64,000 bases of DNA from Bispira polyomma (GCA_965649765.1 OZ287754.1:38316001-38380000), one strand, 5' to 3'. Numbered from the stretch's first letter, positions 1-64,000 are shown. Made by a program: numbers and translations. The notes: generated by a model from the sequence alone, not told the origin.

Positions 1-248
1 TACAAAGTAAAGAAATGAGTAAAAACGTTTAAAAATAGAAACAGTGGGATGAAATCAAATTTCCTAATAAATAGATAGTAAATTTTAACCTTCTAACCAT
101 GTCATCTGATCTCAATGTTAAAGTCTATGGGATTTAAGACATGGCTTAAACTGACTCCACCAGCCAAGTATTATCTTTTAACAAAATCTGAGGTACAGCA
201 ACTTCAAGTACAGTGGCACCTCTAGTGCTAAAACTGTTACTGTTTGTA

Positions 249-873
249 CAGTAGAACCTCTATTATTCGAACATGTTGAGGAAAGCAGGATTTTGTTTGG
301 ATTACAGAAGGTTCATAAAATAGAAGATGCAACTGTATATAAAACAACAGGTAAACATAAATTTAAAAAAGAGTAAAACTACGTTTGTACTATTGAATAT
401 TTGGATAATAGACGTTCGGATAAGAAACGTTCTACTGTGCATTCAATTAATGAACAGACTTTCACTCTCTCCAATTGACAATTCTTCTATTGTTTTATAC
501 TTAAAACTCTTCTATTTTATAAACCTGCTATTTTCTGAACAAACCCATGCTTTCCACAATATGTTTAAATAACAGAGGTCCTACTATATCTAAAATAAAA
601 GTGGTAAAGTAAATCTTTAATACACTTTCAGATGGCTCTGACCATAGTCTTTTGTCACCAAACATTGTGATTTATTGTTAGGAAACTCTTAGAGATCCTC
701 AATATGGTCTAAACCTTTATTATCCAGATAAGTTGAGAGAGAGCAAAAATTAGTTTGGATAAGATTCATAAAATAGAAGAGGTATTTCAGTATAAAACAA
801 CAGGAAAATATAAATTTAGAAGAGTAAAATTCTGTTTATCAAATCAAATATTGGGATAACAGAGGTTCTACTG
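249..873. mobile_element. Degenerate Tc1/pogo-like MITE cluster
   Basis: TA|CAGTAGAACCTCT at 249 and AGAGGTTCTACTG|TA ending at 873; related partial ends near 430-440, 575-587 and 2178; segments ~290-440 and ~750-873 are similar. Confidence 0.5.
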
Positions 874-2967
874 TATAACCCTTAAGTTGTGAAAATCATA
901 CCAGCAGTCTAGGAAGAAAATCTCATTAGAAACAAAAAATTCTAACTGAAAGAATAAGAATACAATGATTACAATTTTAACTGCATCACAACTGTAGGGT
1001 AAGGGTTCTAAAATTCCCAAAATTAATATTATATTCAATTCAAGATACAGCAAAACTAATTTAAAAAATTCCCAAATTTATATTATATTCAATTCGGTTA
1101 CTGTAAGATATAGAGCCCTTTATAACAGAAAATGATAATAAATACATAATTTAACAAAGGACAGGGGCAAATCTTAAATTCCTTGAAATAAGCTATTCAT
1201 CAAAGGTTTTTACTATCCTCGCACCTCCAATTATCGATCACATAAGCGGAATAATATATAAAATGTATTTTAACAAATTAATATCTTTTTTTACCTATTT
1301 TCTTAATTTTTGTTGGAGATTATTGAAGTTTTGTTTTTATTTCGAAATGTCGAATGATCAACGCTAAATTGCGTTCACATGACCTAGTATAAACCGGTTA
1401 TTTTGTTGCTGATCGATAATAGAAAGTGATCGATAACAGGAAGTGTGACTATACTACTAGCGAAATGTGCCTTGAGGTAAGTGCAAACTTCTAACCAACT
1501 TGATTCTGGGTAACCACACATTTAGTTAGAACCATTTCCAGAAATCACTTTAGCAACAAGGCAACTGATGGAAATGAATATATCGAAGAAACAAGAATTG
1601 TGTTTTATTGGGTAATATACACAATATATTTCAAAATAACCAAATTTCTAGTTTCATTTTCATTTCCAAACAAATTGGGCTTAATATTTAGAAAGCAGGC
1701 ACCCCTTTCACACCCCAGCTAGTTTATATCTGAATTTCTATGGCTGTGACTTGACATGGTGTTTTAACAAGAATGATTATACATTATACACAATAAATCT
1801 CTATAAGTTGATAACAAAAAAGTTACAATAACATTCTGTGCTACAAATACACATTCCATATCATCAATACAATACAAATTATTTTATACTCCAGTTAACA
1901 AGTACACATATACATAATATATATTTACAATACATCAACAATAATTCCGAAACTACACATTAACAAATTTTAACAGATTCCTTCCCTGAATTTTACATAA
2001 TACAATATTTGAAATGATAAACTCTTCAAAAGAAAAACATATATAACATTTTGATTCCTTCCAAATAATACAACCCTTGTATGAACCTTTGAGACTAAGA
2101 GATTAAGAAAACACATTCAATGTCCGCTGTACTCATTTTAAATTGTACAATGTTGGCTGTACTTATTTTAAGTTGTACAGTAGAACCTCCATTATCCAAA
2201 ATTTAATTTCCATTTATTTTCCATAAGATAAAGAGCCATTTGTAAGAGGAAATAAGAATAAATCATCATTCAGAATATTTGATTTTTAGGAATTTACAAT
2301 GCCGAAAATCTGTTTTACTTTATATGAATAAAATCTTACTCTCCTGACATGTTTAGACAATTTAGGTTAAATGTTAGTCATAGTATTTTGTTCATTAAAA
2401 TATTTTACCACATATTCAACAAACATAAGCACAAACTTTTGAGTTAGTATTGCTTTATGGAATCAAAAAGTGCATTAGTTAAGTTAGTAAAGCTTCATAA
2501 GCTAATAATAAGTGAGAAATTTAGAGGACAAAAAATACTTGAAAAACTCCTCTTTTTCAATTAAGAAGACACCCAAAGTTACAAAAGGTAGATGATGTTA
2601 TTTGTTAGTGTTTAATTTGTTTTTCAATTTCTCTGAACACAAGTACTTTTTCAACTGGGATTAAGTCATATGACATTCCATAAACTTTTGAAAAGGTAAC
2701 AGTGATATATCAATCAAATAAATACACATCACCACAAATTTTTGTTTAAACATAAATGCATTGTCATTATACCTTAGTTATACATGTATATCATCAGAGC
2801 GTTCACCAAACACTCGGATATATCTTTACTAATAATTGTTCATAGACACACACTTTTTAGTTACTTATTTTACCTTTCTAATAACAATGAGTACAGGAGG
2901 TCAAGCCACAAAACAATATTAGCATCGACTCTCTGGGGATCAATAAATCAAGCCATTATAATTCATC

Positions 2968-3890
2968 TCATTTATTTGGACACTGCATGAAATGAGTGAG
3001 AAACCCAAACTTCTCAGGAAATCTGTGCTGACAGAAATGGCATTGGAATGGGCCGTCATTGCCATGGCAACCCCGATGCAGCACAAAAGTGGAGTATTCA
3101 GGGAAGACGATGTTGCAGCTGTGGCAGATGTGGAGCCGACCTTGGGAGGCCAGTAGTTCTAAAATGGCCATGGTGTCCAGGCCTAGGTTCTGGAATATCT
3201 TGAGGAGCTCCGTGCTGAGGGTGGAGGATTTGGGCGCCTCAATACTGGCTGCTCCGACGGCCGCAGCATTAGCCAGGTCCCCGAGGTTTGGGCGGGAGGA
3301 GGTTTTCAGAGGGGTGGTTGTGGGCAGGGTATTGTGGGCCACAGAGAGGCGGGGCATGATACTGGGAATACTACACTGGATGGTGGAGGCGGGACCCATC
3401 TCCCAGGGCTTGGTATTCAGTAACTCCTGTGGTGTCATAGGAGCCACACGAGGGGAGTCCTGGTTACTTTCAGTATCGGTCTCCACGGTGACGGGGGAGG
3501 TGTTTAAAGCCTCTCCGCCGACGGGTTTCGGTATACTGTATTCAGTAAGTGGGCCAGAGATGGGTAAGGGTGTGGAATAAGGGCCATTAGAGCGGCACCT
3601 GACTCCCATGTCGGGTTTACCTGTCAGATTAGGGGTCGTCCCCTCATGTAAAGCAATCATGTACTGCGCCAGCTCTGCAACGCTGGGTTTGACATCCACG
3701 GGGGACGTTAGGTTTGAAGGGAAGCTGGAATGTAAGCTGGTGGCCATCCCCGCTGGTGAGGTGAGAATATCTTGTATAGGAGGCAAGTTTGAAATAGAGC
3801 TGATGGGCTGGAGTACGGGGAAGCCTGGGGCTGGACCTGGGGGGGAATGCATGGGGTCGGGGGAGGTCACAAATGTGGGTGTGCTGCCAC
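2968..3890 (-). CDS. Zinc-finger gene terminal coding exon: Pro/Ser/Thr-rich region plus C-terminal zinc-finger pair
   Basis: Within ORF 2968..3906; acceptor TTGATTACAG at 3891, phase 1; GC-rich relative to flanks; ends in two fingers and a stop. Confidence 0.9.
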
Positions 3891-6800
3891 CTGTAATCAA
3901 CAACATAAAAACATAAATAATTCATTAACATTTTCCAAGCTATATTTTAAGCTATTCATTGGTTCTGATATACTTTATACACGTTATTTCATTACACATT
4001 AAATCATTAACATGGTAAAGAAGTTTAACGAAATAGTTATATTTTAGCGGCTAATTTTAGCCCTTCGTAGTTTACTTTATTAACTTGGCTCATACTGAAA
4101 CATAAATTCCTGATGAAAATTAAAATTTTTCAACTATTTTAAAGTAAAAATAATATATTTTAGAAATGATAAAATACTGAAAATATATAGTTCAGCCAAA
4201 GTTACTTTTAAACAACACAGATGACCTGAACATGGATTGTTAACATAAGTTCATACTGATACATATGTGTCAATTGGCATATTTCACAGAGTGGCATGAT
4301 AACGGTAGTCCTGTTGTTTGTGGATTAATATTGTACTGACAATCAGAGTTTAAGTAGGAGAAAGGCATTATTTCCATGGTGTCTATAACATTTCATGTTG
4401 TTTAGTGAAAATGTTTTGTAGTGTTTTATTATACAAGCTATATATATCTTGGGTATGGCCCAGAATCCAAATCACAATCCAAGATACCGCCTGCCACAAG
4501 CTATTAGTTGACAAAAAATAATTCTTTCTGGAATTAATCATAGTGAAAGTTCAAATATTTGAACTTCTGTTATCTGAATATTACCCTACCCTAATATTAC
4601 CCTAGTAATGTAACGAGAACTACAACCAGTAGTTTCTTGTTTCTCAATGTAGTTTATTACTTTCACTAATCTACAAAATCGTGACCAATTGGCCCTTAAG
4701 ATTATTAATACTAAATTTAAATTCCCTCAACAAAATAGGTCTTATTTCTCAGATATAGATAAGAGAGGTTTTGGGCATACATCCAAGGTTAGCCTCAGAT
4801 CAATAAATAAACTTCAAACGCCTATAACTGTTAATTGTTGTGCCACATTTAATCTTAAAAATATTTCATAGGTAAATCCTGGGCTAAATAGTCAATCTGA
4901 GTTCACAGTGTAACTTTTACACCATGTTTAATATACAGTTGAACCCCTTTAAGTGGAACCTCAAGGGACTAGAAATAATACCTCTACTTAAGCAGGATTT
5001 CCACTTAACAGGGAAAATTTAAAAACAAAAGGCCTCCATGGGACTTCAAATTTGTCTCCACATAACAGGGAAATGACTTAACAGAGTTCTACTTTAAGGA
5101 GTTTGACTGTATGTGCACCTTTAACCTTTCCATGACAACAGATTCCATACACACAGGGGAACAATAAGATCACTGTCATAATTTTAAGGTCGAAGGTTGG
5201 CCTGAGGTCAGACCATGATGACCTTACAAGGCTAGTCTCCTTAATGTGATTTGTGCTAAAATTCTAGTATATACGACCTTCTTCTAACAGCTTGTGTTGA
5301 GTGGAGAGGTGGGGTTTGGAGTTGGATAGAGAATTAGCCTTAAAGGCTTAAACTGTCCCAATAAAGGCTAATATGCCAGCAAGGTGTTAAACATAATACC
5401 ATTTCAGTGTAAACACTTCCCCACTTTTCAGTCTCCTTTTCTTATTTGTGACTGTTTATGTTAATGTGCTACATAATAGCATTCACCCAGAGGGCCTTTC
5501 TGCATTACACAGATCTCACATGTGTTGGGTGGGGAACACTATGTGGCAAAAGTAAAAAAAAACACTAGTTATTCAAAGTATAGAAATCTGCGTAGGATTT
5601 TAGGGGAAAGTCTCTGCACTGATTTACTTCTGATATTGTACAGTCAAACTTGCATAAGACAACCACCCTTGAGAAAATCTTAATAATCGGTCGCTTGTAT
5701 GGGTGAGTCATAGTATGAAAACTTTACGGTACCTTATAAGTTGTCACTAAAGTGGCCGATGATAGATTTTATCAAAATCTTTTTACTTCAAATAAACCAC
5801 TTTTACGCATGTTACTGTCATATAATATTTAATCCTAAACTCAAACTTATTAAAAAAACTTGGTATAAAGCATCATCTATTGGCTTGTGGTTTGAACGCA
5901 TATGTATCCTTTGTCATAAAATGCTATGAAGTGAGCCACAGTGACAAATAACATTACCAGTAATTGTCTAGACACAGAAAGAGGACTAATAGACAAGTCT
6001 ATGGGGTGTTTTATGTGTGGTGTCTAATCCTATTATCTTTTTTGTCCGTTCATATACAAACATGCTTTCCGTCACTAGGGGTGGCTTTTTAAAATTTGTT
6101 TTTATTTGATTTACCCCTCACTTTAGTGGTCCAATCTCTGCAAGAAAAATTAGGGTTGTGCGAGTACACACTGTACATTAGGCTAGTTTTTGGTCAGAAC
6201 TCACAAGAGTTGGTCTCACTAAGTCAATTTTAATGCAAATTGCAAAATTCATGGGGATGTTTTGAAACAGTCGGAACCAATGAGTGAGTGATTACCGGTA
6301 GAAGTTTGACTGTACACTACGGACAAGAAACACTACAGACAGTACACAGTAATTCACTGACCCGCAGCATTCTGTTGCATCAATACACCATGTATTTTCC
6401 TCATGTGAGAGTTCAGGGACTCTCTCAGTTGTGTCTTGAACTGACACCCACTTATAAAACACTGAAAACGCTTGTTACCTGAAAAACCACAAGAAGGTTA
6501 CAAACTCTAACATACTACTTTGGGCATGCACTTAAGTCTAATGTCCACATGATTGGGTTCTACTTATGGTTAACTGCTACTTGTACTAAACTTAAGGCTT
6601 TTAGTTACTAAACATTAGTAACGTAAACACACAATTATGCCGGCGATCAATCACATTGCACAGTAAGCGCTAAAAAAGTCTGATATATTATTATTATATT
6701 ATTATTGCATCAGCAAAATTTTACTTTTACCATATGTACCTAACATTGTCCTTTATTAGTAACAATTTTACTTTAACCATTTTTATATGCTTACATTAAG

Positions 6801-6950
6801 TTTAAAACCTTAATAATTTTGTTACAAAGTATTAAAACAGCCAAATAATGATTCTTGTAGTGTGATGCCACACAAATTCAAAGCTGTACACGCTTGTCAT
6901 ATTTGTAAACAAGAAAGAACCGTTTCCGATATAATATGGCTAATGATCTA

Positions 6951-6985
<35 letters not shown>

Positions 6986-9900
6986 GACATTATGTACACT
7001 ACCCCATTTTAGAAAACGTATATATATGTATATTTATTTCAATGATTTTTTACATTTTTGAATAGATTCCCTTATTTTATATAATAAAGAATATAGGAGA
7101 CCTTTTTTCTTAAAAGAGGCTACTTAAATGCTTTTCTAAAATTAACCAACTTTTGTATTTTAATTGAAAATGTAAATAATGCTGAAGTCTTCCTTTTTCT
7201 AGTGATCAATACTGTAGTATTTAATCCTTCTTTAAATATCATTTTTGTAACATTAGTTAAGCATGCACTTTTTTACACATTGATATATGTATGGTATGTC
7301 ACAAATTATTTGTTAATATGACATTTCGATGAATTGACATAAATCAACAGATTTAACACATATCAAAAGTATATGTCATTCTTTATTATTTTGACTCCTA
7401 AAAATGTAAGTATGTTGCTGATATATTGAGTTTAAGGCCACCAAAGTAAAACAGTACATTTACAAAGGAGCTCTTTCACATGTAATGTGATGTATCGGCA
7501 ATTGGCTTAGGTGTTTACGTTACTAACTTACTAAGTCCTTAAAATAAATAATTTCGATGGCTGGGACCAGAAAATTGTATCTAGTTAAAAAGCAATTTGA
7601 CAAACACTGATTCTACTGTATAGTTATATTCAAATGATTTTTAAGTAACTGACATCAACCAATGTAGTAATGTGATGGGTTATTGCTCCAAAGAACTGAG
7701 TAACTTAGATCGATAGTTTATAACTCCTACAGAATTATACAGATTTCTTTAAAGGTATAACTTACAAGATATACAAAGTACTTTCACATAGAAGAAACAC
7801 ATTCTCTTTTTGGCAAGAGTACTTCAGGAACTGAGCTGACTTAAGTCAATATATACAAATTACAATTCCTTATTCTAATATAGTAGTAAGAGTTTTTTTA
7901 GGGTTTGTTAGAAATAAAAAAGCTTCATAAAAACTTGGTATTTGGATAAGATGTCACACATTAGAGAAAAATAAATTTTTCAGCATGAAAGAACCTTCAT
8001 AAAACTTGGATTTTCTTACAAATGGTATGAAATACTGAATACCTGAATAGACTGTCATCTTTTAAATTTATAGTTCATAATGTATCAAAAAATAATGAGC
8101 AACTGTAGTCCAGTTGGTTGCTGACTGGAGATTTTGCCAGAATTACAGCTGTAATCATTTTAAGAAAGTTTCATGTTGTGTAGAAAATTCTCTCAGGGTT
8201 GTTTTATTTCCCGGGGAATACTGCATTTCCCGGGACGGCAGGAAATACTAGGAAATACAGGGAAATACTAGACAGCATGGCTATTCAGTTATTAATGCTT
8301 TAAAAAATATATGATGGTCCTTAAAGAAATATATATACCCATATATACTTGTATATGCATATATTATTATTGTTATTATGTGGATAGACACATATGTATT
8401 ATATAGGGAAGGAAAAAACAATCATGTCCATCTTTATTTTAGGTAATTCAGTATGTTTTACTATTTGTGGGTGGCTTATTGTTTCAGTCAAGTACTTATA
8501 TAGTTCATGTAATATCTGTGCTGTCAGTGTAATCCTTTTTTAATCCTTCCTCTATTCACGAAAAATTACACAGATATAAATCCCATCTTGATTGAAAAGT
8601 ATATTGAACAGAACAGGCCTGTATATACAGATAGAGGGTGTAATCCCTTCTGGTTTTAAGATACAATTAGCAATTGTGACAAGTGAGCCCTTTAACTTAG
8701 GTTCAGTGTTCTATAGTGTGGCCATTGTACTTTTGCCTGTGCTGTTAATATAATCCCTTTTAAATACCTGGGCCATTCAATGAGAAAAGGGAGCACATAG
8801 AGTTCTACTTGTCATAGAGATCAATTCCCTCTTGTTGGAAATGTGTATTTATACTGGGCCAATAAAAAGTAAAATTTTATTCATTTTGTCTTTTGGTACT
8901 GCTGTGTTATCATTTTACGATGTGGTTGAAGAATGTGAAAGAACTTTACTAAATTTAAAAAGTGTAAAACAACTGTTCTGAAAGTGATCTTTCAAAGCCA
9001 TTTTCCTTATTTTTTTGTTATTTGAGTTTGCCAAAAAAAGTCATACAAGAGTATTTCCCGGTATTTCCCACTTTTGGAGTATTGGACAGGGCGATATTTT
9101 CCGGGTGGTATTTCCCGCCTGGGAAATACCGTAACAACCCTGATTCTCCGATATAGCCATGAGCTTATTTACTAATTATGATTTAGTAGATTAAAAAATA
9201 GCATCGGAGATGCTAAAACCCCACTGCCTTTAGGTGAAATCAGAGCATGACCCACTGTCACCACACCCAAAAGGCAATAGTTGCACCAAATATGAACTTC
9301 CTCTCTGTCGCGGTTTCTGAGATCTACCCTAGACAAATGTTGGCGGTGGCCTTTTTTTTCAAATTAAGGCCAAATTACAGCAGGAGCAAAATATTACAGC
9401 AGTAAACATATACTGAAAATTTAATGAGGTTAGCTGTATAACTGTTCCTGTGAAAGCGTTAACAAACAAAATATTTAATTCGCATGTGGCGACCATTTTG
9501 TTTCAAAGAATGATGACAAAGTTTCCTTTTTTGAAGATTAACATTTTGGTAACCTGTATACCAAATTTAGTAAAAGTATCTGTAATGGTTTGTCTATGAA
9601 TGACATGAAATCATTTTTAAGGAAATTGCCGCAGCTGCCAAAAATGATGCCAAAGTTCTGCACGAGCAAGACATTATATTGGTAACCATATTCTGAAAAT
9701 TTAGTGAGGCTAACTGCAATAGTTTTACTCAGAGAGTCTTAGCAAAGAAAATATTAAAATTGCTTGTGGTGGCCATTTTATATTTGAGAATGAGACCAAA
9801 GTTTCCCTTTTTGATCAATAACATACAGACAAACTGTATACCACATATGGTAACAATATCTGTTACAGCTTGTTGAGAATGATATAAAATCATTTGTAAA

Positions 9901-11803
9901 GAAGTTTTCGCGGCAACTATCTTGTGTTTTTCAAAATGACGCCAAAGTTCTGCAGGAGCAAGATATGATCAGCTTGTCAATAAACTATTTTGTTGTATGT
10001 TTGTGTTCTTGGGAGTTTAAATGTGAATAAAGGTTCAGTTTGTTCTATTGTTGTGTTGTCTACATAGTACTAGAAAGTACAGATGACATGTAATAATAAG
10101 ACTATTACTATAAATAGATTTAAAAAATAAAAATAAAATAGTAATAGCTACACATGTGATAGACCCTGTGGAAGACTAGGAAATGAGTGCATCAAATTTT
10201 ATACTTAATTTTAATGGTTTCAGTGTCAAATAAATAAGATGCCACAGGAATGATTTTGTATATCAGTCTGCTCACAAAATTGACATTATGATACAATAAG
10301 ATACATGTAATGTATATCGAAGCCAAGCCCATTTTTCTTACCTGTGTGGGTTGCCTCATGGTAATTGAGGTTAGAACGAGAAGCAAACCTCTTTCCACAA
10401 TGGCGACAGGAAAATGGTTTTTCTCCTGTGTGTGTTCTCACATGTTTTGTCAAATTTCCCACAAATCTAGTTTTGTATGGACAGTACTACAAGAAAAATG
10501 TTTACTTCATTAGATGGGATTATATTATATCAATCAACTATACTGTAACTTCAAATGTTAGGCAATGCTGCAATGTGATAAACTGTACTCAAGTGAATAT
10601 TCTAGGCTACAGTTAGTACAGTACGGCTGGCATGGAATTGCTTTGAAATTTTTCAATTAACACCAGGCACCGTGCTTTTCTATGATATTTATTTAAAAAA
10701 ATATGTGTACATATAAGGTAATATAATATATTTATATTATATTTATAATTTATTAAATTTCATTATTTTAATAACGTAATAAAAACCAGGTCTGCAGATT
10801 TAACAATCAATTCATCTATTAAAATGATGAAATTTACTAAAATAGTAACTATTACAAGACATAATTGCATAAATATTAGTGTTGGAAATTGGTCTGTATT
10901 TTGCATGTCGATTAATTGTCTGACCGATGATTGACCTGTAATCGATTATCCAACTAACTTTGTTGTTTTAAATATCAAGGTATTTCACGTTATCCCAGGC
11001 CTAATATATTGTGATCCCGTAAGAATTTAGTTGGATTCAGATGTTCAATATTTATTATCTACCGGTAACTATATGACTTCCGGTAAACATGGCGGTAAAC
11101 AAAAACAAACGTAAAAGTGACAAAAATTGCTTCAAATGATATAAAAAATATGTAAAATGACATTAAAACGTCAAAATATCTTATTAGTTGAAGTTGGGAA
11201 CACTATTTAGTGAATAATTGATTGTATAAAATTTAGACTAATCGACCACAATCATGCAGAGACGATTAATCTAGCACACGCCTAATTGTCCACTCACTAA
11301 TAAATATAAATTAGAACATATTTTGCGGGACCCGACAGGCCAAAGCATAGGCAAATATTTTCATACCAAACAGCTACAAAACTTTTTTGTCTACCGTTGT
11401 ATAGCATTTTTGTTATAATCTGGTATAATACTCGGTTTAACTGTTATTGCACTGCAGATAGAAATGTACCTGGTCGGATTTTTTAAAGTTTTGGAAACAG
11501 TAAACGATCGGTCACTATTCAGCAACCTATCAATAGAGGTAGCCGTCAGCTGGCGGTAGAATAGACAGTCTAAGCTGCCATACAACATATCAAACCTTAC
11601 AAATAGCTTACCTTACAAAACAAATATTTCACATTAGAGCTATGAGCTACAATAGCATTCACATCTGTTCCATTGCTATCCGGTAGGGGTTCAGAGCCTA
11701 GAGGTTCTGCAATATCTTGACTGGCATCGTGTGGGACTTCCTCTGTATGACCCACGCTTGGCACATTTTCTTCTTCCACCTCCATTTTATATATTTCTGT
11801 CAT
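2968..11803 (-). CDS. Ikaros/Pegasus/Hunchback-family C2H2 zinc-finger transcription factor; spliced CDS join(11612..11803,10342..10486,6362..6478,2968..3890), about 458 aa
   Basis: Manual splicing: GT/AG sites with compatible phases (0,1,1) give an uninterrupted 1377-nt frame. Fingers: [16 protein letters not shown] linker, CRHC..HEATH, CFISGC..HMRKIH. The C-terminal pair [23 protein letters not shown] resembles the Ikaros-family dimerisation fingers. Additional small exons cannot be excluded. Confidence 0.85.
4936..5109. mobile_element. Short CAGT-ended MITE (Tc1/pogo-like)
   Basis: TA|CAGTTGAACCCCTTTAAGT ... ACTTTAAGGAGTTTGACTG|TA imperfect TIRs with TA flanks; internal ACTTAACAG subrepeats. 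Confidence 0.5.
5641..6312. mobile_element. CAGT-ended non-autonomous TIR element (Tc1/pogo-like)
   Basis: TA|CAGTCAAACTT at 5641 and AAGTTTGACTG|TA at 6302-6312 (11-bp perfect TIR, TA flanks). Confidence 0.5.
6362..6478 (-). CDS. Zinc-finger gene coding exon 3 ([39 protein letters not shown])
   Basis: Acceptor TTTTTCAG, donor G|GTCAGT, 117 nt, phase 1-1; encodes a third C2H2 finger (C-x4-C, H-x4-H). Not in the ORF track. Confidence 0.85.
6953..6982. repeat. (AT)n microsatellite
   Basis: About 15 AT units seen directly. Confidence 0.95.
8194..9142. mobile_element. Non-autonomous TIR DNA transposon (CAGGG ends, hAT-like) in intron 2
   Basis: TIR CAGGGTTGTT / AACAACCCTG; subterminal GGAAATAC repeats on the left and GTATTTCC repeats on the right; flanks ATTCTCT / ATTCTCC resemble a decayed TSD. 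Confidence 0.65.
9340..9965. repeat. Degenerate ~150-bp tandem subrepeats (old interspersed repeat)
   Basis: Recurring blocks such as GATGCCAAAGTTCTGCACGAGCAAGA / GACGCCAAAGTTCTGCAGGAGCAAGA and CTGTATACCA..T..GTAA.A.TATCTGT at ~300-bp spacing. Confidence 0.45.
10342..10486 (-). CDS. Zinc-finger gene coding exon 2 ([48 protein letters not shown])
   Basis: Acceptor TTTTTCTTGTAG, donor CAG|GTAAG; C2H2 fingers with the canonical TGEKPF linker. Not in the ORF track. Confidence 0.92.
11612..11803 (-). CDS. Zinc-finger gene coding exon 1 ([12 protein letters not shown]...KYLFCK)
   Basis: ATG at 11803; donor AAG|GTAAGC at 11611, phase 0. Supplies the first Cys of finger 1, which exon 2 completes. 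Confidence 0.8.
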
Positions 11804-12480
11804 GAGCGATAATTACGGATTTTAGAAACTGCACATATTTTAAGACTGTAATATCCAACAAATGATCCAGGCAACAAGGTTTTCCTGATCAGTGCAAAGT
11901 TGTTAATCCTTTCGCTTGATCACGAAAATAGTAAATTCAACATAATTGTCAACACAGGTGAAAAAAGTTGTATATTTACCTTGTTCGCTTTTGTAAACAA
12001 ACTCCGACGACAAACATAAACTATCTGCCGTTATTCTTGTACGTCAAATCGGTGCAAGTTTTGGATGAATAGAAACATTTCACAGAACAATGATTTAATT
12101 ACTCTCAGCCATAGAATTCAGATATTATTACTTATTTTCGTACCATTAGTACATTTACCACTTACAATCTTAACTGTTTTTACCAGTTCACAGGAGTTGA
12201 TATGTGATGAAGACATAACAAGATGTTTACAAAAGCATATTGGTTATTCCTTTATAATATTAGCCATGACATTAGTGCTATTAGATCTATTCACCAACAA
12301 AAGAATATTTGCGACAGGAAAATATTAATCAGGTATATGTGGAACAGATCAATTGTACGAGTCAATACTAAATAGATTCTAATTCATGCAGACATCATCA
12401 AAGGAGTTGTGAATTAGAGAAACCTGTAGGAGTGGATATCTTTATCCACATTGTTTCTAAATAAAAGCATCTCTGACAGA

Positions 12481-12552
12481 TCCCTGTTGGTCTAGTGGTT
12501 AGGATCCGGCGCTCTCACTGCCGTGGCCGGGGTTCGATTCCCCGACAGGGAG
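12481..12552 (+). tRNA. tRNA-Glu(CTC), unit 1
   Basis: TCCCTGT/ACAGGGA acceptor stem, CTC anticodon, GTTCGATTC B box, one G-U pair in the anticodon stem, T5 terminator. Confidence 0.85.
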
Positions 12553-13175
12553 AAGTGCTTCTTTTTAGGTAAACTAGTCCAGTGATCATTATTGTTTTTT
12601 GACACACTGAGATCATTGAGCTGTGCAATAAATCAAGTAGCCTTTGCAACAAAAACAAAAGTGTTGATTTGGCCATTATTGTTGACACACACAAAACTGT
12701 GGCATGAAGTGTCAATTTAGTGAATGATCTCGACATAGAAACCGGAATAAGGAACCTAGATTATATGTCTGCAATGTGAACTTCAGCTGAAATGAATGGG
12801 TCAAGGCTGTTTCTGTGTATCAGTTTGCAGCATTTAAAATTGAAAATTAATTGATAATCATTGAAGTATTTCTGGAAGTAGTAAAGTTGTGCTTTAAGTC
12901 ATCTGTGAAAAGTTATACAACAAATGGCTGATTATTTCAAAATTGTCTTTATAACAGTAATAATTGTTTTAGAGTACTTTTACCTAAAGATAGTGGCAGG
13001 GAGTTGAATGTTGAAGTATCATTCCTGTAGTCCAGAATTTTGTAAAATTTGTTAATAACATCAGGTCATAAAAGGATCTTTGAATGTTTCAACAATGTGT
13101 GAAGCTAGACAATAAGTTTCTATGTGTGTATTGCTAATAACAATTGAATAGACAGTGGAAAAATTATATGTTTCA

Positions 13176-13231
13176 AACCCAAGACCTTCGCGTTATTAGC
13201 ACAATGCTCTAACCAACTGAGCTAATGAGCC
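13176..13231 (-). pseudogene. 3'-truncated tRNA-Ile(AAT); same allele at 14452-14507, 19649-19704 and 39227-39282
   Basis: A 32-bp deletion removes the 3' acceptor strand and half of the T arm, giving 1276-bp units. Confidence 0.9.
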
Positions 13232-13756
13232 CTCAATGATATGGGTATAAAGATCCAATGATGAAAACTTAACTTTTATATGGTTTTTATTAACTGCTCA
13301 GGCTCAAAATGTGTAGTGTAAAACAAACATGGTTATGAATGATTACAACAGTTCTGCACTTTGCTTTGTCATAGTTCATGCTGTTTGAGGATGGTAAAAA
13401 GTATGCATGCCAACCGAATTAATAAAGCTATTGTACAACATAATCTAAACCCTTATTACCAGTTCACAGGAGTTGATATGTGATGAAGACATAACAAGAT
13501 GTTTACAAAAGCATATTGGTTATTCCTTTATAATATTAGCCATGACATTAGTGCTATTAGATCTATTCACCAATAAAGGAATATTTGCAATAGGAAAATA
13601 TTAATCAGGTATATGTGGTACAGATCAATTGTACGAGTCAATACTAAATAGATTCTAATTCATGCAGACATCATCAAAGGAGTTGTGAATTAGAGAAACC
13701 TGTAGGAGTGGATATCTTTATCCACATTGTTTCTAAATAAAAGCATCTCTGACAGA

Positions 13757-13828
13757 TCCCTGTTGGTCTAGTGGTTAGGATCCGGCGCTCTCACTGCCGT
13801 GGCCGGGGTTCGATTCCCCGACAGGGAG
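13757..13828 (+). tRNA. tRNA-Glu(CTC), unit 2
   Basis: Same sequence as unit 1. Confidence 0.85.
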
Positions 13829-15740
13829 AAGTGCTTCTTTTTAGGTAAACTAGTCCAGTGATCATTATTGTTTTTTGACACACTGAGATCATTGAGCTGT
13901 GCAATAAATCAAGTAGCCTTTGCAACAAAAACAAAAGTGTTGATTTGGCCATTATTGTTGACACACACAAAACTGTGGCATGAAGTGTCAATTTAGTGAA
14001 TGATCTCGACATAGAAACCGGAATAAGGAACCTAGATTATATGTCTGCAATGTGAACTTCAGCTGAAATGAATGGGTCAAGGCTGTTTCTGTGTATCAGT
14101 TTGCAGCATTTAAAATTGAAAATTAATTGATAATCATTGAAGTATTTCTGGAAGTAGTAAAGTTGTGCTTTAAGTCATCTGTGAAAAGTTATACAACAAA
14201 TGGCTGATTATTTCAAAATTGTCTTTATAACAGTAATAATTGTTTTAGAGTACTTTTACCTAAAGATAGTGGCAGGGAGTTGAATGTTGAAGTATCATTC
14301 CTGTAGTCCAGAATTTTGTAAAATTTGTTAATAACATCAGGTCATAAAAGGATCTTTGAATGTTTCAACAATGTGTGAAGCTAGACAATAAGTTTCTATG
14401 TGTGTATTGCTAATAACAATTGAATAGACAGTGGAAAAATTATATGTTTCAAACCCAAGACCTTCGCGTTATTAGCACAATGCTCTAACCAACTGAGCTA
14501 ATGAGCCCTCAATGATATGGGTATAAAGATCCAATGATGAAAACTTAACTTTTATATGGTTTTTATTAACTGCTCAGGCTCAAAATGTGTAGTGTAAAAC
14601 AAACATGGTTATGAATGATTACAACAGTTCTGCACTTTGCTTTGTCATAGTTCATGCTGTTTGAGGATGGTAAAAAGTATGCATGCCAACCGAATTAATA
14701 AAGCTATTGTACAACATAATCTAAACCCTTATTACCAGTTCACAGGAGTTGATATGTGATGAAGACATAACAAGATGTTTACAAAAGCATATTGGTTATT
14801 CCTTTATAATATTAGCCATGACATTAGTGCTATTAGATCTATTCACCAATAAAGGAATATTTGCAATAGGAAAATATTAATCAGGTATATGTGGTACAGA
14901 TCAATTGTACGAGTCAATACTAAATAGATTCTAATTCATGCAGACATCATCAAAGGAGTTGTGAATTAGAGAAACCTGTAGGAGTGGATATCTTTATCCA
15001 CATTGTTTCTAAATAAAAGCATCTCTGACAGATCTCTGTTGGTCTAGTGGTTAGGATCTGGCGCTCTCACCGCTGTGGCCGGAGTTCGATTCCCTGACAG
15101 GGACAAGTGCTTCTTTTTAGGTAAACTAGTCCAGTGATCATTATTGTTTTTTGACACACTGAGATCATTGAGCTGTGCAATAAATCAAGTAGCCTTTGCA
15201 ACAAAAACAAAAGTGTTGATTTGGCCATTATTGTTGACACACACAAAACTGTGGCATGAAGTGTCAATTTAGTGAATGATCTCGACATAGAAACCGGAAT
15301 AAGGAAACTAGATTATATGTCTGCAATGTGAACTTCAGCTGAAATGAATGGGTCAAGGCTGTTTCTGTGTATCAGTTTGCAGCATTTAAAATTGAAAATT
15401 AATTGATAATCATTGAAGTATTTCTGGAAGTAGTAAAGTTGTGCTTTAAGTCATCTGTGAAAAGTTATACAACAAATGGCTGATTATTTTAAAATTATCT
15501 TTATAACAGTAATAATTGTTTTAGAGTACTTTTACCTAAAGATAGTGGCAGGGAGTTGAATATTGAAGTATCTTTCCTGTAGTCTAGAATTTTGTGAAAT
15601 TTGTTAATAACATCAGGTCATAAAAGGATCTTTGAATGTTTCAATGATGTGTGAAGCTAGACAATAAGTTTCTATGTGTGTATTGCTAATAACAATTGAA
15701 TAGACAGTGGAAAATTATATGTTTCAAATGGTAAGATATT

Positions 15741-15814
15741 TGGCTCATGTGGGGATCGAACCCAAGACCTTCGCATTATTAGCACGACGCTCTAACCAAC
15801 TGAGCTAATGAGCC
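15741..15814 (-). tRNA. tRNA-Ile(AAT), unit 3 (extra G-U pair in the anticodon stem)
   Basis: Cloverleaf with GGCTCAT/ATGAGCC acceptor stem and AAT anticodon. Confidence 0.75.
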
Positions 15815-17047
15815 CTCAATGAGATGGATATAAAGATCCAATGATGAAAACTTAACTTTTATATGGTTTTTATTAACTGCTCAGGCTCAAAATGTGTAGT
15901 GTAAAACAAACATGGTTATGAATGATTACAACAGTTCTGCACTTTGCTTTGTCATAGTTCATACTGTTTGAGGATGGTAAAAAGTATGCATGCCAACCGA
16001 ATTAATAAAGCTATTGTACAACATAATCTAAACCGTTATTACCAGTTCACAGGAGTTGATATGTGATGAAGACATAACAAGATGTTTACAAAAGCATATT
16101 GGTTATTCCTTTATAATATTAGCCATGACATTAGTGCTATTAGATCTATTCACCAACAAAGGAATATTTGCAATAGGAAAATATTAATCAGGTATATGTG
16201 GTACAGATCAATTGTACGAGTCAATACTAAATAGATTCTAATTCATGCAGACATCATCAAAGGAGTTGTGAATTAGAGAAACCTGTAGGAGTGGATATCT
16301 TTATCCACATTGTTTCTAAATAAAAGCATCTCTGACAGATCCCTGTTGGTCTAGTGGTTAGGATCCGGTGCTCTCACCGCTGTGGCCGGGGTTTGATTCC
16401 ACGACAGGGAGAAGTGCTTCTTCTTAGGTAAACTAGTCCAGTGATCATTATTGTTTTTTGACACACTGAGATCATTGAGCTGTGCAATAAATCAAGTAGC
16501 CTTTGCAACAAAAACAAAAGTGTTGATTTGGCCATTATTGTTGACACACACAAAACTGTGGCATGAAGTGTCAATTTAGTGAATGATCTCGACATAGAAA
16601 CTGGAATAAGGAACCTAGATTATATGTCTGCAATGTGAACTTCAGCTGAAATGAATGGGTCAAGGCTGTTTCTGTGTATAAGTTTGCAGCATTTAAAATT
16701 GAAAATTAATTGATAATCATTGAAGTATTTCTGGAAGTAGTAAAGTTGTGCTTTAAGTCATCTGTGAAAAGTTATACAACAAATGGCTGATTATTTCAAA
16801 ATTATCTTTATAACAGTAATAATTGTTTTAGAGTACTTTTACCTAAAGATAGTGGCAGGGAGTTGAATATTGAAGTATCTTTCCTGTAGTCCAGAATTTT
16901 GTGAAATTTGTTAATAACATCAGGTCATAAAAGGATCTTAGAATGTTTCAATGATGTGTGAAGCTAGACAATAAGTTTCTATGTGTGTATTGCTAATAAC
17001 AATTGAATAGACAGTGGAAAATTATATGTTTCAAATGGTAAGATATT

Positions 17048-17121
17048 TGGCTCATGTGGGGATCGAACCCAAGACCTTCGCGTTATTAGCACGACGCTCT
17101 AACCAACTGAGCTAATGAGCC
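17048..17121 (-). tRNA. tRNA-Ile(AAT), consensus allele
   Basis: Reverse complement GGCTCATTAGCTCAGTTGGTTAGAGCGTCGTGCTAATAACGCGAAGGTCTTGGGTTCGATCCCCACATGAGCCA; intact A and B boxes; TTTT about 25 nt downstream. Confidence 0.88.
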
Positions 17122-18354
17122 CTCAATGAGATGGATATAAAGATCCAATGATGAAAACTTAACTTTTATATGGTTTTTATTAACTGCTCAGGCTCAAAAT
17201 GTGTAGTGTAAAACAAACATGGTTATGAATGATTACAACAGTTCTGCACTTTGCTTTGTCATAGTTCATACTGTTTGAGGATGGTAAAAAGTATGCATGC
17301 CAACCGAATTAATAAAGCTATTGTACAACATAATCTAAACCGTTATTACCAGTTCACAGGAGTTGATATGTGATGAAGACATAACAAGATGTTTACAAAA
17401 GCATATTGGTTATTCCTTTATAATATTAGCCATGACATTAGTGCTATTAGATCTATTCACCAACAAAGGAATATTTGCAATAGGAAAATATTAATCAGGT
17501 ATATGTGGTACAGATCAATTGTACGAGTCAATACTAAATAGATTCTAATTCATGCAGACATCATCAAAGGAGTTGTGAATTAGAGAAACCTGTAGGAGTG
17601 GATATCTTTATCCACATTGTTTCTAAATAAAAGCATCTCTGACAGATCCCTGTTGGTCTAGTGGTTAGGATCCGGTGCTCTCACCGCTGTGGCCGGGGTT
17701 TGATTCCACGACAGGGAGAAGTGCTTCTTCTTAGGTAAACTAGTCCAGTGATCATTATTGTTTTTTGACACACTGAGATCATTGAGCTGTGCAATAAATC
17801 AAGTAGCCTTTGCAACAAAAACAAAAGTGTTGATTTGGCCATTATTGTTGACACACACAAAACTGTGGCATGAAGTGTCAATTTAGTGAATGATCTCGAC
17901 ATAGAAACTGGAATAAGGAACCTAGATTATATGTCTGCAATGTGAACTTCAGCTGAAATGAATGGGTCAAGGCTGTTTCTGTGTATCAGTTTGCAGCATT
18001 TAAAATTGAAAATTAATTGATAATCATTGAAGTATTTCTGGAAGTAGTAAAGTTGTGCTTTAAGTCATCTGTGAAAAGTTATACAACAAATGGCTGATTA
18101 TTTCAAAATTATCTTTATAACAGTAATAATTGTTTTAGAGTACTTTTACCTAAAGATAGTGGCAGGGAGTTGAATATTGAAGTATCTTACCTGTAGTCCA
18201 GAATTTTGTGAAATTTGTTAATAACATCAGGTCATAAAAGGATCTTTGAATGTTTCAATGATGTGTGAAGCTAGACAATAAGTTTCTATGTGTGTATTGC
18301 TAATAACAATTGAATAGACAGTGGAAAATTATATGTTTCAAATGGTAAGATATT

Positions 18355-18428
18355 TGGCTCATGTGGGGATCGAACCCAAGACCTTCGCGTTATTAGCACG
18401 ACGCTCTAACCAACTGAGCTAATGAGCC
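18355..18428 (-). tRNA. tRNA-Ile(AAT)
   Basis: Consensus allele. Confidence 0.88.
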
Positions 18429-20937
18429 CTCAATAAGATGGATATAAAGATCCAATGATGAAAACTTAACTTTTATATGGTTTTTATTAACTGCTCAGGC
18501 TCAAAATGTGTAGTGTAAAACAAACATGGTTATGAATGATTACAACAGTTCTGCACTTTGCTTTGTCATAGTTCATGCTGTTTGAGGATGGTAAAAAGTA
18601 TGCATGCCAACCGAATTAATAAAGCTATTGTACAACATAATCTAAACCGTTATTACCAGTTCACAGGAGTTGATATGTGATGAAGACATAACAAGATGTT
18701 TACAAAAGCATATTGGTTATTCCTTTATAATATTAGCCATGACATTAGTGCTATTAGATCTATTCACCAACAAAGGAATATTTGCAATAGGAAAATATTA
18801 ATCAGGTATATGTGGTACAGATCAATTGTACGAGTCAATACTAAATAGATTCTAATTCATGCAGACATCATCAAAGGAGTTGTGAATTAGAGAAACCTGT
18901 AGGAGTGGATATCTTTATCCACATTGTTTCTAAATAAAAGCATCTCTGACAGATCCCTGTTGGTCTAGTGGTTAGGATCCGGTGCTCTCACCGCCGTGGC
19001 CGGGGTTTGATTCCACGACAGGGAGAAGTGCTTCTTCTTAGGTAAACTAGTCCAGTGATCATTATTGTTTTTTGACACACTGAGATCATTGAGCTGTGCA
19101 ATAAATCAAGTTGCCTTTGTAACAAAAACAAAAGTGTTGATTTGGCCATTATTGTTGACACACACAAAACTGTGGCATGAAGTGTCAATTTAGTGAATGA
19201 TCTCGACATAGAAACTGGAATAAGGAACCTAGATTATATGTCTGCAATGTGAACTTCAGCTGAAATGAATGGGTCAAGGCTGTTTCTGTGTATAAGTTTG
19301 CAGCATTTAAAATTGAAAATTAATTGATAATCATTGAAGTATTTCTGGAAGTAGTAAAGTTGTGCTTTAAGTCATCTGTGAAAAGTTATACAACAAATGG
19401 CTGATTATTTCAAAATTGTCTTTATAACAGTAATAATTGTTTTAGAGTACTTTTACCTAAAGATAGTGGCAGGGAGTTGAATGTTGAAGTATCATTCCTG
19501 TAGTCCAGAATTTTGTAAAATTTGTTAATAACATCAGGTCATAAAAGGATCTTTGAATGTTTCAACAATGTGTGAAGCTAGACAATAAGTTTCTATGTGT
19601 GTATTGCTAATAACAATTGAATAGACAGTGGAAAAATTATATGTTTCAAACCCAAGACCTTCGCGTTATTAGCACAATGCTCTAACCAACTGAGCTAATG
19701 AGCCCTCAATGATATGGGTATAAAGATCCAATGATGAAAACTTAACTTTTATATGGTTTTTATTAACTGCTCAGGCTCAAAATGTGTAGTGTAAAACAAA
19801 CATGGTTATGAATGATTACAACAGTTCTGCACTTTGCTTTGTCATAGTTCATGCTGTTTGAGGATGGTAAAAAGTATGCATGCCAACCGAATTAATAAAG
19901 CTATTGTACAACATAATCTAAACCCTTATTACCAGTTCACAGGAGTTGATATGTGATGAAGACATAACAAGATGTTTACAAAAGCATATTGGTTATTCCT
20001 TTATAATATTAGCCATGACATTAGTGCTATTAGATCTATTCACCAATAAAGGAATATTTGCAATAGGAAAATATTAATCAGGTATATGTGGTACAGATCA
20101 ATTGTACGAGTCAATACTAAATAGATTCTAATTCATGCAGACATCATCAAAGGAGTTGTGAATTAGAGAAACCTGTAGGAGTGGATATCTTTATCCACAT
20201 TGTTTCTAAATAAAAGCATCTCTGACAGATCTCTGTTGGTCTAGTGGTTAGGATCTGGCGCTCTCACCGCTGTGGCCGGAGTTTGATTCCCTGACAGGGA
20301 GAAGTGCTTCTTTTTAGGTAAACTAGTCCAGTGATCATTATTGTTTTTTGACACACTGAGATCATTGAGCTGTGCAATAAATCAAGTAGCCTTTGCAACA
20401 AAAACAAAAGTGTTGATTTGGCCATTATTGTTGACACACACAAAACTGTGGCATGAAGTGTCAATTTAGTGAATGATCTTGACATAGAAACCGGAATAAG
20501 GAACCTAGATTATATGTCTGCAATGTGAACTTCAGCTGAAATGAATGGGTCAAGGCTGTTTCTGTGTATCAGTTTGCAGCATTTAAAATTGAAAATTAAT
20601 TGATAATCATTGAAGTATTTCTGGAAGTAGTAAAGTTGTGCTTTAAGTCATCTGTGAAAAGTTATACAACAAATGGCTGATTATTTTAAAATTATCTTTA
20701 TAACAGTAATAATTGTTTTAGAGTACTTTTACCTAAAGATAGTGGCAGGGAGTTGAATATTGAAGTATCTTTCCTGTAGTCTAGAATTTTGTGAAATTTG
20801 TTAATAACATCAGGTCATAAAAGGATCTTTGAATGTTTCAATGATGTGTGAAGCTAGACAATAAGTTTCTATGTGTGTATTGCTAATAACAATTGAATAG
20901 ACAGTGGAAAATTATATGTTTCAAATGGTAAGATATT

Positions 20938-21011
20938 TGGCTCATGTGGGGATCGAACCCAAGACCTTCGCGTTATTAGCACGACGCTCTAACCAACTGA
21001 GCTAATGAGCC
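20938..21011 (-). tRNA. tRNA-Ile(AAT)
   Basis: Consensus allele. Confidence 0.88.
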
Positions 21012-22244
21012 CTCAATGAGATGGATATAAAGATCCAATGATGAAAACTTAACTTTTATATGGTTTTTATTAACTGCTCAGGCTCAAAATGTGTAGTGTA
21101 AAACAAACATGGTTATGAATGATTACAACAGTTCTGCACTTTGCTTTGTCATAGTTCATACTGTTTGAGGATGGTAAAAAGTATGCATGCCAACCGAATT
21201 AATAAAGCTATTGTACAACATAATCTAAACCGTTATTACCAGTTCACAGGAGTTGATATGTGATGAAGACATAACAAGATGTTTACAAAAGCATATTGGT
21301 TATTCCTTTATAATATTAGCCATGACATTAGTGCTATTAGATCTATTCACCAACAAAGGAATATTTGCAATAGGAAAATATTAATCAGGTATATGTGGTA
21401 CAGATCAATTGTACGAGTCAATACTAAATAGATTCTAATTCATGCAGACATCATCAAAGGAGTTGTGAATTAGAGAAACCTGTAGGAGTGGATATCTTTA
21501 TCCACATTGTTTCTAAATAAAAGCATCTCTGACAGATCCCTGTTGGTCTAGTGGTTAGGATCTGGCGCTCTCACCGGTGTGGCCGGAGTTCGATTCCCTG
21601 ACAGGGAGAAGTGCTTCTTTTTAGGTAAACTAGTCCAGTGATCATTATTGTTTTTTGACACACTGAGATCATTGAGCTGTGCAATAAATCAAGTAGCCTT
21701 TGCAACAAAAACAAAAGTGTTGATTTGGCCATTATTGTTGACACACACAAAACTGTGGCATGAAGTGTCAATTTAGTGAATGATCTCGACATAGAAACTG
21801 GAATAAGGAACCTAGATTATATGTCTGCAATGTGAACTTCAGCTGAAATGAATGGGTCAAGGCTGTTTCTGTGTATCAGTTTGCAGCATTTAAAATTGAA
21901 AATTAATTGATAATCATTGAAGTATTTCTGGAAGTAGTAAAGTTGTGCTTTAAGTCATCTGTGAAAAGTTATACAACAAATGGCTGATTATTTCAAAATT
22001 ATCTTTATAACAGTAATAATTGTTTTAGAGTACTTTTACCTAAAGATAGTGGCAGGGAGTTGAATATTGAAGTATCTTACCTGTAGTCCAGAATTTTGTG
22101 AAATTTGTTAATAACATCAGGTCATAAAAGGATCTTTGAATGTTTCAATGATGTGTGAAGCTAGACAATAAGTTTCTATGTGTGTATTGCTAATAACAAT
22201 TGAATAGACAGTGGAAAATTATATGTTTCAAATGGTAAGATATT

Positions 22245-22318
22245 TGGCTCATGTGGGGATCGAACCCAAGACCTTCGCGTTATTAGCACGACGCTCTAAC
22301 CAACTGAGCTAATGAGCC
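22245..22318 (-). tRNA. tRNA-Ile(AAT)
   Basis: Consensus allele. Confidence 0.88.
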
Positions 22319-23551
22319 CTCAATAAGATGGATATAAAGATCCAATGATGAAAACTTAACTTTTATATGGTTTTTATTAACTGCTCAGGCTCAAAATGTG
22401 TAGTGTAAAACAAACATGGTTATGAATGATTACAACAGTTCTGCACTTTGCTTTGTCATAGTTCATGCTGTTTGAGGATGGTAAAAAGTATGCATGCCAA
22501 CCGAATTAATAAAGCTATTGTACAACATAATCTAAACCGTTATTACCAGTTCACAGGAGTTGATATGTGATGAAGACATAACAAGATGTTTACAAAAGCA
22601 TATTGGTTATTCCTTTATAATATTAGCCATGACATTAGTGCTATTAGATCTATTCACCAACAAAGGAATATTTGCAATAGGAAAATATTAATCAGGTATA
22701 TGTGGTACAGATCAATTGTACGAGTCAATACTAAATAGATTCTAATTCATGCAGACATCATCAAAGGAGTTGTGAATTAGAGAAACCTGTAGGAGTGGAT
22801 ATCTTTATCCACATTGTTTCTAAATAAAAGCATCTCTGACAGATCCCTGTTGGTCTAGTGGTTAGGATCCGGTGCTCTCACCGCTGTGGCCGGGGTTTGA
22901 TTCCACGACAGGGAGAAGTGCTTCTTCTTAGGTAAACTAGTCCAGTGATCATTATTGTTTTTTGACACACTGAGATCATTGAGCTGTGCAATAAATCAAG
23001 TTGCCTTTGCAACAAAAACAAAAGTGTTGATTTGGCCATTATTGTTGACACACACAAAACTGTGGCATGAAGTGTCAATTTAGTGAATGATCTCGACATA
23101 GAAACTGGAATAAGGAACCTAGATTATATGTCTGCAATGTGAACTTCAGCTGAAATGAATGGGTCAAGGCTGTTTCTGTGTATAAGTTTGCAGCATTTAA
23201 AATTGAAAATTAATTGATAATCATTGAAGTATTTCTGGAAGTAGTAAAATTGTGCTTTAAGTCATCTGTGAAAAGTTATACAACAAATGGCTGATTATTT
23301 CAAAATTATCTTTATAACAGTAATAATTGTTTTAGAGTACTTTTACCTAAAGATAGTGGCAGGGAGTTGAATATTGAAGTATCTTTCCTGTAGTCCAGAA
23401 TTTTGTGAAATTTGTTAATAACATCAGGTCATAAAAGGATCTTAGAATGTTTCAATGATGTGTGAAGCTAGACAATAAGTTTCTATGTGTGTATTGCTAA
23501 TAACAATTGAATAGACAGTGGAAAATTATATGTTTCAAATGGTAAGATATT

Positions 23552-23625
23552 TGGCTCATGTGGGGATCGAACCCAAGACCTTCGCGTTATTAGCACGACG
23601 CTCTAACCAACTGAGCTAATGAGCC
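23552..23625 (-). tRNA. tRNA-Ile(AAT)
   Basis: Consensus allele. Confidence 0.88.
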
Positions 23626-24858
23626 CTCAATGAGATGGATATAAAGATCCAATGATGAAAACTTAACTTTTATATGGTTTTTATTAACTGCTCAGGCTCA
23701 AAATGTGTAGTGTAAAACAAACATGGTTATGAATGATTACAACAGTTCTGCACTTTGCTTTGTCATAGTTCATGCTGTTTGAGGATGGTAAAAAGTATGC
23801 ATGCCAACCGAATTAATAAAGCTATTGTACAACATAATCTAAACCGTTATTACCAGTTCACAGGAGTTGATATGTGATGAAGACATAACAAGATGTTTAC
23901 AAAAGCATATTGGTTATTCCTTTATAATATTAGCCATGACATTAGTGCTATTAGATCTATTCACCAACAAAGGAATATTTGCAATAGGAAAATATTAATC
24001 AGGTATATGTGGTACAGATCAATTGTACGAGTCAATACTAAATAGATTCTAATTCATGCAGACATCATCAAAGGAGTTGTGAATTAGAGAAACCTGTAGG
24101 AGTGGATATCTTTATCCACATTGTTTCTAAATAAAAGCATCTCTGACAGATCCCTGTTGGTCTAGTGGTTAGGATCCGGTGCTCTCACCGCTGTGGCCGG
24201 GGTTTGATTCCACGACAGGGAGAAGTGCTTCTTCTTAGGTAAACTAGTCCAGTGATCATTATTGTTTTTTGACACACTGAGATCATTGAGCTGTGCAATA
24301 AATCAAGTTGCCTTTGCAACAAAAACAAAAGTGTTGATTTGGCCATTATTGTTGACACACACAAAACTGTGGCATGAAGTGTCAATTTAGTGAATGATCT
24401 CGACATAGAAACTGGAATAAGGAACCTAGATTATATGTCTGCAATGTGAACTTCAGCTGAAATGAATGGGTCAAGGCTGTTTCTGTGTATAAGTTTGCAG
24501 CATTTAAAATTGAAAATTAATTGATAATCATTGAAGTATTTCTGGAAGTAGTAAAATTGTGCTTTAAGTCATCTGTGAAAAGTTATACAACAAATGGCTG
24601 ATTATTTCAAAATTATCTTTATAACAGTAATAATTGTTTTAGAGTACTTTTACCTAAAGATAGTGGCAGGGAGTTGAATATTGAAGTATCTTTCCTGTAG
24701 TCCAGAATTTTGTGAAATTTGTTAATAACATCAGGTCATAAAAGGATCTTAGAATGTTTCAATGATGTGTGAAGCTAGACAATAAGTTTCTATGTGTGTA
24801 TTGCTAATAACAATTGAATAGACAGTGGAAAATTATATGTTTCAAATGGTAAGATATT

Positions 24859-24932
24859 TGGCTCATGTGGGGATCGAACCCAAGACCTTCGCGTTATTAG
24901 CACGACGCTCTAACCAACTGAGCTAATGAGCC
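24859..24932 (-). tRNA. tRNA-Ile(AAT)
   Basis: Consensus allele. Confidence 0.88.
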
Positions 24933-26165
24933 CTCAATGAGATGGATATAAAGATCCAATGATGAAAACTTAACTTTTATATGGTTTTTATTAACTGCTC
25001 AGGCTCAAAATGTGTAGTGTAAAACAAACATGGTTATGAATGATTACAACAGTTCTGCACTTTGCTTTGTCATAGTTCATGCTGTTTGAGGATGGTAAAA
25101 AGTATGCATGCCAACCGAATTAATAAAGCTATTGTACAACATAATCTAAACCGTTATTACCAGTTCACAGGAGTTGATATGTGATGAAGACATAACAAGA
25201 TGTTTACAAAAGCATATTGGTTATTCCTTTATAATATTAGCCATGACATTAGTGCTATTAGATCTATTCACCAACAAAGGAATATTTGCAATAGGAAAAT
25301 ATTAATTAGGTATATGTGGTACAGATCAATTGTACGAGTCAATACTAAATAGATTCTAATTCATGCAGACATCATCAAAGGAGTTGTGAATTAGAGAAAC
25401 CTGTAGGAGTGGATATCTTTATCCACATTGTTTCTAAATAAAAGCATCTCTGACAGATCCCTGTTGGTCTAGTGGTTAGGATCCGGTGCTCTCACCGCTG
25501 TGGCCGGGGTTTGATTCCACGACAGGGAGAAGTGCTTCTTCTTAGGTAAACTAGTCCAGTGATCATTATTGTTTTTTGACACACTGAGATCATTGAGCTG
25601 TGCAATAAATCAAGTTGCCTTTGCAACAAAAACAAAAGTGTTGATTTGGCCATTATTGTTGACACACACAAAACTGTGGCATGAAGTGTCAATTTAGTGA
25701 ATGATCTCGACATAGAAACTGGAATAAGGAACCTAGATTATATGTCTGCAATGTGAACTTCAGCTGAAATGAATGGGTCAAGGCTGTTTCTGTGTATAAG
25801 TTTGCAGCATTTAAAATTGAAAATTAATTGATAATCATTGAAGTATTTCTGGAAGTAGTAAAATTGTGCTTTAAGTCATCTGTGAAAAGTTATACAACAA
25901 ATGGCTGATTATTTCAAAATTATCTTTATAACAGTAATAATTGTTTTAGAGTACTTTTACCTAAAGATAGTGGCAGGGAGTTGAATATTGAAGTATCTTT
26001 CCTGTAGTCCAGAATTTTGTGAAATTTGTTAATAACATCAGGTCATAAAAGGATCTTAGAATGTTTCAATGATGTGTGAAGCTAGACAATAAGTTTCTAT
26101 GTGTGTATTGCTAATAACAATTGAATAGACAGTGGAAAATTATATGTTTCAAATGGTAAGATATT

Positions 26166-26239
26166 TGGCTCATGTGGGGATCGAACCCAAGACCTTCGCG
26201 TTATTAGCACGACGCTCTAACCAACTGAGCTAATGAGCC
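26166..26239 (-). tRNA. tRNA-Ile(AAT)
   Basis: Consensus allele. Confidence 0.88.
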
Positions 26240-27472
26240 CTCAATGAGATGGATATAAAGATCCAATGATGAAAACTTAACTTTTATATGGTTTTTATTA
26301 ACTGCTCAGGCTCAAAATGTGTAGTGTAAAACAAACATGGTTATGAATGATTACAACAGTTCTGCACTTTGCTTTGTCATAGTTCATACTGTTTGAGGAT
26401 GGTAAAAAGTATGCATGCCAACCGAATTAATAAAGCTATTGTACAACATAATCTAAACCGTTATTACCAGTTCACAGGAGTTGATATGTGATGAAGACAT
26501 AACAAGATGTTTACAAAAGCATATTGGTTATTCCTTTATAATATTAGCCATGACATTAGTGCTATTAGATCTATTCACCAACAAAGGAATATTTGCAATA
26601 GGAAAATATTAATCAGGTATATGTGGTACAGATCAATTGTACGAGTCAATACTAAATAGATTCTAATTCATGCAGACATCATCAAAGGAGTTGTGAATTA
26701 GAGAAACCTGTAGGAGTGGATATCTTTATCCACATTGTTTCTAAATAAAAGCATCTCTGACAGATCCCTGTTGGTCTAGTGGTTAGGATCCGGTGCTCTC
26801 ACCGCTGTGGCCGGGGTTTGATTCCACGACAGGGAGAAGTGCTTCTTCTTAGGTAAACTAGTCCAGTGATCATTATTGTTTTTTGACACACTGAGATCAT
26901 TGAGCTGTGCAATAAATCAAGTAGCCTTTGCAACAAAAACAAAAGTGTTGATTTGGCCATTATTGTTGACACACACAAAACTGTGGCATGAAGTGTCAAT
27001 TTAGTGAATGATCTCGACATAGAAACTGGAATAAGGAACCTAGATTATATGTCTGCAATGTGAACTTCAGCTGAAATGAATGGGTCAAGGCTGTTTCTGT
27101 GTATCAGTTTGCAGCATTTAAAATTGAAAATTAATTGATAATCATTGAAGTATTTCTGGAAGTAGTAAAGTTGTGCTTTAAGTCATCTGTGAAAAGTTAT
27201 ACAACAAATGGCTGATTATTTCAAAATTATCTTTATAACAGTAATAATTGTTTTAGAGTACTTTTACCTAAAGATAGTGGCAGGGAGTTGAATATTGAAG
27301 TATCTTACCTGTAGTCCAGAATTTTGTGAAATTTGTTAATAACATCAGGTCATAAAAGGATCTTTGAATGTTTCAATGATGTGTGAAGCTAGACAATAAG
27401 TTTCTATGTGTGTATTGCTAATAACAATTGAATAGACAGTGGAAAATTATATGTTTCAAATGGTAAGATATT

Positions 27473-30400
27473 TGGCTCATGTGGGGATCGAACCCAAGAC
27501 CTTCGCGTTATTAGCACGACGCTCTAACCAACTGACCTAATGAGCCCTCAATAAGATGGATATAAAGATCCAATGATGAAAACTTAACTTTTATATGGTT
27601 TTTATTAACTGCTCAGGCTCAAAATGTGTAGTGTAAAACAAACATGGTTATGAATGATTACAACAGTTCTGCACTTTGCTTTGTCATAGTTCATGCTGTT
27701 TGAGGATGGTAAAAAGTATGCATGCCAACCGAATTAATAAAGCTATTGTACAACATAATCTAAACCGTTATTACCAGTTCACAGGAGTTGATATGTGATG
27801 AAGACATAACAAGATGTTTACAAAAGCATATTGGTTATTCCTTTATAATATTAGCCATGACATTAGTGCTATTAGATCTATTCACCAACAAAGGAATATT
27901 TGCAATAGGAAAATATTAATCAGGTATATGTGGTACAGATCAATTGTACGAGTCAATACTAAATAGATTCTAATTCATGCAGACATCATCAAAGGAGTTG
28001 TGAATTAGAGAAACCTGTAGGAGTGGATATCTTTATCCACATTGTTTCTAAATAAAAGCATCTCTGACAGATCCCTGTTGGTCTAGTGGTTAGGATCCGG
28101 TGCTCTCACCGCCGTGGCCGGGGTTTGATTCCACGACAGGGAGAAGTGCTTCTTCTTAGGTAAACTAGTCCAGTGATCATTATTGTTTTTTGACACACTG
28201 AGATCATTGAGCTGTGCAATAAATCAAGTTGCCTTTGTAACAAAAACAAAAGTGTTGATTTGGCCATTATTGTTGACACACACAAAACTGTGGCATGAAG
28301 TGTCAATTTAGTGAATGATCTCGACATAGAAACTGGAATAAGGAACCTAGATTATATGTCTGCAATGTGAACTTCAGCTGAAATGAATGGGTCAAGGCTG
28401 TTTCTGTGTATAAGTTTGCAGCATTTAAAATTGAAAATTAATTGATAATCATTGAAGTATTTCTGGAAGTAGTAAAATTGTGCTTTAAGTCATCTGTGAA
28501 AAGTTATACAACAAATGGCTGATTATTTCAAAATTATCTTTATAACAGTAATAATTGTTTTAGAGTACTTTTACCTAAAGATAGTGGCAGGGAGTTGAAT
28601 GTTGAAGTATCATTCCTGTAGTCCAGAATTTTGTAAAATTTGTTAATAACATCAGGTCATAAAAGGATCTTTGAATGTTTCAACAATGTGTGAAGCTAGA
28701 CAATAAGTTTCTATGTGTGTATTGCTAATAACAATTGAATAGACAGTGGAAAATTATATGTTTCAAATGGTAAGATATTTGGCTCATGTGGGGATCGAAC
28801 CCAAGACCTTCGCGTTATTAGCACAATGCTCTAACCAACTGAGCTAATGAGCCCTCAATGATATGGGTATAAAGATCCAATGATGAAAACTTAACTTTTA
28901 TATGGTTTTTATTAACTGCTCAGGCTCAAAATGTGTAGTGTAAAACAAACATGGTTATGAATGATTACAACAGTTCTGCACTTTGCTTTGTCATAGTTCA
29001 TGCTGTTTGAGGATGGTAAAAAGTATGCATGCCAACCGAATTAATAAAGCTATTGTACAACATAATCTAAACCCTTATTACCAGTTCACAGGAGTTGATA
29101 TGTGATGAAGACATAACAAGATGTTTACAAAAGCATATTGGTTATTCCTTTATAATATTAGCCATGACATTAGTGCTATTAGATCTATTCACCAACAAAG
29201 GAATATTTGCAATAGGAAAATATTAATCAGGTATATGTGGTACAGATCAATTGTACGAGTCAATACTAAATAGATTCTAATTCATGCAGACATCATCAAA
29301 GGAGTTGTGAATTAGAGAAACCTGTAGGAGTGGATATCTTTATCCACATTGTTTCTAAATAAAAGCATCTCTGACAGATCCCTGTTGGTCTAGTGGTTAG
29401 GATCCGGTGCTCTCACCGCCGTGGCCGGGGTTTGATTCCACGACAGGGAGAAGTGCTTCTTCTTAGGTAAACTAGTCCAGTGATCATTATTGTTTTTTGA
29501 CACACTGAGATCATTGAGCTGTGCAATAAATCAAGTTGCCTTTGTAACAAAAACAAAAGTGTTGATTTGGCCATTATTGTTGACACACACAAAACTGTGG
29601 CATGAAGTGTCAATTTAGTGAATGATCTCGACATAGAAACTGGAATAAGGAACCTAGATTATATGTCTGCAATGTGAACTTCAGCTGAAATGAATGGGTC
29701 AAGGCTGTTTCTGTGTATAAGTTTGCAGCATTTAAAATTGAAAATTAATTGATAATCATTGAAGTATTTCTGGAAGTAGTAAAGTTGTGCTTTAAGTCAT
29801 CTGTGAAAAGTTATACAACAAATGGCTGATTATTTCAAAATTATCTTTATAACAGTAATAATTGTTTTAGAGTACTTTTACCTAAAGATAGTGGCAGGGA
29901 GTTGAATATTGAAGTATCTTACCTGTAGTCCAGAATTTTGTGAAATTTGTTAATAACATCAGGTCATAAAAGGATCTTTGAATGTTTCAATGATGTGTGA
30001 AGCTAGACAATAAGTTTCTATGTGTGTATTGCTAATAACAATTGAATAGACAGTGGAAAATTATATGTTTCAAATGGTAAGATATTTGGCTCATGTGGGG
30101 ATCGAACCCAAGACCTTCGCGTTATTAGCACGACGCTCTAACAAACTGAGCTAATGAGCCCTCAATGAGATGGATATAAAGATCCAATGATGAAAACTTA
30201 ACTTTTATATGGTTTTTATTAACTGCTCAGGCTCAAAATGTGTAGTGTAAAACAAACATGGTTATGAATGATTACAACAGTTCTGCACTTTGCTTTGTCA
30301 TAGTTCATGCTGTTTGAGGATGGTAAAAAGTATGCATGCCAACCGAATTAATAAAGCTATTGTACAACATAATCTAAACCGTTATTACCAGTTCACAGGA

Positions 30401-33400
30401 GTTGATATGTGATGAAGACATAACAAGATGTTTACAAAAGCATATTGGTTATTCCTTTATAATATTAGCCATGACATTAGTGCTATTAGATCTATTCACC
30501 AACAAAGGAATATTTGCAATAGGAAAATATTAATCAGGTATATGTGGTACAGATCAATTGTACGAGTCAATACTAAATAGATTCTAATTCATGCAGACAT
30601 CATCAAAGGAGTTGTGAATTAGAGAAACCTGTAGGAGTGGATATCTTTATCCACATTGTTTCTAAATAAAAGCATCTCTGACAGATCCCTGTTGGTCTAG
30701 TGGTTAGGATCCGGTGCTCTCACCGCTGTGGCCGGGGTTTGATTCCACGACAGGGAGAAGTGCTTCTTCTTAGGTAAACTAGTCCAGTGATCATTATTGT
30801 TTTTTGACACACTGAGATCATTGAGCTGTGCAATAAATCAAGTTGCCTTTGTAACAAAAACAAAAGTGTTGATTTGGCCATTATTGTTGACACACACAAA
30901 ACTGTGGCATGAAGTGTCAATTTAGTGAATCATCTCGACATAGAAACTGGAATAAGGAACCTAGATTATATGTCTGCAATGTGAACTTCAGCTGAAATGA
31001 ATGGGTCAAGGCTGTTTCTGTGTATAAGTTTGCAGCATTTAAAATTGAAAATTAATTGATAATCATTGAAGTATTTCTGGAAGTAGTAAAGTTGTGCTTT
31101 AAGTCATCTGTGAAAAGTTATACAACAAATGGCTGATTATTTTAAAATTATCTTTATAACAGTAATAATTGTTTTAGAGTACTTTTACCTAAAGATAGTG
31201 GCAGGGAGTTGAATATTGAAGTATCTTACCTGTAGTCCAGAATTTTGTGAAATTTGTTAATAACATCAGGTCATCAAAGGATCTTTGAATGTTTCAATGA
31301 TGTGTGAAGCTAGACAATAAGTTTCTATGTGTGTATTGCTAATAACAATTGAATAGACAGTGGAAAATTATATGTTTCAAATGGTAAGATATTTGGCTCA
31401 TGTGGGGATCGAACCCAAGACCTTCGCGTTATTAGCACGACGCTCTAACCAACTGAGCTAATGATCCCTCAATGAGATGGGTATAAAGATCCAATGATGA
31501 AAACTTAACTTTTATATGGTTTTTTATTAACTGCTCAGGCTCAAAATGTGTAGTGTAAAACAAACATGGTTATGAATGATTACAACAGTTCTGCACTTTG
31601 CTTTGTCATAGTTCATGCTGTTTGAGGATGCTAAAAAGTATGCATGCCAACCGAATTAATAAAGCTATTGTACAACATAATCTAAACCGTTATTACCAGT
31701 TCACAGGAGTTGATATGTGATGAAGACATAACAAGATGTTTACAAAAGCATATTGGTTATTCCTTTATAATATTAGCCATGACATTAGTGCTATTAGATC
31801 TATTCACCAACAAAGGAATATTTGCAACAGGAAAATATTAATCAGGTATATGTGGAACAGATCAATTGTACGAGTCAATACTAAATAGATTCTAATTCAT
31901 GCAGACATCATCAAAGGAGTTGTGAATTAGAGAAACCTGTAGGAGTGGATATCTTTATCCACATTGTTTCTAAATAAAAGCATCTCTGACAGATCCCTGT
32001 TGGTCTAGTGGTTAGGATCTGGCGCTCTCACCGCTGTGGCCGGGGTTCGATTCCCTGACAGGGAGAAGTGCTTCTTTTAGGGTAAACTAGTCCAGTGATC
32101 ATTATTGTTTTTTGACACACTGAGATCATTGAGCTGTGCAATAAATCAAGTAGCCTTTGCAACAAAAACAAAAGTGTTGATTTGGCCATTATTGTTGACA
32201 CACACAAAACTGTGGCATGAAGTGTCAATTTAGTGAATGATCTCGACATAGAAACTGGAATAAGGAACCTAGATTATATGTCTGCAATGTGAACTTCAGC
32301 TGAAATGAATGGGTCAAGGCTGTTTCTGTGTATCAGTTTGCAGCATTTAAAATTGAAAATTAATTGATAATCATTGAAGTATTTCTGGAAGTAGTAAAGT
32401 TGTGCTTTAAGTCATCTGTGAAAAGTTATACAACAAATGGCTGATTATTTCAAAATTATCTTTATAACAGTAATAATTGTTTTAGAGTACTTTTACCTAA
32501 AGATAGTGGCAGGGAGTTGAATATTGAAGTATCTTACCTGTAGTCCAGAATTTTGTGAAATTTGTTAATAACATCAGGTCATAAAAGGATCTTTGAATGT
32601 TTCAATGATGTGTGAAGCTAGACAATAAGTTTCTATGTGTGTATTGCTAATAACAATTGAATAGACAGTGGAAAATTATATGTTTCAAATGGTAAGATAT
32701 TTGGCTCATGTGGGGATCGAACCCAAGACCTTCGCGTTATTAGCACGACGCTCTAACCAACTGAGCTAATGAGCCCTCAATGAGATGGATATAAAGATCC
32801 AATGATGAAAACTTAACTTTTATATGGTTTTTATTAACTGCTCAGGCTCAAAATGTGTAGTGTAAAACAAACATGGTTATGAATGATTACAACAGTTCTG
32901 CACTTTGCTTTGTCATAGTTCATGCTGTTTGAGGATGGTAAAAAGTATGCATGCCAACCGAATTAATAAAGCTATTGTACAACATAATCTAAACCGTTAT
33001 TACCAGTTCACAGGAGTTGATATGTGATGAAGACATAACAAGATGTTTACAAAAGCATATTGGTTATTCCTTTATAATATTAGCCATGACATTAGTGCTA
33101 TTAGATCTATTCACCAACAAAGGAATATTTGCAATAGGAAAATATTAATCAGGTATATGTGGTACAGATCAATTGTACGAGTCAATACTAAATAGATTCT
33201 AATTCATGCAGACATCATCAAAGGAGTTGTGAATTAGAGAAACCTGTAGGAGTGGATATCTTTATCCACATTGTTTCTAAATAAAAGCATCTCTGACAGA
33301 TCCCTGTTGGTCTAGTGGTTAGGATCCGGTGCTCTCACCGCTGTGGCCGGGGTTTGATTCCACGACAGGGAGAAGTGCTTCTTCTTAGGTAAACTAGTCC

Positions 33401-36400
33401 AGTGATCATTATTGTTTTTTGACACACTGAGATCATTGAGCTGTGCAATAAATCAAGTTGCCTTTGTAACAAAAACAAAAGTGTTGATTTGGCCATTATT
33501 GTTGACACACACAAAACTGTGGCATGAAGTGTCAATTTAGTGAATCATCTCGACATAGAAACTGGAATAAGGAACCTAGATTATATGTCTGCAATGTGAA
33601 CTTCAGCTGAAATGAATGGGTCAAGGCTGTTTCTGTGTATAAGTTTGCAGCATTTAAAATTGAAAATTAATTGATAATCATTGAAGTATTTCTGGAAGTA
33701 GTAAAGTTGTGCTTTAAGTCATCTGTGAAAAGTTATACAACAAATGGCTGATTATTTTAAAATTATCTTTATAACAGTAATAATTGTTTTAGAGTACTTT
33801 TACCTAAAGATAGTGGCAGGGAGTTGAATATTGAAGTATCTTTCCTGTAGTCCAGAATTTTGTGAAATTTGTTAATAACATCAGGTCATCAAAGGATCTT
33901 TGAATGTTTCAATGATGTGTGAAGCTAGACAATAAGTTTCTATGTGTGTATTGCTAATAACAATTGAATAGACAGTGGAAAATTATATGTTTCAAATGGT
34001 AAGATATTTGGCTCATGTGGGGATCGAACCCAAGACCTTCGCGTTATTAGCACGACGCTCTAACCAACTGAGCTAATGATCCCTCAATGAGATGGGTATA
34101 AAGATCCAATGATGAAAACTTAACTTTTATATGGTTTTTTATTAACTGCTCAGGCTCAAAATGTGTAGTGTAAAACAAACATGGTTATGAATGATTACAA
34201 CAGTTCTGCACTTTGCTTTGTCATAGTTCATGCTGTTTGAGGATGCTAAAAAGTATGCATGCCAACCGAATTAATAAAGCTATTGTACAACATAATCTAA
34301 ACCGTTATTACCAGTTCACAGGAGTTGATATGTGATGAAGACATAACAAGATGTTTACAAAAGCATATTGGTTATTCCTTTATAATATTAGCCATGACAT
34401 TAGTGCTATTAGATCTATTCACCAACAAAGGAATATTTGCAACAGGAAAATATTAATCAGGTATATGTGGAACAGATCAATTGTACGAGTCAATACTAAA
34501 TAGATTCTAATTCATGCAGACATCATCAAAGGAGTTGTGAATTAGAGAAACCTGTAGGAGTGGATATCTTTATCCACATTGTTTCTAAATAAAAGCATCT
34601 CTGACAGATCCCTGTTGGTCTAGTGGTTAGGATCTGGCGCTCTCACTGCTGTGGCCGCGGTTCGATTCCCTGACAGGGAGAAGTGCTTCTTTTAGGGTAA
34701 ACTAGTCCAGTGATCATTATTGTTTTTTGACACACTGAGATCATTGAGCTGTGCAATAAATCAAGTAGCCTTTGCAACAAAAACAAAAGTGTTGATTTGG
34801 CCATTATTGTTGACACACACAAAACTGTGGCATGAAGTGTCAATTTAGTGAATGATCTCGACATAGAAACTGGAATAAGGAACCTGGATTATATGTCTGC
34901 AATGTGAACTTCAGCTGAAATGAATGGGTCAAGGCTGTTTCTGTGTATCAGTTTGCAGCATTTAAAATTGAAAATTAATTGATAATCATTGAAGTATTTC
35001 TGGAAGTAGTAAAGTTGTGCTTTAAGTCATCTGTGAAAAGTTATACAACAAATGGCTGATTATTTCAAAATTATCTTTATAACAGTAATAATTGTTTTAG
35101 AGTACTTTTACCTAAAGATAGTGGCAGGGAGTTGAATATTGAAGTATCTTACCTGTAGTCCAGAATTTTGTGAAATTTGTTAATAACATCAGGTCATCAA
35201 AGGATCTTTGAATGTTTCAATGATGTGTGAAGCTAGACAATAAGTTTCTATGTGTGTATTGCTAATAACAATTGAATAGACAGTGGAAAATTATATGTTT
35301 CAAATGGTAAGATATTTGGCTCATGTGGGGATCGAACCCAAGACCTTCGCGTTATTAGCACGACGCTCTAACCAACTGAGCTAATGATCTCTCAATGAGA
35401 TGGGTATAAAGATCCAATGATGAAAACTTAACTTTTATATGGTTTTTTATTAACTGCTCAGGCTCAAAATGTGTAGTGTAAAACAAACATGGTTATGAAT
35501 GATTACAACAGTTCTGCACTTTGCTTTGTCATAGTTCATGCTGTTTGAGGATGCTAAAAAGTATGCATGCCAACCGAATTAATAAAGCTATTGTACAACA
35601 TAATCTAAACCGTTATTACCAGTTCACAGGAGTTGATATGTGATGAAGACATAACAAGATGTTTACAAAAGCATATTGGTTATTCCTTTATAATATTAGC
35701 CATGACATTAGTGCTATTAGATCTATTCACCAACAAAGGAATATTTGCAACAGGAAAATATTAATCAGGTATATGTGGAACAGATCAATTGTACGAGTCA
35801 ATACTAAATAGATTCTAATTCATGCAGACATCATCAAAGGAGTTGTGAATTAGAGAAACCTGTAGGAGTGGATATCTTTATCCACATTGTTTCTAAATAA
35901 AAGCATCTCTGACAGATCCCTGTTGGTCTAGTGGTTAGGATCCGGCGCTCTCACTGCTGTGGCCGGGGTTCGATTCCCTGACAGGGAGAAGTGCTTCTTT
36001 TAGGGTAAACTAGTCCAGTGATCATTATTGTTTTTTGACACACTGAGATCATTGAGCTGTGCAATAAATCAAGTAGCCTTTGCAACAAAAACAAAAGTGT
36101 TGATTTGGCCATTATTGTTGACACACACAAAACTGTGGCATGAAGTGTCAATTTAGTGAATGATCTCGACATAGAAACTGGAATAAGGAACCTAGATTAT
36201 ATGTCTGCAATGTGAACTTCAGCTGAAATGAATGGGTCAAGGCTGTTTCTGTGTATCAGTTTGCAGCATTTAAAATTGAAAATTAATTGATAATCATTGA
36301 AGTATTTCTGGAAGTAGTAAAGTTGTGCTTTAAGTCATCTGTGAAAAGTTATACAACAAATGGCTGATTATTTCAAAATTATCTTTATAACAGTAATAAT

Positions 36401-36698
36401 TGTTTTAGAGTACTTTTACCTAAAGATAGTGGCAGGGAGTTGAATATTGAAGTATCTTACCTGTAGTCCAGAATTTTGTGAAATTTGTTAATAACATCAG
36501 GTCATAAAAGGATCTTTGAATGTTTCAATGATGTGTGAAGCTAGACAATAAGTTTCTATGTGTGTATTGCTAATAACAATTGAATAGACAGTGGAAAATT
36601 ATATGTTTCAAATGGTAAGATATTTGGCTCATGTGGGGATCGAACCCAAGACCTTCGCGTTATTAGCACGACGCTCTAACTAACTGAGCTAATGAGCC
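27473..36698 (-). pseudogene. Variant tRNA-Ile(AAT) copies with point changes (74 nt each; low coordinates 27473, 28780, 30087, 31394, 34009, 35317, 36625)
   Basis: Substitutions in the D stem, the D-loop GG, the anticodon stem or the acceptor stem relative to the consensus allele; functionality uncertain. Confidence 0.6.
32702..32775 (-). tRNA. tRNA-Ile(AAT)
   Basis: Consensus allele. Confidence 0.88.
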
Positions 36699-37932
36699 CT
36701 CAATGAGATGGGTATAAAGATCCAATGATGAAAACTTAACTTTTATATGGTTTTTTATTAACTGCTCAGGCTCAAAATGTGTAGTGTAAAACAAACATGG
36801 TTATGAATGATTACAACAGTTCTGCACTTTGCTTTGTCATAGTTCATGCTGTTTGAGGATGCTAAAAAGTATGCATGCCAACCGAATTAATAAAGCTATT
36901 GTACAACATAATCTAAACCGTTATTACCAGTTCACAGGAGTTGATATGTGATCAAGACATAACAAGATGTTTACAAAAGCATATTGGTTATTCCTTTATA
37001 ATATTAGCCATGACATTAGTGCTATTAGATCTATTCACCAATAAAGGAATATTTGCAACAGGAAAATATTAATCAGGTATATGTGGAACAGATCAATTGT
37101 ACGAGTCAATACTAAATAGATTCTAATTCATGCAGACATCATCAAAGGAGTTGTGAATTAGAGAAACCTGTAGGAGTGGATATCTTTATCCACATTGTTT
37201 CTAAATAAAAGCATCTCTGACAGATCCCTGTTGGTCTAGTGGTTAGGATCCGGCGCTCTCACTGCTGTGGCCGGGGTTCGATTCCCTGACAGGGAGAAGT
37301 GCTTCTTTTAGGGTAAACTAGTCCAGTGATCATTATTGTTTTTTGACACACTGAGATCATTGAGCTGTGCAATAAATCAAGTAGCCTTTGCAACAAAAAC
37401 AAAAGTGTTGATTTGGCCATTATTGTTGACACACACAAAACTGTGGCATGAAGTGTCAATTTAGTGAATGATCTCGACATAGAAACTGGAATAAGGAACC
37501 TAGATTATATGTCTGCAATGTGAACTTCAGCTGAAATGAATGGGTCAAGGCTGTTTCTGTGTATCAGTTTGCAGCATTTAAAATTGAAAATTAATTGATA
37601 ATCATTGAAGTATTTCTGGAAGTAGTAAAGTTGTGCTTTAAGTCATCTGTGAAAAGTTATACAACAAATGGCTGATTATTTCAAAATTATCTTTATAACA
37701 GTAATAATTGTTTTAGAGTACTTTTACCTAAAGATAGTGGCAGGGAGTTGAATATTGAAGTATCTTACCTGTAGTCCAGAATTTTGTGAAATTTGTTAAT
37801 AACATCAGGTCATAAAAGGATCTTTGAATGTTTCAATGATGTGTGAAGCTAGACAATAAGTTTCTATGTGTGTATTGCTAATAACAATTGAATAGACAGT
37901 GGAAAATTATATGTTTCAAATGGTAAGATATT

Positions 37933-38006
37933 TGGCTCATGTGGGGATCGAACCCAAGACCTTCGCGTTATTAGCACGACGCTCTAACCAACTGAGCTAA
38001 TGAGCC
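37933..38006 (-). tRNA. tRNA-Ile(AAT)
   Basis: Consensus allele. Confidence 0.88.
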
Positions 38007-40515
38007 CTCAATAAGATGGATATAAAGATCCAATGATGAAAACTTAACTTTTATATGGTTTTTATTAACTGCTCAGGCTCAAAATGTGTAGTGTAAAACA
38101 AACATGGTTATGAATGATTACAACAGTTCTGCACTTTGCTTTGTCATAGTTCATGCTGTTTGAGGATGGTAAAAAGTATGCATGCCAACCGAATTAATAA
38201 AGCTATTGTACAACATAATCTAAACCGTTATTACCAGTTCACAGGAGTTGATATGTGATGAAGACATAACAAGATGTTTACAAAAGCATATTGGTTATTC
38301 CTTTATAATATTAGCCATGACATTAGTGCTATTAGATCTATTCACCAACAAAGGAATATTTGCAATAGGAAAATATTAATCAGGTATATGTGGTACAGAT
38401 CAATTGTACGAGTCAATACTAAATAGATTCTAATTCATGCAGACATCATCAAAGGAGTTGTGAATTAGAGAAACCTGTAGGAGTGGATATCTTTATCCAC
38501 ATTGTTTCTAAATAAAAGCATCTCTGACAGATCCCTGTTGGTCTAGTGGTTAGGATCCGGTGCTCTCACCGCCGTGGCCGGGGTTTGATTCCACGACAGG
38601 GAGAAGTGCTTCTTCTTAGGTAAACTAGTCCAGTGATCATTATTGTTTTTTGACACACTGAGATCATTGAGCTGTGCAATAAATCAAGTTGCCTTTGTAA
38701 CAAAAACAAAAGTGTTGATTTGGCCATTATTGTTGACACACACAAAACTGTGGCATGAAGTGTCAATTTAGTGAATGATCTCGACATAGAAACTGGAATA
38801 AGGAACCTAGATTATATGTCTGCAATGTGAACTTCAGCTGAAATGAATGGGTCAAGGCTGTTTCTGTGTATAAGTTTGCAGCATTTAAAATTGAAAATTA
38901 ATTGATAATCATTGAAGTATTTCTGGAAGTAGTAAAGTTGTGCTTTAAGTCATCTGTGAAAAGTTATACAACAAATGGCTGATTATTTCAAAATTGTCTT
39001 TATAACAGTAATAATTGTTTTAGAGTACTTTTACCTAAAGATAGTGGCAGGGAGTTGAATGTTGAAGTATCATTCCTGTAGTCCAGAATTTTGTAAAATT
39101 TGTTAATAACATCAGGTCATAAAAGGATCTTTGAATGTTTCAACAATGTGTGAAGCTAGACAATAAGTTTCTATGTGTGTATTGCTAATAACAATTGAAT
39201 AGACAGTGGAAAAATTATATGTTTCAAACCCAAGACCTTCGCGTTATTAGCACAATGCTCTAACCAACTGAGCTAATGAGCCCTCAATGATATGGGTATA
39301 AAGATCCAATGATGAAAACTTAACTTTTATATGGTTTTTATTAACTGCTCAGGCTCAAAATGTGTAGTGTAAAACAAACATGGTTATGAATGATTACAAC
39401 AGTTCTGCACTTTGCTTTGTCATAGTTCATGCTGTTTGAGGATGGTAAAAAGTATGCATGCCAACCGAATTAATAAAGCTATTGTACAACATAATCTAAA
39501 CCCTTATTACCAGTTCACAGGAGTTGATATGTGATGAAGACATAACAAGATGTTTACAAAAGCATATTGGTTATTCCTTTATAATATTAGCCATGACATT
39601 AGTGCTATTAGATCTATTCACCAATAAAGGAATATTTGCAATAGGAAAATATTAATCAGGTATATGTGGTACAGATCAATTGTACGAGTCAATACTAAAT
39701 AGATTCTAATTCATGCAGACATCATCAAAGGAGTTGTGAATTAGAGAAACCTGTAGGAGTGGATATCTTTATCCACATTGTTTCTAAATAAAAGCATCTC
39801 TGACAGATCTCTGTTGGTCTAGTGGTTAGGATCTGGCGCTCTCACCGCTGTGGCCGGAGTTTGATTCCCTGACAGGGAGAAGTGCTTCTTTTTAGGTAAA
39901 CTAGTCCAGTGATCATTATTGTTTTTTGACACACTGAGATCATTGAGCTGTGCAATAAATCAAGTAGCCTTTGCAACAAAAACAAAAGTGTTGATTTGGC
40001 CATTATTGTTGACACACACAAAACTGTGGCATGAAGTGTCAATTTAGTGAATGATCTCGACATAGAAACCGGAATAAGGAACCTAGATTATATGTCTGCA
40101 ATGTGAACTTCAGCTGAAATGAATGGGTCAAGGCTGTTTCTGTGTATCAGTTTGCAGCATTTAAAATTGAAAATTAATTGATAATCATTGAAGTATTTCT
40201 GGAAGTAGTAAAGTTGTGCTTTAAGTCATCTGTGAAAAGTTATACAACAAATGGCTGATTATTTTAAAATTATCTTTATAACAGTAATAATTGTTTTAGA
40301 GTACTTTTACCTAAAGATAGTGGCAGGGAGTTGAATATTGAAGTATCTTTCCTGTAGTCTAGAATTTTGTGAAATTTGTTAATAACATCAGGTCATAAAA
40401 GGATCTTTGAATGTTTCAATGATGTGTGAAGCTAGACAATAAGTTTCTATGTGTGTATTGCTAATAACAATTGAATAGACAGTGGAAAATTATATGTTTC
40501 AAATGGTAAGATATT

Positions 40516-40589
40516 TGGCTCATGTGGGGATCGAACCCAAGACCTTCGCGTTATTAGCACGACGCTCTAACCAACTGAGCTAATGAGCC
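40516..40589 (-). tRNA. tRNA-Ile(AAT)
   Basis: Consensus allele. Confidence 0.88.
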
Positions 40590-41809
40590 CTCAATGAGAT
40601 GGATATAAAGATCCAATGATGAAAACTTAACTTTTATATGGTTTTTATTAACTGCTCAGGCTCAAAATGTGTAGTGTAAAACAAACATGGTTATGAATGA
40701 TTACAACAGTTCTGCACTTTGCTTTGTCATAGTTCATGCTGTTTGAGGATGGTAAAAAGTATGCATGCCAACCAAATTAATAAAGCTATTGTACAACATA
40801 ATCTAAACCGTTATTACCAGTTCACAGGAGTTGATATGTGATCAAGACATAACAAGATGTTTACAAAAGCATATTGGTTATTCCTTTATAATATTAGCCA
40901 TGACATTAGTGCTATTAGATCTATTCACCAATAAAGGAATATTTGCAATAGGAAAATATTAATCAGGTATATGTGGTACAGATCAATTGTACGAGTCAAT
41001 ACTAAATAGATTCTAATTCATGCAGACATCATCAAAGGAGTTGTGAATTAGAGAAACCTGTAGGAGTGGATATCTTTATCCACATTGTTTCTAAATAAAA
41101 GCATCTCTGACAGATCCCTGTTGGTCTAGTGGTTAGGATCTGGCGCTCTCACCGGTGTGGCCGGAGTTCGATTCCCTGACAGGGAGAAGTGCTTCTTTTT
41201 AGGTAAACTAGTCCAGTGATCATTATTGTTTTTTGACACACTGAGATCATTGAGCTGTGCAATAAATCAAGTAGCCTTTGCAACAAAAACAAAAGTGTTG
41301 ATTTGGCCATTATTGTTGACACACACAAAACTGTGGCATGAAGTGTCAATTTAGTGAATGATCTCGACATAGAAACTGGAATAAGGAACCTAGATTATAT
41401 GTCTGCAATGTGAACTTCAGCTGAAATGAATGGGTCAAGGCTGTTTCTGTGTATCAGTTTGCAGCATTTAAAATTGAAAATTAATTGATAATCATTGAAG
41501 TATTTCTGGAAGTAGTAAAGTTGTGCTTTAAGTCATCTGTGAAAAGTTATACAACAAATGGCTGATTATTTTAAAATTATCTTTATAACAGTAATAATTG
41601 TTTTAGAGTACTTTTACCTAAAGATAGTGGCAGGGAGTTGAATATTGAAGTATCTTTCCTGTAGTCTAGAATTTTGTGAAATTTGTTAATAACATCAGGT
41701 CATAAAAGGATCTTTGAATGTTTCAATGATGTGTGAAGCTAGACAATAAGTTTCTATGTGTGTATTGCTAATAACAATTGAAATTATATGTTTCAAATGG
41801 TAAGATATT

Positions 41810-41883
41810 TGGCTCATGTGGGGATCGAACCCAAGACCTTCGCGTTATTAGCACGACGCTCTAACCAACTGAGCTAATGAGCC
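41810..41883 (-). tRNA. tRNA-Ile(AAT)
   Basis: Consensus allele; 13-bp deletion in the 3' trailer. Confidence 0.85.
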
Positions 41884-43103
41884 CTCAATAAGATGGATAT
41901 AAAGATCCAATGATGAAAACTTAACTTTTATATGGTTTTTATTAACTGCTCAGGCTCAAAATGTGTAGTGTAAAACAAACATGGTTATGAATGATTACAA
42001 CAGTTCTGCACTTTGCTTTGTCATAGTTCATGCTGTTTGAGGATGGTAAAAAGTATGCATGCCAACCGAATTAATAAAGCTATTGTACAACATAATCTAA
42101 ACCGTTATTACCAGTTCACAGGAGTTGATATGTGATGAAGACATAACAAGATGTTTACAAAAGCATATTGGTTATTCCTTTATAATATTAGCCATGACAT
42201 TAGTGCTATTAGATCTATTCACCAACAAAGGAATATTTGCAATAGGAAAATATTAATCAGGTATATGTGGTACAGATCAATTGTACGAGTCAATACTAAA
42301 TAGATTCTAATTCATGCAGACATCATCAAAGGAGTTGTGAATTAGAGAAACCTGTAGGAGTGGATATCTTTATCCACATTGTTTCTAAATAAAAGCATCT
42401 CTGACAGATCCCTGTTGGTCTAGTGGTTAGGATCCGGTGCTCTCACCGCCGTGGCCGGGGTTTGATTCCACGACAGGGAGAAGTGCTTCTTCTTAGGTAA
42501 ACTAGTCCAGTGATCATTATTGTTTTTTGACACACTGAGATCATTGAGCTGTGCAATAAATCAAGTTGCCTTTGTAACAAAAACAAAAGTGTTGATTTGG
42601 CCATTATTGTTGACACACACAAAACTGTGGCATGAAGTGTCAATTTAGTGAATGATCTCGACATAGAAACTGGAATAAGGAACCTAGATTATATGTCTGC
42701 AATGTGAACTTCAGCTGAAATGAATGGGTCAAGGCTGTTTCTGTGTATAAGTTTGCAGCATTTAAAATTGAAAATTAATTGATAATCATTGAAGTATTTC
42801 TGGAAGTAGTAAAGTTGTGCTTTAAGTCATCTGTGAAAAGTTATACAACAAATGGCTGATTATTTTAAAATTATCTTTATAACAGTAATAATTGTTTTAG
42901 AGTACTTTTACCTAAAGATAGTGGCAGGGAGTTGAATGTTGAAGTATCTTACCTGTAGTCCAGAATTTTGTGAAATTTGTTAATAACATCAGGTCATCAA
43001 AGGATCTTTGAATGTTTCAATGATGTGTGAAGCTAGACAATAAGTTTCTATGTGTGTATTGCTAATAACAATTGAAATTATATGTTTCAAATGGTAAGAT
43101 ATT

Positions 43104-43177
43104 TGGCTCATGTGGGGATCGAACCCAAGACCTTCGCGTTATTAGCACGACGCTCTAACCAACTGAGCTAATGAGCC
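43104..43177 (-). tRNA. tRNA-Ile(AAT)
   Basis: Consensus allele; 13-bp deletion in the 3' trailer. Confidence 0.85.
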
Positions 43178-43703
43178 CTCAATGAGATGGGTATAAAGAT
43201 CCAATGATGAAAACTTAACTTTTATATGGTTTTTTATTAACTGCTCAGGCTCAAAATGTGTAGTGTAAAACAAACATGGTTATGAATGATTACAACAGTT
43301 CTGTACTTTGCTTTGTCATAGTTCATGCTGTTTGAGGATGGTAAAAAGTATGCATGCCAACCGAATTAATAAAGCTATTGTACAACATAATCTAAGCCGT
43401 TATTACCAGTTCACAGGAGTTGATATGTGATGAAGACATAACAAGATGTTTATAAAAGCATATTGGTTATTCCTTTATAATATTAGCCATGACATTAGTG
43501 CTATTAGATCTATTCACCAACAAAGGAATATTTGCAACAGGAAAATATTAATCAGGTATATGTGGAACAGATCAATTGTACGAGTCAATACTAAATAGAT
43601 TCTAATTCATGCAGACATCATCAAAGGAGTTGTGAATTAGAGAAACCTGTAGGAGTGGATATTTTTATCCACATTGTTTCTAAATAAAAGCATCTCTGAC
43701 AGA

Positions 43704-43775
43704 TCCCTGTTGGTCTAGTGGTTAGGATCCGGCGCTCTCACCGCCGTGGCCGGGGTTCGATTCCCCGACAGGGAG
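43704..43775 (+). tRNA. tRNA-Glu(CTC), fully paired copy
   Basis: CGGCG/CGCCG anticodon stem, CGGGG/CCCCG T stem, intact A and B boxes, T4 terminator. Confidence 0.93.
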
Positions 43776-44342
43776 AAGTGCTTCTTTTAGGGTAAACTAG
43801 TCCAGTGATCATTATTGTTTTTTGACACACTGAGATCATTGAGCTGTGCAATAAATCAAGTTGCCTTTGTAACAAAAACAAAAGTGTTGATTTGGCCATT
43901 ATTGTTGACACACACAAAACTGTGGCATGAAGTGTCAATTTAGTGAATGATCTCGACATAGAAACTGGAATAAGGAACCTAGATTATATGTCTGCAATGT
44001 GAACTTCAGCTGAAATGAATGGGTCAAGGCTGTTTCTGTGTATAAGTTTGCAGCATTTAAAATTGAAAATTAATTGATAATCATTGAAGTATTTCTGGAA
44101 GTAGTAAAGTTGTGCTTTAAGTCATCTGTGAAAAGTTATACAACTAATGGCTGATTATTTTAAAATTATCTTTATAACAGTAATAATTGTTTTAGAGTAC
44201 TTTTACCTAAAGATAGTGGCAGGGAGTTGAATATTGAAGTATCTTTCCTGTAGTCCAGAATTTTGTGAAATTTGTTAATAACATCAGGTCATAAAAGGAT
44301 CTTTGAATGTTTCAATGATGTGTGAAGCTAGACAATAAGTTT

Positions 44343-44494
44343 GTAAGCGAACGCCCTCAGCGTTCGTGGCCTCAGTTCTGGGGGCCCAGCCTGTTCTACT
44401 ATTATGGGATGGTGTACGACTATATAAGGCTCTCCTTTTCAAATTCTTCCGCCTTTATCGTTTCGTCAGCAGAGCAACAACTAGTTTAAAATTC
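44343..44494 (+). repeat. Split direct repeat A1 (152 bp)
   Basis: Matches 49548-49699 with one difference (CTTCC vs CTCCC). Confidence 0.95.
44421..44427 (+). promoter_or_regulatory. Candidate TATA box in repeat A
   Basis: TATATAA followed by a pyrimidine-rich stretch, ~155 bp upstream of the gag ATG; position-based inference. Confidence 0.5.
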
Positions 44495-44577
44495 TGTTTG
44501 GGTGACATTTTGTTTACATTTTGTTTATGGTGTATGTTTTATAATTTACAATATTTTAGTTGAAACACCATCTAGTC

Positions 44578-45648
44578 ATGCCTGTCTATGATTGTAGTCG
44601 CTGCTTAACCAAACATGAGCGTCCTGTCGGGCGAAATTGCGTTATTGCAGAAGTTTCTGACTCTGTCTCTGGGGAGGAGATCGATGCTGCTTCAGCCACT
44701 GAACCCGCGAACGGTGAGTCAGGCGATACAGTTACCAACGCTATATTACTTCAACTGCACTCGATGAATGAATTAATGGTCAAAATGGACCAGCGGGTTC
44801 AGAGGAATGAGGCAGCATTGGCGGCGAACCTTACCAGTAGTCAGGCAAGTCATCAGGTCCCCGTTCAGGCAAGTAATAGTTTGTTGAATTCTAGTGTTGT
44901 CAGGCCTGCTAGTTGCTCTGCTGACGTAGGTAAAAGCCCATCTATCGCTACGTCCGACAGTATAATTCCTGCCATGGAATTTTTAAACCAGAATGCCCTA
45001 ATACAGCTCCAAGTGGAGCAGAGATTGAAAGATCTGAAAACGTTGAATGAAACCACCTCGCAAGGTAAACTGAAATCCCAGCGTAGTGGGGCGAATGAGG
45101 TATTGGTAAAGAAGGTCACCGCCTGGCCTCAAAATTATGTGCTGACGGGTAGTTCGAAGTCTCGGCCTAGCTACGATGAGTTAACCGTGTTGCAATGGGT
45201 GTGTGGTTTCGCTCGGATCGCTCACGAAGAAAAGTCGAGCGAAGTGAAGAATGCCATGCTGGATTACATGGGGGGTCTTATGGAGGACGCCCAGGATTTC
45301 TCTTGGGAGTCAGCTAAGGCCTGCCATGCAGTCGTATTGACCAGCATGGAGATGGATAAGCTAGGTTGGCTAGAGGTAGATAAAATGGATCGAATTCGAA
45401 GAGCCCATGCTCAGCGCCATGTGTCGAACAGTAGAAATTCCTCTGGGGTTAGTGGACGGCTGGGTAACTTTAGTAGCAGTAAATCTGGCGGTCGCAAAGG
45501 TGCAATGTCTTGTCGCTTTTATCAGGAAGGAAATTGTAGATTTCCCAGCTCGCACAATACTGGAGGTCAGTTCTATAGACATCATTGCGAGACGTGCGAG
45601 GGCAGCCATAAGACTAGTGAATGTCATAAGAAAGGGGCAAAAAACTGA
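44578..45648 (+). CDS. gag: Gag-like protein, 356 aa from the first ATG
   Basis: First ORF of the element; N-terminal C-x2-C-x3-H-x7-C motif, coiled-coil-like segments, C-terminal Cys/His cluster CRFYQEGNC...HHCETCEGSHKTSEC. Confidence 0.85.
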   Translation: MPVYDCSRCLTKHERPVGRNCVIAEVSDSVSGEEIDAASATEPANGESGDTVTNAILLQLHSMNELMVKMDQRVQRNEAALAANLTSSQASHQVPVQASNSLLNSSVVRPASCSADVGKSPSIATSDSIIPAMEFLNQNALIQLQVEQRLKDLKTLNETTSQGKLKSQRSGANEVLVKKVTAWPQNYVLTGSSKSRPSYDELTVLQWVCGFARIAHEEKSSEVKNAMLDYMGGLMEDAQDFSWESAKACHAVVLTSMEMDKLGWLEVDKMDRIRRAHAQRHVSNSRNSSGVSGRLGNFSSSKSGGRKGAMSCRFYQEGNCRFPSSHNTGGQFYRHHCETCEGSHKTSECHKKGAKN

Positions 45649-45668
45649 GGGGCCACTGCGTAGATGCA

Positions 45669-48068
45669 GTGGCTAAAAGGGGTGAGCGAAAAAGTAGGTT
45701 TGTTTATAACACTAAGTTTAAGGATGTACAGTTATTTGAGAGGTCTGTGTGTCAGAAAATGTGTCAATATGTGAAGGGCACCAGACCAGGCTTGAGCTAT
45801 AGCCAGGCGTTGCAAAAGAATGGCCCTGTTCAAAAGTGTGGGTGTGTAAATAGAAGTATTAATTATGTACAGGTAAAACAGGCAAGGCTTGACAAGAGTA
45901 AGGTGAATGTATTACCTAATAAAAGTGACACCTTGGTGAGGCCCTTTGGTACCTCTGTGAGCCAATTGACACCCATTGTGAAGCCGGACTTGTGTGCGAA
46001 ACAAGACAAGGTGAGAACAAAGGAGGTCAATTGTTCGAGATTGAATGGGGGCGAAGCGCAGCGGGTCAATGGGGGTGTGGCTGACCTCCCTCTTGCTAAC
46101 AAGTATGCAGCTTTAATGTCGCTGCCGGTCGATGATAGTGTAAAGATTGAAGAGCCCGTTCGCTTCCTTTCTGTTACTAGTGACAAGCCCATGAACCGAG
46201 GCAAGGGGAGGAGTAAAACTGCTTCCGAAGATAGCCCGGAAAGTTCCGAATGTCCCGATAAATACTCCTGTGCTTTGAAGCAGAAAGTAAATAAGAAAGG
46301 CCTGTTAGTTAAGGCTGCCTCAAATCCTACTTACAGAAAATGGCAAGCTCAAAGTCAATATCCTTATGGATTCACGCCTCTCTCTGCTCTGGGCTGTGAG
46401 ATTGCAGATCATGGTGGGGGAGGGCCCGAACTTTCCATATTGGAAATGCATGACTTAATTCGGGCTGATGGGAGACACAATTATGAAGGGTTGCAAATCC
46501 CTGTTCCCTCTCAATTAAGACCCGAGAGTTGGAAAAAATACCTTAAAAATTACTGGGATTGGCAATTGCCTCTCCTCATAAAGTATGGATTTCCCCTAGA
46601 CGTGGATCATTCAGTAAAACTCGAATCCAGTGAGATTAATCATAAGTCGGCGGAGGAACATCCCCAGCATGTAGAAGCTTATATGCGAGAAGAATGTGAG
46701 TTAGGAGCCATGTTAGGGCCATTTGTCAAACCTCCTATTCCGGGCTTGCATTGTTCCCCCCTTATGACGAGACACAAACCGAATTCAATCAACCGGAGAG
46801 TAATCGTAGACTTGAGTTGGCCTAAAGGGGGGTCGGTTAATGCGGGAGCATCTCCGTCATCTTACTTGGGTGTTGAATTTTTATTGTCTTACCCATCTAT
46901 TGATAATCTCACTAGTGAGGTGGTAAAATTGGGTAGAGGATGTCAGATATTTAAGGTCGACATAAGTAGGGCTTTCCGTCACGTACCCATTGACCCTGGC
47001 GACGTGGACCTCCTAGGTCTAAAGTGGAAGTCCTATTATGTGGACAGATCTCTGCCGTTCGGATATCGTAATGGTAGCACGATTTTTCAGAGAATTTCGG
47101 ATGCCGTGCGATTCATAATGCACTCTGAAAATCATAATGTCCACAACTACATCGACGATTTTTTGGCTCTTTCGGTTCCCAGCAAAATTCAAAAAACTTT
47201 CCTTAGATTGCAAGAATTGCTGCAAGAATTGGGGTTGACAGTAAGTCAGAAAAAATTGGTTCCTCCCAGCACACAGGTTGTCTGCCTGGGAATAGTAGTG
47301 GATACCATTCGAGGTACTACCTCCATCCCGGTTGAAAAATTAAGTGAAATTAAAGATAAGTGTCAGGAATGGAGATCTAAGAAATTTTGCACTAAGAGAG
47401 AGCTCCAGTCTTTACTTGGCTTGTTATTATATATTTCTAAATGTGTAAAGTATGCTCGTGTTTTTTTGAATAGGATGCTCGAGTTGTTAAGAGATAATTA
47501 CGCCAGAAAGTACATTACCATCACCCCTGCATTCAGGCGTGACTTAAACTGGTTCACCACTTTTGCAGAACAGTTCAATGGAGTTTCTTTTTTCATGCCT
47601 AAGCCCATAACTGGTGAGATTGAATTAGATGCCTGCCTTACTGGAATGGGGGGTATTTTTGAGAAACAAGTGTACCAAATTAACATTCCTCCAGAAATGA
47701 GTGAGCTCAATATTGCTTCTTTGGAGATGCTTAACATCCTGGTAGCTCTTAAATTGTGGATTCATAAATGGAGAGGTCGTAGAATATTGGTCAGATGTGA
47801 TAATCAGGCAGTTGTAAGTGTTTTACAGACAGGGCGCACCAGAGATCCGGACTTAGCCACGTATTCCAGGAACATATACATGTTAGCTAGCAAGTTTAAT
47901 ATTGATATTGTTGTCATACATGTGTTGGGTAAAGAAAATAAAATTGCAGATCTGCTGTCAAGATGGACTGAAACTGACGCCAACCATTTGTCGTTATTTA
48001 GGTTAGCTGGGGCTGTCCAGTGGCTGCCTGCTTGCCAGAGTTTATTAAAAGTTAACTCACTTATATAG
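45669..48068 (+). CDS. pol: Reverse transcriptase + RNase H (probably entered by -1 frameshift at 45639-45645)
   Basis: RT motifs RVIVDLS, KVDISRAFRH, LPFG, YIDDF; RNase H motifs LDAC, LEML, CDNQAVV, HVLGKENKIADLLSR, typical of DIRS-order pol. Confidence 0.95.
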   Translation: MAKRGERKSRFVYNTKFKDVQLFERSVCQKMCQYVKGTRPGLSYSQALQKNGPVQKCGCVNRSINYVQVKQARLDKSKVNVLPNKSDTLVRPFGTSVSQLTPIVKPDLCAKQDKVRTKEVNCSRLNGGEAQRVNGGVADLPLANKYAALMSLPVDDSVKIEEPVRFLSVTSDKPMNRGKGRSKTASEDSPESSECPDKYSCALKQKVNKKGLLVKAASNPTYRKWQAQSQYPYGFTPLSALGCEIADHGGGGPELSILEMHDLIRADGRHNYEGLQIPVPSQLRPESWKKYLKNYWDWQLPLLIKYGFPLDVDHSVKLESSEINHKSAEEHPQHVEAYMREECELGAMLGPFVKPPIPGLHCSPLMTRHKPNSINRRVIVDLSWPKGGSVNAGASPSSYLGVEFLLSYPSIDNLTSEVVKLGRGCQIFKVDISRAFRHVPIDPGDVDLLGLKWKSYYVDRSLPFGYRNGSTIFQRISDAVRFIMHSENHNVHNYIDDFLALSVPSKIQKTFLRLQELLQELGLTVSQKKLVPPSTQVVCLGIVVDTIRGTTSIPVEKLSEIKDKCQEWRSKKFCTKRELQSLLGLLLYISKCVKYARVFLNRMLELLRDNYARKYITITPAFRRDLNWFTTFAEQFNGVSFFMPKPITGEIELDACLTGMGGIFEKQVYQINIPPEMSELNIASLEMLNILVALKLWIHKWRGRRILVRCDNQAVVSVLQTGRTRDPDLATYSRNIYMLASKFNIDIVVIHVLGKENKIADLLSRWTETDANHLSLFRLAGAVQWLPACQSLLKVNSLI

Positions 48069-48102
48069 CACCTGTTAGTCATGTTTTCCAGATATACACC
48101 CT

Positions 48103-49077
48103 GTGGGCTTCTCCTTGATGCAGAAAGCTTGTGACAGACTTGAACTGGCCTTCACCCCTGCCACTAACAGAGCCTACAACAGAATGTTCAGGCTGTTCTT
48201 GGCGTTTGGAGCCTTTATGTCTTGGCCTCCTCATAAGGTGACTGTGTTATATCTCCTAGCTTATTTAGAGTTCTTAACGTTTAATGGGGTGTCGGCGAGT
48301 CTTGTTCTTAATCATCTTTCTGCCATTAAGGCAAAGTGTGTCCTCTTCCATATATCTGTAGATGCTTTTTCTGATAAAAGAATTACCTATTATAATAAAG
48401 CTTTGGCAATGCATAGACCATTGCAAGTCAAACTTAAGTCAATTTTCGACCTCCAGTTGCTCAGGTCTCTCATTGTGAAATGTAACAGCACTTACATGGG
48501 TCAAATTTTTAAAGCAGTTTATCTTGTCAGTTTCTTTTCGTTTCTGAGGCTGTCTAACCTCTGTGCTCATTCGGTTGCTGCTTACTCTCCTCTTAAGCAG
48601 CTTGCGAGGGCGGATGTCCTTTTCAAGCCAGGGTATGCTGTCCTCATTGTTAAGTGGTCTAAAACCCTTCAAAACAATAATGCTGTTCGCTTGCTCACCA
48701 TACCAGCTTTAACCAATTCCATTCTATGTCCGGTTCAAGCTGTAAAAAACATACTTGCTATTTCTCCCAAAGGGAAAGATCTGCCCTTGTTTCAATTTAA
48801 GCAGAATGCCAGTTGGATTCCCCTTACTGATACTAGGGTTCGCAGGCATCTTAAGAATGTCTTACTAATGCTCGGCCCGCAGTACTCTGGCTTGACCTTT
48901 CACGCTTTCAGGCGTTCAGGTGCCACGTTTGCCTTTAACAATAATGTCACAATTCAGGACATCCAAAGGCATGGCACCTGGACGTCTGATTGTGTCTGGC
49001 GTTACATTTCTGATTCTGCTAATGCTGGTACCCAGGTTGCCGATTCCTTCAAAACTATTCTACAAGATACCTACTAG
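48103..49077 (+). CDS. Tyrosine recombinase (lambda-integrase family); first ATG at 48118
   Basis: Catalytic residues FLRLSN (R), WSKT (K), HAFRR (H-x-x-R), GTW (W), WRY (Y); N-terminal T...Y..F..F core-binding-like helices. Confidence 0.95.
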   Translation: MGFSLMQKACDRLELAFTPATNRAYNRMFRLFLAFGAFMSWPPHKVTVLYLLAYLEFLTFNGVSASLVLNHLSAIKAKCVLFHISVDAFSDKRITYYNKALAMHRPLQVKLKSIFDLQLLRSLIVKCNSTYMGQIFKAVYLVSFFSFLRLSNLCAHSVAAYSPLKQLARADVLFKPGYAVLIVKWSKTLQNNNAVRLLTIPALTNSILCPVQAVKNILAISPKGKDLPLFQFKQNASWIPLTDTRVRRHLKNVLLMLGPQYSGLTFHAFRRSGATFAFNNNVTIQDIQRHGTWTSDCVWRYISDSANAGTQVADSFKTILQDTY

Positions 49078-49089
49078 AATTTTGGGGTT

Positions 49090-49547
49090 TGGTGGCATGA
49101 CTGTAAGATCTAGTCAGTTTAACATTGCAAGTACCATATTAATTACCTGTAAACTAAATGAATTAACTGTGGGCATAAGGTCCCCCTGTATTATTAAAGT
49201 ACATATTGTACTCATCTAATTAAAGTTGCACTTAAAACCTAAGTCAAACTTTAATTTGTTAATCTTCAAAGTCATATTTAAGTTTCAACTTAAATCTAGA
49301 TTTCTAAATTCAACTTCTTTATTAGTTAGGGTTACTTAAACTCATTCTGGTTTAACCTAAAGTCCTAAACTCAATTGAGTTAAGGGGACCTTATGCTCAC
49401 ACAAGGTGTATATCATGTCAAAGAACTGTACATAAATATCTTAGTAATAGTAGCTGTAAATATAAAATAAAATATATTTAACCGCAGTATTGTCTTTCTA
49501 TGACTTGTTCGGTTAATTCAGTTTCTCAGGCTACCCCGAGGAACTGT
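49090..49547 (+). repeat. Split direct repeat B1 (458 bp)
   Basis: Matches 50429-50886 with one difference seen (TCTAGA vs TCTAAA); contains AATAAA at 49466. Confidence 0.95.
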
Positions 49548-49699
49548 GTAAGCGAACGCCCTCAGCGTTCGTGGCCTCAGTTCTGGGGGCCCAGCCTGTT
49601 CTACTATTATGGGATGGTGTACGACTATATAAGGCTCTCCTTTTCAAATTCTCCCGCCTTTATCGTTTCGTCAGCAGAGCAACAACTAGTTTAAAATTC
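49548..49699 (+). repeat. Split direct repeat A2
   Basis: Directly abuts B1, recreating the end-to-start (circle) junction AACTGT|GTAAGC. Confidence 0.95.
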
Positions 49700-50428
49700 C
49701 CACCCTCCACTTACCCGTTTTAATTGGAATGTGGCTACTATTAGTATGAATATTACTATGGATGTCTTAAGAAATATTGCATATATTGTTGTCAAATGCT
49801 ACTGTAGTTAGTTATGTATTTTCAGACAAATGGGAGTCAGAATAACTTTGTCAAATGCCTCACTGCCTTGTTGGAGTCCACCACGGGGACCTGCCGCTTG
49901 TGTGTAACATCAAGGGATTGTGTCATCAGTTTGTAGAACAGTCTGGCAGACGAGTGTCTGGGCCGGTGTAATATGTCTGTGGTGGACTCTGTATAAAATA
50001 TTATAATTTACATTATACTTTTATTTCAAAGTTTACCTTCTTTATACAAGTTTACATTACATGTGTCAATTCATTGGATAAGGGGTCGTATTATTCGATC
50101 ACGTAAGGGCGTTCCGGTTTGAGCTAGATGTAATGTAGCATAGAGGGGGCTAAATGTATACAGAAGTTTCTTTTAGTAACCATAATGTCGTACTTAACTG
50201 GGGCGTATACATTATTGTTTAGATGTATTGGGCAGGATGAGCTTGACATTGATTTTTAGTTCCTCAATCATAGTACATGAACTTTTTATAACATTTTACA
50301 TCTTTTACAAATTATTCATTGTTACTTTTGTTATTAATATTTTAAATATCAGTCGCAACTGAGTTGCTACTGGGGTTCTGTTGTACTATGGTTGCGGTTC
50401 TGTGATATGCATGATAGAGTATGCCGGG

Positions 50429-50886
50429 TGGTGGCATGACTGTAAGATCTAGTCAGTTTAACATTGCAAGTACCATATTAATTACCTGTAAACTAAATGA
50501 ATTAACTGTGGGCATAAGGTCCCCCTGTATTATTAAAGTACATATTGTACTCATCTAATTAAAGTTGCACTTAAAACCTAAGTCAAACTTTAATTTGTTA
50601 ATCTTCAAAGTCATATTTAAGTTTCAACTTAAATCTAAATTTCTAAATTCAACTTCTTTATTAGTTAGGGTTACTTAAACTCATTCTGGTTTAACCTAAA
50701 GTCCTAAACTCAATTGAGTTAAGGGGACCTTATGCTCACACAAGGTGTATATCATGTCAAAGAACTGTACATAAATATCTTAGTAATAGTAGCTGTAAAT
50801 ATAAAATAAAATATATTTAACCGCAGTATTGTCTTTCTATGACTTGTTCGGTTAATTCAGTTTCTCAGGCTACCCCGAGGAACTGT
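50429..50886 (+). repeat. Split direct repeat B2 (element 3' end)
   Basis: Copy of B1; array sequence resumes at 50887. Confidence 0.95.
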
Positions 50887-50955
50887 CTATGTGTGTATTG
50901 CTAATAACAATTGAATAGACAGTGGAAAATTATATGTTTCAAATGGTAAGATATT

Positions 50956-51029
50956 TGGCTCATGTGGGGATCGAACCCAATACCTTCGCTTTATTAGCAC
51001 GACGCTCTAACCAACTAAGCTAATGAGCC
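50956..51029 (-). pseudogene. tRNA-Ile(AAT) with three private substitutions, next to the retrotransposon
   Basis: Changes in the variable loop, anticodon stem and D stem (cccaaTacc, cgcTtta, actAagc on +). Confidence 0.7.
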
Positions 51030-51555
51030 CTCAATGAGATGAGTATAAAGATCCAATGATGAAAACTTAACTTTTATATGGTTTTTTATTAACTGCTCAG
51101 GCTCAAAATGTGTAGTGTAAAACAAACATGGTTATGAATGATTACAACAGTTCTGCACTTTGCTTTGTCATAGTTCATGCTGTTTGAGGATGGTAAAAAG
51201 TATGCATGCCAACCGAATTAATAAAGCTATTGTACAACATAATCTAAACCCTTATTACCAGTTCACAGGAGTTGATATGTGATGAAAACATTAGAAGATG
51301 TTTACAAAAGCATATTGGTTATTCCTTTATAATATTAGCCATGACATTAGTGCTATTAGATCTATTCACCAACAAAGGAATATTTGCAACAGGAAAATAT
51401 TAATCAGGTATATGTGGAACAGATCAATTGTACGAGTCAATACTAAATAGATTCTAATTCATGCAGACATCATCAAAGGAGTTGTGAATTAGAGAAACCT
51501 GTAGGAGTGGATATCTTTATCCACATTGTTTCTAAATAAAAGCATCTCTGACAGA

Positions 51556-51627
51556 TCCCTGTTGGTCTAGTGGTTAGGATCCGGTGCTCTCACCGCTGTG
51601 GCCGGGGTTCGATTCCCCGACAGGGAG
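51556..51627 (+). tRNA. tRNA-Glu(CTC)
   Basis: Intact B box and T stem; two G-U pairs in the anticodon stem. Confidence 0.75.
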
Positions 51628-52263
51628 AAGTGCTTCTTTTAGGGTAAACTAGTCCAGTGATCAATATTGTTTTTTGACACACTGAGATCATTGAGCTGTG
51701 CAATAAATCAAGTTGCCTTTGTAACAAAAACAAAAGTGTTGATTTGGCCATTATTGTTGACACACACAAAACTGTGGCATGAAGTGTCAATTTAGTGAAT
51801 GATCTCGACATAGAAACTGGAATAAGGAACCTAGATTATATGTCTGCAATGTGAACTTCAGCTGAAATGAATGGGTCAAGGCTGTTTCTGCGTATCAGTT
51901 TGCAGCATTTAAAATTGAAAATTAATTGATAATCATTGAAGTATTTCTGGAAGTAGTAAAGTTGTGCTTTAAGTCATCTGTGAAAAGTTATACAACAAAT
52001 GGCTGATTATTTCAAAATTATCTTTATAACAGTAATAATTGTTTTAGAGTACTTTTACCTAAAGATAGTGGCAGGGAGTTGAATATTGAAGTATCTTACC
52101 TGTAGTCCAGAATTTTGTGAAATTTGTTAATAACATCAGGTCATAAAAGGATCTTTGAATGTTTCAATGATGTGTGAAGCTAGACAATAAGTTTCTATGT
52201 GTGTATTGCTAATAACAATTGAATAGACAGTGGAAAATTGTATGTTTCAAATGGTAAGATATT

Positions 52264-52337
52264 TGGCTCATGTGGGGATTGAACCCAAGACCTTCGCGTT
52301 ATTAGCACGACGCTCTAACCAACTGAGCTAATGAGCC
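52264..52337 (-). tRNA. tRNA-Ile(AAT), TTCAA T-loop variant
   Basis: G57A keeps the purine; otherwise consensus. Confidence 0.8.
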
Positions 52338-52863
52338 CTCAATGAGAGGGGTATAAAGATCCAATGATGAAAACTTAACTTTTATATGGTTTTTTATTAA
52401 CTGCTTAGGCTCAAAATGTGTAGTGTAAAACAAACATGGTTATGAATGATTACAACAGTTCTGCACTTTGCTTTGTCATAGTTCATGCTGTTTGAGGATG
52501 GTAAAAAGTATGCATGCCAACCGAATTAATAAAGCTATTGTACAACATAATCTAAACCCTTATTACCAGTTCACAGGAGTTGATATGTGATGAAGACATA
52601 ACAAGATGTTTACAAAAGCATATTGGTTATTCCTTTATAATATTAGTCATGACATTAGTGCTATTAGATCTATTCACCAACAAAGGAATATTTGCAACAG
52701 GAAAATATTAATCAGGTATATGTGGAACAGATCAATTGTACGAGTCAATACTAAATAGATTCTAATTCATGCAGACATCATCAAAGGAGTTGTGAATTAG
52801 AGAAACCTGTAGGAGTGGATATCTTTATCCACATTGTTTCTAAATAAAAGCATCTCTGACAGA

Positions 52864-52935
52864 TCCCTGTTGGTCTAGTGGTTAGGATCCGGTGCTCTCA
52901 CCGCTGTGGCCGGGGTTCGATTCCCCGACAGGGAG
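52864..52935 (+). tRNA. tRNA-Glu(CTC)
   Basis: Same as the copy at 51556. Confidence 0.75.
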
Positions 52936-53571
52936 AAGTGCTTCTTTTAGGGTAAACTAGTCCAGTGATCAATATTGTTTTTTGACACACTGAGATCATT
53001 GAGCTGTGCAATAAATCAAGTTGCCTTTGTAACAAAAACAAAAGTGTTGATTTGGCCATTATTGTTGACACACACAAAACTGTGGCATGAAGTGTCAATT
53101 TAGTGAATGATCTCGACATAGAAACTGGAATAAGGAACCTAGATTATATGTCTGCAATGTGAACTTCAGCTGAAATGAATGGGTCAAGGCTGTTTCTGCG
53201 TATCAGTTTGCAGCATTTAAAATTGAAAATTAATTGATAATCATTGAAGTATTTCTGGAAGTAGTAAAGTTGTGCTTTAAGTCATCTGTGAAAAGTTATA
53301 CAACAAATGGCTGATTATTTCAAAATTATCTTTATAACAGTAATAATTGTTTTAGAGTACTTTTACCTAAAGATAGTGGCAGGGAGTTGAATATTGAAGT
53401 ATCTTACCTGTAGTCCAGAATTTTGTGAAATTTGTTAATAACATCAGGTCATAAAAGGATCTTTGAATGTTTCAATGATGTGTGAAGCTAGACAATAAGT
53501 TTCTATGTGTGTATTGCTAATAACAATTGAATAGACAGTGGAAAATTGTATGTTTCAAATGGTAAGATATT

Positions 53572-53645
53572 TGGCTCATGTGGGGATTGAACCCAAGACC
53601 TTCGCGTTATTAGCACGACGCTCTAACCAACTGAGCTAATGAGCC
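53572..53645 (-). tRNA. tRNA-Ile(AAT), TTCAA T-loop variant
   Basis: Same as the copy at 52264. Confidence 0.8.
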
Positions 53646-54171
53646 CTCAATGAGAGGGGTATAAAGATCCAATGATGAAAACTTAACTTTTATATGGTTT
53701 TTTATTAACTGCTTAGGCTCAAAATGTGTAGTGTAAAACAAACATGGTTATGAATGATTACAACAGTTCTGCACTTTGCTTTGTCATAGTTCATGCTGTT
53801 TGAGGATGGTAAAAAGTATGCATGCCAACCGAATTAATAAAGCTATTGTACAACATAATCTAAACCCTTATTACCAGTTCACAGGAGTTGATATGTGATG
53901 AAGACATAACAAGATGTTTACAAAAGCATATTGGTTATTCCTTTATAATATTAGCCATGACATTAGTGCTATTAGATCTATTCACCAACAAAGGAATATT
54001 TGCAACAGGAAAATATTAATCAGGTATATGTGGAACAGATCAATTGTACGAGTCAATACTAAATAGATTCTAATTCATGCAGACATCATCAAAGGAGTTG
54101 TGAATTAGAGAAACCTGTAGGAGTGGATATCTTTATCCACATTGTTTCTAAATAAAAGCATCTCTGACAGA

Positions 54172-54243
54172 TCCCTGTTGGTCTAGTGGTTAGGATCCGG
54201 CGCTCTCACCGCCGTGGCCGGGGTTCGATTCCCCGACAGGGAG
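54172..54243 (+). tRNA. tRNA-Glu(CTC), fully paired copy
   Basis: Same as the copy at 43704. Confidence 0.93.
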
Positions 54244-54866
54244 AAGTGCTTCTTTTAGGGTAAACTAGTCCAGTGATCATTATTGTTTTTTGACACACTG
54301 AGATCATTGAGCTGTGCAATAAATCAAGTTGCCTTTGTAACAAAAACAAAAGTGTTGATTTGGCCATTATTGTTGACACACACAAAACTGTGGCATGAAG
54401 TGTCAATTTAGTGAATGATCTCGACATAGAAACTGGAATAAGGAACCTAGATTATATGTCTGCAATGTGAACTTCAGCTGAAATGAATGGGTCAAGGCTG
54501 TTTCTGTGTATAAGTTTGCAGCATTTAAAATTGAAAATTAATTGATAATCATTGAAGTATTTCTGGAAGTAGTAAAGTTGTGCTTTAAGTCATCTGTGAA
54601 AAGTTATACAACAAATGGCTGATTATTTTAAAATTATCTTTATAACAGTAATAATTGTTTTAGAGTACTTTTACCTAAAGATAGTGGCAGGGAGTTGAAT
54701 GTTGAAGTATCTTACCTGTAGTCCAGAATTTTGTGAAATTTGTTAATAACATCAGGTCATCAAAGGATCTTTGAATGTTTCAATGATGTGTGAAGCTAGA
54801 CAATAAGTTTCTATGTGTGTATTGCTAATAACAATTGAAATTATATGTTTCAAATGGTAAGATATT

Positions 54867-54940
54867 TGGCTCATGTGGGGATCGAACCCAAGACCTTCGC
54901 GTTATTAGCACGACGCTCTAACCAACTGAGCTAATGAGCC
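54867..54940 (-). tRNA. tRNA-Ile(AAT)
   Basis: Consensus allele; 13-bp trailer deletion. Confidence 0.85.
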
Positions 54941-55466
54941 CTCAATGAGATGGGTATAAAGATCCAATGATGAAAACTTAACTTTTATATGGTTTTTTAT
55001 TAACTGCTCAGGCTCAAAATGTGTAGTGTAAAACAAACATGGTTATGAATGATTACAACAGTTCTGTACTTTGCTTTGTCATAGTTCATGCTGTTTGAGG
55101 ATGGTAAAAAGTATGCATGCCAACCGAATTAATAAAGCTATTGTACAACATAATCTAAACCCTTATTACCAGTTCACAGGAGTTGATATGTGATGAAGAC
55201 ATAACAAGATGTTTACAAAAGCATATTGGTTATTCCTTTATAATATTAGCCATGACATTAGTGCTATTAGATCTATTCACCAACAAAGGAATATTTGCAA
55301 CAGGAAAATATTAATCAGGTATATGTGGAACAGATCAATTGTACGAGTCAATACTAAATAGATTCTAATTCATGCAGACATCATCAAAGGAGTTGTGAAT
55401 TAGAGAAACCTGTAGGAGTGGATATCTTTATCCACATTGTTTCTAAATAAAAGCATCTCTGACAGA

Positions 55467-55538
55467 TCCCTGTTGGTCTAGTGGTTAGGATCCGGCGCTC
55501 TCACCGCCGTGGCCGGGGTTCGATTCCCCGACAGGGAG
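55467..55538 (+). tRNA. tRNA-Glu(CTC), fully paired copy
   Basis: Same as the copy at 43704. Confidence 0.93.
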
Positions 55539-56161
55539 AAGTGCTTCTTTTAGGGTAAACTAGTCCAGTGATCATTATTGTTTTTTGACACACTGAGATC
55601 ATTGAGCTGTGCAATAAATCAAGTTGCCTTTGTAACAAAAACAAAAGTGTTGATTTGGCCATTATTGTTGACACACACAAAACTGTGGCATGAAGTGTCA
55701 ATTTAGTGAATGATCTCGACATAGAAACTGGAATAAGGAACCTAGATTATATGTCTGCAATGTGAACTTCAGCTGAAATGAATGGGTCAAGGCTGTTTCT
55801 GTGTATAAGTTTGCAGCATTTAAAATTGAAAATTAATTGATAATCATTGAAGTATTTCTGGAAGTAGTAAAGTTGTGCTTTAAGTCATCTGTGAAAAGTT
55901 ATACAACAAATGGCTGATTATTTTAAAATTATCTTTATAACAGTAATAATTGTTTTAGAGTACTTTTACCTAAAGATAGTGGCAGGGAGTTGAATGTTGA
56001 AGTATCTTACCTGTAGTCCAGAATTTTGTGAAATTTGTTAATAACATCAGGTCATCAAAGGATCTTTGAATGTTTCAATGATGTGTGAAGCTAGACAATA
56101 AGTTTCTATGTGTGTATTGCTAATAACAATTGAAATTATATGTTTCAAATGGTAAGATATT

Positions 56162-56235
56162 TGGCTCATGTGGGGATCGAACCCAAGACCTTCGCGTTAT
56201 TAGCACGACGCTCTAACCAACTGAGCTAATGAGCC
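56162..56235 (-). tRNA. tRNA-Ile(AAT)
   Basis: Consensus allele; 13-bp trailer deletion. Confidence 0.85.
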
Positions 56236-56761
56236 CTCAATGAGATGGGTATAAAGATCCAATGATGAAAACTTAACTTTTATATGGTTTTTTATTAACT
56301 GCTCAGGCTCAAAATGTGTAGTGTAAAACAAACATGGTTATGAATGATTACAACAGTTCTGTACTTTGCTTTGTCATAGTTCATGCTGTTTGAGGATGGT
56401 AAAAAGTATGCATGCCAACCGAATTAATAAAGCTATTGTACAACATAATCTAAGCCGTTATTACCAGTTCACAGGAGTTGATATGTGATGAAGACATAAC
56501 AAGATGTTTATAAAAGCATATTGGTTATTCCTTTATAATATTAGCCATGACATTAGTGCTATTAGATCTATTCACCAACAAAGGAATATTTGCAACAGGA
56601 AAATATTAATCAGGTATATGTGGAACAGATCAATTGTACGAGTCAATACTAAATAGATTCTAATTCATGCAGACATCATCAAAGGAGTTGTGAATTAGAG
56701 AAACCTGTAGGAGTGGATATCTTTATCCACATTGTTTCTAAATAAAAGCATCTCTGACAGA

Positions 56762-56833
56762 TCCCTGTTGGTCTAGTGGTTAGGATCCGGCGCTCTCACC
56801 GCCGTGGCCGGGGTTCGATTCCCCGACAGGGAG
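56762..56833 (+). tRNA. tRNA-Glu(CTC), fully paired copy
   Basis: Same as the copy at 43704. Confidence 0.93.
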
Positions 56834-57635
56834 AAGTGCTTCTTTTAGGGTAAACTAGTCCAGTGATCATTATTGTTTTTTGACACACTGAGATCATTGA
56901 GCTGTGCAATAAATCAAGTTGCCTTTGTAACAAAAACAAAAGTGTTGATTTGGCCATTATTGTTGACACACACAAAACTGTGGCATGAAGTGTCAATTTA
57001 GTGAATGATCTCGACATAGAAACTGGAATAAGGAACCTAGATTATATGTCTGCAATGTGAACTTCAGCTGAAATGAATGGGTCAAGGCTGTTTCTGTGTA
57101 TAAGTTTGCAGCATTTAAAATTGAAAATTAATTGATAATCATTGAAGTATTTCTGGAAGTAGTAAAGTTGTGCTTTAAGTCATCTGTGAAAAGCTATACA
57201 ACTAATGGCTGATTATTTTTAAATTATCTTTATAACAGTAATAATTGTTTTAGAGTACTTTTACCTAAAGATAGTGGCAGGGAGTTGAATATTGAAGTAT
57301 CTTTCCTGTAGTCCAGAATTTTGTGAAATTTGTTAATAACATCAGGTCATAAAAGGATCTTTGAATGTTTCAATGATGTGTGAAGCTAGACAATAAGTTT
57401 GTAAGCGAACGCCCTCAGCGTTCGTGGCCTCAGTTCTGGGGGCCCAGCCTGTTCTACTATTATGGGATGGTGTACGACTATATAAGGCTCTCCTTTTCAA
57501 ATTCTTCCGCCTTTATCGTTTCGTCAGCAGAGCAACAACTAGTTTAAAATTCTGTTTGGGTGACATTTTGTTTACATTTTGTTTATGGTGTATGTTTTAT
57601 AATTTACAATATTTTAGTTGAAACACCATCTAGTC

Positions 57636-58706
57636 ATGCCTGTCTATGATTGTAGTCGCTGCTTAACCAAACATGAGCGTCCTGTCGGGCGAAATTGCGT
57701 TATTGCAGAAGTTTCTGACTCTGTCTCTGGGGAGGAGATCGATGCTGCTTCAGCCACTGAACCCGCGAACGGTGAGTCAGGCGATACAGTTACCAACGCT
57801 ATATTACTTCAACTGCACTCGATGAATGAATTAATGGTCAAAATGGACCAGCGGGTTCAGAGGAATGAGGCAGCATTGGCGGCGAACCTTACCAGTAGTC
57901 AGGCAAGTCATCAGGTCCCCGTTCAGGCAAGTAATAGTTTGTTGAATTCTAGTGTTGTCAGGCCTGCTAGTTGCTCTGCTGACGTAGGTAAAAGCCCATC
58001 TATCGCTACGTCCGACAGTATAATTCCTGCCATGGAATTTTTAAACCAGAATGCCCTAATACAGCTCCAAGTGGAGCAGAGATTGAAAGATCTGAAAACG
58101 TTGAATGAAACCACCTCGCAAGGTAAACTGAAATCCCAGCGTAGTGGGGCGAATGAGGTATTGGTAAAGAAGGTCACCGCCTGGCCTCAAAATTATGTGC
58201 TGACGGGTAGTTCGAAGTCTCGGCCTAGCTACGATGAGTTAACCGTGTTGCAATGGGTGTGTGGTTTCGCTCGGATCGCTCACGAAGAAAAGTCGAGCGA
58301 AGTGAAGAATGCCATGCTGGATTACATGGGGGGTCTTATGGAGGACGCCCAGGATTTCTCTTGGGAGTCAGCTAAGGCCTGCCATGCAGTCGTATTGACC
58401 AGCATGGAGATGGATAAGCTAGGTTGGCTAGAGGTAGATAAAATGGATCGAATTCGAAGAGCCCATGCTCAGCGCCATGTGTCGAACAGTAGAAATTCCT
58501 CTGGGGTTAGTGGACGGCTGGGTAACTTTAGTAGCAGTAAATCTGGCGGTCGCAAAGGTGCAATGTCTTGTCGCTTTTATCAGGAAGGAAATTGTAGATT
58601 TCCCAGCTCGCACAATACTGGAGGTCAGTTCTATAGACATCATTGCGAGACGTGCGAGGGCAGCCATAAGACTAGTGAATGTCATAAGAAAGGGGCAAAA
58701 AACTGA
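57636..58706 (+). CDS. gag: Gag-like protein, copy 2
   Basis: Translation identical to copy 1. Confidence 0.85.
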   Translation: MPVYDCSRCLTKHERPVGRNCVIAEVSDSVSGEEIDAASATEPANGESGDTVTNAILLQLHSMNELMVKMDQRVQRNEAALAANLTSSQASHQVPVQASNSLLNSSVVRPASCSADVGKSPSIATSDSIIPAMEFLNQNALIQLQVEQRLKDLKTLNETTSQGKLKSQRSGANEVLVKKVTAWPQNYVLTGSSKSRPSYDELTVLQWVCGFARIAHEEKSSEVKNAMLDYMGGLMEDAQDFSWESAKACHAVVLTSMEMDKLGWLEVDKMDRIRRAHAQRHVSNSRNSSGVSGRLGNFSSSKSGGRKGAMSCRFYQEGNCRFPSSHNTGGQFYRHHCETCEGSHKTSECHKKGAKN

Positions 58707-58726
58707 GGGGCCACTGCGTAGATGCA

Positions 58727-61126
58727 GTGGCTAAAAGGGGTGAGCGAAAAAGTAGGTTTGTTTATAACACTAAGTTTAAGGATGTACAGTTATTTGAGAG
58801 GTCTGTGTGTCAGAAAATGTGTCAATATGTGAAGGGCACCAGACCAGGCTTGAGCTATAGCCAGGCGTTGCAAAAGAATGGCCCCGTTCAAAAGTGTGGG
58901 TGTGTAAATAGAAGTATTAATTATGTACAGGTAAAACAGGCAAGGCTTGACAAGAGTAAGGTGAATGTATTACCTAATAAAAGTGACACCTTGGTGAGGC
59001 CCTTTGGTACCTCTGTGAGCCAATTGACACCCATTGTGAAGCCGGACTTGTGTGCGAAACAAGACAAGGTGAGAACAAAGGAGGTCAATTGTTCGAGATT
59101 GAATGGGGGCGAAGCGCAGCGGGTCAATGGGGGTGTGGCTGACCTCCCTCTTGCTAACAAGTATGCAGCTTTAATGTCGCTGCCGGTCGATGATAGTGTA
59201 AAGATTGAAGAGCCCGTTCGCTTCCTTTCTGTTACTAGTGACAAGCCCATGAACCGAGGCAAGGGGAGGAGTAAAACTGCTTCCGAAGATAGCCCGGAAA
59301 GTTCCGAATGTCCCGATAAATACTCCTGTGCTTTGAAGCAGAAAGTAAATAAGAAAGGCCTGTTAGTTAAGGCTGCCTCAAATCCTACTTACAGAAAATG
59401 GCAAGCTCAAAGTCAATATCCTTATGGATTCACGCCTCTCTCTGCTCTGGGCTGTGAGATTGCAGATCATGGTGGGGGAGGGCCCGAACTTTCCATATTG
59501 GAAATGCATGACTTAATTCGGGCTGATGGGAGACACAATTATGAAGGGTTGCAAATCCCTGTTCCCTCTCAATTAAGACCCGAGAGTTGGAAAAAATACC
59601 TTAAAAATTACTGGGATTGGCAATTGCCTCTCCTCATAAAGTATGGATTTCCCCTAGACGTGGATCATTCAGTAAAACTCGAATCCAGTGAGATTAATCA
59701 TAAGTCGGCGGAGGAACATCCCCAGCATGTAGAAGCTTATATGCGAGAAGAATGTGAGTTAGGAGCCATGTTAGGGCCATTTGTCAAACCTCCTATTCCG
59801 GGCTTGCATTGTTCCCCCCTTATGACGAGACACAAACCGAATTCAATCAACCGGAGAGTAATCGTAGACTTGAGTTGGCCTAAAGGGGGGTCGGTTAATG
59901 CGGGAGCATCTCCGTCATCTTACTTGGGTGTTGAATTTTTATTGTCTTACCCATCTATTGATAATCTCACTAGTGAGGTGGTAAAATTGGGTAGAGGATG
60001 TCAGATATTTAAGGTCGACATAAGTAGGGCTTTCCGTCACGTACCCATTGACCCTGGCGACGTGGACCTCCTAGGTCTAAAGTGGAAGTCCTATTATGTG
60101 GACAGATCTCTGCCGTTCGGATATCGTAATGGTAGCACGATTTTTCAGAGAATTTCGGATGCCGTGCGATTCATAATGCACTCTGAAAATCATAATGTCC
60201 ACAACTACATCGACGATTTTTTGGCTCTTTCGGTTCCCAGCAAAATTCAAAAAACTTTCCTTAGATTGCAAGAATTGCTGCAAGAATTGGGGTTGACAGT
60301 AAGTCAGAAAAAATTGGTTCCTCCCAGCACACAGGTTGTCTGCCTGGGAATAGTAGTGGATACCATTCGAGGTACTACCTCCATCCCGGTTGAAAAATTA
60401 AGTGAAATTAAAGATAAGTGTCAGGAATGGAGATCTAAGAAATTTTGCACTAAGAGAGAGCTCCAGTCTTTACTTGGCTTGTTATTATATATTTCTAAAT
60501 GTGTAAAGTATGCTCGTGTTTTTTTGAATAGGATGCTCGAGTTGTTAAGAGATAATTACGCCAGAAAGTACATTACCATCACCCCTGCATTCAGGCGTGA
60601 CTTAAACTGGTTCACCACTTTTGCAGAACAGTTCAATGGAGTTTCTTTTTTCATGCCTAAGCCCATAACTGGTGAGATTGAATTAGATGCCTGCCTTACT
60701 GGAATGGGGGGTATTTTTGAGAAACAAGTGTACCAAATTAACATTCCTCCAGAAATGAGTGAGCTCAATATTGCTTCTTTGGAGATGCTTAACATCCTGG
60801 TAGCTCTTAAATTGTGGATTCATAAATGGAGAGGTCGTAGAATATTGGTCAGATGTGATAATCAGGCAGTTGTAAGTGTTTTACAGACAGGGCGCACCAG
60901 AGATCCGGACTTAGCCACGTATTCCAGGAACATATACATGTTAGCTAGCAAGTTTAATATTGATATTGTTGTCATACATGTGTTGGGTAAAGAAAATAAA
61001 ATTGCAGATCTGCTGTCAAGATGGACTGAAACTGACGCCAACCATTTGTCGTTATTTAGGTTAGCTGGGGCTGTCCAGTGGCTGCCTGCTTGCCAGAGTT
61101 TATTAAAAGTTAACTCACTTATATAG
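58727..61126 (+). CDS. pol: Reverse transcriptase + RNase H, copy 2
   Basis: Translation identical to copy 1. Confidence 0.95.
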   Translation: MAKRGERKSRFVYNTKFKDVQLFERSVCQKMCQYVKGTRPGLSYSQALQKNGPVQKCGCVNRSINYVQVKQARLDKSKVNVLPNKSDTLVRPFGTSVSQLTPIVKPDLCAKQDKVRTKEVNCSRLNGGEAQRVNGGVADLPLANKYAALMSLPVDDSVKIEEPVRFLSVTSDKPMNRGKGRSKTASEDSPESSECPDKYSCALKQKVNKKGLLVKAASNPTYRKWQAQSQYPYGFTPLSALGCEIADHGGGGPELSILEMHDLIRADGRHNYEGLQIPVPSQLRPESWKKYLKNYWDWQLPLLIKYGFPLDVDHSVKLESSEINHKSAEEHPQHVEAYMREECELGAMLGPFVKPPIPGLHCSPLMTRHKPNSINRRVIVDLSWPKGGSVNAGASPSSYLGVEFLLSYPSIDNLTSEVVKLGRGCQIFKVDISRAFRHVPIDPGDVDLLGLKWKSYYVDRSLPFGYRNGSTIFQRISDAVRFIMHSENHNVHNYIDDFLALSVPSKIQKTFLRLQELLQELGLTVSQKKLVPPSTQVVCLGIVVDTIRGTTSIPVEKLSEIKDKCQEWRSKKFCTKRELQSLLGLLLYISKCVKYARVFLNRMLELLRDNYARKYITITPAFRRDLNWFTTFAEQFNGVSFFMPKPITGEIELDACLTGMGGIFEKQVYQINIPPEMSELNIASLEMLNILVALKLWIHKWRGRRILVRCDNQAVVSVLQTGRTRDPDLATYSRNIYMLASKFNIDIVVIHVLGKENKIADLLSRWTETDANHLSLFRLAGAVQWLPACQSLLKVNSLI

Positions 61127-61160
61127 CACCTGTTAGTCATGTTTTCCAGATATACACCCT

Positions 61161-62135
61161 GTGGGCTTCTCCTTGATGCAGAAAGCTTGTGACAGACTTG
61201 AACTGGCCTTCACCCCTGCCACTAACAGAGCCTATAACAGAATGTTCAGGCTGTTCTTGGCGTTTGGAGCCTTTATGTCTTGGCCTCCTCATAAGGTGAC
61301 TGTGTTATATCTCCTAGCTTATTTAGAGTTCTTAACGTTTAATGGGGTGTCGGCGAGTCTTGTTCTTAATCATCTTTCTGCCATTAAGGCAAAGTGTGTC
61401 CTCTTCCATATATCTGTAGATGCTTTTTCTGATAAAAGAATTACCTATTATAATAAAGCTTTGGCAATGCATAGACCATTGCAAGTCAAACTTAAGTCAA
61501 TTTTCGACCTCCAGTTGCTCAGGTCTCTCATTGTGAAATGTAACAGCACTTACATGGGTCAAATTTTTAAAGCAGTTTATCTTGTCAGTTTCTTTTCGTT
61601 TCTGAGGCTGTCTAACCTCTGTGCTCATTCGGTTGCTGCTTACTCTCCTCTTAAGCAGCTTGCGAGGGCGGATGTCCTTTTCAAGCCAGGGTATGCTGTC
61701 CTCATTGTTAAGTGGTCTAAAACCCTTCAAAACAATAATGCTGTTCGCTTGCTCACCATACCAGCTTTAACCAATTCCATTCTATGTCCGGTTCAAGCTG
61801 TAAAAAACATACTTGCTATTTCTCCCAAAGGGAAAGATCTGCCCTTGTTTCAATTTAAGCAGAATGCCAGTTGGATTCCCCTTACTGATACTAGGGTTCG
61901 CAGGCATCTTAAGAATGTCTTACTAATGCTCGGCCCGCAGTACTCTGGCTTGACCTTTCACGCTTTCAGGCGTTCAGGTGCCACGTTTGCCTTTAACAAT
62001 AATGTCACAATTCAGGACATCCAAAGGCATGGCACCTGGACGTCTGATTGTGTCTGGCGTTACATTTCTGATTCTGCTAATGCTGGTACCCAGGTTGCCG
62101 ATTCCTTCAAAACTATTCTACAAGATACCTACTAG
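61161..62135 (+). CDS. Tyrosine recombinase, copy 2
   Basis: Translation identical to copy 1. Confidence 0.95.
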   Translation: MGFSLMQKACDRLELAFTPATNRAYNRMFRLFLAFGAFMSWPPHKVTVLYLLAYLEFLTFNGVSASLVLNHLSAIKAKCVLFHISVDAFSDKRITYYNKALAMHRPLQVKLKSIFDLQLLRSLIVKCNSTYMGQIFKAVYLVSFFSFLRLSNLCAHSVAAYSPLKQLARADVLFKPGYAVLIVKWSKTLQNNNAVRLLTIPALTNSILCPVQAVKNILAISPKGKDLPLFQFKQNASWIPLTDTRVRRHLKNVLLMLGPQYSGLTFHAFRRSGATFAFNNNVTIQDIQRHGTWTSDCVWRYISDSANAGTQVADSFKTILQDTY

Positions 62136-64000
62136 AATTTTGGGGTTTGGTGGCATGACTGTAAGATCTAGTCAGTTTAACATTGCAAGTACCATATTAA
62201 TTACCTGTAAACTAAATGAATTAACTGTGGGCATAAGGTCCCCCTGTATTATTAAAGTACATATTGTACTCATCTAATTAAAGTTGCACTTAAAACCTAA
62301 GTCAAACTTTAATTTGTTAATCTTCAAAGTCATATTTAAGTTTCAACTTAAATCTAGATTTCTAAATTCAACTTCTTTATTAGTTAGGGTTACTTAAACT
62401 CATTCTGGTTTAACCTAAAGTCCTAAACTCAATTGAGTTAAGGGGACCTTATGCTCACACAAGGTGTATATCATGTCAAAGAACTGTACATAAATATCTT
62501 AGTAATAGTAGCTGTAAATATAAAATAAAATATATTTAACCGCAGTATTGTCTTTCTATGACTTGTTCGGTTAATTCAGTTTCTCAGGCTACCCCGAGGA
62601 ACTGTGTAAGCGAACGCCCTCAGCATTCGTGGCCTCAATTCTGGGGGCCCAGCCTGTTCTACTATTATGGGATGGTGTACGACTATATAAGGCTCTCCTT
62701 TTCAAATTCTCCCGCCTTTATCGTTTCGTCAGCAGAGCAACAACTAGTTTAAAATTCCCACCCTCCACTTACCCGTTTTAATTGGAATGTGGCTACTATT
62801 AGTATGAATATTACTATGGATGTCTTAAGAAATATTGCATATATTGTTGTCAAATGCTACTGTAGTTAGTTATGTATTTTCAGACAAATGGGAGTCAGAA
62901 TAACTTTGTCAAATGCCTCACTGCCTTGTTGGAGTCCACCACGGGGACCTGCCGCTTGTGTGTAACATCAAGGGATTGTGTCATCAGTTTGTAGAACAGT
63001 CTGGCAGACGAGTGTCTGGGCCGGTGTAATATGTCTGTGGTGGACTCTGTATAAAATATTATAATTTACATTATACTTTTATTTCAAAGTTTACCTTCTT
63101 TATACAAGTTTACATTACATGTGTCAATTCATTGGATAAGGGGTCGTATTATTCGATCACGTAAGGGCGTTCCGGTTTGAGCTAGATGTAATGTAGCATA
63201 GAGGGGGCTAAATGTATACAGAAGTTTCTTTTAGCAACCATAATGTCGTACTTAACTGGGGCGTATACATTATTGTTTAGATGTATTGGGCAGGATGAGC
63301 TTGACATTGATTTTTAGTTCCTCAATCATAGTACATGAACTTTTTATAACATTTTACATCTTTTACAAATTATTCATTGTTACTTTTGTTATTAATATTT
63401 TAAATATCAGTCGCAACTGAGTTGCTACTGGGGTTCTGTTGTACTATGGTTGCGGTTCTGTGATATGCATGATAGAGTATGCCGGGTGGTGGCATGACTG
63501 TAAGATCTAGTCAGTTTAACATTGCAAGTACCATATTAATTACCTGTAAACTAAATGAATTAACTGTGGGCATAAGGTCCCCCTGTATTATTAAAGTACA
63601 TATTGTACTCATCTAATTAAAGTTGCACTTAAAACCTAAGTCAAACTTTAATTTGTTAATCCTCAAAGTCATATTTAAGTTTCAACTTAAATCTAAATTT
63701 CTAAATTCAACTTCTTTATTAGTTAGGGTTACTTAAACTCATTCTGGTTTAACCTAAAGTCCTAAACTCAATTGAGTTAAGGGGACCTTATGCTCACACA
63801 AGGTGTATATCATGTCAAAGAACTGTACATAAATATCTTAGTAATAGTAGCTGTAAATATAAAATAAAATATATTTAACCGCAGTATTGTCTTTCTATGA
63901 CTTGTTCGGTTAATTCAGTTTCTCAGGCTACCCCGAGGAACTGTCTATGTGTGTATTGCTAATAACAATTGAATAGACAGTGGAAAATTATATGTTTCAA

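What the first reader, a model, noticed from the sequence alone, without database searches (positions are those of the whole stretch)
45627..45674. Textbook -1 ribosomal frameshift signal joining gag and pol
Seen: gag ends GCA AAA AAC TGA, giving the slippery heptamer A_AAA_AAC (45639-45645) in the correct phase. Six nt later is the hairpin GCCACTGC-GTAGAT-GCAGTGGC (45652-45673; 8 Watson-Crick pairs, extendable by G-U). The pol frame is -1 relative to gag and is open only from the TAA at 45627-45629, so the short overlap brackets the heptamer. The ORF-track start of pol is a GTG inside the hairpin. Established: A_AAA_AAC plus a 3' structure is the MMTV/HTLV gag-pro type signal. Inference: pol is made as a Gag-Pol fusion of roughly 1160 aa. 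Same signal at 58697-58731.
Basis: partly seen in the sequence, partly recalled or inferred. Interest (0 to 1): 0.7.

Follow-up and report, generated by a model that had tools for sequence, protein, structure and literature searches.

The report
Conserved ribosome-slip signal in Ngaro retrotransposons
A jumping gene in an animal genome has a slippery sequence and an RNA hairpin between its coat gene and its copying-enzyme gene, kept in dozens of related families, so ribosomes likely slip back one base there to make a fused protein, as retroviruses do.

Summary
The site lies in a young, intact Ngaro-type tyrosine-recombinase (YR) retrotransposon (44342-50886), not a retrovirus. gag ends A_AAA_AAC-UGA, a 9-bp hairpin follows 5-6 nt later, and pol is in the -1 frame. 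In this genome 138 of 146 copies with a callable gag end have an in-phase slippery heptamer, and 27 of 29 families (RT identity 45-87%) have exact A_AAA_AAC. The hairpin stays in place while its sequence changes, with one clear C-G/G-C swap. No conserved splice acceptor or AUG exists for pol. Distant relatives have an in-frame UGA-CUA at the same point, which suggests readthrough. A -1 frameshift giving a 1163-aa Gag-Pol is the best reading (about 0.85); no RNA or ribosome data were available. The YR gene is probably made by splicing from gag. The mechanism is textbook. I found no open-access paper describing it for Ngaro gag-pol, but the two founding papers could not be read.

The parts
44342..50886 (+). 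Ngaro-type YR retrotransposon, copy 1 (6545 bp), inserted in a tRNA-Glu/tRNA-Ile tandem array unit
   Evidence: empty-site joint 44341 to 50886 in a DNA contig
44342..44494 (+). split direct repeat A1
   Evidence: 99.3% to A2
44578..45648 (+). gag-like ORF, 356 aa, C-terminal CCCH + CCHC-like zinc fingers, ends K-N-stop
45062..45070 (+). predicted phase-1 splice donor AAG|GTAAAC in gag (intron would start at 45065)
   Evidence: no RNA
45639..45645 (+). slippery heptamer A_AAA_AAC, followed directly by the gag stop TGA (45646-45648)
45651..45674 (+). predicted stimulatory hairpin (8 Watson-Crick pairs + G-U, 6-nt loop), spacer 5-6 nt
45630..48068 (+). pol ORF in the -1 frame: about 280-aa linker, RT, RNase H; no methyltransferase, protease or integrase found
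48074..48093 (+). predicted phase-1 splice acceptor ...TTTTCCAG|AT before YR (intron would end at 48091)
   Evidence: no RNA
48079..49077 (+). tyrosine recombinase ORF
   Evidence: 16 of 17 aligned members hit PF00589, the window's own protein does not reach E 0.1
49090..49547 (+). split direct repeat B1
49547..49699 (+). split direct repeat A2
50429..50886 (+). split direct repeat B2, after a 729-nt spacer without a long ORF
57400..63944 (+). copy 2 of the element (offset 13,058; 99.9% identical; same site in the array unit)
58697..58732 (+). identical heptamer and hairpin in copy 2

Best explanation
This is a slippery heptamer with a downstream hairpin at the gag/pol junction of an Ngaro-type retrotransposon, and it likely makes a fraction of ribosomes shift one base back to produce a 1163-aa Gag-Pol fusion. 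Shown: the signal's anatomy, its phase and its conservation. Inferred: most ribosomes stop at UGA and release the 356-aa Gag. Some pause at the hairpin with tRNA-Lys and tRNA-Asn on AAA AAC, re-pair on AAA AAA, and read on through L-R-G-H-C into the linker, RT and RNase H. This would set the Gag:RT ratio and bring RT into the Gag particle. No protease is encoded, so the fusion would probably stay uncleaved or be cut by host enzymes.
For: (1) An in-phase X_XXY_YYZ heptamer lies within 45 nt of the gag stop in 138 of 146 own-genome copies with a callable gag end (133 A_AAA_AAC, 5 A_AAA_AAU); 27 of 29 such families have exact A_AAA_AAC. (2) 68 of 78 intact-pol copies have pol in -1 and open across the heptamer; 12 of 15 families. 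(3) The constraint is on nucleotides: the codon before K-N encodes five amino acids (GCA 11, TCA 6, ACA 5, CCA 3, TTA 2) yet ends in A in all 27 representatives; gag codon usage gives 0.053 per family for NNA-AAA-AAC. (4) The 45 nt after the heptamer fold at or below -13 kcal/mol in 24 of 27 representatives, against 3 of 50 other AAAAAAC sites in the same elements; z < -2 in 22 of 27; top 5% of the element's windows in 24 of 27. (5) In 12 short-hairpin families one pair is C-G in 7 and G-C in 5; covariation score 0.194, reached by 0 of 500 shuffles; slid controls 0.038 or less. (6) The best phase-1 acceptor at the pol 5' end has a median score of -1.0 at scattered positions, against 11.1 for YR acceptors. 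The first AUG lies 19-166 codons in among the 12 representatives with long open frames. (7) pN/pS < 1 in the -1 frame before the first AUG in 10 of 11 pairs; closest pair pS 0.35, pN 0.01. (8) 10 of 120 database homologues start with the site's -1-frame peptide KK[LR]x2-3C, 20 times the linker rate. (9) Distant relatives have an in-frame UGA-CUA at the same junction. A_AAA_AAC is among the most shift-prone heptamers on mammalian ribosomes (PMC5009743, passage).
Against: There is no RNA, ribosome or protein evidence. 10 of 78 intact-pol copies do not fit, and in family F16 four of four intact-pol copies are +1 or 0, apparently because a C-run in the stem varies from 5 to 10 C. Covariation in the 14 long-hairpin families does not beat shuffles (104 of 500). 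The clear swap in the short group may be one evolutionary event, since the five G-C families form one clade. Stems are weak in F07, F19 and F29. Representatives were chosen for having the heptamer, and three were swapped by hand for modal copies. A Met at codon 40-44 is shared by the nearest families F01, F03, F04 and F08. The CAG in the hairpin's 3' arm (45667-45669) is in the phase that would match the gag donor; it is the best phase-1 AG in 8 of 27 representatives but scores only -7.9 to +4.6. The pN/pS values are uncorrected and rest on 27 codons.
Confidence: 0.85

Rival explanations
1. Pol is made by splicing: the conserved phase-1 donor in gag joins an acceptor at the start of pol (for example the CAG in the hairpin's 3' arm), giving Gag(N)-Pol. 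The heptamer is incidental.
For: A strong conserved donor exists (120 of 121 copies). The stem CAG is in the matching phase in the short-hairpin families. An earlier scan note proposes splice-based expression of both enzyme genes in a protist Ngaro element (not checked here).
Against: That CAG lacks a pyrimidine tract and scores -7.2 in the window. In long-hairpin families the stem's AG is in another phase. Best phase-1 sites lie anywhere from -23 to +154. Splicing does not explain the invariant heptamer or the pol frame staying open across it.
Confidence: 0.05
2. Pol is translated on its own, from ATG 45759 or the GTG in the hairpin, by reinitiation, internal entry or a subgenomic RNA. The hairpin has another job, such as packaging.
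For: A Met at codon 40-44 is shared by four near families. The linker is only weakly conserved.
Against: The first AUG ranges from codon 19 to 166 across families, and a conserved R-x-x-Y-N/G motif lies upstream of it in the window's family. pN/pS < 1 upstream of the AUG. The fixed heptamer-to-stem spacing is left unexplained.
Confidence: 0.07
3. The heptamer is a by-product of a required K-N end on Gag, or works by polymerase slippage on the A-run rather than by ribosome slippage.
For: All families end the zinc-finger region in x-K-N. A few copies carry one extra A in the run (F05, F21, L103).
Against: Synonymous alternatives (AAG, or a non-A third base) are absent from 27 representatives, with a chance of 0.053 each. 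A6 is short for polymerase slippage (recalled). A 3' RNA hairpin at 5-9 nt fits ribosome pausing.
Confidence: 0.03

Closest known systems
Ngaro retrotransposons (order DIRS)
   Same: gag, RT/RNase H, YR in that order; no methyltransferase; split direct repeats A1-[ORFs]-B1A2B2 (definitions in PMC8547959, PMC4157794, PMC3266345; passages read).
   Different: There is a 729-nt spacer between A2 and B2. The review quoted in PMC13003380 proposes a -1 frameshift for the YR ORF. Here YR does not overlap pol (10-nt gap, +1 frame), its frame relative to pol varies between families, and the frameshift signal is at gag/pol.
-1 programmed frameshift signals of retroviruses (MMTV gag-pro; HTLV gag-pro and astrovirus ORF1a/1b recalled)
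   Same: A_AAA_AAC heptamer, 5-9 nt spacer, 3' RNA structure, downstream ORF in -1 without its own start.
   Different: MMTV gag-pro uses a pseudoknot (PMC5009743, passage); here a simple hairpin with a variable loop and no partner for the loop in the next 86 nt. The gag stop follows the heptamer directly. No protease is encoded. That HTLV and astrovirus use simple stem-loops is recalled, not read.
Animal LTR retrotransposons with pol in -1
   Same: 28 of 51 animal retroelements in a 2003 survey had pol in -1, many with heptamers (as summarised in PMC5009743, passage).
   Different: Those are DDE-integrase LTR elements. The held first 300,000 characters of that review do not contain 'DIRS' or 'tyrosine recombinase'.

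Membership tests
-1 programmed ribosomal frameshift signal | X_XXY_YYZ heptamer in the zero-frame phase | tested here: met
   A_AAA_AAC at 45639-45645; 138 of 146 copies
-1 programmed ribosomal frameshift signal | 3' RNA structure 5-9 nt downstream | tested here: met
   covariation clear in the short-hairpin group only (not significant)
-1 programmed ribosomal frameshift signal | downstream ORF in -1, open across the heptamer, without a conserved start of its own | tested here: met
   68 of 78 intact-pol copies; first AUG at codon 19-166
-1 programmed ribosomal frameshift signal | measured transframe product that depends on heptamer and structure | not testable with these tools
   needs a reporter, ribosome profiling or proteomics
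MMTV gag-pro type signal | H-type pseudoknot stimulator | tested here: not met
   loop sequence varies between families; no exact complement of the loop in the next 86 nt; no pseudoknot-aware folding was run, so this is a simple check
Ngaro retrotransposons | ORF order gag, RT/RH, YR | tested here: met
Ngaro retrotransposons | no methyltransferase domain | tested here: met
   pol ends about 30 aa after RNase H; no MT family hit
Ngaro retrotransposons | split direct repeats A1-ORFs-B1A2B2 | tested here: met
   with a 729-nt A2-B2 spacer
Ngaro retrotransposons | tyrosine recombinase instead of DDE integrase | tested here: met
   PF00589 in 16 of 17 members, best E 3e-7; H267, R270 and Y301 at least 90% conserved; no PDB sequence match at E < 0.3
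Ngaro retrotransposons | RT phylogeny within the clade of named Ngaro references | not tested
   no named reference sequences were on hand; the tree holds unnamed relatives only

The most novel reading that the evidence does not exclude
This animal Ngaro clade runs a full retrovirus-like expression programme from one RNA: Gag by default, Gag-Pol by a hairpin-stimulated -1 frameshift at A_AAA_AAC, and a Gag(N)-recombinase fusion by splicing out the rest of gag and all of pol. The Gag-Pol recoding module is swappable in Ngaro evolution (-1 frameshift here, UGA-CUA readthrough in a sister lineage). This would move the frameshift from pol/YR, where a review placed it, to gag/pol, and give a natural series of 27 covarying stimulators to test.
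Probability: 0.6. Interest if true: 0.6.

Novelty: new member of a known kind. Interest (0 to 1): 0.42.

Why it matters
How YR retrotransposons translate their start-less second and third ORFs has been proposed but, in the papers I could search, not shown. This gives a precise, testable signal for RT expression in a large and recently active animal Ngaro clade. With the splice signals it gives a complete model for all three proteins. In practice, annotators should not read the gag/pol frame break as decay, and should not start pol at the GTG in the hairpin. The mechanism itself is textbook, so surprise is moderate.

Tried and rejected
RNA evidence: no RNA holder listed. Three runs of unrecorded kind (contigs, one study) cover the element and show the empty site; no joint from 45064 to pol or YR is listed. 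Neither result is evidence on expression. tRNA-array targeting was rejected: 0 of 20 other copies of the family have array sequence in their 140-340 nt left flank. Viral contigs: 145 pattern matches, none a relative. Metagenome loci: 75 of 80 gave no gag-end profile hit, so they say nothing on the junction. PDB search of the YR alignment gave nothing useful. Papers not held: Poulter and Butler 2015, Goodwin and Poulter 2004, and the id I recalled for the 2003 gag-pol recoding survey; any of these may already describe the gag/pol frameshift. Literature searches: (one search returned irrelevant substring matches; one search was for the readthrough motif). Supplements were not read. Rows dropped before counts: loci L001-L010 (short) not used; 33 of 191 loci removed as duplicates; 12 of 158 had no callable gag end; F29 was left out of both structure alignments. 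The earlier claim of an intron-less genomic copy was not tested.

Full report
Context. The window is from a 1.04-Gb genome in 75 contigs, taken to be an animal's. From about 12.2 kb on it is a tandem array of 1.3-kb units carrying tRNA-Glu(CTC) and tRNA-Ile(AAT). Two copies of a 6545-bp element interrupt it (44342-50886 and 57400-63944). Each has three ORFs: a 356-aa gag-like protein with C-terminal zinc fingers, an 812-codon RT/RNase H frame and a tyrosine recombinase. Split direct repeats lie as A1-ORFs-B1-A2-spacer-B2. With no methyltransferase found, this matches the Ngaro definition in PMC8547959, PMC4157794 and PMC3266345 (passages read). The two copies sit at the same base of the array unit and differ at 9 positions over 7.9 kb. 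They probably arose by duplication of an array block, or by assembly, and count as one case.

Observation. The hairpin folds at -17.4 kcal/mol, with z from -3.4 to -5.7 on short stretches and -2.1 on 141 nt. The predicted fusion is 356 + 807 = 1163 aa.

Conservation of the heptamer. I fetched relatives from the same genome with the window's RT and four database homologues as queries. That gave 191 loci, 158 after removing duplicates, in 33 families; RT identity among representatives is 45-87%. A gag-end profile called the gag stop in 146 copies of 29 families. 138 of 146 have an in-phase X_XXY_YYZ within 45 nt of the stop: 133 A_AAA_AAC and 5 A_AAA_AAU, one of the five probably a miscall. The eight misses carry visible indels or substitutions at the site. 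27 of 29 families have exact A_AAA_AAC. Of 78 copies with an intact pol frame and a called gag end, 68 have pol in -1 and open across the heptamer. The main exception is family F16, where a C-run inside the stem varies from 5 to 10 C and puts pol in +1 or 0 in its four intact-pol copies. The constraint is on bases, not on protein: the codon before K-N encodes Ala, Ser, Thr, Pro or Leu but always ends in A, and gag codon usage gives 0.053 per family for NNA-AAA-AAC. Families are related, so these are not 27 independent trials, but synonymous sites between families are largely saturated (pS 0.5-0.9).

Conservation of the hairpin. In 27 representatives (chosen for the heptamer; three swapped by hand for modal copies) the next 45 nt fold at or below -13 kcal/mol in 24, against 3 of 50 other AAAAAAC sites in the same elements. 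z < -2 in 22, and 24 rank in the top 5% of their element's windows. There are two stem types. Twelve short-hairpin families keep 90% of cells paired, with one pair C-G in 7 and G-C in 5; the covariation score 0.194 is reached by 0 of 500 shuffles. The five G-C families form one clade, so this may be a single event. Fourteen long-hairpin families keep a G-C-U-G-Y-Y/G-G-C-A-G-C core, but their covariation does not beat shuffles (104 of 500). The loop varies freely and has no exact complement in the next 86 nt of the window, so the stimulator looks like a simple stem-loop, unlike the MMTV gag-pro pseudoknot (PMC5009743, passage).

Alternatives for pol. The first AUG lies 19 to 166 codons after the heptamer in the 12 representatives with long open frames, although the nearest families share a Met at codon 40-44. 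Before that AUG the -1 frame shows pN/pS < 1 in 10 of 11 pairs, with pS 0.35 and pN 0.01 for the closest (27 codons, uncorrected). A weight matrix trained on the YR acceptors gives a median of -1.0 for the best phase-1 AG near the pol start, at scattered positions, against 11.1 for the YR acceptors scored leave-one-out. The one recurring candidate, the CAG in the stem's 3' arm, scores -7.2 in the window. Ten of 120 database homologues, at most 64% identical to the window's pol, begin with KK[LR]x2-3C, the -1-frame reading of the signal, at 20 times the linker rate. The signal therefore probably extends beyond this genome, though no DNA was seen for them.

A natural replacement. Among 80 metagenome loci, five gave a gag-end hit; none has a heptamer and all five end gag with UGA-CUA-C. 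In L125 and L129 the same frame runs on into the conserved motif before RT. In L114, L116 and L117 it stays open for 111-221 codons and the pol core lies in another frame. L186 has UGA-CUAG between two open stretches. These rows lie on the other side of a 100/99 branch from the 27 frameshift families; L186 is a long branch. UGA-CUA alone supports 1.5% readthrough in human cells (PMC4132726, abstract and passages). Two unrelated recoding signals at one junction point to selection for a Gag-Pol fusion. The scan noted readthrough in diatom-like Ngaro elements before.

The third gene. YR starts 10 nt after the pol stop, in +1 here and in any frame in other families. An AG|GT(A/G) donor in codon phase 1 lies just before gag's S-Q/K-R-G-G motif in 120 of 121 copies and 25 of 25 families, never in phases 0 or 2, against 15 of 175 background windows. 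A YAG in phase 1 precedes YR in 146 of 147 copies and 32 of 33 families (65 and 42 copies in the other phases). In the window the intron would be 45065-48091, fusing 162 Gag residues to YR. I found this before looking, but the scan had already reported it several times in this genome. It matters here because a review quoted in PMC13003380 (passage) proposed frameshifting for YR; in this clade the frameshift signal is at gag/pol instead.

Literature. Searches turned up no paper describing a slippery site at Ngaro gag/pol. Passages read on this point: PMC3783388, PMC6681497, PMC8547959, PMC3266345, PMC7192593, PMC4157794, PMC2632668, PMC12440569, PMC13003380, PMC5009743 and bioRxiv 10.1101/2022.06.16.496473; the rest were seen as listings only. 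Goodwin and Poulter 2004 and Poulter and Butler 2015 are not held and may already propose it. Scan look-ups for 'frameshift' in this genome and for this sequence were empty; one note on a fungal Ngaro element favours frameshifting there.

Verdict. A real, conserved -1 frameshift signal of a known kind in an Ngaro retrotransposon; mechanism inferred, not measured (0.85). No RNA run was listed. New member of a known kind; interest 0.42.

Noticed in passing
window 45065-48091: Predicted phase-1 intron from mid-gag to just before YR would give a Gag(1-162)-YR fusion; donor in 120 of 121 and acceptor in 146 of 147 copies. Noted before by the scan in this genome.
   Followed up: yes
L125:863-868, L129:2438-2443, L114, L116, L117, L186 (metagenome loci, as oriented): Distant Ngaro-like relatives end gag with UGA-CUA and continue in frame, a candidate readthrough in place of the frameshift.
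   Followed up: partly
L011, L012, L013, L015, L018, L020, L021, L023, L025: 9 of 20 other copies of the window's family are 5.0-5.2 kb forms A1-ORFs-B lacking A2 and the spacer, as B1/B2 recombination would give. This may explain the 'repeat-less' elements in earlier scan notes.
   Followed up: partly
L071-L075, L082, L104, L106 (family F16): A C-run in the stimulatory stem varies from 5 to 10 C between copies and changes the pol frame; replication slippage or assembly error.
   Followed up: partly
window 12.2-57.4 kb: Tandem array of about 30 units of 1276-1308 nt with tRNA-Glu(CTC) on + and tRNA-Ile(AAT) on -, 55 genes called; some 1276-nt units lack a called tRNA-Ile. The unit after each element carries a 12-nt segment that the unit before lacks.
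   Followed up: no
window 49700-50428: 729-nt spacer between A2 and B2 with no ORF over 56 codons; not part of the textbook B1A2B2 layout.
   Followed up: partly
L021, L061, L083, L103, L251: Single copies in which an indel has put part of gag and pol into one open frame of about 900-1219 codons.
   Followed up: no
window 2968-3921 (-): Host exon ending in two C2H2-like zinc fingers, resembling an Ikaros/Hunchback C-terminus (recalled; no Pfam hit).
   Followed up: no
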